64,000 nt of DNA from the human T2T-CHM13v2.0 reference genome, Homo sapiens. Made by a program: the position numbers and the translations under genes. Numbering within the stretch: the first letter of the stretch is position 1; each line of letters begins with the position of its first letter. The stretch is from assembly GCF_009914755.1 (NCBI RefSeq), contig NC_060935.1. The stretch is one strand, 5' to 3'. Below the pieces are notes generated by a model, which was given only the letters and a program-made list of their open reading frames with translations, was not told the DNA's origin and did no database searches. Below, one piece after another: positions 1 through 64,000 of this stretch.

Positions 1-1695
1 TGCTTTTAGACTTGTGCCTTAAGTCCACATTGTCACCACAAAGGCCTGTGACTTCTGAATTTTTTCCAGAACTCACATTTCCAAAAGCTGAGCCTTGGAG
101 AGCTCAATGGTAAGGAGATCTCGGCAGGCAGTTCCTGAGGAGACGCTAGTCGTTCTCCTTTCTGCATTCATACATCCATAAAAGTTGTTAAAACCTCAAG
201 CCTGCTGAGTCCTGAGGGTTCAAGGAGTTGCTGAAAGAAAACTGCCTCTGTTAGCTAACTTGTTTTAACCTCAGCTTCTGAAAGTTGGGGGCCAACCTAA
301 ATTCTTCCTGCTACACTTCTGTTGCTGGGCGCCTATCTTTCTTTGTTTCTTGTCTGAGACAGTAAACAGAGGGTAATGGTTGCACAAGCACCAGCTCTTT
401 TGTGATAGCCTGGGAGCTTCATGCAAGGAGTTCTGAACAGGTTGCAAAAGAGAAGCTGTTGCTGAATGCCAAAAAAAACCCCAAAACCGAAAACAAACAA
501 AAAAACCCTCTCTCCAGTTCTAGCTTGTTAGCTTTTTCCAAACCTTTGGGAGCTTGCCTTACCAATCAATGAGTCAGAAACCTTGACAGTTTCTGCAGTA
601 AGAAACTGTCGGGGAGGAATGAAGTTTGCACACTGGGTGATACCAGAGGAAGATTTGACCTGTGCTTAGTACACTTCAGCTTTATTTGAATGTTTTTCAC
701 AGTCATTAGAAATCAGGCAAGTTTTTAAAGTCAAACATTAAAATGACTACATTTTTAAAGTGAAGGTTGCAACACTTAGCATGAGAAGAAAGCTAACAGA
801 CAAACCCAAAAACAGTTGAAATGTAGTGGAAAGAGAACTGAAGCAAAAACATTCTCTTCCTAGAGATTGTTTAAGACCTTCAGATGCACTAAACATTGAA
901 AGATGATAATGTGCCCATCTATGTAAGTCAAAACAAAATGAGACCTTTTTGAAATATTACAAAACTCCATGTATGTTGAAACTAAAATAGTGTGTTTCTA
1001 GATTTTATGATTGCAGAATTTGGCATTAATCCATGGAAGCTGCCCTATCCCCCTCTCTGCTTTATTCATGTCCTAACAGTTTGTCTGCCTGTTGGAGAAT
1101 CTAGCAGAGCTATCTGTGTGCCCTCTGCCTTTTAACTCTGAGCAAGACATTTTCATTGTCTTGTCCTTGGCTTCCTCAGCGGTACAATGAAAGATAGTTT
1201 ATACGTTAAATTTCAGGATGCTTTCAGGAACATGATTTTATAAATAGCTCTGTGAGGTTGGGGAGAAGGAGCAAAGTCAGAGAGTTTAAGTGTTTTGCCC
1301 AGGGTCCCAAGACAAACAGAAGTACAACTCAGGTCTTCATGTTCTGAGTGTAGTTCCTTCAGCTGTATTGCGTGGGTTTTGAGTTTTTAATAAACTCTAA
1401 GGGCATTGTGTTGGGTGATGGACAAAAATATGCAAATAAATGGAGTACTTTATTGCTTCATTATTATTTATTTGGGTAAATATTCATTTGAATGTTGCTA
1501 TTATGCCTACAAAATGTGTAATTGTTTTATTTTTTAGAATATTAGCACTTTGGAAGGAAAGGCTTTAAATATCTGATAAACACAACAAATATTGAATAAT
1601 GTGAAGTATTTTAATGAGTTCACATTGACTTTAGTTTGCAAATTATGGTAATGGAGTAAAGGAAGGGATTTCTTGTTAGGGAAATTGACAGGAGT

Positions 1696-1700
<5 letters not shown>

Positions 1701-1758
<58 letters not shown>
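1701..1758. repeat. Compound (TG)n(AG)n microsatellite
   Basis: Directly visible. Confidence 0.98.
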
Positions 1759-3074
1759 AACATTTACAGCTTTTCAGATGTTATTTAATGCTATACACAG
1801 TTGTTTAAATGTTAAGAAAATAAAACCTGTAATGAAATACTTTATCATGTCAGATAAAATATATAATTAGGAGGGCTGTTTGAGATAAATTTCAGCCTAT
1901 CTTTAAGATGTGGTAGATCAAGAGTAATTTAACATGATTTAGCGCTGCTATTGCACAGTTAAGTATTGTCTGTGGTTGAATAGATAATGAAATGCAGTGC
2001 ATATAAGGTATGTTTTATTTCTTCTTTTTTTTTTTTCAAAATGAGAGTTTCATGAAAACCTCTCTGAGGTATTAAAAGTCCTTTTCTGATCTGAATAAAT
2101 ATTTTCTCTTCAGGCAGGTCATATATTATAGTTTGTTTAACAAAATAAAGGCTTGTGGCAGAAGCACATGAAATGCAGATAATGGTAAAATGACACTAAA
2201 CATAGCCCCTCAGGGCAGGTGTGGAGTGTTATTTTAGCAGTAAACCCCTTCTTATTAAAGTGTCTGTCATGGGTGTTTTGGAAGCAGCTGACCTTCCTTC
2301 TTACAAAGTGGCTATAAAACCACATCCTGACTTCTTTTCCTTTATCATGGACTTAGATACTCCAGAACTGAGGTACTAACCTTCTTGTCTTTGGCTTTGT
2401 GAATGTCCTAACACAATGTAGTCTAAAGTAAATGAAAAACTGAATTGGAACTCAGATTTTCTTGTTTTTTAAACGGAATTTTCTGGCCTATGTTCTTGAT
2501 ACCCACTCATTTAGAAAAGTTGTTGACTAAAAATAGTTTTGGCATATAATCATGGGGATTTGTAAGTGGAAAAATAATACATTAAACAGTAATACATATA
2601 TAAAGTACTAAAGCTGGGATAAATTAACTTGACTAAAGGGCCATGATGTTTTCTTAAGATAGCCTTTTTCAGTTTAGGGTTCCTTATCAAATCCTTCTGC
2701 TTCTTATCTATCTACTCCCCTCAATTATATCTCACACATGTTAGCTACAAGAGCCATCATTTTCCTGAAGCAGCTCTTCCATCATGGTGCTAACCTGATC
2801 ATTAAAGGAAAAAGCAGGTAGGGAGGGGGCTCCTGAAGTGCCCAAGTTTAAAGTTCATGGTCTTCATTTTGACATTTAGGGCTTGTGCTTTGTTCACCCT
2901 GTGTATGAGCTTCCTCCAGTTGAACTATACTGGGTCACTGATTCTTTCTCAGACAGTTCTTGCACTTTCCCACATCTGTGTTTTTACTTCCTCTGCTCCA
3001 TCTGGATTTCGGGCCAAAAAGATTCCAGTTAATCATTAGAATTGTTTCTGTCTTCTGTGATCCACCTCAGATGA

Positions 3075-3530
3075 GAGCATAATAACATGGTGGGTAAGAG
3101 CCTAGGCATTGGAATTAAATACACTTAAGTTGGAATTATAGCTCTACCACATATGAATAAGAACATAAGCCAAATACCTTAATTAACCAAGCTTGTCTAA
3201 CCTGCCTTATTTTGTTGTTGTTGTTCTGTTTTGTTTTGTTTTAGGCTTTTAGCAGCTTGAAGACATGGTTTTTGGGTTCTGTCTCTAGTGATAAGCAGAA
3301 GAGAGGGTTGAGGAAGGGGCTTTACTGGCCCAACCAGAAACAGAAACTAAAAACCCATGACTGTATTCTCTCCCTTGGGTACCCTTAAAACTCAGTTTTA
3401 CCATCCATAAAATGGAGATAATGATACCCACCGAATTTATTGTGAGAATAAAATAAAATAATGTATTTAAGGCATACATGATCACAATATCTGGCAATTG
3501 GTAGGCACTTAGTAAGATACTATTTATTGC
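3075..3530 (+). mobile_element. MIR SINE, interrupted by MER30B
   Basis: MIR core (ctcagttttaccatccataaaatggagataatgatacc..tgtgagaataaaat..) resumes after the 3188-3386 insert. Confidence 0.7.
3188..3386 (-). mobile_element. MER30B-like hAT-Charlie DNA transposon (MITE)
   Basis: Termini caagcttgtctaacc / cccttgggtaccctt resemble MER30-family ends (CAGGGGTGTCCAA..GGTTGGACAAGCTTG) in reverse. Confidence 0.75.
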
Positions 3531-4831
3531 CTTCTATTCCATAGAGTTCCTCCATTTTCTTTCTCCTACACAGCAATTAGTCCCTGCTCTGTGTCCTCAT
3601 AGCCCTTTGTTTCCTTGCTTTATAGTATTTGCTATGTTATGTTAGTATTTTCCCTCCCTTAAGTTCCTTGAAGTTGATCTCTGCTAGGTATTTCATAAAT
3701 GTTGGCTGAATTAAATTGAGTTGCAGAACCAGTGTACTTAACAACAGTGGGGTTTAAGTGATCTCAGCGTTAAAAAACTAGAAATTTTAGATAATTGATG
3801 GCTCCAAGGTCAAGCCAAGAACCCAAGCACCATATTTTTATGTATAAAAACTGGACAGCAAGCTGAAAATCAGCAGAATAGAAGGCCAGATACTTATAAG
3901 TCCTACCCAAATGACTGGGGAGGAATGAAGAGGTCAAATAGCTGCCTTAGGTCATTCAACTGCTTTGCAATTCCACATGTGGAATCATGTTAATGGTATT
4001 TGGGCTTCAGCACCATTGGTCTGATCCTTTGTAAAGTTACAAATATTTATTATAATAGTGATTCCTGTGTGTTTCAGATTCTCCTTAAGTCATATTAGTA
4101 ATTTAATTCTCTGACTTACCCTGGAATCATTGAAATTCTAGTATAAGAGAGTCAAGGATTCAAGTAAAGCAGCAGCTGGCCCCGGGACCTGGGACCAAGA
4201 GGGAGGTTTAGTAAGTCATCAGTGTCTGTCCAGCTGTCTCTCTGCACCTTGCCTTCTTCTCTTCTCTATACAAGTGTGTTTTCTCTCAGAATCCCCTTAT
4301 TTGGTGGAGAATTTGAAGCTGCAAGTCCTGTAACATAATCAGAATTCTCCAGATTCTAGCCTTGATCAAAAACTAGAAAAACCATGGAAGTTTTTTTATA
4401 AGCTCTAATTATGTTCAAATTATCATTCTCTCTACTTCTGCCTCATAAATATACATCTTACCTTAAAAGTATTTTTTTTTTTCTCCATGAAAACAGTAGC
4501 AAGGCATTTTTGAAGGAAGGGTGGGATGTTTGGTACTCTCCTCAGTTATATCTCATACACAGGAGCTACAAAGCATTTATACTCTTCCTAAAACATCTCT
4601 TTAATCAAGGCCCTTCTTTGATTCCCCCTCCCCCCCAACAAAAGCTAAAAGGGAGAAAAACTTTTGCATTTTCTCCTCAGTTTAAATAGATTACAGTTAG
4701 TGAGAAAATTGAGGGTGAAAATTGAATTGGTAAGCAATGTAGTTAACCAGTATTCAAATATTTACATTTTGCCATGTCTTCTCATTTAAAGTGAGATCAT
4801 GAAGAAGGGAGACTAATGACTTAAAGGGGGA

Positions 4832-5119
<288 letters not shown>

Positions 5120-6329
5120 GGGAGAATAACATCATTCCATTTGGTAGATCTTTAAAAGTAAGAGTAATGCATTTTTAATTTTAACAAAATTAAAATTTAA
5201 TGAATTATGCCTTATGACTTGACAGGTTCCACTTCTATCAGGATCCATTTTATACCTTCTACAAAAGAGACTGATCTATTGCCTAGGGTTTTTTTTTTCT
5301 TTCTTTCTTTTTAATTTTAATCATCTATAGTGGGATTCCAGAAAATACTGTCAACAAAGAAGTGATTCTGCCCATGAGTTAGGAGGGCACACCCCACTTG
5401 CAAATAATGCCATTCATTCATTCATGTCTAGCTTATCATTCTTTCCCTGGTAGAATGTGGAAACACTACCTGGAGGAGAAAAGATAGCTGCCTCAATTAT
5501 GGAAGATGCCAGTTGAAACAGCCCCAGGCCAGCATATGTGAAACCTGTTCAGAGTTTCTCTCTTCTATGGGTGAAGAGCTGACTCAGATAAGAATTGGCC
5601 CCAATTAAATTACGCTTACGTGAGGGAATGTCAGGCTGGAGGGACTGCCCTGCGTGTTCACCATTGATTATACCTGTGGAAATTCTTATCCAGAAGGGAC
5701 TGGTGTCACCAGGATCTTGATGAGCTCTGCATATATTACAAAGGAGAAATGCTTACTACATTAAAAGTCTGATGATGTCGCCACAATGTTTGATGATGCC
5801 GCAGCAGGAACATTAGACATGAAACCATCTCTGTCCTCTGCTGACTTTGAGTATCTTTGGGAGTTACCTGTAGTCCATTTGTCCCCATCTTATGTGTTAG
5901 ATCTATCTTCTGTTGGTCTACATGAGAAACCTAAACACTTGTTTTTGTTAAAAAAAAAAAAAAAGGAAAAATAATCCCCACCTATCTTTCCCTCCTGACT
6001 TAGACACCGAATGTATTCAAAATTCCTAAATGATTTCAAATTGAAGGTTTCACTCTTTGACTTGTTATTTAGGTTAAGTGGCTTTCTTGACAGGCAAGAG
6101 TTTTGCAATCGATTAGATGATGGACAGAAGGTGATGTATTGTAATTATTATGCATGTCCTTGGGTTTAAGTGAGGTAATTGTATGAAATTATGTAGTCAA
6201 TAGCTACTCCCTCCCACTTCCATTCCAAAAATATTGTGGCTGTGCTGTAAAGCTCAGGTGTTCTGCACCTTATATAAAAAACCTTAAAAGTACCATCCCT
6301 AAAGAAGGCTTATTTAGAAACATATATAT

Positions 6330-6430
6330 ATTTTTTATTTTGAATTGTGTAAAAAAAGAAACATGTAAAATTGACCATCTTAGCCATTTTTAAGTGTACA
6401 GTTCAGTAATGTTAAGTATATGCACTTTTT
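6330..6430 (-). mobile_element. L1MA/MB 3' end fragment
   Basis: aaattgaccatcttagccatttttaagtgtacagttcagt is typical of the antisense L1M 3' end. Confidence 0.7.
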
Positions 6431-6674
6431 TTTGCAGTTGTAGGTTAGTGGTTTTGAGGTGGCCCTAGTCTAGGATCAAGGGGACACTGTGTGTCACATC
6501 AATTATGAACATGTTATAAAAGGAAATTGAAAATGAAATTAAAATGGAATCAGTGGAGAAGGAAGAAGGAGATATATTAGGACAATCATTCCAAAATCAA
6601 TCCCAAAATCAAACAGACACAACAAAGTCCAAAGTTTCAAAAACATCAGATTGGTATGCATTGACTCCTATGGA

Positions 6675-7257
6675 TTTTTTTTTCAGACTTTCAGCCCCTT
6701 TAATTAGGTCAGAATGGCAGGCAAGGGGTGGGGAAGGTGGTGCTTCTTGAGCTCCACTCAGCAACTGGTCAGTTCTCATCCTCTGGCAACTGGATCGTGC
6801 TGGGGTTGAAGCAGTTGGATTCCATGATGGGAAGGTCTTTGGCCTCTCGGTATTTCACAAGCATCTCAGCTCTGCAGTGGGCCCACTCTCGCATCCTGTA
6901 ATCAGGCAGATAGGCCACAAAGGTGCTGCCAAGGACCGGGACAATGGAGACGCCAAAGAAGAAGACAACTCACATGTTCCAGATGTCCAAAATGGGGTCC
7001 TTGTCATAGCAATGGGAGTCTGGGTTCTTCTCATAGAAGTTTTTGTCCTCAGGATCTGGGTCCTCCTGCCAATGTACGGTCAGTTCCGGGGGCTGTTTTC
7101 CCACCACAGCAGACAGGGCGACCACAGTCCTGGAGAAGCTGGATTCCCAGCGGAGGTGGGTGGCCAAGAGCCTTTGCATCACCACTGCCGCCAAAAGACT
7201 GGGAGCGCTCAAACTTAACAGCCCAACTGCCATGACAGATAGTCCTACAGGGTCTCC
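6675..7257 (-). pseudogene. NDUFB11P1: Processed pseudogene of NDUFB11 (complex I subunit), CDS homology 7233-6769
   Basis: Minus-strand translation [82 protein letters not shown] matches NDUFB11. Intronless, with ATTAAA (6699-6704) and poly(A) remnant (T9, 6675-6683). Degenerate TSD gactcctatggatttt / gactctatgtggatttt. Symbol from recall. Confidence 0.95.
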
Positions 7258-8146
7258 AACTCCTATAGACTCTATGTGGATTTTATAATACAGATGATAA
7301 AGATTTGATGCCTTTCCATGAACTGTAAAGGACAAAATTATACAAATAATTTATCTGCTTCATGTTTACTTAGTGGAGAGATCAATATTATGATGGCCTA
7401 GAACAGAACTGAATTTTTTGGCCATTTTTAATAAAACCAAATAACCAGAAGGTATTTGATTAACAAAATCAAATAATCTGAAACTATCAGATAATTTTTC
7501 TTGATGGTCTGGTAGTGAAATGTTGAATCCAAGTAAACTCGAGTAGGAGAAGTAGAGTCCTAGGCTATATGACTTTCATCTAAGATTCTGTGAGAGGATG
7601 GCAAATAAGCATGTTCTTTGGTCTTCCATTAAAACCCTTTTAAAATATAATAGTATTATAACCACTTACTTTTGGTCTGGGGCTTGGACCCTCATTTTAT
7701 CGTTGCCATCCGCCAGCCTGTGTGACATATACTCAGCCCTCAGAAGCATTGTTTTACTTCCCTGGTGAGGCTGGTGCTGTAAACATCCGCTGAAGTTCCT
7801 GCCTCTTAACATCCCTGACTCTAGAAACACAAACCTTTAAGTTAGCTTAGATAACATAGCAATGATGTGTAAGATCTTGCAACCTGGTAAGAACTTATTC
7901 TGTGTTAGCTATTTGCTACACTGTTTCCCAATTCAACAAATATTTCTTTAATGCCTGGTACTTGATCTTGCAGAAATATGTGTGAGGCAAAGGGTAGTTG
8001 ATGCCCGAATTTCTGGTTCAGGACATTTAGTCTAAGTAATTTTTTGCCAATTTTATCATTTGTTCTTTCTCCCAAAAACATAAAAGTAATGGAAGGATGG
8101 TATTGTTAAGCCACATAAGGCTGGGAGCTAACATTTTTCTTTTTGA

Positions 8147-8466
<320 letters not shown>

Positions 8467-9866
8467 GGAAAGTAGTTCTTGAAAACAATAGTATAGTCTA
8501 TTGGATTATTCAAGTTCAAACCTCGAAGTACTTGTTGTACAAGCTTCTCTGTTGCTAAATTCCTTATTAATATCATTTACTCTTGTAACATTTGTTGCCA
8601 AATCATGGGCATTGAAAAGCACGTTTCTGGGCTTACATTTGTAATGGCTGAATGACATTTGTTCATAGTGGTCAAATCACTAGAGCCTCTTCTTTAGATT
8701 TTTTTTTAAAAAACGAGGAAATAGGAAAGGCATGTTAAACACAACAATAGAAATCTATTCTAAAAGAAAATTCAGATCTGAACTCCTTGGGTGGAATAGT
8801 TTGGTAAAGGTTAAACAAATTTTCCCTGACTCTTGTGGGACATTAAAATAAATTTCATCTAAATTCTTGTCAGCTTCCCTGTACAGCTGCCCTAAACATC
8901 TGCTGTGGATGCTCAAAATTGCTGCTTTCCCCATTTCACAGTTTACATATGCTGTGTAAACTATTTATTTGTATTACATAATTAGTGGCAACATGTACAC
9001 TTGGTTTTTAACAACATATACTCAGGGGTGGCCTAGAAGAAAACTATCTACTTACCTACATGGAATGAGGCTTCTTAGTTTAAGGCTTATCAAAGCAATG
9101 ATCCTATTTCCTTTGCAGAAGCTGTTGATATTAAGGAGAGGCATTTAAAATCTGTTTAGGTTATTGTAGCTTGGGGTAGAATTATGGGGATTGTGCTTGA
9201 TTTCACAATGCGGGGCAGGATTTGACAGCCGCTGCCTCGTAAACCATGCTGCAGAGTAAAATGATTTCCTCAAAGCCATGGAAAAGTGAGGCCACTCGAA
9301 GGCCTGGGAGGCTGTGGTCTTGGTAGTCAAGCAGAGAAAATTATGCGAGCCTCTGGAGAGGTGGCCCTATGTTGACTTGAGAAGATTAGTCTTCTGGGGT
9401 CTTGATTTTGTTGGCAGAATAAATGCGTCTGTAAAGAGTGAGATACGAGTCAGGTTGGCCAAAAACTAGAGAACATTAGTCCTTGGGAACAAACGGGGAT
9501 TCTAGCTGTCAAGGTGACTGATGGCCTTGCTACATGCGAACAGTTCCTGGAGAAATCTTGGTTCTACCACCAAGAGGTGATGGATCCTTAATTATCTGTT
9601 GTGGGTGGGGACCTCAGAACCCAGTCAGGTTTACATTGTAGGGATGGAAGTCATCCCAGCTCCAGTGGAAGGGAACCCAGTTTCTAACCTCAGCCATGCA
9701 GAGCTGACCTTGCATGGAACATGATCCCCAGAACCTCTCAATGGCAGCAGAAGAGCTCTATGCAGTGCCTCAGCTATGTAAAAATTCCTTTTGGGAGTTG
9801 TTTTTTTCTATTAATATATCATTGGCTCTATCCTTCCCAATATAGTTGAATTAGTTCCGCTAATCT

Positions 9867-10078
9867 AGGGTTTCTCAACTTCAACAGTATTGACATATTA
9901 GGCATGTAAGTTCTGTGTTTTGGGGGCTGTCCTGGGTAGGACATTTAGTAGCATCTCTGGCCTATACCCACTAGATGCCTGCAGCATCATTCTCATTGTG
10001 ATAACAAAAAATGTCTGTAGAGATTGCCAAATGTCCCATGGGGGTCAAAATTGCCCCTTACTCTATGGGAAAACACTG
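9867..10078 (+). mobile_element. MER20 DNA transposon
   Basis: tttctcaac..tattgacat..ggggctgtcctg..tagcatctctggcctatacccactagatgcc..aaatgtc..attgccaaatgtccc. Confidence 0.85.
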
Positions 10079-10121
10079 ATCTAATCCTATGTTTTCTTGG
10101 AGTTTCATAAGACATTTGTAG

Positions 10122-10560
10122 TTCATTAAACAACAAATATTTATTGAGCACCTACTATGTGCCCAGTAGTATGTACGTTTTGTGTGGGGTAACTGATGTC
10201 CAAAGAGAAAGTGCCTTTCTTCGTTCGGTTTATAGTCAAGTTGGAGTAACAGATATTAGTCAAATAGTCTTACTAAAATATATTTAGAATAATAGTAAGT
10301 ATTGCAAATGAAATGTTCTGTGTGCTCTGAGGACACATGACAGGGGCCAGACCTAATTGTGGAGATGACATAAATCTGTCCTGAGGAATATGGAAGCTGC
10401 AGTGACTCTGTGCATGTTTTTATAATGGGAAATCAGGGCAGGGGAAGCCAGTTGAACTTGGGAAATGTGCAGACTCCTGAGGTGGGACCTGCTCTACTAG
10501 GATCAAAAAAAGGCCAGTGTCGCTGGAAAGCAGAGAGTGGTTTGAGATAAGCCAAACAGG
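10122..10560 (-). mobile_element. L2 3' fragment
   Basis: ttcatt..aacaaatatttattgagcacctactatgtgcc is the antisense L2 3' end. Confidence 0.65.
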
Positions 10561-10568
10561 AAGCCAGG

Positions 10569-10898
<330 letters not shown>

Positions 10899-11425
10899 TC
10901 AGCCACAGCCTTGTCAGTTTTGGTCTTTATTATCCTGAAAGCATGGGAAAGGCATTGAAGTGTTTCTGCAGGGCTAGGATTTGTGTAGGTTTCAGCTAAG
11001 TGGCTGGTTGGTTGTAGCAGGAGTCCTATGGAGGGGATGAGAGTGGAGATGTCAGACTGGTAAGCGGCTTAAGGCTGTAGGGTTGCTGTCATCTTTTGCA
11101 CAGTCAACTGATACCTGGCCCCTTAGTTGTTCTCTCATTCACCTCATTGGCTGTGAAGTGTAATCTGCTGTGTCTCCACGGCCTTAACTGTATTTGAGCT
11201 CACTGAGTTCATATGCATTCATGTTCTGTTTGAACCGTCTGCATTGGATTGCTTTCTCACTCTGGCTTTCAGTTTCAAAAATGATACCAGGATCCCAAAG
11301 AGGGGATTGGAGGAGCAAAACAAGCTGATTGTCCTTGGTAACTTCATTTCAAGGATACAACATGTCCTAGGAAGTCACTTCATTGGCCATACCTTACCCA
11401 CCCCGAGTTCTAATTCTTCCAAAGA

Positions 11426-11637
11426 TCCACGTTGACCTGTTGTTAGGAATATTCTGTGGGTAGTCCCATGTGGTGATTGAAGGGGTGACCTTGGTCTCAT
11501 TAGCACTGAGTACTAACTAATCCAGGCAATGTGGGCTTATATGCACCAGTCAATAATAAATAACTTTAATGGGGACTATGGGAGAGCTGAAGGAGCCAGA
11601 TTTGCATTTTGCCTTCTTAGCTAAGACGCAGTTGTCA
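11426..11637. repeat. Direct repeat copy 1 (~210 bp) containing a tRNA-Ile-derived SINE head (MamSINE1-like) on the minus strand at ~11461-11520
   Basis: About 90% identical by eye to 12053-12264. Reverse complement ttagttagtactcagtgctaatgagaccaaggtcaccccttcaatcaccacatggg resembles tRNA-Ile(AAT). Confidence 0.9.
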
Positions 11638-11734
11638 AAATTTGGGATGTGCAGCAGGATTTGCGGAGATCCGGAAGACTAGTTTTCTCTTAGGATGAGC
11701 TCCATCACCTGGCTTTGTCTTAGTCTCTGTGGCA

Positions 11735-11753
11735 GCACCTCTAGGGGGCAGCA
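11735..11753 (+). promoter_or_regulatory. Predicted CTCF binding site
   Basis: gcaCCTCTAGGGGGCAGCa closely fits the CCASYAGRKGGCRS core. Confidence 0.65.
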
Positions 11754-12052
11754 TTCTACTCAGGCCAACTCTGAAGGGCTGGGCGATGTCACATCTGGTC
11801 TATTTGTGGTTGCCTTGGGATAGTAACCCTGTCCTGGACCTAGAATGTTAGGCTGAGGTTGCTTATGCTGAAATAACTAGCTGGAGGTTCTTGGACACTT
11901 TCTTTAAGGCGTGTCTACAAAAATGTCTACAGATGTCCCGTCCCTGTAAGAAAATATGTTTTCTTAAGTGAGCATACAGGAAGAGGATCCCACTGACTCA
12001 GGATTCTGCAGCCTCGGGCTCTTTAGTGGAGATGGAGGGTAGTTGAGAGGTG

Positions 12053-12264
12053 TCCATGTTGACCTGTTCTTAGGAAGAAAGACTCTGTGGGTAGTCCCCT
12101 GTGGTCATTGAAGGGGTGACCTTGGTCTCATTAGCACTGAGTACTAATCCAGGCAATGTGGGCTTATATGCACCAGTCAATAATAAATAACCTTAATGGG
12201 GAATACGGGAGAGCCGAAGGAACAAGATTTGCATTTTGCCTTGTTTGCTAAGACACAGTTTTCA
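12053..12264. repeat. Direct repeat copy 2 (~210 bp)
   Basis: Shares long exact blocks with copy 1 (attgaaggggtgaccttggtctcattagcactgagtactaa; tccaggcaatgtgggcttatatgcaccagtcaataataaataac). Confidence 0.9.
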
Positions 12265-14886
12265 GTGATGGTAATATCAGGAGACAAGACTGACAAGATT
12301 TCTGGATTGTCAGCAAACTTTTGGATTGTATTCCTTGACCCACATGCAAGCTCTTTTAAATCCTTGGAATGCTTATTGCTGCCTATTTCCAGATAAGCTT
12401 CTTTTTCTCTTCCCATGCTATAATTTCTACCTCTCTGCAGTATGTTCATCCTTCTATTAATATATGTTAAGCTGTTTGGTTTCTTCTTTTCCTTTTTGAG
12501 TTCATTCAGATTGCTGCCTGAAATACTATTTTAGAGTCTCAGCCATTTCGTGATATATTGTTTCTTTATTTCTTGCATAATTATTTTCTCCCTTCTCCTC
12601 TCCTGATACTCATCTGCTCATATCCCAACCTTCATGAAGCCAGATATAGCTAATATTATCCCATTTTAGAGAGCTGAGTGTGTATCACTCTTCTCATTCA
12701 ATTCATTTTAGCAAGTTTTCATTGTCTACCTACCATGGATGAACTCAGTGTTGCTGCCTTACATTCTTGGGGGACGTTTAGCCAAATAGACAAGCACTTA
12801 CAAAACCACCTGCTTGAGCCTGTGTCTGCTTTGTCTAGGGCAAGAACTGGTCCCATGTGTAAACGTGGTAAGATTTGGAACTGAATTATTATTCTCTCAT
12901 AAGTCCTCCACAAACTTCAGGATGTCTTATCATTTGTTACATCTTTTCTTGGCGTTTCCATTCTTTGGAAAATGGTCACGTGATGCCCCTTCACCTCAAT
13001 GATGTATGGCAGCTCTACGTATGCCCAAGCCTCCCCTCCCCACCATCCACTGGCTTTCCCCTTGCCCTGCGTTACCATCTCTTTCTCAACAGGAAAGGGG
13101 TGCAACAAGGGAAGGTCCTCTATCTTCTGCTTTCGTATCTTCCGATTTTACTTTGTAGATTCTCTTTTCCTTGAAAGAGACTCACTTTTAAAGAGGAATG
13201 GCAATTGGGATGGCTAAAAAGATGTTAACTTTTGGAAATATAACAGATGGCAGGAACTTGGCAGAGCAGTAAAAATCCATTGTGTCAGACTGTAGCAATC
13301 AGAGGCTCTCCAAGCACTTTTTTTTCTGAACTACATTTTGCCCCCCGACTATTGGAATTAACACTATTTATTTGTCCCATTTGAAATGATTTGGCCCCTT
13401 TTCTCTTCCAAGCTGTTTTTCCAGAGTAAGTGCTATTACTAGAAAAGGTTTTCTTTTTTTTCTTTCTTTTTTAAAAATCGTAAGCATGAGAGAATACTAA
13501 TATATTTACCCTTTGGTTTCTGTCAGCGAGGCCTACAAGAGAAAAAATGAAATCATGCATTTTTCTGGCACATTTTTTCAGACAGCCAAGCATAGGAGCA
13601 AATTATATCCTCTCCTTACTTTTTTTTTCTCTTATACCATGATGAATTTCTTTCTCCAGAGAGAGAAGTGATTTTTAAAAGGCTTGAACAACATGCTAAT
13701 CTTTCCTTCTGATAGCCCCTGGTTGAATTACTCCTGAATTTGAAGCATTTACTGATGAAATGATACTTGACATTAACCAGTGTTGTATGGAAATATTTCT
13801 AGTACCTAGGGAGAAAATAAAGGAGGGTATTCGTAACACTGCCGCTGTGTGGCTGAATCTTCCATTTTTCTCAGAATCAACTTGAATTACTCTTGCTGCA
13901 TGCTGACTGACTTCTTTCCTAAGAGACCACTCTTAGACAGGAAGATTTGCACCACTGGAAAAAGCTAGAATTTACAGTATTATTATGATGAAAAAGGTTG
14001 GGTTTTGGTCGTAGTCTACTTGGCTATTTGGCAGAACCAGCTGAAGGCTTTGGTTAGGGATTTTTTTTTCCCTTGTGCAGAATGACAAAGGTGATATCAT
14101 ATCCCTGTAAATAAAATACTCTTCTTGTTATAAAGCCATACTTAGACTTAGAGCTCAGGGTAGACAAGCAGAGTTTTCCACAGAGAGGTGAAATATGACC
14201 TTGGCTTTTGGTTTTGTATTTCAGGATATTTTTGACTTGGCTGACTACTTTTGGCCATTGACTAAGTAAAACTAGATAAGAAAAATTATGAAAATATATG
14301 GATGATTATTCAACCTTGAGAAGATTCTTCTCTTCGTGTTAGACCTTGTAGCTCACAGAACTGTGCAAATTCTCTATTTGCTTTTTTTCTAGTGGGAAAA
14401 AAGTTTAGCACAGCAAATTATGGAGCAGTTGTCTCATTCTTCAGTCGAAATGTGGGGATGTGTTTATATGACAAGTATTGGAACAGTTTCTTCAGGGATG
14501 ACACTCAGCTTAGTTAACATGAGAATTTGTACCCTATGATATGGTGTAGGAGGAAGGAGAATAATGAAAGTCTTCAGAATCTTGGGATTGATTATACCTC
14601 ACTTCCAAAGCTTTCCAGGCAGCTAGAGCCACAGTGTCTAGCTTAGACTCAATGTTGACCCAATTTTATTTCACAAAACACTCTTTCTTTAAGACTTTGC
14701 AGTATAGGTGTGGGGTATAGGGGGAAAGAAAGGAATTCATGATCAAATAGATTTTTGAAATTGTACATATTATATCCCTTGGGATCCCAAATTACATAGC
14801 ATGATTGTGCATGTAACAAGTATTTACTGAATTCTGACTATGCACCATGGAACTTCATTTCTAATAGTAAAAGTAGACAATAGGTG

Positions 14887-15619
14887 CTGTAGTCCTCACT
14901 TATCCATGGTTTCACTTCCCAATGTCTCACTTATCCACTGCCAACCACTGTCCCAACATATCAAATGGAAAATTCCAAAAATAAACCATTCATAAGTTTT
15001 CAATTTCATTCCATTTTGAGTTACCTGATGAACTCTCAGTTCATCCCTCACTGTTCCTCCAACGTCCTGCTGGGATGAGAATCCTCCCTTTGTCCAGCGT
15101 GTCCATGCTGTGCATGTTTTCCGCCCCTTAGTCACTTAGTAGCCATTTTGTTATCAGATCACCAATCCTGGTATTGCAGTATTTGTGTTCAAGTCACCCT
15201 TACTGTACTTAATAATGGCCCCAAAGCTCAAGAGTAGTGATTCTGGCAATTTTAATATGCTGGAAAGAAACTGTACACTGCTTCCTTTAAGTGAAAAGGT
15301 GTAAGTTCCTGACTTTCATAAGAAAAGAAAAAAATGCTGAGATTGCTAAGACCTAGAGTAAGAGTGAATCTTCTATCCATGAAGTTGTGAAGAAGGAAGA
15401 AGAAATCTGTGCTGGTTTTGCTGTCACACCTGAAACTGCAAGAGTTACAGCCACAGTGTGTGATAAGTGCTTAGTTTAGATGGAAAAGGCATTAAGTTTG
15501 TGGGTGGAAAACATAAACGGTAACACATCCCGATTGATGGCAATCGGGTTTGGTTTCAGGCATTCACTGGGTGTCTTGAAACGTACCCCCCTCAGATAAG
15601 GCTGGGGGAGGGCACTATA
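14887..15619 (+). mobile_element. MER44 (MER44C/D-size, Tigger7-related) DNA transposon
   Basis: Begins ctgtagtcctcacttatccatggtttc, contains aaatggaaaattccaaaaataaac, ends tttcaggcattcactgggtgtcttgaaacgtacccccctcagataagg; ~730 bp. Confidence 0.85.
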
Positions 15620-16162
15620 TCTACTGTGCTTTCATATGGAGATTAAAAAGCAGAGTAAATTTTTAGAGGTGACTCAGGATGGGAGATGAGGGAGGTTTAT
15701 TTTGGAGCATATTAAAGGCTCCAGGAAGTTCTACTTTAAGAAACCTCTTTATCTTTGTTCAACTAGTGTTTCCTAAAGAGTATTTTAGTTGCCTACCTAT
15801 ACAGAATTAGTGTGTCATGGAACACAGTTTGGGAAATAGTGGGCTAGCTATTTCCACAGGGTCTCTATGTTTTATGATTATAATTCCTATTTGGACTGAT
15901 GTTCATTTCATCTTCTCCCTGGAGCCTGCTGTAGAGTTAATGGTGTATGCTGACTAGCCCAGTCTCCCTCACCAAAAATTGATTCAATTTTTACCATTTC
16001 AAGGCTGTTTGTTAGATACTATAAGAAGAAATAAGGCCCATAACTTTTCTTCAAGGAGCTATGGTCCAATGTATACTTTAAAGATACACATAAGTAACTA
16101 ATCTAAGGAAGACAGTACTATCAGAAAGGTAGGTAGAAATAAAATACAGACAATATTTAGAG

Positions 16163-16341
16163 CAGTGGTTCTCAAAGTGGGGTCCCAGGACCAGAATTTC
16201 TTCAGAACTTGTTAGAATTTTAAATTCTCAGGCCCCACCCCGGATCAACAGAGTCAGAAACTCTGCAGTGGTACCCCCAAATCTGAAATTTAACAAGCCT
16301 TATGATGGTTCTGATGGTCTCTAGAGTTTAAGAGTCATAGC
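16163..16341 (+). mobile_element. MER5A-type hAT MITE
   Basis: cagtggttctcaaagtggggtccc..aaattctcaggccccaccc..gagtcagaaactctg..ttaacaagcc. Confidence 0.85.
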
Positions 16342-17344
16342 TTTAGAAGAAGTGGTGCTCACATTTGAATGGGGAATCTCCAAAATAGCTTCATAGAATT
16401 GGTGGGTGGCATTTTATCTAAACCTTCTGAGTAAAACTTGTAGGTGCAGATGGGTAGAGACCTGCATTCCTAAAGGAGGCAAGAGCTGTCAGAGTCAAAT
16501 TCACAGTGGAGATCTCAGGTCTAGTTTTAGCTTTTTTATAGGCAAGCTGTGTGACCTTGTTCAAATCACATAACCTGTCTCAATCTGTTTCCTCAATGGT
16601 TAAACTAGGGTGTTGGGGTAGATAAGCTTATGATCCCTTTGGCTATAAAACTCAGTGACTTTACATGGCTTTGGCTCAGTATTTCATTATATAATGTGAA
16701 TAATGGCATAAGCTAAATTATTGTGATTCAAATACTTAGTATATTATCTTATACATTCTCTAGCTACAGTGGTTTGTATTTTAAAGAAATAACCCACATC
16801 AAACCCTTTTTCTTCTTTTCAGGCAGCCATTAGCACCAACCAGGGAGTAAAACTTTATTCCCAAGTATGTCATACGAGCAGTCTATAACTGATTTCAGGA
16901 GCAAGGACCCAGAACATAAAGTAGCGCCATGAGAATGGTAATTTGGGTGGTATCAGAATAGGCTGCTCTAGAAGATAGGGCTAAGCAGTATCTGGCTGTT
17001 CTGGGACTCATCATTGCAAGGAGAAATCTTGCTTGAACTCCCCAGGAATTAAATGCTAGCTCTAAGGAGTAGTTCCCTAACGCAGCTGTAGCTTTTGGAG
17101 TTTGAAAGTGCACACACGGGAATTGGAATCAATTACAGAGCTCTGGCAATAGCTTTTGGCCATGTCACCATGCACAGGACCTCTCTGTGGCATTGACTCT
17201 GACCCCTGGCACAAGTTTGTGATCTGTGAAAGGGTAGCTTTCATATTAGGTGTGGTCCCTCTCTGGACCCTTTATCCTTACCTCAGTTTTACTCGTTTTT
17301 TGTTTTGTATCCCTGCTTCTGAAAACCTTAATAATTATGTCAGT

Positions 17345-17530
17345 TAATATTCACGGAATATTTACTATGTGCCGGACACTATGTTAAGCCTTTTACCTGA
17401 GAGTGTGAACTCTTATACTCCCCATTTTAAAGATAGAGAAACTGAGATTTAATGAAGCTTTCAATATTAGCCCCAAAGTCACCCAGCCACTAGATGGCAA
17501 GTCCTGGATTCAACTCAGGTTTCTCTGACC
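17345..17530 (-). mobile_element. MIR
   Basis: tactatgtgccggacact..cccattttaaagatagagaaactgag..aaagtcacccagc. Confidence 0.75.
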
Positions 17531-17704
17531 TTTGAGGCTAACATAGTGTTCTTCCTTTGCTTTTAGTAAAGAAAGGACATTCTTTCCTTTACCTTTGATG
17601 GGTGTTTTTTTCTACTGGAAAATAAAACGTAGAGTAGGTTGTAAATTTTACTCCCTGTCTTGTGATTCCCAGATTTTGTCTTCTCTAAAATCTGCCTTTA
17701 TTAA

Positions 17705-17920
17705 TGATAATAGCTAACAATTATATACAATGTGCCATGAAGTGTTTTAAGTATTTTCCATTTATTAACTCAAATCCTATTCGGTAGGCATTATTGTTCT
17801 CATTTTATAGAAGAATAAACTGAGGTGCAGAGAGGTTCAATAGCTTGCCTGGGGTTGTAAAGCTAGTAAATGGCATAGATAGGATTCAAATGCAGGCAGT
17901 CAAGTGCCAAGGTGCATGTT
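17705..17920 (-). mobile_element. MIR
   Basis: cattttatagaagaataaactgaggtgcagagaggttcaatagcttgcc. Confidence 0.75.
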
Positions 17921-20900
17921 CTGTAACCATTGCATGCTCTGCCTTTGTGTTGGCATTGGCTCTGGCACTGCATACACCAGAGCAGAGACTGATCTTCCAT
18001 TTGCAGTTTGAACACGGGTCACCTTCCTCAAGGACTCCTGTCAAGGGGACTCTATATTGACTTTGTTCTTTGCTTTACAGCCTAACATAGCAAATTTCTT
18101 GAGTACCCTCCCGATTTGGCTAACAAAATCCCCTCAAAATAGAAAAGATAGGAAGAGAGGGAATGAAAATGAAATATATTTTTAAAATACCTTTGGTAGT
18201 GTTCAGAAGTCTCACCAATTTAAGCAGACCAGATTAATGTTGGCAGAAAACAGCTTTATCAGGTTACCAAAGCAAGCATAGGTACCCTACAGAGCCAAGG
18301 CTGTCCCAGAGAGGTAGTCTCTGTGATTGCTGTTCCCTGCCCCCAAGGTCTCTGGTATTTATTCATCCATGGAAAGAAAAATCTGCATGCCCTTCTGAGT
18401 CCCACAGTAAGATCCATCCTAACAGAGCAGAAGGGCAGGATGGGGAGGCACACCAGGAATGCCTCTGAAAAATAAATGTCTCAAAGATTGATGGCTTGAT
18501 GATCTCTTTGGAGATTATATCAAAAATTATTGATTATGTTAGTAAGTCGTAGAAAATAGGCTCTGAGGTTGGGAACTAAGTGCTTTCTTTAAAATAATCT
18601 AGAAGCAGTAGAATAAATCAATGTGCAGAGCATCTAAAATACTGTATCATATTGGCTTCACAAATAGCTTGGCTTCAATGTGGAAAGGGCAATATTATTT
18701 TTAAAAAAAACTTCAACAGTTGTCTTGGCATGCTAAAAAGAAAAGAAGACAAAATTCAATTCTATTATTTGCTTTGCAAAATTTTACAACATTCCTAGCT
18801 TCTAGCATTCATTTATTTCCTAATCAGTGGGAAAACTGCAAGGCTTTTTAAAATAATTTGTGCCAGATAGGGCTTTTTTTTTTTCCTTTGCCACAATAAA
18901 GATACAAAAGCCTTAAAAGATATTTTGTTTTCAACAACTGAATTTGACAAACTTAGTCCTGCTCAGTTTTTTGGTGGTAGGTCTGAATTTCAGTATGTGA
19001 TAATACTACTCCATTTATGCTTGTTTTGAAATATTTTCTATTTGCATTTAAGACCACCGATTCCGGTTTTTAAGAAAACAATTCCAGCAATGTATCTTGC
19101 TGAAAGAAAAACTCACTATGCAAAAGCACCAATTTTTGAATAGTTAAATTGAATGATACATTTTCATATTATGATAGCATTCTTTGCCTTGAAAGATTCA
19201 CAGAAAGATTTGTAAAAAGTAACTATCCCCTTAGGGCACTTTAATGTTTATTTATAAACAGTTAACTACTTAGAGGAAGAAATAACACCAGGGAGAGTAA
19301 TATGGTGTCAGAAAAGGAAGATGACTCCAAAATAATGATAAACCACAGCTCTAAAATTTTAATGTAACTTAATGAAAACTAATTCAATTGAAGCGTGTTT
19401 CAGTTTGGTATTAGCTCTGAACCTGGGAAACTTGAGTCCTGGCATTAGGGGAATCTCTTCATTTTATGGACCCTGGTTTCTTCATCTGTAAACTCAGGAG
19501 ATTGGAACAGATGATCTTTAAGGCTCCTTTGAACCTGTATAATTTCTTGATTCAGTTTCCTGAAGTAAGATGTGCTTTTTGTTGGGGAATAGGAAACGGA
19601 GCATATTAAAGGCATCTGGGCCTCTGGTTACATTAGTACTTAGGGTTCTGTTCAACAAACCAGTGTTGTTTGCTTCCTGTGTGGTGGGTGCTGTACTGGA
19701 TGCTGGGAATAGAGTGATGTACTTCCCATCAGGTTTCCTTAAATAGAAGTTCAAAGTGTGAATGAGGGGGCAGACTCAGAAAAGTTCAGTTGAACTGTAT
19801 TTTTCATGGGGGAAGTTTTCCTCTCTGATGACCATGGAGTCTAGACTCCTTGGGCTAAGGATCGGCAAAATTACTGTTACAGGAAGTCTTCTCAGCACAG
19901 GATAGTGAGTGGGAAATAAGGCAGAAACTTTATTTGTATTTCTCTGGAGCATTCTGGGAGTGATCCCAGTATTTCACCTTGAGAGAGTGTAACCTAACCT
20001 TCACATTCCCTTACGAGAGACTCGCTTACTTTACCGTGTTCACATGTCCACAGTGAGCCTAAAAATGTCTCCACTGCTTTGGAGCCTTTTGAGATGATGA
20101 AATAGAGACTCCTGAGGCATACAAAATACTATTAAAGCTTCTGCTAGTGTACTTCTGTGATCACTACAGAGAGGTTCTTTTGCTCCCATATTTCAGTTGA
20201 CTGTGCTCTACAAAGTAGACACCCCAATCACACTGTGGGCTTCGCCACTCTGCTAGGTAGGACATTTGAACCTACTGCATCCAGAAAACCCCAAATGTAT
20301 CATTTTCTTAATAAAGTTTCCTTTGAAATGACCAGCAGCCCAGTGATGTCTTTCTAGGAACTTACTGAGCAGGGTCACCAGCGGCCATCTGACTTGGTCC
20401 CTGCCCTAGTTACCAGAGCTGCTGTCCACAGGCTGCCTGTTCCACTTACTTAGCATATGCAATGTCTCTAAAGAACTGCATGTGAAATTAACTTCCTTTA
20501 TAGACGCTTACTCCCTTTTTCAGCTTTTCATTTTTGCTGTCTATTAATGCCTGTAAAGTCCCTAAATTAAACTTGACTTTTTCTATCTGTAACTCCATGT
20601 TTTCTACGGGATACTTCAGCAAATGATAGCAGCAAGATATCTTACATTCCCAGGCAGAACCAGCATTTGCATGCTCAGGGTTTCACTTCAGGAGAGTCTC
20701 CTGTAAGGTGGAGCTGAAAAAAAAAAAAAAAGAAAAGCCTTGTGGGGTATGGAGAGAGCCTGAGCTCTAATCTAGAGTCTGCTAGACTCTATCAATGACT
20801 ATTAAATTTAGACAGTTTCCACAGTTTCATGACTATGTGGGTTAAAAGGTAAAAACTTTTTCCTATTTTAGCCAGTAAAATTAATCAAGGAGAGGGGAGA

Positions 20901-21299
20901 AAGGAGGTATTCAACAAGAAAAAGTTAAGTCTATTTAGACTTAACTAATAAAGTCGAGATAGGAAAATGAGGTTTTATATTATCATTAACAAAAAGGTTA
21001 TAATAATATGTGCCTTGCTAACCTTGGATATGAAAGGGTTTTATAAACCATACAATTTGTAATATTTTAATATGTTAAACTCCTGTAGGGATTTTTTTTT
21101 TTTTCAGTTTGCAGCCAATAACTAGAACTACATTAAAACCAGAGAGGAGATAACCAAAAAGATATGCTGGGGGCAGGGATGGGTTGTACTTTTTAAAATC
21201 AATGACATATGTTGACTATTTCATTAGAATTAAATTATGTCATATATGCTTCTAGGATCCTTAATTATTTCATTCTTGCTTGCAGGTAATTTTGAGAGA

Positions 21300-21560
21300 G
21301 TGATTGTGTGATGGGGAAAAGCATGGATTTTAGAGAAAGATTAAGGTCTGAGATCCTGCTTTACTACTTGCCGGCTGGGGAACATTGTTTGGGCAAATGT
21401 CTCAACTAAATAGATTAACTTCTCTGACCCTCAGTTTTCTAATATGTCATTGGGTAAAATAGTACCTATTACTTAGGATTATCATGAAGATTAAATACAA
21501 CAAAGTGGAAAAATGACTGACACAGTGCCTACATCATTACATGCCTGCAAAGAAATTCAT
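21300..21560 (+). mobile_element. MIR
   Basis: ttaacttctctgaccctcagttttctaat..tagtacctattacttaggattatcatgaagattaaat. Confidence 0.7.
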
Positions 21561-22079
21561 TTTCCATCTCCTCTCATCTTCACGTTCCCTGTAAAGGAAG
21601 AAAAGGAGAATGTCAAGGGCTTGCAGAGTATAAGACTGGATGGAAGAACTCATATTTGGGGGTTCTAAAAATCTGATCCTTTGGGTATGAATAGACTTAA
21701 CTTTTTCTTGTTGAATACCTCCTTTCTCCCTTCTCCTTGATTGATTTTACTGGCTAAAATAGGAAAAAGTTTGTATCTTTTAACCCACATAGTCATGAAA
21801 CTGTAGAAACTGTCCAAATTTAATAGTCATTGATGAAAGTAATTGGAAGTATCTCTTGTAATTTCTAAAGTTTTTCTTGCAAGTAATCACTCTTACCTCC
21901 CTTGTTCTGAATAGTTCTGGATATCACTCCAGTCATATAACTCCTTAGGGATTATTGTCTCTGCTTTGTAACTTGACACTTTGTTCATTCTCATGGCATT
22001 GCATTATTCATAAACCTTGATCAGTTTAAAAGTAAGCACAATAAAAGATGGTAATACCTTGAAGCATTTTAAAAAGATT

Positions 22080-22590
22080 ATAATTATAAAAGTAATTATG
22101 TAACTATTGATGAACAATGTTCATTGAAGAAAAGTTAGAAAATGCAAATATGCCACCAAATCCCAAAACACAGTTAATCCTTTTTAAATATAAAAATTCA
22201 TTTGCACATATAGGTGTTTATATAATAATAGAACTCATGCTATATATACTGTTTGATGACCTTTTTTCCTTAGCATTACATCTTACTGCATCTGAAAATG
22301 CACATCTTTTATGTCTCTATTTTTAATGACTGCATAATATTTTATTTTATGAATACACCATGAATTATTCAGTCCTCTATTGATAGGCATTTAGCATCTC
22401 TTCATTTTTTTTTTACTTTAAACTGTGCTATAACAGATAATTGTCTAAATGTTTCTATAGGATAATTACTGCAAAGGCAGTTCTAAGTCAAAGGTAAATG
22501 CACTTAAGGCTTCCAATATATCTCTAAATTGACCTTCAGAATGTAAGAAATCTTGTACCAATGAACAACGCTGTCAGTAGTATAAAAGTG
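22080..22590 (-). mobile_element. Old L1 (L1ME-like) 3' fragment
   Basis: ttttaatgactgcataatatt..ctattgataggcattta..gtcaaagg; degenerate. Confidence 0.55.
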
Positions 22591-22832
22591 TTATTTAAAA
22601 CAAAGTGTCACTTGAAAACAATTCTTACAAGATTGGGCTAAATTCTAGTAATCTTAAGTTCCTTATTACCTAGTAGTGGCAAGGTTTCTAATTTTTTCTT
22701 ATATTGCTGTTTTAGTAAAAAGATTTTGTGATAAAGTTTTAAAAAGCATGGCTTCCTAATAGTTATTTCCCACTCTCCCCCTTCTTCTAGGATGGTTAAT
22801 TTATCTTTTCTCTCTCTCTTTCTTCCCTCCAG

Positions 22833-22849
22833 GATGGAAGTATGATGTG
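22833..22849 (+). other. FAT3: 17-nt 5' UTR part of the FAT3 coding exon, containing uORFs
   Basis: tcttccctccAG|GATGGAAGTATGATGTG-ATG; uATGs at 22834, 22842 and 22845. Confidence 0.85.
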
Positions 22850-25800
22850 ATGGATATAATTATGGGACACTGTGTGGGCACACGGCCTCCTGCTTGTTGC
22901 CTCATCCTCCTGCTTTTCAAGCTTTTGGCCACTGTCTCCCAGGGGCTGCCAGGGACTGGACCCCTGGGCTTCCACTTCACACATTCCATTTATAATGCTA
23001 CCGTGTATGAGAACTCAGCAGCAAGGACCTACGTCAACAGCCAGAGTAGAATGGGCATCACCTTAATAGATCTATCCTGGGATATCAAATACAGAATAGT
23101 GTCCGGAGACGAGGAAGGCTTTTTCAAAGCAGAGGAAGTCATCATTGCAGATTTCTGTTTTCTCAGAATAAGAACTAAAGGTGGCAATTCTGCCATATTA
23201 AATAGGGAAATCCAGGATAATTATTTATTGATAGTAAAAGGTTCTGTCAGAGGAGAGGATTTGGAAGCATGGACCAAAGTGAATATACAGGTTTTAGATA
23301 TGAATGATCTGAGACCTTTGTTTTCACCCACAACATACTCTGTTACCATAGCAGAAAGCACACCTCTAAGGACTAGTGTTGCCCAGGTGACTGCAACAGA
23401 CGCAGATATTGGTTCCAATGGAGAATTCTACTACTACTTTAAAAATAAAGTTGATCTCTTTTCAGTTCACCCCACGAGTGGTGTCATCTCCTTAAGTGGT
23501 CGATTAAATTATGATGAAAAGAATAGGTATGATCTGGAAATTTTGGCTGTGGACCGGGGAATGAAACTGTATGGGAACAATGGAGTGAGCAGTACTGCAA
23601 AGCTTTATGTTCACATTGAGCGCATAAATGAACATGCCCCAACAATCCATGTAGTCACTCATGTTCCTTTCTCGTTGGAAAAAGAGCCAACATATGCAGT
23701 GGTGACAGTTGATGACTTAGATGATGGAGCGAATGGAGAGATCGAATCTGTTTCCATTGTGGCTGGGGATCCTTTAGATCAGTTCTTCCTGGCTAAGGAA
23801 GGAAAGTGGTTGAATGAGTACAAGATTAAGGAGAGGAAGCAGATTGACTGGGAGAGCTTTCCCTATGGCTACAATCTCACTCTTCAAGCAAAAGACAAGG
23901 GATCTCCTCAAAAATGTTCAGCATTAAAGGCAGTCTACATTGGCAACCCCACAAGAGACACTGTCCCCATTAGATTTGAAAAAGAAGTGTACGATGTGAG
24001 CATAAGTGAATTTTCCCCTCCTGGTGTCGTGGTTGCTATAGTAAAATTAAGTCCTGAACCGATAGATGTGGAATACAAATTATCTCCTGGTGAGGATGCA
24101 GTGTACTTTAAAATTAATCCTCGGTCGGGTCTGATTGTTACAGCACGGCCACTGAATACTGTTAAGAAGGAGGTTTATAAACTGGAGGTGACAAACAAGG
24201 AAGGAGATTTAAAAGCACAGGTCACCATCAGCATAGAAGATGCAAATGACCACACCCCAGAATTTCAGCAACCACTGTATGATGCTTATGTGAATGAAAG
24301 TGTCCCAGTGGGAACCAGCGTTCTAACAGTTTCAGCTTCTGATAAGGATAAAGGAGAAAATGGGTACATCACCTATAGTATCGCTAGCCTGAATTTGTTA
24401 CCATTTGTCATTAATCAGTTTACAGGTGTTATTAGCACAACTGAAGAACTGGATTTTGAATCCTCCCCAGAAATTTACAGATTCATTGTTAGAGCCTCTG
24501 ACTGGGGTTCACCATACCGCCATGAAAGTGAGGTCAATGTGACTATTCGAATAGGAAATGTCAACGACAACAGCCCTCTCTTTGAAAAAGTGGCTTGCCA
24601 GGGAGTTATTTCATATGACTTTCCAGTTGGTGGTCACATCACAGCAGTCTCAGCGATCGATATCGATGAACTTGAACTTGTAAAGTACAAAATCATTTCT
24701 GGAAATGAACTTGGCTTCTTTTATTTAAACCCAGATTCTGGTGTTTTACAGCTTAAAAAATCACTGACAAATTCTGGCATTAAAAATGGCAATTTTGCCC
24801 TCAGAATTACAGCAACTGATGGAGAGAATCTTGCAGACCCCATGTCTATTAACATTTCAGTCCTACATGGGAAAGTGTCTTCAAAGAGCTTCAGTTGCAG
24901 AGAAACTCGTGTGGCTCAAAAGCTGGCAGAGAAACTACTCATTAAGGCAAAAGCAAATGGGAAACTGAATCTGGAAGATGGATTTCTTGACTTTTATTCA
25001 GTTAATAGACAGGGACCATATTTTGACAAGTCTTTTCCTTCTGATGTGGCTGTAAAGGAGGATCTGCCAGTTGGTGCTAACATTCTGAAGATTAAAGCCT
25101 ATGATGCCGACTCTGGCTTCAATGGAAAAGTGCTATTTACAATATCAGATGGAAATACGGATAGTTGCTTTAATATTGATATGGAGACTGGGCAGCTTAA
25201 AGTCCTTATGCCCATGGATCGAGAACACACAGACCTCTATCTCCTTAATATCACCATCTATGACTTAGGTAATCCACAGAAATCGTCATGGAGACTGCTG
25301 ACCATCAATGTGGAGGATGCTAATGACAATAGCCCAGTTTTTATTCAAGACAGTTACTCAGTTAACATTCTTGAAAGTTCAGGCATTGGTACTGAAATCA
25401 TTCAAGTGGAAGCCAGAGACAAAGACTTAGGTTCTAATGGTGAAGTGACTTACTCAGTCTTGACAGATACACAGCAGTTTGCCATCAATAGCTCAACTGG
25501 AATCGTTTATGTAGCCGACCAGTTGGACCGGGAATCCAAAGCCAATTATTCTTTGAAAATAGAAGCCAGGGACAAGGCAGAGAGTGGTCAGCAGCTGTTT
25601 TCAGTTGTCACTCTTAAAGTTTTTTTAGATGATGTCAATGACTGCTCCCCAGCTTTCATTCCCAGTAGCTATAGTGTGAAGGTTCTTGAAGATCTCCCTG
25701 TTGGCACTGTCATTGCTTGGCTTGAGACCCATGATCCAGATCTTGGACTGGGGGGTCAAGTGCGCTATTCTTTGGTCAATGACTATAATGGGAGATTTGA

Positions 25801-26141
25801 AATAGATAAAGCAAGTGGTGCCATCCGCTTGAGCAAAGAGCTTGATTATGAGAAACAGCAGTTCTATAACCTTACTGTGCGGGCCAAAGACAAAGGGCGG
25901 CCTGTCTCTCTGTCATCTGTTTCCTTTGTTGAGGTGGAAGTGGTGGATGTCAATGAAAACCTCCACACTCCCTATTTCCCAGACTTTGCTGTTGTTGGAT
26001 CTGTAAAGGAAAACTCACGCATTGGAACAAGCGTGCTGCAGGTGACTGCTCGAGATGAAGACTCCGGAAGGGATGGAGAGATCCAGTACTCCATCAGGGA
26101 TGGCAGTGGTCTTGGAAGGTTCAGTATAGACGACGAGAGTG
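22850..26141 (+). CDS. FAT3: FAT atypical cadherin 3, first coding exon (signal peptide + cadherin repeats EC1-EC9 and first half of EC10); CDS continues in exons beyond this window
   Basis: ATG at 22850 (gtgATGg) starts [32 protein letters not shown]. Repeated cadherin motifs ([47 protein letters not shown]; DRE/DYE/DFE; AxDxG). Polypyrimidine/AG acceptor at 22831-22832 and GTAAGT donor at 26142-26147 (phase 1, 3292 coding nt). The ORF-track extension to 26209 is intronic read-through. Confidence 0.97.
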
Positions 26142-27140
26142 GTAAGTGTAATATTTTGTGCCAAGAGTGTTGTTTCACCTCTTTTAAATGGTCAACAGTG
26201 GAAAAGTAAAGGGATGTTAGGACACTAAAATAGAATGACAAATGAGGTTGCATTTGGTGCAGAGACGACGCACATAGATGCTTTTTCTTAGGATGTTCTG
26301 GTTTGTTAGAAGATCTGTTTATAAACTAACAGCTGTGGTTTCCAGTGGGAGTCCTGGTTTGTTTTGTTTTGTTATTTTCTTGCTCAGCACTATTGCTACC
26401 AGGTCATCTTTTGATAAGCCTAAGTAATTGTCACTTCTGTTGATTGTACTCCTGACCCTCTCTAAATGAAGGACTCTGATAAAGTAAATTACATTTGAAT
26501 TGGCTTTAAGTTAGAAGTGTGAAATGGATTTTCAAATGGATCTTATATAGGAATCTTTCCCTTTACAGTAAGGCTTTGCAGAAGTGATATTGCATTAGTT
26601 GCTTGGTCTTTTATCTTTCATGGGTTCATCTGGTCCTTGAATGATGGGCATTTGCACTCTGTAGCTCCATTAATATAAGGAGGTGTGCTTCTACAAATGT
26701 TTTCTTAATGGAATAAATGAGTCTTGCTATGAATTTTATTTATAAAAATTGATTTTAAGAATTTATTTGTAAGGAGATATTTACAAAACATTAAAAAATA
26801 TGGGGCAACATTGTTCCAGTATTTTCATCGCTTCTGACTTACTTTTTAAATTATTCATTCATAGATACAGATACAGGTTTTTTAAAATACTTGTTATTGT
26901 CGCTATTTGTCTTTAAAATGTTCATGTGCCTGGACACATGCATCTCTTTGTGTATGTGTGTGTTTCTGTTCCTTTGTTAGCACTGTGCATTTTTCTAGAT
27001 TTTAGATTGTAGACATCTCAAGTGAGGGCCTGTGTCTTCCCTGTCTTGTTTAAATGGTAATATTAGCACCTTACCATTTTCAGAGCACATTTACATACAT
27101 TAGATACTTGTCCACAATATTTGTAGAGTGCTTTTTTCCC

Positions 27141-27500
27141 CTTAGTCAGCTCAAGCTGCTATAGCAAAATACCACAGACTAGGTAGTTTAAACAACAGAC
27201 ATTTATTTCTCATAGTTCGGGAGGCTGGAAGTCCAAGATCAGGGCACCAGCACAGTCAAGATGAAGGCCTTCTTCTGGGCTTGCCAACTACCAACTTCTT
27301 TCCATGTCACATGGCAAAGAGAGCAGGCTTTGGTGCTTTTCTTCCCGTAAGGGCACTAATGCCATCATTAAGGCTGTACCCTCATGACCTCATCAAAACC
27401 TAACTTCCTCCCAAAGACTCTATCTCTATATAGCATCACATAGGGGGTTAGGGCTTCAGAGTATGAATTTGTAGGGGACACATACATTCAGTTCATAACA
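27141..27500 (-). mobile_element. MLT1A-type MaLR solo LTR
   Basis: cttagtcagctcaagctgctatagcaaaataccacagact..ggaggctggaagtccaagatc..cattcagttcataaca. Confidence 0.88.
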
Positions 27501-28623
27501 GTCCCAGTGATGATGATGATGATTAGAACAGGTGGTAGGAAGGTATCACTATAGACATACTAACTGTATATCCACAATACCAGAAAAAATGATTTAAGAA
27601 ACTATATTAAATATTAGGTAGCAAGAAAGCTACATGTACCATCTCAAGTTTAAACTATAACTTTTGTATACATAGGCTCTAATTATGGCCAGTGTAAATT
27701 ATAAAATTGGTCTCCGTGGCTATAGTAGATTAAAAAGTCTATATTAGGAAATTTCACCCCTGACTTTGCCACATACTGTATGTTATTATGTATTCCTTAT
27801 AATTTAGTTGGAATATATTTCTGCCTTTTAAGCACAAAATGATAAAAGAGGGGAACTAGCCTTTACTGAGTGCCTACTCTGTACTAATACTTTACTACTA
27901 ATAACAATGAGTTCATCGAGTACTTACAATGTGCCAGACACTGTACAGAGGGTTTTATAGACAGATCTTATTTAATTCTTCCAACAGCACCATGAGCTGG
28001 GGCTGATAATTACCAACTCATGAACTGAGGTTCAGAGAAGACATAGAATGTGGAGCCTATTTTCAAACTTAGCTTTGTGTAACTGCAGTATACCTTGCTC
28101 TCACACATCTAAAGATAAGTTGGAATTTCCCTGCATGTACCCAACTACACTGAAATTTGGTGTTGAGCTAAAATCTGTAAGTCAATAAAGTATTAAACAG
28201 GTTTCAAAATCCTTGCAACCCTGGACTTATTGACTAATGGTGCTGGTCATTGATTAACCTTCCTGTTTTCTTTATAGCCCCATTGTTTATATGGCTCTCC
28301 AGTGATGAACTTAGCTTTGAGACTCAGGTAAATGTGGATAGGTAGGTCATAGGAAAAGTATGAGCTGAATCATTCACCACTGCTATACAGATGACTACAT
28401 CAAGCCATACTGAGGTTTTTTTCTTTTTTTTTTAAAATCAGGAAGTTGCATTTTGGTTTACCTGATACAGTGAAAAGTTGGAACAATTTGGTATTAGTGG
28501 CCTAGATTTTCCCACAGGTAACTTGCTACAGTGTTTCTACCTTGGGTGTTATTTAGAAAAGATACGTATCTGCATTTGCTCCATTGTATTCTGAATTATA
28601 TATATATTAAAAAAACTTTTATT

Positions 28624-28946
28624 GGTCAGTCATGGTAGCCTATGCCTGTAATTCTAGCACTTTGGGAGGCCAAGGCAAGTGTATCTCTTGAGCTCAGGAG
28701 TCCCAGACTAGCTTGGTCAGTATGGTGGAATTCCTAAAAAAAAAAAAAAAATACAGAAAATTATCTGGGTGTGGTGGTGCACGCCTGTAGTCACAGTGAC
28801 TCAGGAAGCTGAGGCAGGAAGGAGGATCACTTGAACCCAGGAGGTCAAGTCTGCAGTGAGTGGTGACCACACCACTGCACTCTAGCCTGGGTGACAGAGT
28901 GACACGCTGTCTTAAAAAAATAATAATTAAAAATAAAAATAAAAAC
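28624..28946 (+). mobile_element. Alu (AluJ-like)
   Basis: Diverged dimeric Alu; TSD aaaaaacttt. Confidence 0.93.
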
Positions 28947-29737
28947 TTTTGTCATCAATGATACTAATGCCACTTACATTTTGACATTGCTTTGTGACTT
29001 AAAAACCTCTTTCCTATAAACATTAACTCCTTTGAGTTGAAGAGTAGCTAAGTGAGTTTATAAGGTCACATAGGCTTTAAAGGATATAAGCTGTATCTTG
29101 AACCCACATCTCCTCAATCCTAATCCATTGCCCTTTCCTTTCAATTCTTTCATGTTTCTGATGTTTTTTCATAGTTTTAAAATTATAGTAGCAATGTCTT
29201 TCCTCCTTTATTATTTCATTCTGTTCCCTTCTCTTAGAAAACACAACTGGGTTTTTTCTCTGTATTACAGGAAAAAAGGTTTGGGCTTGTTGAGATTTTT
29301 TTTAAGAAGACTAGAGTGTCCATACAATCTTAACCATCTTTCTTTCTCTCCTCTCAGCACTTGTAGATTTTAGAATCTAAGCCCAAGGAGCTGATGAGGA
29401 GTGACCATCTGGATTTGTTTCCAGGTGGTGCTAACACTGAAGAGAAGTTTGGCAATTGTATGTTCAATAAGAGAAGGTGTCACCTTGGTGCCACTGAATT
29501 TTTACTACTGTTGAATGATCCATCAATTTTTTGCTTCCAAGTGCTAAAAAAAATATGGTTTGAGTTGCCAGCAGAATGAAAAGCTGTTTAGCCCTGTAGC
29601 CATTACTGAGTCTCAGGTCTAGACTCTGTTGTCTTTATTTAACCTGTGGGCATAGAATGGCCTAGACTTGCTTGGATTTAAGTCTTTTAAAACCTTTAAG
29701 TTGGCTGACAAAGATTACCCAAGTGTTTGCATTGGTT

Positions 29738-29912
29738 AGCAGCTCTCAAACTTAGAGTACACATGAGTCATCTACAGGGTTTGTTAACAAATGCAGATTC
29801 CCAGGCCAAATTCCCAATTATCGTCATTCAGTAGGTCTGGAGTGGGAGCCCGGGAATCTTCATTTAGGCTTTTCAAGCATTTCCTCCTCATGTGGTTTGC
29901 AAACACTACCCT
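29738..29912. mobile_element. MER5A-type MITE
   Basis: ctctcaaactt..aatgcagattcccaggcc..ttcagtaggtctggagtgggagcccgggaatct. Confidence 0.75.
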
Positions 29913-30218
29913 AAATTTACTTGAGCTCCTCAGACAGTGGCTACCAGATTATATATATCTTTTCTGTAAAATATTTTTTCTTAGTTTTTTAAAAGGCAGA
30001 TACTTGAGCTCATGTCTTAGATAAATTTCTTTTCTAGTCAAATTTTACAATTCAAATAATCTTTTATTATTTATTAGTGGTGATATTTTTCTGAATGCCT
30101 TCCGAATGGATAAAAATCTATTTCTATGCTTCAGTAATTGTAGTGCTTAATGTTTTGTGGAAGTGTGTATGCTGGGATTAGTTGATACATTTAGTAGTTT
30201 TATGTTCTTGACTTTCTT

Positions 30219-31164
<946 letters not shown>

Positions 31165-31719
31165 TAGTCTGGAAGATGCAATTTAATCGTATTTTTCCTT
31201 CACAAAGAATGCATTCTTATTCTTTGACACAACAGGGATTCATATTTTTGACTACTCAGAGGTTTTACACCATTTTAGAAAGAGCACAGTATATATCTCA
31301 AAATGTAATTTTCTATAAATATTTTGGAAGGTACAAACTTGATCAATGGTTTCACCCTTTCTATTTATCTGGTTAATTAAAGAAATATTTAATTGAGATG
31401 AAAAATTTCCAATTGGCACTTTAATCATGGATAATTGGGAAGATATTTTGCCATCCTTTATTACTAATTGGATTATTTCTTCCAGTTATCAAGTACCTAT
31501 TATGTGCCAGGCACTGTGCAAGGTACATTTTAGGTACTATTTGTAATTGTCACAGTAATGCAACAAGGTAGGGATCACTGAGGCTTGCCCAGACAGGGTC
31601 ACACATCTGGTAGCTGTTCAGAGCTGAGATTTGAACTCTAGTGTAATGGACTCAAAATTTCATGTTATTGTCCTTCTTTTCCAGTCCAGCATGCCATCAT
31701 AACCTTGTTACACATATGT

Positions 31720-32495
31720 ATTTGTCAGATTTTTCTGGGTTATTGCTATATAACAAACAATTGTGAAACTTCACTGGCTTATGGAAATATTTTTTTCTTG
31801 CCCCAGACTCTGGGGGAACAGCTGAAACAGCACTGTGGCAGACTGGATTGACTTAGGATCTGATCCACATGTCTTTTCATTCCAGAACCCAGGCTGAAGG
31901 AGTACTCACTATCTGGGATATGATGTTCTCAAAGTGAGAGGCAGGAGCTCAAGAGGGCTGGTGCAAACTTGCAGTGCCTCTTAAAGTATCTATTCAAAAC
32001 TGGCTCACTTTCCATTGGCCAAAGCAGGTCATGGGGCCAAACTCAGCACTGTGGAGCAGAAAAGAATATTCCTTGTTATGTCCTAAATGTTTGTGCACCC
32101 CTCCCCCACCCCTCATAGCTCATGTTAGAACCTAATAACAAATGTATAGTGTTAAGAGGTGGGGCTTTTGGGAAGGGATTGAATCACGAAGATTCCACCC
32201 TCGTGAATGGGATTAATGCCCTGATAAAACAGGCTCCAGCTAGCTCCCCTGCTCTTCTGCCATATGAGGACACCTAGCAGGCAGCATCTGTGAGGAGCAA
32301 GCCCTCTCCAAACACTGCTGGCACCTTGATGTTGGACTTCCCAGCTTCTAGAACTGTGAGCAATATATTTCTGTTGCTTACAAATTACCCAGTGTAAGGT
32401 TGTAAGGTTTTTTTTTTTATAGCAACTTAAACTGACTATGACACTCCTCCAACAGGGGAAAGGGAGAGAGGAGTGAATAATTACTGAACAATAGA
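31720..32495 (-). mobile_element. Older MLT1 (J/K-like) LTR interrupted by MLT1A
   Basis: ttgctatataacaaac..gaacccaggctgaagg..ccattggccaaagcaggtcatggggccaaactc. Confidence 0.55.
32074..32443 (+). mobile_element. MLT1A-type MaLR solo LTR
   Basis: TG..CA ends, gctggcaccttgatgttggacttcccagcttctagaactgtgag; 5-bp TSD ttcct/ctcct. Confidence 0.88.
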
Positions 32496-33094
32496 ATAGC
32501 ATGACATAGCACGTGACAGCTCTCACAATTGTCTTCATAAGCTTACATTAATCGAGCACTGCCTATGTGTAAGGCACTGCACCAGGCACTAGTGACACAA
32601 ACAGGCAGAAGTGTAAGAAATGGGTATCTGACAGGTCAGAATGCAGATGCAAGAGATGATGCTGGTAACAGTGGCAGCAGTGGTTAACATCTACTGAGCA
32701 CCATCTGTTTGTGTGCCAAGTTCTGTGCACACTGCTTTAAACAGATGGTCTCATTCAGTCATCCCAGGAGGTATGGACAGTTATTTTCTTTTTTTTCTAT
32801 ATCTGGTGTTATGAGGAAAGACTCACAGGCCCGTGCCTATGCATTTACATTTACCTTTCTTTGCACTGAGGCTCTTGAAACATTTCTCCAGCATATCTGA
32901 GCACAGAATGCTCTTTATTCCAAATGTTTTGATAGACCTAGCAGAGACTTAGGAGACCTAATGTACACTTTGAATTCAGATAGACAAACCGAAAAGGTAT
33001 TTGAGACACATTAATTACTGTCAAGCTAATTTCTATATATTGTGAACAGATTATTCCAATAATAAATAAGTATAACTTTATAATCGTGTTCAGA

Positions 33095-33487
33095 GTTGGG
33101 CTAACTCTCTCCCATTTGCCTCTCTGATCCATTCTCACTCTTCTTTCTGCTCTGTGCCCAGAGGCTTTTTGGCCAGTGGGCTCTTTTGCTGTCTGACATC
33201 TCTTGGTTCCACCAATGGGAACCTAAGAAAGAAGGAGAGCCAGGTCAGGATATTCATCCCTTTGACTCTTTCTACACTGGTTACTGTGGGCTGGATGCAT
33301 CCCTCCACAGATGGGTGGAACAGTTCCTTGCTGTTACTAGCCCTAGATTACGACACTATTTTTGTTTTGTTTTGTTTTACTTCTTTAAACTCTGCCCACT
33401 CCTTTGTAAATAGTCTATTTATTAAATGTTCCTCATTACCCAGTTTGAGTGTGCCATCTGTTTTCTGCCAGGACCTTGACTGATAAA
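33095..33487 (+). mobile_element. ERVL LTR (LTR33-like)
   Basis: 3' end tttgagtgtgccatctgttttctgccaggaccttgactgata preceded by ATTAAA. Confidence 0.6.
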
Positions 33488-35714
33488 ATATTTTTCTTAT
33501 TTAAATATTTCTAAAACAGATTTTAAGTTTTAAAATATTTTGAATACTGATATTTTCTAGCAATCTCTACTGCAGTTTCTGTAATACTGCTTTGATGTGT
33601 TGGTACATTTCAGTACCAACAGTAGAGAGATAATAATTATCCAATGCTTTTTTAACAAGGTAAGAAAGTGAAACCAGAGGACTGTATCTTCCCATCTAAC
33701 TTATGCTCTCCACATCTTTTCTACCATAAAAGAACAACTTTTGTTTTGCTAAAGAACCTGTGTCCTCAGACAGAAAAAAGAGGGGTTTGGCCGATGGTAG
33801 GGTACCAGGATCTTTCAAGCTCTCAAACATTGTGATGCTGTACTTTGATCTTCTAGAGGGAGAAGGATTTATTTCAGCTGGTGGCCAAGGAAAGAATAAA
33901 GGCAAACAATTGAGTAGCTTTTATTTATTTAGTTCAATTGAAGAACTGTTCACTAGCTGCCAGTGCTGAGTCTAATATTCTTTGTCCAAAGCCTCTAATC
34001 ATCATAGTCAAGAGTGGGTGAGTGAAAACCAAGAAATGGAAGAGCTGTATTGTTTGAAAAAATGAGGAGCTCTTTGTCATTGAAGAAACCATTAGCTTCA
34101 GCCCAGATATTTAAAAGGGTGATTAATTCCTATAGTAGCATATCTCTTGCATAATGTAATATAATATAAACTTCCTTTGTCTCATATTCAGAAGCACCAG
34201 AAATCATATTTTATCTTATAGCTGGTTGTTAATCTTTCCAACTTCTTTTTCCCAAACTTGCCTGGCAACTTCTCTTTGACATGTTGAGGAATAAGACAGA
34301 TGTTATTTGGTGGCTTTGGTTTAATTCATGACAAATCCAGACTAAATGGCATCCCTGTCCTCATTCTTTTTTTGAGATGATATTTTTACTCTCGCCCATC
34401 TAAATCAAAAGAGGCTTGTTGCATTTTGGCCCAGGCTTGCCCTTAAATTTTCCCCATGAGACCTGAGCAAGCAAGGGAGAGAAATGAAGTTATGATCAAG
34501 TGACAGCAGAAACTTTTCTTGGCTCTAGACTTTTTGACCATAATTATTTGAGAGAAAAAAAATAATGTTTCCCTGAGGAGTCCTGAACACTCCACAACAT
34601 TCTGATGAACTTTGTAGTTGTCATGTAAGCCAGGTGGGAGAAAGGATTAGAAGCTTCTGGAAAATAATAAACAGCATGTTTTTATTACTCTTTTCAGCAG
34701 GTGTCTTCTTCTTGACCTTTTTTTAACTGTGGGCTGAGGGCAATTTAGGTTTTAATAGAGGACTGTTGGTTCAAATCTGTAATTATGTCTTCATTGTGTA
34801 TCAGGCTTGAGCTGCTATTGTCTCTGTATAACTAGTAAATGATAAAAATAATGACAGTCATAAAGAGGTAATCCAAATAGGTTGGCAAACCTACAACCTG
34901 GAAACTTGTGTGGTCTTTTCTCTGTATGCAATCTTCCTTTTATATTTAATAATAGACATTTTCAATGGCTTACCGGCCCATCAGGTCAGGGTCCTCATTT
35001 CTCCAGTGCCAAGTGATGCTGTGTTATTTTTATTTCTTCAATTATCAAACAGTGAAATTTCAGAAGCCTAGTAAGCATAGATTACCAAAACTACGAGATG
35101 ATTGCTTCATATATTTGTGACTCTCCAGAAGGCAGTGGGATAAATTTATTGCCCTTCATGACTTCAGATAGCTTGCATCTCATTTCAGTCTTCTAAGAAT
35201 AGTTTTCTGCTAGTGTTTTGTACGCGCATTGAAAGATACTTTTATTTATCATTACAGTTGGAAGAATTATAGAGTTTGATAAATATTTATGTGATGCCAC
35301 TACATTCACAATGTTTCGTTGAAAAGAAAATGAAATGAAAATTAAAATGGGCTGTAGTCTGTATTTTTCACTTGCCAGTTTTTATGAAAGCATGTCTTAT
35401 CGACAGACAGAATCTACAAAGAGTTGTGTGTAGGATTCAGTTCAATTTATATTAAATTCTGGGCATTGGTATACAAGTTATTGAATATAATAGGACTCTC
35501 AAAATTTTCCCATTGGATGTTGTAGGACTTAGTGGCTCCTCTGGGCCACTCTTTGTGATTAAATTCACAGATTTTCATTTGCATAACATAGTTAATATTC
35601 TAGTTGGTTTTAAAAAGCAGTATACTGGTGAGAATAATACTGAGTAAGATAACAGATTGAATATGAAATGTCTTGAACTGAAAGTGATTAAAAGTTGAAA
35701 GAATTAAAATAAAA

Positions 35715-36221
<507 letters not shown>

Positions 36222-36311
36222 CTACTTCTTCCTTCTCTCATTTCCACATTTATCATGCACCTGTTCTCTGTTGTTATGGAGCTTTGCACTGAAGAGGATG
36301 TATAGATGATT

Positions 36312-38017
36312 TTTAATTGCATATCATTCCTTTATTATACTGATCTGGAAAAAGGATTTAGTACAGTTATGCTCAAATGAACACTGGGCCTGTGTGGCAG
36401 GGCCAAGCAACTAGAATATGATTCAGAAGTCAGTCAGTGAAAGACACACTTGGACAGGACCAAGAGGCATTTCACTGCCTTGAAACAAGGTGGGGGAGAG
36501 ATTCTAAAATACACAGCAGGAGGCACTCCTACCCCTCATAGGTCAAGGAGCTTATCCCATATTGGTGTGAAGAATGGCTTATTTTCTGATGACCACATGT
36601 GGGGCTATTTCAACTGCCATGAGAAACCCCAGAAAGGTTAGTGTTTTGGATTATTTATATACACTATACTTCTATAAAAGTAAATGTAACACATACACTA
36701 AAGTCAGGATTGATCTCAACCTGCTAGAGCCAGCTCTCTGGGGTGAGGGAGGAAGGAGTTGTTTGTCACATCACCATGCAGGTTGCATTCATCTTCCACT
36801 GGAGTGACTAGAGCTCCCAGGCAATGGCCTGACTCTGAAAAGCACAGGACTGGCTCTAGGAGCAGATCGGCTCTCTTGCATCTCCTTATTGGTCATGGCT
36901 TAGCATGGTTCCTCCCCACAAGTCCTTAGTAAACAAAGCACTGGCAAAAACCCAAGTCACTACCTTTCGACTCTCTTGGACAAGGAGAGCTTTTTCTCAG
37001 CTTGGACTGAGAACCTGTGCCCTAGAAGCATTATTCTGACTAGGTTGTAAAGAGAGAGGCTACAGGAGACAAAATGGCTAAAATGAAAATGGGAGCCACT
37101 GATCCCCATCTGCAGTTACAACTTAAGATGCTTACAGATGTGGTCAGTGTGACATGTCCAGGAGGGAGGTGCACAGGGGGATGTGACAGACAGGGAGGGT
37201 GCTCCTGGGGACAGTAGCTTGCCCGCCAGCCCTCACTTCTTGGCCTTACCCTCGGCAGCCGCAGCTTCCATGGCTTTACCGATCATCCCCCAAGAACTGC
37301 ATGCGCCTGATGGGCTTCAAGTCCTTGTCCAATTCATAGACAATGGGAATAACCAGTTGACAGGTTCAGCTCCATGATAGCCTCTTCAGAGACCTTCCAC
37401 ATGCTTGACAATGGTTGGAAGGCTGTTTCCATGGGCTGCAATCAGTACTCATTTCCCCTCCTTGATCTGGGGAGCTATTTCTTCATTCCAAAAGAGTAGA
37501 GCTCTGGTGGTAGTGTCCTTCAGATGCTCACAGGAAGGTAGCTGATCTTCAGTGAGGTCTGCATACCTGCCATCCTTACTGATGTTGCTGTAGAAAGGAT
37601 GGTTGGGCTTCATTAGAGGTGGTGGGACATCACAGGTGCACCTCCAGATCTTTACCTGGGCCTCGCCATGCTTTGCAGCAGTTTCTGCTTTATTGACTCT
37701 GGTCAGACACCCATAGTGCCCTTATTGAGGTGTCAAGTCCTCATTACTGGCAGCCACATCTGATCAATAACATCTAGCACTGTCCGGACGGTCCAGATCA
37801 CTCTCTTCTGCACTGAGGTGAAGCAGGTGTCAAATTCAGAGCCAGCGTCTCCCAGTGCCTGCCTGTAGCACTTTGCCTTCTCGTGGCCTGCTGGGCTCAG
37901 GTTGGCATTGTACCACCCACTGAAGCAGTTCTCCAGGTTCCACATGCTCTCTCTGTGGTGGATCAGCACCAGCTTGTAGGCAGCCATGGTGGCTGTCTGG
38001 GCATGTGGTGCCAACTG
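36312..38017 (-). pseudogene. PGAM1P9: Processed pseudogene of phosphoglycerate mutase 1 (CDS homology 37987-37233 plus full 3' UTR)
   Basis: [36 protein letters not shown] resembles the PGAM1 N-terminus; catalytic RHG changed to HHR, W->stop at 37733-37735, 1-nt frameshift just after. C-terminus ..GKAKK* ends at 37233. AATAAA at 36331-36336 (minus). TSD gtatagatgatt (36300-36311) / gtacagatgatt (38018-38029). Symbol from recall. Confidence 0.95.
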
Positions 38018-38050
38018 GTACAGATGATTAAATGAAGAACTGGTAGTAGA

Positions 38051-38389
38051 GGCTGGGCATGGTGGTGCACACCTGTAATCCCAGCACTTTGGGAGGCCAA
38101 AACAGGAAGACTGCTTGAGCCCAGGCATTCAAGATCGACCTGGGCAATATAGTGAGACCCTCTGTCTAAAAATAAATAAATTAATTAAAAAATAAATAAA
38201 ATAAATAAATAAGGTGGGCATGGTGGCACACTCACCTGCAGTCCCAGCTAGTGGGGCAGGGGAGGGCTAACATGGGAAGTTCACTTAAGCCTGGGAAATT
38301 GAGGCAGCAGTGAGCTATGATCATGCCACTACAATCCAGCTTGGATGACAGAGTGAGACCTTGCCTCCAAAAAAACAACAACAAAAAAA
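38051..38389 (+). mobile_element. Alu (AluJ-like) with expanded (TAAA)n linker
   Basis: TSD aactggtagtaga / aactgatagtaga. Confidence 0.94.
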
Positions 38390-38609
38390 AACTGATAGTA
38401 GAGACAGAAAAGCATGTAATCTAATTGTACACCATGTGGTACAACATAAATGAGTGTCTTCTACTGATCATTCATCATGTTCCCTGTGGCCTTAGGCCCA
38501 TCCTTCGGCATTGTGGGATGAGTTTTACAAATTCCAATTGGAGACATAACAGTATGAAGGATAACTAGAGCACTGAGGTGAGTTGATAATGCTATCTAAG
38601 CAAGGGTTA

Positions 38610-39330
38610 ATTGTCAAGGAATGCCTAATCCCAGAAATGAATCCCAGTTTTGTGGGGCTTGAAGTTCATACTATTGCGAATGCCTGCTTTGAGAAAAAGA
38701 ATAAGTTAGAAGAACAAAATTGTGTTTGTTTAGAACAAGGAAAACAATCACAGCAACTTAAAAGTTTGAAAGTCAACAAATATGACAGATACCACAAAAC
38801 TCAGAAGAATAACATAGTATTTTTTTAAATGTCTGACACACCTCTCTAATGTTTTTTTTCTTACATTTTTGGGTTGAAATTTTGCTTGATTGCCTTTCCC
38901 TAGGATAACAATTTTGTAATCATTGCCATAGAAAATAAGAAAGATTATTTAATTTTTCTCCAGTGTGGTTGACTGAAATTTGTGTTTTTTATTATTGAGA
39001 GTTTAGAACCATTTCTCCAAAGTCACAACTTGTTATTTTTAATGACATGCCAATTTTTAACATTGTGTAAAATTTGGAAAAACTTCTATCAAGTTTCTTT
39101 TTCATATAAACTTTTACAGATACTCTTGCTATTAATAATACTGCTGCAAGTCTGTGTTCCATAAAGAACAACAACAAAAAAACTAGTAATTTCTGTGTCT
39201 GTGAGTTTTGTCAACAAAAGAAAAAACTTACAGTGCATTTTTAACTTGTATGCTGCATCATCCAGGAGAGAACTTTCATTTTGTCTCTGTATGCAAGAAC
39301 CACATCTTCTAGTGACAAGTTTACATGTCT
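38610..39330. mobile_element. Probable old hAT-Tip100-type DNA transposon remnant
   Basis: ggggcttgaagttcatactatt..ctttgagaaaaagaata resembles Tip100-family subterminal sequence; extent uncertain. Confidence 0.35.
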
Positions 39331-39556
39331 AATCATTTGGTAGTTTTCCACAGAGTAGCTTCTGGCTCTGTTCATTTTAGCCTAATTTCTCCTCCAAAAC
39401 TGCTGTAATTCTAGTGCCACCCACCTCAGGTTATATTCATATGGTGGTACCAGTTTTTGTCTTAATTCCATGCTAAAATGCTGGGTGTCTCAGTGCAATG
39501 GATAGTGGGAGTGGTTTTGGAAGCCATTTCTACACTGGAATGGCTAACAACAGTAT

Positions 39557-39725
39557 GTTTGTGTGTATACATATATATATATATACACACATACACATAT
39601 ATATATACACACATATACACATATATATACACACACACATATATATATACACATATATATATACACACATATATATATACTGTTGTTAGCCATTCCAGTA
39701 TGTGTGTATGTGTATATATATGTAT
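39557..39725. repeat. (TA)n/(CA)n microsatellite associated with a 23-bp inverted repeat
   Basis: Directly visible; explains low-complexity ORFs 39462-39765. Confidence 0.95.
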
Positions 39726-40326
39726 GGAATTGAAGATGAGTCATATAAATAATCCCACTAAATGAAAACTAAATGTATCCTCAACTTAATTCTCTTTTAG
39801 ACAGATCTCTATACTGGCTGCAACCACTTCACCTAATGTGATGTAAAATGTAATCAAGGGGAAAGAGAATAGAAATTTTGAACTGATGCGGTTAAAATAT
39901 ATTTTGCAAAATTTATAAAAATGTAGGACAATGTGAATCATTGTTAGGATCCTCCCTGGGGCTTGGAAGTGTTGGCTTTAATAGCTTCATGTTAAATCTG
40001 CATCTGCCCAGCATTACTGGTAAATGAACATTTTTCTGAAAGAAGTCTTTAATGTTATTGCAGGAAGTGTTTGAGCTGGGCCAGGCCACAAAGTCTAGTC
40101 CTGATTTTAAGGTTGATGCCAAAGAAACCTGGTTAGACCAGGTTTTAGGTTGTCACTTCTCTTGTATGTTACTGAACCAACAGACAAATGTTGCAAAGGA
40201 CATAGACCAAGTTTGTATGTGAGTGGATCTGGCTCTTTGGTGTCTCTGTATCGCTGGAGGAGGTGCCCTGGAAATTCTGTAGCCAAAGCAGCCTTTGAAG
40301 AATAAGAAATCTGCAAGGTCTTGGTA

Positions 40327-40607
40327 GGTCAAGGCGGGCAGATCATGAGGTCAAGGCAGGCAGATCATGAGGTCAAGAGATCGAGACCATCCTGGTCAAC
40401 ATGGTGAAACCCATCTGTACTAAAAATACAAAAATTAGCTAGGTATGGTAGCACACGCCTGTAGTCCCAGCTACTCGGGAGGCTGAGGCAGGAGAATCGC
40501 TTGAACCTGGGAGACAAAGGTTTCAGTGAGCCGAGATTGCGCCACTGCACTCCAGCCTGGTGACAGAGCAAAACTCTGTCTCAAAACAAAAAACAAACAA
40601 AAAAAAC
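40327..40607 (+). mobile_element. 5'-truncated AluSc-like with 22-bp internal tandem duplication
   Basis: ggtcaaggcRggcagatcatga x2, then ggtcaagagatcgagaccatcctgg. Confidence 0.93.
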
Positions 40608-42173
40608 TGCAAGTTCAATAAGTATGGAGCTTTGGTCTCACTGCTTTTTCGGAGCAGTTGGCTGTTGAAAGAATTGCATTTTTTCTTGGGCCTACTCCTT
40701 CTCATAAAATATCTTTGGGAAATCACGAGTAACAATATACCAGTATCCAGGAAGCACACTAAAAGGGCTTTTGAGAGCTGCGCTAATAACTGTCCCAGAG
40801 TTCTTTCACTCAGACTCATTCTCCATATTCTAAAAGTGTAACTTGAGGGATTTCCCTAAATTATAAGAAGTTTCAATTAATCATAATATGCACATTATTG
40901 TTGTAATTTACTATAAATAATCTAACTTATAATCTCTATATTAGTAGCGTATCTTAGAATCCATAATTTCCATCCCTGTGGGCCATTGGTTTGGTGGGAT
41001 GTTTCTGATTTCATTGACTAAACCCTAGATAAAGCACCATGATTCTTAAAAAGAAACATTATTTTGAGGTTGGCTTTGAAAGGAAATTCTTTACTCGGTC
41101 TATCCAAGTATGAGATCCGAGGTTGTGAATGGGGCTGTGAAGATGGAAAGTAAGGTTAGTCTCCTTCATGCGTGTTGGTCCTCTGTCCTCATACGTATCA
41201 CACATCTCTCCCCGATACTGGGTAGAGTTAGGTATTTCTTTCTTACACCTTGAGGATACTTCTAATAGAATATTTGGTTAATAAAGGAATAATGATTAAA
41301 CTGAATTAGCCTTGAAATAAAAACAGTTATTAAATATTGGATAACCATTTTATACAATACTGCTTTAGATGCTAAAATATCACATGTACTCTTTCTTTCA
41401 TCTGACTGCTAATTTATCCTACACTGATATTTATCCTAGAAGGTAAACCATCAGAAATGGAGTGAGTTTGAGTTTGGTTTATGGTCACTAAATTCTTGTG
41501 TTTCACAACTGAGATACTGTAGGTGCTCAAGGGTGATTATGCTAACTCAAAATTCTGTATTCTGTAGGAATACAGCATGACTCAAACATAGATAATGATA
41601 CTTTAGCTCATTTAGAACTTCATAATTTGGTAAAATATGTTCAAGAACCAGGATGTAAGCAATAATGGCTATTGGGAGCTTTCTACAGAGTTTGCACTAA
41701 TATACATTAACTCTGTGGTTTTCATTCAGTCCCTACTTACTTTCACTTTGCACACAATTCTAATAAGATGGATTTCCTGATATGTAATCCTATAGCATTT
41801 TAGAAATTGCGAAGTGGAGATATTGCAAAAGATGGTCATACTTACAGCAGTGGGAAATAACCCCGTAAATCAGGCAGCAGGAGAAAGAGTTCACTAACTC
41901 TCATTGTGTGTTTTTCTGTGCCAGGTGTTAAATAAGTATTGACATATTTTCTTTTCATAAGGATTCTATGGGGTATGTACTCTGATTATCCACATATTAT
42001 GGATGAGAAACAAAAGCTTGATTTTAAATTTCTTGTCCAAGGTTTCACAGCTTGTGGTGGAGCTGAGATTTGAATGAGGTAGGTCAGAACTAGAATCTGA
42101 AGGCTTAATCTTGGGACTTCAGACATTTTCAGGATAAACAGCCCTAAGTACCTCCTTAGGGGCTGTAAGCCCA

Positions 42174-42476
42174 GGCCAGGTAGTGGCTTATGCCTATAAT
42201 CCCAGCACTTTGGGAAGCGAGGCGGGTGGATCACTTGAGTCCAGGAGTTTGAGACCAGCCTTGCCAACATGGTGAAACACCATCTCTACTAAAAAATACA
42301 AAAATCAGCCGAGTGTGGTGGCGCACACCTGTAATCCCAACTACTCAGGAGACTGAGGCAGGAAAATTGCTTGAACCCTGGAGGTGGAGGTTGCAGTAAG
42401 CAGAGATCGTGCCACTGTGCTCCAGCTTGGACAACAGAGCAGGACTCTGTACACCCCTCCCTGCCCCGCAAATGGA
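42174..42476 (+). mobile_element. Alu (AluS) with non-A tail
   Basis: TSD ggctgtaagccca / ggctttaagccca. Confidence 0.94.
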
Positions 42477-43388
42477 GGCTTTAAGCCCAAAGAGCTCTCA
42501 TCACTTCATTCATTCCCATGCAGCATAATAGCTAGGTGATGATTGTAATGAAGTTGGGATCATTGTCAAGGCCCAGGTTCCCTAGAAAACAGAACCTAAA
42601 GGAAAAGTTACAGTACATGCTAATGTTTTACTAATCACAGGGGAGCAAGAGTGAGGAAAAAGAAGTCATATGGGATGAAATGGAGACCACATATAAATTC
42701 GTGTGTTTTTAAGTTGGTCACAGCTTCACAACAATACTCAGCCTGTTTTCAGTTGCTCTGCCTGTCTCCAGAGAGGGCACTGAGAACCACTCTATTTTGG
42801 ACCATTTACCTGGAGTTGGAAGGAAGGGTAAGCAGTTTCTCTGCTGCCTCCTGCCCATTTCTGGCCTTTTATTGGTCAAATCTGCCACATAGACCATTAA
42901 GTCACAAAACTTCTGGGAAGTACTAGTGGGAAGCTAGTACTTCTGTGGGTACCATCTGGTCAGTGTTCACATTACTATCTGTCTTTTATCAATGAGTACT
43001 GGATTGGGGGGCTTCCTTATTCTGTGGTAGGAACAGAGAGTTCTTATCAGGGAGTAGGGTGAACAGTCGATGTTTAGGTGTCTGTGGTACAGGTTGGCCT
43101 GAGCAGATCTCGGTGTTGCACAAACTGGACCTGGAAAGAGAATTGTAATGCACTTTGGAAAGATTTTTTAAATCAAAAATAGAAAATTAAAAAAACAAAA
43201 CAAAGCCCATAAAATTATGATGACCATCTGACAGGCTGCTCAACTACTTGGAAAACTGAAGTGTGCAAAATGACACATTTCCCAAGGGTTCTGGTTTATC
43301 AAGGTTTTGTGATCCCTCTGTCTCTGGAACCTGGACTGCTTAGAACTACAAAGAGGAAAAGTAGCAGCACTTTGCGTTCTTTGATTGA

Positions 43389-43777
<389 letters not shown>

Positions 43778-43934
43778 TGAATTCATGAGCTGGAAATTGG
43801 GAGGGAAGTAGAGGGGCTGAAGTGAAGGAGTTTGGGAATTTAATCTGCTGGACTTATTTTTCCATCGTCCTTCCTAGTCACAATCATCTTTACTTCCTCT
43901 ACCTTCTCCTCTTCCTTAGCACCATCACCACTAT

Positions 43935-44165
43935 CGTCTAGTACTTACTGAGAGCATGCTATCTGCTAGATACTCTGTAAGTTGTTTAATGTACTTGAGC
44001 TCATTCATGCCTCACATTAAACTTATGAGGTAGGTACTCTTACTGCTCCAGATTTGTGGGCATGGGAACTGAAATTTAGAGAAATGAAATAATTTGCCCA
44101 AGTCCACAGAACTACTAACAGAGCCAAGGCTATAACTCAGCCTCGTCAAAATCCATGGTTCTATC
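43935..44165 (-). mobile_element. MIR
   Basis: cttactgagagc..cttatgaggtaggtact..gaaatgaaataatttgcccaagtccacaga. Confidence 0.7.
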
Positions 44166-44448
44166 TCTTGTCCCGACCACATACTCCTCTTGGAGTAGGT
44201 ATGTTTGGATCTTTTTGTGCACATTTTTGTGTCTACCTTGTGCATTCTATTTTCTCATGTGCCTTTGTTGTTAGGAGCTTAAAGGGAATATCTGTAATAT
44301 TCATGTATTCATTACAATATGTATTATATATTATGCAATATATAGTATATACTGTTATAATGAACGCGTGATGAACTCCTACAGTATTCTAGGCACTGAG
44401 TTAAAAGAGTGATCCAAACAGGCAAAAATCTTTATCCTCGTAACATTC

Positions 44449-44496
44449 TGTATTAGGCAGGGTTTCCAGAGAGACAGAACCAGTGGAGATATGTAT

Positions 44497-44550
<54 letters not shown>

Positions 44551-44763
44551 ACATAGATAGATATGGATATAGATGTATGAGAGGAGATTAATTAGGGGGA
44601 TTGGCTCATGTGATAATGGAGGCTAAGTTCTATGAGAGTCCATCTGTAAGCTGGAGAAGGAGGGATGCCGGTAGCATGGGTCAATTCAAGTTCAAAAGCC
44701 TCAAAACCAGGGGAGACTATGGTATAACTCTCAGTCTGTGGCCAAAGGACTCTCAGACAGAGA

Positions 44764-44802
<39 letters not shown>

Positions 44803-45018
44803 TGCTTTCCTTCTGCCTTTTTGTTCTATCTGGGTCCCTCTCTAGGTGTATGGTGCCCACCCACATTGGATGAAGATTAATCTTCCTTACTTAGCCCACT
44901 GACTCAAATGTCAGTCTCTTCCGAAACACCCTCACTAACATACCCAGAAATAATGCTTTTTCACCTATCTGGGTATCTCTTAATCCAGTCAAGTTAGCAC
45001 CTAAAATTAAGCATTGTA
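44449..45018 (-). mobile_element. MLT2 (ERVL) solo LTR containing (CA)n 44498-44547 and (GA)n 44760-44798
   Basis: tgtattaggcagggtttccagagagacagaacca..ttggctcatgtgataatggaggct..aatccagtcaagttagcacctaaaattaa. Confidence 0.88.
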
Positions 45019-45874
45019 TATTCTAGTGGGGATGTTGCACTTAAAACGGTCTAACATATCACACATTATGCATGTTTTCCTTGATTATTATCAAGTGCTA
45101 AGCAGAAAAATAATGCAATTGAAGGATCAATAAATTGTACAGGTGGTGGTGGGTTCCAAGAAGGCCTCACTAGGGAGAGACAACCTCTGGATAAAGTCCT
45201 GAAGGAATTTTAGTTTTGTTACCTGGTATTTTAACTTGCAGGAAGGCAAGAAAGATGGAGAATAAGTTTGACTGATTTGCCACAAACTCTGATAACTACT
45301 CTTTGTGATTTAAAAACCCACTATGAACTGTAGGAAGAATGTAATTTGAAGTACACAATTATAAATGCAGATTTGTTAAGCATAGAAGTAGCCTGTTTAA
45401 AACTATTTAAGAGTGAATCAAAAGTCGTGGTGTAAATGGACCCCATCTCAAACTTCCCTTCACTCCATCATGCCTGTACCATAAGAGGAAAAACACTACC
45501 TCCACCCTTTACTGTTGTTAATTGTATGCATATATCCCATCTTCCTTCTGAAATTCCATTTTTCTGAATACTGTCTTACAGCAGTTTTTTTTTTTAATTG
45601 TACAATGTAACATCCTTAAACATGACTTAAAATTGAACTGAAGAGCTGCTGTGTCAGGCATGTTGTCTGAATTGCTGGACATGGAGCTATCTCCCTGGTT
45701 TAGAGGAATTCCATTCTAGTTGGGAGCATAAAACATTCACGCAGAGAAAGTGGTAGTATGCTGACCTGTTTAATAAAACATGCGCACACACACACACACC
45801 ATACCTAAATTAGTAATCGTCAAATAATTAGAGTAATTTAATATATATCCTGTTAAACTTATTATATAATTGGA

Positions 45875-46181
45875 TTTTTCTGAGACAGGGTCACCCTGTC
45901 TCTGTCTCCCAAGATGCAGGCTGGAGTGCAGTTGTGGGGTCATAGCTTACAGCAGCCTCCAACTCCTGGGCTCAAGTGATCCTCCCACCTCAGTCTCCCA
46001 AGGAGCTGGGACTACAGATGCATGCCACCACCCTCAACTAATTTATTTTTATTTTTATCTTTGTAGAGATAGGGTCTTGCCATGTTTCCCAGGCTGGTCG
46101 TGAACTCCTAGGCTCAAGCTCTCCTCCTGCCTTGGACTCCCAAATAGCTGAGATTACAAGTGTCAGCCACCACACCCAGTC
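45875..46181 (-). mobile_element. Alu (AluJ-like)
   Basis: TSD aattggattt on both sides. Confidence 0.93.
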
Positions 46182-49100
46182 TAGAATTGGATTTTGTAAA
46201 AAGTGTTTAAGGATTCTTTGGAGGCTTGAGCTCATGCCCATGGTTGACATTTGAGGAAGATGAGACTTATTTTCCCTTAGCCCCAGGGATAGTCAGTGGC
46301 ACAACTGACCCTTGAACCCAGGACTTGTAAACATGGGTACTATTTTGTTCAAGGCTGTCTTGATAATTTAGCAGGTGCATTTGAGGTCTTAGGTTTTCAT
46401 TTTTAGCTGTATTTATTACTGAGACATGGAGTTACTGACATGGCTGTAAGTAAGCATCACCTTTTATTAGATGCCGATGCCAGAGTTGACTTTGTTTGCA
46501 CTTTATACTTATATTGTGAGATGTTTGGTGACCATCCTTTATGGTATTTTACAACTTAGTAGTTCACATTTTGTTGTTTACTGACCTAAAAAAAATCATA
46601 GCTAACATCTGAAGCAAAGATGAAAGCACATTTTCTTTTATCACACATCTCTGCTTTTACTCACAGAACTCTTTAAATTAGGTCATTAACATATGCAAAC
46701 ACTTCTTTTCCCAAAGTGTTTTTCTACTCTGCAATTATTATGTTGTTTTTGGTAAGATAAATAAGCCCTACATTAAAACGCCAGATATTAAAATGAGAAA
46801 CAGTAGCACTTTATAAAATATTAGAAAGCTTTGAAAAACACAAATAAATAGAAAGCATCCCCTTGTGGCTTCAGGTAGTGCATGTTAAAGAGTTTGTACC
46901 CCTGTACTCTGTCTTCCTGTGGGCTGAGTACTGGGATGTGGCAAAGTCTCCCCTGGAATTGACTGGCAGACCACTTTGCTGGGGGTGGATGGGGAAAGAG
47001 AGGCTTCTGCATTCTTTTGTCCTGATCAAACCAAAGCAGTTTCTCCAGCTGTGAGGTCAAGTTTCTAGCCTTTTAGTAAAATTAAATTGTTTGCTTTGTC
47101 TGATATCAGTTCTGGTTTCAGACAGAGGGAAATAACAGTGGGAAAGCAGCCTGTGTGGGGAACGCAAGCAAATGTGCTGTGGGCTCTCAGACGAATAGTG
47201 AATCATTCTGGGGATCTCACATGCTCACTTAACATGCAGAGCTTGGTAACCAGCTTAAGATAGATGACCTGTCACTTTCAAGAACATGTCAACTGTTTGT
47301 TGCAGGGGAATATTTCCTAGTCGGTTCATGGGATTCTTAATAAAGATGTTGGAACCAGCAGTCCTGCTGTGTTTCAGCTTCTAACCAGAAGCTGAATAAA
47401 GGTCAGAAGGGTTACTGCCCCTCTCAAATGGATCCCAGAATCCCTCACTTTGGATAGTGGTTGTGGTTTTATCTGCTTTGGTGTTTGTTGTTATTATTTT
47501 CTGTCTTCTTAGTGCTTCTGAGTTGCTCAGATTTGGCAAATTTTGAATAGACATATATATGAACCCCAAATAATTGTACTGAGAAATGCAGAAAATATTG
47601 AGCAAGACGCTGCTGAATTTCCATGAGTAAGCAAATATATTCTAAGAGCTCACAGGTGAAAATTTCTTTTTATTTAATATGTCATTTTTATTGGAAGGTA
47701 ATGATTATGTCCAGGCCATAAATACAGTGTAAATTCTCTTCAATAGACATTAAAAAGATGACTTTCAATTGGAAGCAGCTTTTTAAAGGGCTTAAAGGAT
47801 ACTGAGGTATAAATTTTCAGACCTGTACAGTCTGTACGTGTAAGACTAGGAAGAAATGAGTGAAACCCAATACAGGCTCATGCATGGGAACACATGTTTA
47901 TGACCATAAGCTGTAGTTTCACAAAACATGTTGAAGAAGGACATATAATGGACGTATAATGGCTAAGAGTTTTAAATGTATTGTTGTGTGTGTTAGTTTA
48001 TAGTTATAATAAAAATATCCAATGGGTTATCAGCCCTATCATCATTTTTCAAATGAGGATACTGAGGTGTGGGATAATTTCTTAAAAATAGAGCTGTGCT
48101 TCACAAATACCCAGGAAATAAACACTTGTTCAGTCACTAAGTTCTGACTCCATGTTGTGTATTTTGTCTGTATTAAGATTCTGTTCAGCTGCCCAGATAA
48201 AAAGTGATAAAAGTTTTCTAGCTGATATTCCTACTATAAGATATCTTACTGTCTGTTTCCAACTAGCTCTGAAGGGTCAGCTAGTTTTATTAGAATTATT
48301 GAGCATGCCCAGGATGTGGTTGTATAGGCTCAGCTTAAATTTACATCAATTGGCAATACTTTCTCTTGGTTCAGGATCAGCTGTATATTCCTCTCATTCC
48401 TTATTTCTGCCTGATTGTAGGCTCCTTGAAGGCAGGATTTATTTCTGATGCACTATTGGGTCCTGTGTCTGGCTCAGTCAGAACCTGGCATATGATCACT
48501 GCTCAGTAGGTATTTTTGGAAGGAAAGGAAAAGAAAGAAGGGCTAGCTATGTAGATGCAACAGCAGCTCAGTGTCTATCTCTGATTCCTTTCCAAAGGTT
48601 AAATTAGATGAGGAAGACACGTTTTCTGGGCATCAGCTTTACCTCCGAGTACATGGGGGATCTGTTCCAGTATCTTTGTTCTTTTGTGGTTCAAAGCTTT
48701 GAATAATGTATGTTTTGATGAACAAAATGGACACTGTGGCTCTATGAAGAACTTAACTACAAATACTGCAGTTTGTGTCATTTTTTTCAGCCATTTAAGG
48801 TGGTGTCAAAAATTACAGTAGCTTACATTTTAAAAAATATTTGACTTTTAAATAATGTTCACTGTGTCATTGACCCTAGGAAGGATTTTAGCTTACATTT
48901 ATGGCTTCTTACTGCTACTGCAATAGAGCCAACAACCACAGATCTGCCCATCACTTTCTTATAAATGTGGTTATTTCAGATTTCCAGTGTGTTCTGGTCA
49001 CCTGGCTTGCTCTTCTCTTAAAATGTGTTTAATGCTCTCTTGGCCAGTGGTTAGGCTCATACTTCTTATATTTCTATTATCCAGGAGACTTTATCATCGA

Positions 49101-49416
49101 GATAGTTATAATCTTTCTTCTATTTTTCATTAAGGTCTTATAAGCCTATTATTGGTGCTGAAGCTCACCAAGACCTCCATACCCTTGCCTCTCTTCAGCA
49201 GGTGCTATCTCTTATACCCCAGTTGGAAATGTAGGTTCATTTCAGACAGCAGTTTTCACATAAGGCATTATATACTATTTTAACTATATCAAGGGCCTTG
49301 ATTTTCACCATCCTCTTAAAGATTTTTAAAAATATCTTCATTCTGAAGTCTCCGAATTTTTATTTTATATGCATTGACTTCTTCTGTTATTTCCTTGCAA
49401 AAATACTTTGGTGTTT

Positions 49417-49780
49417 GTCTTAGTCCATTGGGATTGCTATAACAGAATACCATAAGCTGAGCAGCTTATAAATAACAGAAATGTATTTCTCACATTACTA
49501 GAGGCTTGGAAGTCTAAGTGCAAGGAGCCGACAGATTCAGTGTCTGGTGAGGACCTGCTTTCTGGTTCATGGATGGTGCTTTCTGGTTATGTTTTTACAT
49601 GGTGGAAGGGATGAAGCATTTTTCTCAGGTTGCTTTTATAAGGGCACTAATCCCATTACTGAGGACTGCTGCCCTGTGATCTAATCACTTTCCAAAGGCC
49701 CTACTTCCTAATATTATCACCTTGGGGGTTACGAATTCAACATAGGAAATTTGGGTGCACAAAACGTTCAGACAATAGCA
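49417..49780 (-). mobile_element. MLT1A-type MaLR solo LTR
   Basis: tgtcttagtccattgggattgctataacagaatacc..ataagggcactaatcccatt..gttcagacaatagca. Confidence 0.88.
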
Positions 49781-50811
49781 GTGTTTTTCCCATTTAGATC
49801 TTTGGCCTTGTCATCATACCCCCTGCCACTCCTCTCTCCATATGCTTTCTGTAAGAAACACTTTTCCAACCTCTTTAAAAATATTCTGTTTTCCTCCTTC
49901 AGCTTGGAAAACCAAGTTTTAAGCTTGTTCCACAAGTGATTTTGTGCTTTATAATAAGTGAGTTATTTTACATATAGCACAAAGCACATTGCCTAGATTC
50001 TTATATATTTATTTCACTTTTCTCGATCCAAAATACATTCATAAATTTGAACCACAAAAGCATTAAAGTGTCAAACATTTCTGTATTTGCCAAGCCATAG
50101 CTTTGTTTCTCTTCTGGAAGGTAGCAGAAGTTACTTTTGATGGAGTTATCTTTTTTGACTGGACCAGGAAAAAGGCCCCCATGATGATGAGCAGGAAAGC
50201 ATCTTTTCTATCTATACCAGGCAGTTCTAAGGTAAGCCAGACCAAAGCAGATGATTCTGTCCCTGCCTCCACCAAAATCACTGTTGGATTGTAGATGAGA
50301 AGACAAAATGACTTAAACCTTGGACTGGGACAATTCATTTTCTGACAGCTGGAGGCTCTTATGAACAAGTGAGACCAATATTTGTGGGTTATCTTGGATT
50401 TGGCGTACTCATCTCTTCACAGTCAGGAGCAGTCTTCAGAGATGTGATCAAAAACATCATTAAGTACTAGGGTGAAAAATCCATCTTTTTACATTTGGGT
50501 TTGAACTTTATGTTTGTCACTGTTTCAGAATTGCTGAAATTACTAGAACAGGGTCTTTGGAGTGGAAGAATTTTGGTTTCTTCATTCTATCCAAATAAGT
50601 ACAGAAGAAGGTCAACAAGGAATCAGGCCATAGTCTGGAAGACTGATATCCCAGAGTGGCTGTGAGGTAGATGAGGTAAAAAATCAACCTAAAGGGACTG
50701 GTTAGGTTCTGAGCTGGAAGAATGTTTGGAGGAAGTAACCGTGAGAGACAGGATGGATAGTTCTCTTGCTTGATGATGTCGTTGAGTCAGAATGCCATCA
50801 TGCAAACTGAT

Positions 50812-50813
<2 letters not shown>

Positions 50814-50853
<40 letters not shown>
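50814..50853. repeat. (TG)n microsatellite
   Basis: Directly visible. Confidence 0.98.
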
Positions 50854-50854
<1 letters not shown>

Positions 50855-51594
50855 CAATGAAGGATAATTGATGTTACGTTTTATAACAGGGATTTTGTGT
50901 GAGGAAGGTTAAATTTGAAAACGAATGCGAATGTACTCACCACATGACTGAGTGTCTCCCACCTTCAAGATTCCCATTTGCAGTTGACCTTTGACATTCC
51001 TTGTGCCTCTTGCTAATGCTTGGAGTGAACACTTTGGACCTCGTATGTGAAATTCCACTTGCTCTGTGGTTCTCAGTGCTTTGTGGTCTTTAATCAGTTC
51101 TGTATGCCTGCCCTGTCTTCCTCTTCCAAGACAACAAGACTTGGCTGTCAGCTTGATCTGTCCATTGTAGTTTATACAGATGTTTCTTTTGTTTTTGTTT
51201 GAACGCCCTCAAAGAAACCATGTTGACTGTGCTCCATCACATGAGGCGGTGCCCATGTGTCCTTCATAGTAACACTGTGAGGCATAATTATCCACACTTC
51301 AGAGATAATACACAGCCAACACAATTTAGCTTGCTTTATAGAGCTGAGGCAAATCATTTCCCCTCACCCTCAGGCCAGCTCTCTAGTGAGAGATTACCTC
51401 TTGGTGACACTTCAGTCTTTGGTTTAGCAGCTAGAATTCTTTTATAGTTTGGGAAGGATATGGGATCACATTTCTATGAGTGGGTGCTGGAATATAGACT
51501 CCCATTTTTCACCCTTATACCCTCAGTTAACTTCTCTATGTGAGTGAGCTTCTGATGGGATAAAGTCTTTGGAGAAACCTTAGAATTCTGGTTT

Positions 51595-51812
51595 TGTTTT
51601 TGTTCTATTAAGGTCAAACTCACATAGTATAAAATTCCCCATTTTAAAGTGTACCTTTCAGTGGCATTTATTACATTCACAGTGTTGTACAACTACTACC
51701 TCTATTTAGTTCCAAAACATTTTCATCACCCTACCATCACCCATACCCATTAAACTATCACTCCTCATTCTGCCTCCCCTCATTCCCTGGCAATGACCAG
51801 TCTGTTTCCTCT
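51595..51812 (-). mobile_element. L1MB 3' end fragment
   Basis: cattttaaagtgtac..tcagtggcattta..acattcacagtgttgtacaac..ttccaaaacattttcatcaccc. Confidence 0.8.
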
Positions 51813-51970
51813 CTTTTGTTTTTGTTTTTATAAGAATAGATTATAGCCATATTAAGAATGAGATGCAACTTGACTCATTTATCCAATGACTCATTTATCC
51901 AGATGTTAAAAGAGAAAGTAAGAACTTAGGCACTGGAACTTCTTTTATATTCTTATATATCTAGGAGTTG

Positions 51971-52254
<284 letters not shown>

Positions 52255-53556
52255 TCACCACTTTTTTTTCACCACTCCTTCCATGTGGTGGGTGCATTCA
52301 CATTTGTTTTCAAATTTAGCCTGTTGTAAAACGTAACATTAATTATCCTTCCTTCCGAAACACCTTTGATCTGACTTTTAAGAAATAAATAGATATATTT
52401 TTGTTTAAGCAGGTATATAGGTAGTTAAAATATAATTATTCAATTAACTTTTTCATTTTAAAATTTGGGATTTTTTGGTGAATTATATTAACAGTCCAGG
52501 AAAAATGAAAAAATTATTAATTACTATCCTATTTTAAGTACTTCCTTTTTTTCTTAAAGGGAAATATTTTTGAAATGTTGATTGAATATTTATGAGACGA
52601 TGAGTGTACCAGGTGTTAAAAAGAAAATGAAGGAAATATGAGATGTCTTTTTCTCAAACATTGGTGGGTAGTTTTTGTCCTTTCAGCAGGATTTTTGCTT
52701 CAAGAGTTTTTGTTGGTTCTTCATTGCTGCATTAAAGTTACTTTCAGAGGGCTAAATCTCATAAAATGCCAGGATATCAAGGAGAAAATTGAACTCTGGC
52801 TCAAATCAATTGCATATTATGTTAGGAGAGAGAGACCTCATGAAAATGCTTCATGTTAAGGGGCAGGAGCTGGATTTTCCTTTGATTCCGGATTTTAATA
52901 TCAACTGTCAGTATTTAATAGTAAAAAGACATGGCTTCACATGTATTTTTAATTTCCTCAAATTTGAAAGTTGCGTGAGTCTTAAACTGGCCCTTAGAAG
53001 TGGATTTCAGAATTGGTGTTTAAAATATAAAATTCACAGAAACTCCTAGTGGGGGGTCAGCTGGAGTGTCATTTTCAGGAATAAGCAATATCTATATTGT
53101 TTTTTGTTCAATATTTTGTACAGTTTTCATTTGGTAAATCTGGTTGTTATTAAAGTGACAAAGCTAATGGAATCACCTGCTGAGGCGCTGTCTCCCAGGA
53201 AGGCACCTCTAACAAAACCTTTCCTTTCCTGACGGGAGATCATTATGAGATCCTGCCTCGTAAGAGGGACCCCTAAAGGTAGATCTGGAACATTCCTCCA
53301 TCCTACCTGAGTGTCACTTGGCTTTAATCCTTCTGCCACCATCTAGATACCCATCAGCCTCCAGCTTGGATTCCTTTCAAAAGATACTTAGAAAAAAAAG
53401 AAACAACTTTCAGGTTTTGCTAATCTTGAGATATCTACAGTTCTATGACTTTTTCCATGTGTGTATAGAGAAGGATGTGATTGTGTTCCAGTTCAATCTG
53501 TCTTAAAGAGTGGTCCGCATGGAGTCAGCAGGTATGGGTAGGCCAGGCTTCTGCCT

Positions 53557-54116
53557 TTTTAAAATTTTTATTTTCTTCAAATTTTATTTTAAGTTCATGG
53601 GTACATGTGTGGGATGTGCAGGTTTGTTACATAGGTAAATGTGTGCCATGGTGGTTTGCTGCACAGATCATTCCATGACCTAAGTATTAAGCTCAGCATC
53701 CATTCGCTATTCTTCCCGATGCTCTCCCTACCCCCAGCCCCTGCCTACAAGCCTCAGTGTGTGTCGTTCCCCACCATGTGTCCATGTGTTCTCATTGTTC
53801 ACCTCCTGCTTATAAGTGAGAATATGCAGTGTTTGGTTTTTTGTTCCTGCATTAGTTTGCTAAGGATAATGGCTTCTAACTCCATTGATGTCCCTGCACA
53901 GGACATGATCTCGTTCCATTTTATGGCTGCATGGGATTCCATGGTATATATGTACCACATTTTCTTTATCCAGTCTGTCACTGATGGACGTTTAGGTTGA
54001 ATCTATGTCCTTGCTATTGTGAATACTGCTGCAATGAACATACATGTGTGTGTATCTTTATAATAGAATGAATTATACTCCTTTGGGTATATACCCAGTA
54101 ATGGGACTGCTGGGTC
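53557..54116 (-). mobile_element. L1PA (older, roughly L1PA8-13) 3' end, inserted into a MER5 element
   Basis: Antisense 3'UTR and ORF2 C-terminus (WIKKMWYIYTMESHAAIK..KHCIFSLIS); MER5 halves at ~53520-53556 and ~54117-54180. Confidence 0.9.
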
Positions 54117-54189
54117 AGGCACCAGCATTCCAGATGATTCTAATGTAGGTGATGTGCAGACCACAGTTTAAGAACCACTGTTCTAGCCC

Positions 54190-54665
54190 CTGAAATCATT
54201 TTGGGCCTGATTTTGTCCCACAGTGTATTTGTTTTCCCTCCCAGTTTTGAAGCATGTGAACATTTGGCTAGAAGGCCATGACCTAATCCCAGCCATTAGG
54301 AAAAATGTTGATGGATACAAGAGTGAATCAGAGCCCTGAGGCAAGCCACTGGAGACTTCTCTCCAAGTTGACACTCTGCCTTATGAATACTGAAATTCAA
54401 TCCGTTTTAAACCCCTTTCTTTGGCTTGTCATTTGGCCCACATTTTTCCTGTCTTATCCTCCAGGATCTCATGAGAGATTTTGTCAAATGCCTTGCTGAC
54501 ATCCAGATATGCCAGATTTGCAGAATTACCCTGATGTACCAGTTCAGCAAACACATTTCATTTTTTTTAAAAGGAAAGAATTAAAAAGAGTGAGAGAGAG
54601 AGAAAGGAAAATAAAATTTAAAAAGGAAAAGAAAAATGAGATTTAATTTGGTGTGATATTCCTTT
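54190..54665 (-). mobile_element. L3/CR1 LINE RT fragment
   Basis: ORF 54183-54374 STWREVSSGLPQGS matches the CR1 RT motif WxxVxSGVPQGS. Confidence 0.75.
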
Positions 54666-56063
54666 TCCTGCTAATCCAAAGATATAAATTTGAACCCACA
54701 ATTTTTTTTTTGGTTATTTCATCTGGAATCCTGAGATTATAGGATATATTTCACAGTAGTCTCTAAAGCTCAGCAAAGAAATCCATGTGGATTTTCCAGG
54801 GAGGTTTCCCCTCCCCAAAGGAACATGTGCAGACTTAAGTGTGGTAAGTCATTAATACTAGCCTCCTTCTTTGTGTGATGGGAAGCGGGTGGTCATTCAC
54901 CCTCAAGCAGTGATTTTTTTTGGGAGCAGTGCAGAGAGGGGCATTTCCCTGTATAAATCTGAAGGCTTCAAAGTGGTCACTTCATACCATCTCATTTTGA
55001 GTCAGACCACCCTCACTACTGCTAAGAAGCCTTAATAAGTGTGTCTGTTCTTCTTGTGTATTGGAGAGGAAACAGGTAGAGAGTTGTTACCCTAAAGAGA
55101 AGGGAAAATTCTTTGAGCACATTTGAATGACAAAATTATATTTCTCATCGAGTTTCTTTTTAGAAAAAGGGAAGAAAATAGATGTGTCTTGGAATTCTGT
55201 CCATGAGACCACAGAAAAGAACTTTGACTCATAACTTCTTTAAGCAAATTCCTCCCCCAGCCCTTTGCCCCATGATGTGTTGATTCATTGTGAAAATCTA
55301 AAGCAAACCAAATTTCAGCACATACAGAAGCCAGAGTAGTCAGCATCAGGGAGATCATGCACTGCTATCATCCCTGGAAGACTGATGTTTCAAAGGCTCA
55401 GCTAATGTGCTTCCTGATGTACGGGTTAAAAAAGTGGGAGAAGCAAATTAATTACATTCAAAAGGAATTTAAAGGAGACTAATCAGTGCAGTGGAAGAGA
55501 CCAGGAGCTGTTTACAGATGTGCCAAGATGTAGAGAAATCAGTATTGGCTTTGTCTGGAAGAAGGAGTGGGGCTCCTCTTCTCTAGCTAATTAAAGCAAG
55601 CTTATCTGTAAATTTAGTTATTCATAAAGCTTGCTTCCACGGAGCTGCTGTTTTTCTAATAGGATGGGAAGGCTGGGTTTCTGTAAATGTGGGTCAGTCA
55701 TGTGATTAAGTGACCCAGATTTCCGCAGACAACCAAAAGAAAGAGCAGAGAGAGGATGTGCCAGCTCCTGACTGCACAGCACAGCATGGGCACACCTAAT
55801 GCCTCCTCCCTATGCTAAAGGCAGAGATTGAATGTGAATGTTTTCACTTGAAAATTGCATCATAGTATTACTCCTATAAGAAAGCAGCACCAAGCATCAG
55901 CTCTTTCTATTTCTTTTCAATTACTTCTCTTTCTACAGTCAGGAAGAGACCTTTTAAGCATTTAAATTACGGTACATCTTTAAATGCTGTAGCTATGTTT
56001 GAGTTATCTGGCATCCCAGGAAATGGGCTGGTGTTTCCAAGTGTCCGTAGGTAGAGAGTCTAG

Positions 56064-56410
<347 letters not shown>

Positions 56411-56607
56411 ACCTCTTGCTGATTTTAGACACCTCATCTCATCAGCATTTTCTTATCTGTTTTTACATTTTCATTATAATGTAGCAACTATTTTCATTGC
56501 ATGGTCAGCCAGTTTTTTACCTCTTATAAATTATATTCAAGATTACATGGTTTACTGGAGGAAAAGTAGAAAACATGAATATGCAAAACACAAAAGAAAA
56601 TAAAATT

Positions 56608-56886
<279 letters not shown>

Positions 56887-57614
56887 GTTAAAAGTGAGAA
56901 AATAAACTCATCCTTTCTACCACCACTCAGAAATAACCATTCTTATTATTTTGGGTCAACAACCAAGAGGCAGTTTTGTTATCTAGCTTGAAATCACAGC
57001 TCTGTCACTGTTCAGCTATGGGATTTGGGCAAATTACTTGATCTCTTTGTATTTCAGTTGCCTTGCTGATAAAATATGGACACCTACCTCAAGAAAATGC
57101 CTAGGAACATATACAAGACTTCAAACATAGTGAACATTCAATAAACGATTGTTGAAAAAGACATTGAATGAATGCATACATGAAACGTTTCCCATGTAGT
57201 ATAAAGTTGTTCATGTATCTGGTCCCTAGTTCATTGCCTACTGCAATCATAAAAGCATAAAGGAACTTCACCCAGTGCGTGAGCAATAAGTACATTATAA
57301 ATGTTAGTTATTATTATTGCCTGACACATCATTAATATTCATTAGATAGTTGTTGAATGAATGGATGTCAGTCACTGCCCTTGGGTAGTTTAAACTTGAG
57401 AGAAGACAAGAGAAGATTCATGAAACAATAAATACGTGGTGAGCCATTTGGTACTCAGTTTGAGGGGAGAGCTCCCCAGGGGCTGTTTTATTTGGGGATT
57501 TCCTTGGAATGTTCAGCTGATTAAACTGCTCCCATTACAGCTTGAGTGACACTGGGTAACAGATCTGGGACCGGATCCTACATCATCCCACCACGTAAGT
57601 GGACTATATCATGC

Positions 57615-57803
57615 CTTCATTCATTCATCTTTTCCCATTCCTTTTCAACAATGCTTACTGAGTGGCAGGAGCTGTGTGGGATTCTAGACAGCCAAAGACG
57701 TTTGCTGTTGCCACCGTCTTGTTAGGAGATCTGTGGCTCAGAGGGGATTCATAATGTACTGTGATAAATGCTATGAGCCAGCAATGCCCAAGGATTATGG
57801 GAG

Positions 57804-57838
<35 letters not shown>

Positions 57839-58500
57839 CAGAGGGAAGGAACGTCAGAGCGTCCTTTCCACAAGGAGGTCCAGTTGGAACCAGGTCCAAA
57901 TAGAGAAATAGGTATTATTCTAAACCAGGAACACAAGAGTAGCATTTGCAAAGATTAGGCAGAGTGAGAGAACTGGGAGGTGCATACAGCATGGCTAGAG
58001 CTCTGAGCTGCAGAGAGGCACGAAGGTTCTTTCTTTTAGTGGTGAGTGGGAGTGGTTACATTAAATGGTTTTAAAGCTGGGAGTGACAAGATCAAATCTG
58101 CATTTTGGAAAACTAGCCAAAATCTGTGTGTGTTGCAGGGTGAAGGAAAAGGTGGTGGGATAGACTGGGGCCAGGAACACTAGTTGTTGGAAACCAGAAA
58201 GAAGGGACTGAAGTAAGGGTAGGGGAGAAGGGATGAATTGAAGCACCCAACTCAAGATATTAGGGAGGGACAGTTCACAGAATTTGTTAACCAGTGGTTG
58301 TGTCTGTGTCTGTGTGGCTGGATGTAGGGGTAAGTGACTAAGAAGGAATTAATGATGCTTCTCAAGTTTCTGGCTTGTTGTGGTGTGCATGGAATGGTGA
58401 GACCTTTTATCTAGATTAAAAATATAGGAGACAGAGAAAGGTTAAGGCGAGAAGATCCTGTATAAGTGGATTTTGATGAGCCATTGACACATCAGGCAGA
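57615..58500 (-). mobile_element. L2 fragment(s) with (TG)n at 57807-57836
   Basis: ttcattcattcat..caacaatgcttactgag; gagtgacaagatcaaatctgcattttggaaa. Confidence 0.6.
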
Positions 58501-59917
58501 GCTTCTGAATGGGAGTGGTGCTGAGGAGGAACAGCAGTGGAGGAGAAGCTGGGAAGCATGGATTTCTTCATGCAGATCATCTCCTACTTGGGTCAATAGA
58601 TAGCTCTTGATTTTAAGTAGCTTCAGGAGCTAAGTTCTATCTTCTTAGAGTAATTGTCCTGTCAATACTGAACCATGGTATACTGTCCTTGTTCTAAATA
58701 CAGTACAAAGATCTTTTCTGGCACAGGGACTTAATCTGAGCTACTAATTTCCATTTTGGGGCTTTTTGCCAGGCTATTTGAGGCAGCATTTAGAAGCAGA
58801 GAAAAGTAGATTAGCACTGACTATCATTTTTTATGTTTAGACTCCAAGCTGATAAAGCAATGACATTTTTATTATTTCAGCATGGTTTTGTGGATGTGTC
58901 ACAATTATTTATATAGTTTTTTTTTAGGTAAAGGAAATTAAATTATTTGAGGAACTGTGCCCTCACCTTGTGGCTGAATCTATCTGGTGCTGCTCTTCCT
59001 TCTCCTTTCCCTCACTCCCTTACATGGTCAGGTCATTTTAAATATGTCCAGTCTTCAGAGGAGATGCCTCCTGATCTCCCAACTATCACTGAGGGGTGGA
59101 AGGTAGTGCTTATTCCTCATTTGTTTGATAGTGCTCAACACCTTGGGTTAAGATCTTTCCTGGAAGAGAAATGGTAGGGAAGCAATATGCAAAAGATGAA
59201 GACATGGCTATAATTTAATTCTTAATTGTTCTAAAGTGACGTATTTCAGACATAGCAGGATAAAGACTTGGGTACATGTTTCAACAGAATTTATTTAGGA
59301 TTTAATATTTTATACCAGATGTTAGGATTTCCTTGTGGAGGGATAAGGGATTGCATGTATATAAGCAACAGGGCCTGGTAGTTCTGACCTGAAGAAGCTT
59401 ATTCATTTCCTGGGGAAGATGGATTTTCAAAGAAATATATGCAAATCAATGAGAAAAGTACTATAATAAAAGAATATCCAAAATAGTATGGAGATTCAGA
59501 GCATAACTGCCTGGAAAATGCTAAGAAATTCTTTACAGAAGAATGCTTCGTGGGAAGTCTATAGGCTTGTCTGTCTTGTTTGGACCAGATGGCAGACTTG
59601 TTGAAGGTCATGTCCCTTTCCCTGAACTGGACTTTCTTTCCATTTTATCTGTGCTGCTTCAAATGCATTTGTTGCTTGGCTTTCTATGGCAGTTTCTTAG
59701 GCATAAGTCTTTTTCCTATACTCTCCTGGAACATCTTCAGGGCAAGACCCCTGTTTGTTCAGCTCTCCATCCCCTGCCATACCCAGTAGGTGCCATAGCA
59801 ACACATGAAATCTTACATTTTGTTCTCAGAACAGCACTGTAACATTGATGTTATTATTAGCACCATTTTTAAAGGTAAGAAAACTAACACACAGAGCATT
59901 GAAAACTTTTCTCAAGG

Positions 59918-60021
59918 TGTCTCAGTCAGTTTGGGCTGCTTTAACAAAATGCCATAGACTGGGTGGCTTAAACAACAGAAAATGGATTTCTCACAGTTCT
60001 GGAAACTAGGAAGTCTAAGAC
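59918..60021 (-). mobile_element. MLT1 LTR fragment
   Basis: gggctgctttaacaaaatgccatagactgggtggcttaaacaacagaaa..ctcacagttctgga. Confidence 0.8.
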
Positions 60022-63000
60022 CAGCTCGTAGATGAGTTTCTTGGGAACCTGGCTTTTGCCCATAACGGACCTAACAATGGTGACTACTGTTTTCTGTCCT
60101 GATGTCAGGCTAAGTATTCATAAACACCTTGACTTGATGTTTACAACTTCATAAGGTAGATTATTTGTATTCTTGTTTAAAGGTAAGAAAATAAGTTGGC
60201 AAATTTACAAGTATGGAGGAAAAGGCGTACATGCAAGGAAAGTTAAACAAAAATAGATTTAAATGGTAAAGACTAATGATATTAGAATATCTTAAGGCAG
60301 AACGGACCTAGTTGCCAGATGCCTGGTACTTAACAATAACTACCATTTATTGTGTTGTATGGATGTGGCTTATTTTTGGTGAAGCACTTTACAATAATCT
60401 TCACAGTAGCAGTTAGAAGTGAGGAAAATGGACTTTTCCTTTTACTGATAATAAAATAGAGGCACAGAGAAGGTAATTGCCGATGATCACATGAGTGTCA
60501 GGGTACGTGTCAGGTCTGTTTCCACTATTTATTCCCTTAAATACTATGGAATTAGAGCAACGTAACACACTGAGATGTTAAACTTGGAGTTTTTCTTTTT
60601 TACCCCGTCTTATGTATGGTCTCTGTCTAATCAACCAGTGTCTTCACATTACCTTGTGGAAAATCAGGGGCATTTTAGGCAGGAGCAGAGTAGGTGGGAG
60701 GCACGTCTGTAGAAAAGCAGTGGAAGCAAAAGAAAAAAGCCTGTTTTTTTTTTAAACTTTCAAAATAGACTCTTGAAGTCCACATCAAAAATGACAGTTT
60801 TAAAAGCAAAGTTTTTGATCTTAAGAGCTAAGTTTTGTTGAGAGAAGAAAGGGCTCCTGAAATAAAAAATAAAGTTCTTGTAAAGTCAGGAATAGAGTTT
60901 ATGCCATAATAGATTAGGAAAAAGACTAAAGGAAGATCTAAAAGCTTTCCTCCCTATATAATCCTCCCAAGACTAGGATCCTTAGGCTGGTAGAAAAGGA
61001 GAGTTAGGTAGGACTTGAGTAGGGAGCAGTCTCTTGGGCTGCTGTGATGGGACTGGGCCTGGGCTAACCCACAGGGAGAGAAGCAAAGCAAGTATGGAGA
61101 GTTTGTCCAGCACTAGCCATGACCATCTCAGGGCACCCAGCCTAAACCTATTCTCCTTCACTTTTGAAATGAACATCTGAAGTCACTGGGGTCAAGGAGC
61201 CATAGTGGTTGCTCACCATCACTTACCATGCCTTCCGAGGATGGATGTCTGCCTGCTGCTAATGGATTGACCACTAGAATCCATAGTCCTCCCAGTGCCC
61301 CAAGATTGTGCTGAGCTTTGACGTGAACCACTAAGTTTGGGCATTCTCCTTTTTCTATAAGGAGAATGAGGAACAGGATTGCCCTGCAAGGAAAACCAGT
61401 TCTTGTCTGAGTGAGAATGACTATTCAAAAGGAGAAGTGAAGAATACTCTAATATGGCCTCCTGGAGCAGGAATGACCAAAACAGGACCTCCAGGAATGG
61501 GTAGAAGCTGGGAGGACTGAGGGTGAGAGGAGCCTGAGAGGTCTGGGAGCAGGGTGAGCAAAAATGTAGTCCTGGAGAAGCACAGTTAGAGTTGAACAAG
61601 TGCTTCTTCAATCTTGTGGTTCTGGATTGGGGCCACATTCTGGCAAAAGAGCCTTTGAATGGCAGATTAGGGTTTAGACATCAGCTTGTGTGCAGGGGGA
61701 AGCCATCAAAGCTGTCTTTTGTTTGCCTGTTGATTTGTGTGACTTGATAAAATTCTCTACTGAGCATTTCTCATAGTACCCACTTAATTTTTAAAAACAA
61801 CTCCAGAGCAGTTAACAACTCCAAGTAGCCTAAGGCTGTGTAACTGAGAAGAGGTAGAAGTCAGCAGATTTGATTTTATATCCATGTGAGACAAAATTGT
61901 GTGCTTGTTCAAACCTTTCACTCTGTCTTCTGTTCCCTCCCCGATGTTTGATAATGCCAGAGCCCAGAGTGGACAGACTCTAAGTGGTATCTAGGGGACA
62001 GACCGTCGAAGACCCAGATGTGTTCCTGCAACCTTGCCAATAAGTATAAGTCCCTGACAGCCCCACCTCCCCAAGTGTTTCTAGCTTGTTTATTCCCAGG
62101 TTAGGTGTCCCCTTGTTCTCCTAATTTCTACCTCTCTGGGAAGCAAAATGAGTGTCAATCACCCCTAAGCCTTGGCCCCAATGCTGCAGGCAAATAGTTC
62201 TTTATCTCAACCTCTTAGTTCCTAGGTCTGTACTTTACACAGGATCAGTGTGTGTAATCTTTTGTTCTTTTGTCTTCACAGTAACTTAATTCCTGTGGTA
62301 AGGGAGGATCATGTGTATTCTTAAGTGTGGGTCCTTATTATTTGTATGTAGTTTGCATCTGTATTCTGTCAGCTCATTAGTTTGTCCACTTTTCATTCAG
62401 TTAATGACAAATGTGGAGTATGCAAATGTTTGACATTCAAAACAGACAGCTCTGCAGTTCTGTGCTTTTAGATCATTTACTCATTTCTTCTTAGAGATTT
62501 ATCTAAATTAGCATGACAGTGGCCGTGTTTCCTCATAGTTGTACGTGTCCTTTATGGAGTTATATTTGGCACCCCAGAATTAGGAATGAGATCGTTAACA
62601 TCAACAATTCATTGAGATAAACAGGACCAGTGTCCTTGTGCTCTTTTCATAGATGAGGAATCCACAATACCCAAGAGGTGCACTACTGTCTGGTGAGGTG
62701 GTGGTGATGGCTCAGAATGCTCACTTGTGTTCATTCCTTTGGCATTCAGCTTTACACTCAGGGTAGAAGCAGCTATGATTTCTCCCATAAGAACAGCCAG
62801 GTCTGTGCTGGTTTATCACATGCAGTTCTGTGCTTTTAGGTCATTTACTCATTGGCCAGTTCATGTCTCTGGGGAGACATGCACGCACGCACACACGTTA
62901 TATTCCAGCCAAATCGAACCATGCTTATTTTCCAGAATGTTCCATACATTTTCCTACCTCTAAGTATCTGCAGACATTGTTGTTCTTGTTACTAGTATTA

Positions 63001-64000
63001 CAAAATAATAATAATGATAAAAATAGCTATCAATTATTGAGTGCTAATATCTTAACTCACATTTTCTTATTTAGTGTTACTATTTTCATGTTTAAGAGAT
63101 GAAGAAATAAGGTTTGGGGCATTTGGTGAGCCAGGACGTATTTCTGTCTCACTCTAAAGCTGCTCCCTCTGCCTCAGCGCTGCTTTCTTCCTGGTCACCT
63201 GGCTGACCGCAATTTATCCTTGGGACTCAGGGTATCTGTCTCTTGCTCTCTACCCCTCCCCACAAATCCCCAATCTATACTAAATGCTGCTCCCTTGAAG
63301 TGTCTACACCACCCTATACTGTAATGTAGCACATTGCACACTGCACTACATTGGATAGCTTATCTGGCTAACTCCTTTACTACAGAAAGGGACCACCACA
63401 TCTGTCTGGTTTCCTGTTGTATCTCCAGGCTGAGTAGTGCTAGACTGTCATTGCTCAATAAAGGTGAAATAAGTGGCTGAAAATGACTTGGCAATTGTGG
63501 AAGGAGAAAGCTCCCCAGAACCCTTCAGCTATATAGAGATTGTTGCTCTTGAAGCCCCTCCTCTCCTAGCCCATAGCAGGTGATCAGCAAATATTTGTTG
63601 ATTGACTGAATGAATCTGATGAAGAGGAGTCTGAGCAATTAGTGACAGGGAGCTTTGGGAATCTGGCAGTGCCTCAGTTGCGGGTTGGAGGAGTAGGAGG
63701 AACTAGGGGCAGTGGGACGGGTATGGGTGTGAGTGTCTGATCCCATCTCTGAGTTGCTAACAGGCCATCTTTTATTTGGTTTTTGTGAGTTTCTGTTTTC
63801 TAAGTGGAACCTAAATGTCAGTTATGTAGGCAAAGAACAAAATAATTCTCTAGCTGCTATTTCTTTTCCAGCTGGCTTTATACCTACCATTAGAGAGAGA
63901 TGAAAGAGACCTATGGAAGGCAGATCTTACCTGGTTTTACATGCACATGTGTACCTGTGTGTGTGTGCCTGAGTGTGTGTATGCACACACACTCATGTGT

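What the first reader, a model, noticed from the sequence alone, without database searches (positions are those of the whole stretch)
22833..26141. Circularised FAT3 exon is a stop-free endless ORF: candidate rolling-circle-translated cadherin polymer
Seen: the exon is 3309 nt = 1103 codons exactly. The CDS ends in phase 1 (..GAG AGT G|gtaagt) and the 17-nt leader read in that frame is (G)GA TGG AAG TAT GAT GTG ATG, with no stop. Back-splicing 26141->22833 would join EC10 via GWKYDV to the native Met, signal peptide and EC1, so a ribosome in the FAT3 frame never terminates. Both TGA stops in the leader fall in the other two frames. Known (from recall, not verified here): large AUG-containing second exons flanked by long introns circularise efficiently, a brain-enriched circFAT3 from this exon has been reported, and stop-free circles can be translated as concatemers. 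Inference: products could be 1103-aa units or concatemers of the N-terminal cadherin repeats with a recurring signal sequence (secreted decoy or membrane-stitched polymer). I do not know of this being described for FAT3. A multiple-of-3 length with 6 open codons can also occur by chance, at roughly 1 in 4.
Basis: partly seen in the sequence, partly recalled or inferred. Interest (0 to 1): 0.85.

Follow-up and report, generated by a model that had tools for sequence, protein, structure and literature searches.

The report
Known circFAT3 exon; endless frame ordinary
This is the first coding exon of FAT3, already known to form an abundant brain circular RNA, and its stop-free circular reading frame is real but is a property that about one in five comparable exons share, with no evidence yet that it is translated.

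Summary
The exon (window 22833-26141) is 3309 nt, a multiple of 3. The FAT3 frame has no stop, and back-splicing would close it through a Gly codon and the 17-nt leader. The circle is not hypothetical. It is circFAT3 (hsa_circ_0000348), and its published junction probe matches these exon ends exactly.

The endless frame is ordinary:
- On chr11, 71 of 367 start-codon-bearing internal exons (19%) would also be endless.
- Published figures are 8% of AUG circRNAs and 14% of all circRNAs.
- The FAT1 paralogue's equally well-known exon-2 circle is 3283 nt and not endless.

The leader's frame is shared by mouse, sheep and eight fishes but not by carp. That evidence is biased and fits plain sequence conservation.

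Nothing I could reach shows translation, and the main study of AUG circRNAs found none. A polymer would join a half cadherin repeat to a repeated signal sequence each lap.

Verdict: a known circle and a new, unremarkable member of the "rolling-circle ORF" class. The cadherin-polymer idea is untested and unlikely.

The parts
22833..26141 (+). FAT3 exon 2 (first coding exon). It is identical to the sequence of circFAT3 / hsa_circ_0000348. Length 3309 nt.
   Evidence: sequence, length, annotation. [quoted passage not shown]
22833..22849 (+). 17-nt leader (5'UTR part of exon 2). It is open in the FAT3 frame and reads WKYDV after the junction codon.
   Evidence: The same frame is read through by the Gnomon model XM_054367641.1.
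22834..22850 (+). Three upstream ATGs (22834, 22842, 22845) forming two overlapping mini-uORFs of 3 and 2/1 codons. They end at TGA 22843-22845 and at TGA 22848-22850, which overlaps the main ATG.
   Evidence: These are the only ATGs in the whole 374-nt 5'UTR (exon 1 plus leader).
22850..22852 (+). Annotated FAT3 start codon (M1).
   Evidence: coding starts at chr11:92278850; the nearest in-frame stop is 24 codons upstream in the spliced 5'UTR, with no in-frame upstream ATG.
22862..22864 (+). Second in-frame ATG (M5). It aligns with the FAT1 start (MGRH...).
   Evidence: the MxxxMG pattern is kept in vertebrate FAT3, and FAT1 starts at the M5 equivalent.
22895..22927 (+). Hydrophobic core of the signal sequence (residues 16-26).
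   Evidence: the best 11-residue Kyte-Doolittle window averages 2.84, and the best 19-residue window (residues 15-33) averages 1.97. The cleavage site was not predicted with a dedicated tool.
22800..22832 (+). Polypyrimidine tract and AG of the exon-2 acceptor, the site used in the back-splice.
26142..26147 (+). Donor site gtaagt, phase 1. This is the site used in the back-splice.
   Evidence: The phase-1 donor sits at the homologous position in FAT1 and FAT2.
25997..26137 (+). Last cadherin repeat of the exon, cut in the middle by the exon end.
   Evidence: it matches positions 3-49 of the 93-position PF00028 profile.
10626..10862 (.). Upstream arm of an inverted Alu pair that flanks the exon, 11,971 nt before it.
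   Evidence: pair I1: 237 nt, 89% complementary. (Alu 5' motif on + at 10569).
43402..43638 (.). Downstream arm of the same inverted Alu pair, 17,261 nt after the exon.
   Evidence: I1. (Alu 5' motif on - at 43696).

Best explanation
The feature is the first coding exon of FAT3. It encodes the signal sequence plus about ten cadherin repeats, the last one only half.

Shown in the literature: the exon sits between introns of about 131 and 169 kb and is efficiently back-spliced into circFAT3 (hsa_circ_0000348). This is a known, abundant, cytoplasmic neural circular RNA of the 'AUG circRNA' type.

Shown here: the circular frame has no stop. This follows from two facts. The donor is in phase 1, which FAT1, FAT2 and FAT3 share. 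The leader is 17 nt, so 17 + 1 is divisible by 3, and it happens to have no stop in that frame.

Inferred:
- The endless frame is a by-product, not a selected device.
- The leader is conserved for ordinary reasons: acceptor site, start-codon context and its cluster of mini-uORFs.
- The circle acts, if at all, as RNA.
- Any translation is rare, and its products are quality-control substrates rather than a working cadherin polymer.
For: Identity of the circle:
- Published junction probe 3633-369 of NM_001367949.2 (PMC10122638, passages) against exon 1 = 357 nt and exon 2 = 3309 nt.
- Human circle 3,309 nt and mouse circle 3,306 nt (PMC12216475, passages).
- Cytoplasmic, often perinuclear, and four times linear FAT3 in day-30 organoids.

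Ordinariness:
- 71 of 367 chr11 ATG-bearing internal exons are endless, and 17 of 21 with 11-20 nt leaders among the length-divisible ones.
- Infinite ORFs are predicted for 8% of AUG circRNAs in human and in mouse, and post-junction ORF lengths fit chance (PMC6487579, passages).
- 14% of human circRNAs have host-frame rolling-circle ORFs (PMC9242994, passages).

Not needed for circle formation or abundance:
- FAT1 exon 2 is 3283 nt (mod 3 = 1), has an in-frame TAA in its 18-nt leader, and stops 27 codons past the junction.
- circFAT1 is nonetheless an abundant cytoplasmic exon-2 circle of 3283 bp (PMC6280518, passages).
- Carp FAT3a predicted proteins read the leader in a different frame, implying an 18-nt leader and a circle length not divisible by 3.

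Translation:
- The AUG-circRNA study found no phased junction footprints, no peptides and no protein from ectopic circles.

Product plausibility:
- Each lap would end in half a cadherin repeat.
- Each lap would re-present a hydrophobic signal core.
- Two of three tested rolling-circle products were proteasome-sensitive.
Against: - The leader frame is kept widely. Mouse has a 17-nt leader, deduced from the 3,306-nt circle and a single 1-residue gap over the exon.
- Predicted proteins that extend upstream of M1 show the human-type frame in 9 of 10 species (sheep hybrid, gar, Arapaima, Aldrovandia, trout, toothfish, Pampus, Spinachia, turbot). This is biased, because only open leaders can be seen, but it is more stability than a neutral 5'UTR need show.
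- FAT2's homologous exon, with an acceptor I inferred, is 3279 nt and also endless.
- Two papers list circFAT3 among circles with predicted coding potential: a TransCirc ranking (PMC11429730) and an ORF + IRES + m6A screen (PMC8692596).
- Junction-targeted knockdown gives neural phenotypes without changing linear FAT3, and the mechanism is unknown.
- In the preprint of the AUG-circRNA study (10.1101/328104), circFAT3 had no annotated flanking intron and was left out of the flanking-intron analysis. The conservation analysis of PMC6487579 needed both splice sites annotated, so I infer that circFAT3 was left out of it too.
- Rolling-circle ORFs were over-represented among mass-spectrometry-supported circles.
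Confidence: 0.78

Rival explanations
1. circFAT3 is translated from the native AUG round and round, giving 1103-residue units or concatemers of the N-terminal cadherin repeats that act as a secreted decoy or a membrane-stitched polymer.
For: - The frame really is endless.
- The circle is abundant and cytoplasmic or perinuclear.
- Stop-free circles give concatemers in reporters and for circPSAP, circPFAS and circABHD12.
- rtEGFR is a reported endogenous case (review PMC8442428).
- The frame is kept in most vertebrates that could be seen.
- Knockdown phenotypes lack a mechanism.
Against: - There is no junction footprint, peptide or polysome datum for circFAT3 in anything I could read.
- The class-level evidence is negative.
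- The base rate is 19%.
- FAT1's circle lacks the property, and so does carp FAT3a.
- Each lap ends in half a cadherin repeat.
- By the standard start/stop-transfer rules (inference), an internal copy of the signal core (19-residue mean hydropathy 1.97) would either stay uncleaved in the lumen or stop transfer. Stopping transfer would put the next ten repeats in the cytosol.
- A ribosome that never meets a stop cannot release its chain normally (established knowledge).
Confidence: 0.04
2. circFAT3 is translated occasionally, for one lap or less, ended by frameshift, stalling or drop-off. The products are N-terminal FAT3 fragments that are degraded or merely add to the pool already made from short linear isoforms. 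There is no specific function.
For: - The other two frames hold 65 and 102 stops, so any slip ends translation at once.
- circPSAP gave mainly a single-lap product, and rolling-circle products were proteasome-sensitive.
- A linear RefSeq isoform (NM_001378141.1, 1238 residues) already encodes exon 2 plus a short tail.
- Similar short isoforms are predicted in turtles, lizards, frogs and fishes.
Against: The same lack of any direct datum applies. The AUG-circRNA study saw no protein even from over-expressed AUG circles.
Confidence: 0.12
3. The leader's frame is kept because it is coding in linear mRNAs. N-terminally extended FAT3 isoforms start in alternative upstream exons and read through the leader into M1.
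For: - Gnomon model XM_054367641.1 starts in an alternative first exon (chr11:92254589-92255000). It has 25 coding nt ending in phase 1 and adds 14 residues before M1 without a stop.
- Several predicted proteins in fishes and a sheep hybrid carry extensions that run through the leader.
Against: - The model is Gnomon only.
- At least the trout and carp extensions look like translated polypyrimidine tract and acceptor, that is, intron read-through by gene predictors.
- In the curated mRNA the ATG frame is closed 24 codons upstream.
- The leader residues vary (W to L in turbot; K/R/S/W at the next position).
Confidence: 0.06

Closest known systems
circFAT3 (hsa_circ_0000348; mouse mmu_circ_0001746)
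   Same: It is the same molecule: a single-exon circle of FAT3 exon 2, 3309 nt, brain-enriched and cytoplasmic.
   Different: In the passages I read it is treated as a non-coding RNA, as a miRNA sponge or of unknown mechanism. None states that its frame is endless. Two papers only list it among circles with predicted coding potential.
AUG circRNAs (Stagsted et al. 2019, PMC6487579)
   Same: It contains the host gene's start codon, has very long flanking introns, and is abundant and conserved. It is named among the 'alpha' circles in the preprint.
   Different: The preprint says circFAT3 had no annotated flanking intron and was left out of its flanking-intron analysis. The conservation analysis needed both splice sites annotated, so I infer it was left out there too. 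It belongs to the 8% minority with an infinite ORF.
Rolling-circle ORF (rcORF / iORF) circRNAs: circPSAP, circPFAS, circABHD12 (PMC9242994); circ-EGFR giving rtEGFR (review PMC8442428)
   Same: Length divisible by 3, host-frame ORF without a stop, and an AUG present.
   Different: Those circles have junction peptides and tagged-reporter ladders, and rtEGFR is said to end by -1 frameshifting. circFAT3 has none of this. Its lap of 1103 residues is roughly 5-10 times longer than the single-lap products reported there (10.5-22.4 kD). It also starts with a signal sequence.
circ-E-Cad giving C-E-Cad (review PMC8442428)
   Same: A circle from a cadherin gene, said to yield a secreted cadherin variant.
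   Different: C-E-Cad is a finite product with a unique 14-residue tail, described as IRES-driven. It is not an endless frame beginning at the native signal sequence.
circFAT1 (FAT1 exon 2, 3283 nt)
   Same: The homologous giant start-codon exon of a paralogue. It has a phase-1 donor, a short leader, and forms an abundant cytoplasmic circle.
   Different: Its length mod 3 is 1, its 18-nt leader has an in-frame TAA, and its ORF ends 27 codons past the junction.

Membership tests
AUG circRNA | A back-splice junction joining the ends of this exon has been observed. | tested here: met
   I could examine no reads. The published probe 3633-369 of NM_001367949.2 maps onto exon 2 = mRNA 358-3666. The circle length is 3,309 nt. 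RNase R resistance and Sanger sequencing are reported for the mouse circle.
AUG circRNA | The circle contains the host gene's annotated start codon. | tested here: met
   ATG at window 22850, 17 nt into the exon.
Rolling-circle ORF (rcORF / iORF) circRNA | Circle length divisible by 3. | tested here: met
   3309 = 3 x 1103.
Rolling-circle ORF (rcORF / iORF) circRNA | No stop codon in one frame over a full turn, with a start codon in that frame. | tested here: met
   0 stops at offset 2. The junction codon is Gly. ATG at 22850.
Translated circRNA | Ribosome association: in-frame junction-spanning footprints, or the circle present in polysomes. | not testable with these tools
   No reads or Ribo-seq were available. 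Supplements that might list it are closed (PMC9242994 Supplementary Data 4; the tables of PMC6487579).
Translated circRNA | A junction-spanning peptide detected by mass spectrometry. | not testable with these tools
   No proteomics data. FAT3 does not occur in the main text of PMC9242994 (0 occurrences).
Translated circRNA | A cap-independent initiation element (IRES-like element or m6A near the start). | not tested
   Only second-hand software predictions exist: an IRESfinder and m6A-region screen lists circFAT3 (PMC8692596), and a TransCirc score ranks it.
Selected (conserved) endless ORF | Length mod 3 = 0 and an open leader kept in orthologues and paralogues beyond what descent explains. 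| tested here: inconclusive
   Same frame in mouse and in 9 of 10 species whose predicted proteins extend upstream of M1. Carp differs. FAT1 no, FAT2 yes with an inferred acceptor, FAT4 has its start in the first exon. The evidence is protein-only and biased, and no vertebrate DNA was available.

The most novel reading that the evidence does not exclude
The endless frame of circFAT3 has been kept since the ancestor of bony vertebrates because the circle is translated. Ribosomes start at the native AUG, are taken to the ER by the signal sequence, and make N-terminal FAT3 ectodomain species of one lap or more. These modulate FAT3/FAT4-Dachsous adhesion or signalling. This would explain why junction-targeted knockdown disturbs neural progenitor fate and neuron positioning without changing linear FAT3.
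Probability: 0.05. Interest if true: 0.8.

Novelty: new member of a known kind. Interest (0 to 1): 0.27.

Why it matters
circFAT3 is one of the most abundant neural circular RNAs. It has knockdown phenotypes in organoids, mouse cortex and dopamine neurons, and no known mechanism.

If its endless frame were translated, it would be by far the largest rolling-circle product known. It would also be a case that starts with a signal sequence, which would bear directly on the disputed question of whether AUG circRNAs are ever coding.

As it stands, the property is common arithmetic. Its practical value is that it defines one clean junction peptide and one clean footprint to look for.

Tried and rejected
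- Rfam scan of the whole window at gathering thresholds: 0 matches.
- ORFs of at least 100 aa overlapping 22700-26300, all six frames: only the FAT3 frame itself, so nothing on the opposite strand.
- Alu-driven circularisation: an inverted Alu pair flanks the exon, but it lies 12 and 17 kb away. The AUG-circRNA study argues for Alu-independent biogenesis with long introns. I cannot decide between these and did not pursue it.
- Orthologue DNA: no vertebrate genome collection is available here, so I used predicted proteins only. Candidates were capped at 4494 aa. That is below the roughly 4,550-4,600 aa that I recall for full-length FAT3, so such proteins could not be candidates.
- circFAT2 in the literature: 0 papers, so my FAT2 acceptor stays unverified.
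- Searches for a printed description of an endless ORF or translation of circFAT3:
  - 'circFAT3': 26 papers.
  - 'hsa_circ_0000348': 12.
  - circFAT3 + 'translat': 24.
  - circFAT3 + 'open reading frame': 7.
  - circFAT3 + 'rolling circle': 7.
  - I read passages in the 12 of these papers that I opened (counting the Stagsted preprint and its published version as one) and found only the two coding-potential listings.
  - Papers seen as listings only were not read. Supplements are closed and may list FAT3: Seeler Table S1, the Stagsted tables, and Fan Supplementary Data 4.
- I considered a true upstream start in exon 1 and rejected it. The ATG frame is closed 24 codons upstream and exon 1 has no ATG.
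- I did not test IRES-like hexamers, m6A motifs or frameshift sites. The published hexamer list is in a closed supplement, and motif counts alone would not decide anything.
Full report
WHAT IS THERE. Window 22833-26141 is FAT3 exon 2, preceded by a pyrimidine tract and cag, and followed by gtaagt. It is 3309 nt, which is 3 x 1103. The frame at offset 2 has no stop; the other two frames have 65 and 102 stops. RefSeq places the start codon at window 22850, 17 nt into the exon. The coding part ends in phase 1. A 26141->22833 join would therefore build a Gly codon from the last G plus the first GA, read WKYDV, and run into the native Met.

The exon encodes the signal sequence (hydrophobic core at residues 16-26) and cadherin repeats. 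PF00028 has 8 separately significant stretches at E = 6e-135. The exon ends inside a repeat, at profile position 49 of 93. So the join would not be a clean 'EC10 to Met' joint. It would be half a repeat fused to the leader.

THE CIRCLE IS ALREADY KNOWN.
- Exon 1 of NM_001367949.2 is 357 nt, so exon 2 is mRNA 358-3666.
- Seeler et al. (PMC10122638, passages) detect circFAT3 (circBase hsa_circ_0000348) with a BaseScope probe 'FAT3-E2-circRNA targeting 3633-369 of NM_001367949.2'. That is exactly this back-splice.
- It is cytoplasmic, often perinuclear, and four times as abundant as linear FAT3 in day-30 cerebral organoids.
- Junction-targeted knockdown gives neural phenotypes without changing linear FAT3.
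- The flanking introns are 130,996 and 169,284 nt. This fits the published rule that the most abundant circles have very long flanking introns.
- An inverted Alu pair also flanks the exon at 12 and 17 kb.
- RefSeq also holds a Gnomon model that skips exon 2 (XM_054367643.1).

IS THE ENDLESS FRAME MORE THAN CHANCE? I built a local control from the chr11 annotation.
- Of 1268 RefSeq-select mRNAs, 367 have their ATG in an internal exon with coding sequence continuing.
- Of those 367, 107 have an exon length divisible by 3 (143 and 117 fall in the other two classes).
- After fetching all 107 exons, 71 are stop-free for a full turn from the ATG. That is 19% of 367.
- By leader length, the open fraction is 25 of 26 (up to 10 nt), 17 of 21 (11-20 nt), 14 of 18 (21-40), 8 of 16 (41-80) and 7 of 26 (over 80).
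FAT3 is simply the longest of the 71.
- Published figures agree in kind. Infinite ORFs are predicted for 8% of AUG circRNAs in human and mouse, with post-junction ORF lengths as expected by chance (PMC6487579). And 14% of human circRNAs have host-frame rolling-circle ORFs (PMC9242994).

PARALOGUES.
- A six-frame search of the reference found the homologous giant exons of FAT1 and FAT2. Both end in phase 1 at the homologous position.
- FAT1's exon, bounded by ...tttcag and gtaaat, is 3283 nt (mod 3 = 1). Its 18-nt leader has an in-frame TAA, and a circular read stops 27 codons past the junction.
- My FAT1 boundaries match the published circFAT1: exon 2, 3283 bp, cytoplasmic (PMC6280518).
- So a paralogous giant start-codon exon circularises abundantly without an endless frame.
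- FAT2's exon, with an acceptor that I inferred from the sequence only, is 3279 nt with a 20-nt open leader, and would be endless. No paper mentions circFAT2.
- FAT4 matches lie within about 1.7 kb of its gene start. I infer that its start codon is in the first exon, with no upstream acceptor.

ORTHOLOGUES. No vertebrate DNA is available here, so I used predicted proteins (184 proteins in all).
- Mouse: over exon 2, mouse and human differ by one 1-residue gap, with 1014 of 1097 residues identical. Together with the 3,306-nt mouse circle, this gives a 17-nt mouse leader.
- 55 proteins show the FAT3 N-terminal pattern MxxxM[G/A/S]. Of these, 13 proteins from 10 species have residues upstream of M1.
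- Nine species read the leader in the human frame:
  - Sheep hybrid P0137 has PGWKYDV before M1, the same as the straight translation of the human sequence through the acceptor.
  - Gar P0104 has GWKNDG.
  - Arapaima P0010 has GWRNDG.
  - Aldrovandia P0006 has EWKNDG.
  - Toothfish P0020 has GWSDDG.
  - Pampus P0076 has EWSDDG.
  - Spinachia P0086-88 has GWWDDG.
  - Turbot P0075 has GLSHGG.
  - Trout P0015 has GWKSDDG, one codon longer.
- Carp (P0113, P0120, and the partial P0031) reads CLQDGFGDG before M1. I take this to be the translated acceptor (...CAG) followed by the same exon start read one base over. That implies an 18-nt leader and a circle not divisible by 3 (inference from protein only).
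- Caveats:
  - Only leaders that are open can be extended by gene predictors, so closed ones are invisible.
  - Several extensions are plainly translated intron.
  - The residues vary.
- My conclusion: the 17-nt leader is unusually stable in length and sequence from gar to human. This fits ordinary constraint on an acceptor, a start context and uORFs. It does not show selection on the circular frame.

WHY THE LEADER MIGHT BE CONSTRAINED ANYWAY. In the curated mRNA the 374-nt 5'UTR has only three ATGs. All three are in the 17-nt leader, and they make uORFs of 3, 2 and 1 codons, the last ending in a TGA that overlaps the main ATG. The ATG frame is closed 24 codons upstream, so M1 is the first possible start. 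A Gnomon model (XM_054367641.1) uses another first exon, about 1 kb before the window, and reads through the leader, adding 14 residues. This is why the annotation marks the exon 'wholly coding'.

WOULD IT BE TRANSLATED, AND INTO WHAT?
- Shown: nothing. I found no footprint, polysome or peptide datum for circFAT3.
- The class-level study of AUG circRNAs reports no phased junction footprints in about 46 billion RiboSeq reads, no peptides, and no protein from over-expressed circles.
- The preprint of that study says circFAT3 had no annotated flanking intron and was excluded from the flanking-intron analysis. The published conservation analysis required both splice sites annotated, so I infer circFAT3 was excluded there too.
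- On the other side, Fan et al. find rolling-circle ORFs enriched among circles with mass-spectrometry support and show ladders for three of them. Two of the three products are proteasome-sensitive.
- rtEGFR and the secreted cadherin variant C-E-Cad are reported cases (review PMC8442428).
- Two papers list circFAT3 among circles with predicted coding potential: a TransCirc score and an ORF + IRES + m6A screen in placenta.
- Inferred, from the standard rules of ER targeting and topogenesis:
  - The first lap would be translocated like FAT3 itself.
  - The second copy of the signal core (19-residue mean hydropathy 1.97) would arrive inside a translocating chain, where signal peptidase is unlikely to see it in the right orientation.
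  - That copy would either pass into the lumen uncleaved or stop transfer, leaving the next ten repeats in the cytosol.
  - With a broken repeat at every joint and no stop codon to release the chain, quality control is the likeliest fate.
  - Any frameshift ends translation at once, because the other frames hold 65 and 102 stops.
- A secreted N-terminal FAT3 fragment does not need the circle. The linear isoform NM_001378141.1 already encodes exon 2 plus a short tail, 1238 residues in all.

COMPARISON AND NOVELTY. The molecule is known. The classes 'AUG circRNA' and 'rolling-circle ORF circRNA' are known. Membership in both is met on sequence grounds. Membership in 'translated circRNA' could not be tested. 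I found no printed statement that circFAT3's frame is endless (passages read in 12 papers; supplements closed). I therefore file it as a new, unremarkable member of a known kind.

VERDICT. Observation confirmed. Interpretation partly supported: the circle is real and the frame is endless, but the polymer is unsupported. Interest is 0.27. It is kept above the floor by three things: the circle's abundance, its unexplained knockdown phenotypes, and the stability of the leader frame across vertebrates. Together these make one cheap and decisive test worthwhile: junction footprints plus one junction peptide.

Noticed in passing
window 22834-22850: The 17-nt leader holds three ATGs (22834, 22842, 22845) that make uORFs of 3, 2 and 1 codons. 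The last TGA overlaps the main ATG. These are the only ATGs in the whole 374-nt 5'UTR, and exon 1 (357 nt) has none. This is a possible translational control element of linear FAT3.
   Followed up: partly
window 22833-22864; proteins P0006, P0010, P0015, P0020, P0075, P0076, P0086-88, P0104, P0137, P0113, P0120, P0031: The leader and the MxxxMG start region are kept from gar to human in predicted proteins that extend upstream. Carp reads the same exon start one base over, implying an 18-nt leader. In one carp copy (P0031) M1 is replaced by T, so M5 would be the start there.
   Followed up: partly
window 20791-20940 and 21685-21834: An inverted duplication with 145-150-nt arms, 95-96% complementary, 744 nt apart, lies 1-2 kb upstream of the exon-2 acceptor. 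It overlaps no listed masked-repeat stretch (only stretches of 100 bases or more are listed) and was found nowhere else in the genome by the own-genome search. It would form a long intronic RNA hairpin. Its function is unknown.
   Followed up: partly
window 22788-22795 versus 22830-22837: The acceptor motif 'ag' followed by GATGG occurs twice, 42 nt apart and in frame. The FAT3 frame stays open from 22763 through the real acceptor. An upstream alternative acceptor would add 14 codons and keep the length divisible by 3. I did not check whether it is used.
   Followed up: no
L023 (chr11:6698284-6700200, DCHS1 exon 2): DCHS1 is another giant cadherin and, from recall, a FAT4 ligand. Its start-codon exon 2 is 1917 nt, divisible by 3, with a 120-nt leader that is open in frame. 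It would also be an endless circle, and it is the second longest of the 71 on chr11.
   Followed up: no
L003 (chr5:152104661-152107939, FAT2, minus strand): The homologous FAT2 exon, with an acceptor inferred from sequence only, is 3279 nt with a 20-nt open leader. It would be endless too. No paper mentions circFAT2.
   Followed up: partly
chr11:92254589-92255000 (about 1 kb before the window start) and the FAT3 transcript set: Gnomon XM_054367641.1 starts in an alternative first exon and reads through the leader. XM_054367643.1 skips exon 2. BestRefSeq NM_001378141.1 is a 4-exon mRNA encoding a 1238-residue N-terminal FAT3 fragment.
   Followed up: partly
P0069 (Smutsia gigantea, FAT1, partial) versus L002: A pangolin FAT1 predicted protein reads PERQA before the start Met, where human FAT1's leader has an in-frame TAA. 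The FAT1 leader stop is therefore not fixed in mammals.
   Followed up: no
P0030 (Characodon lateralis): A 1176-residue FAT3-like cadherin is named 'bahd acyltransferase' by its source. This looks like a mis-annotation.
   Followed up: no
window 6683-7256 and 37036-38025, minus strand: Two processed pseudogenes (NDUFB11P1, PGAM1P9) lie in the introns flanking exon 2, according to the annotation supplied with the finding. I did not examine them.
   Followed up: no
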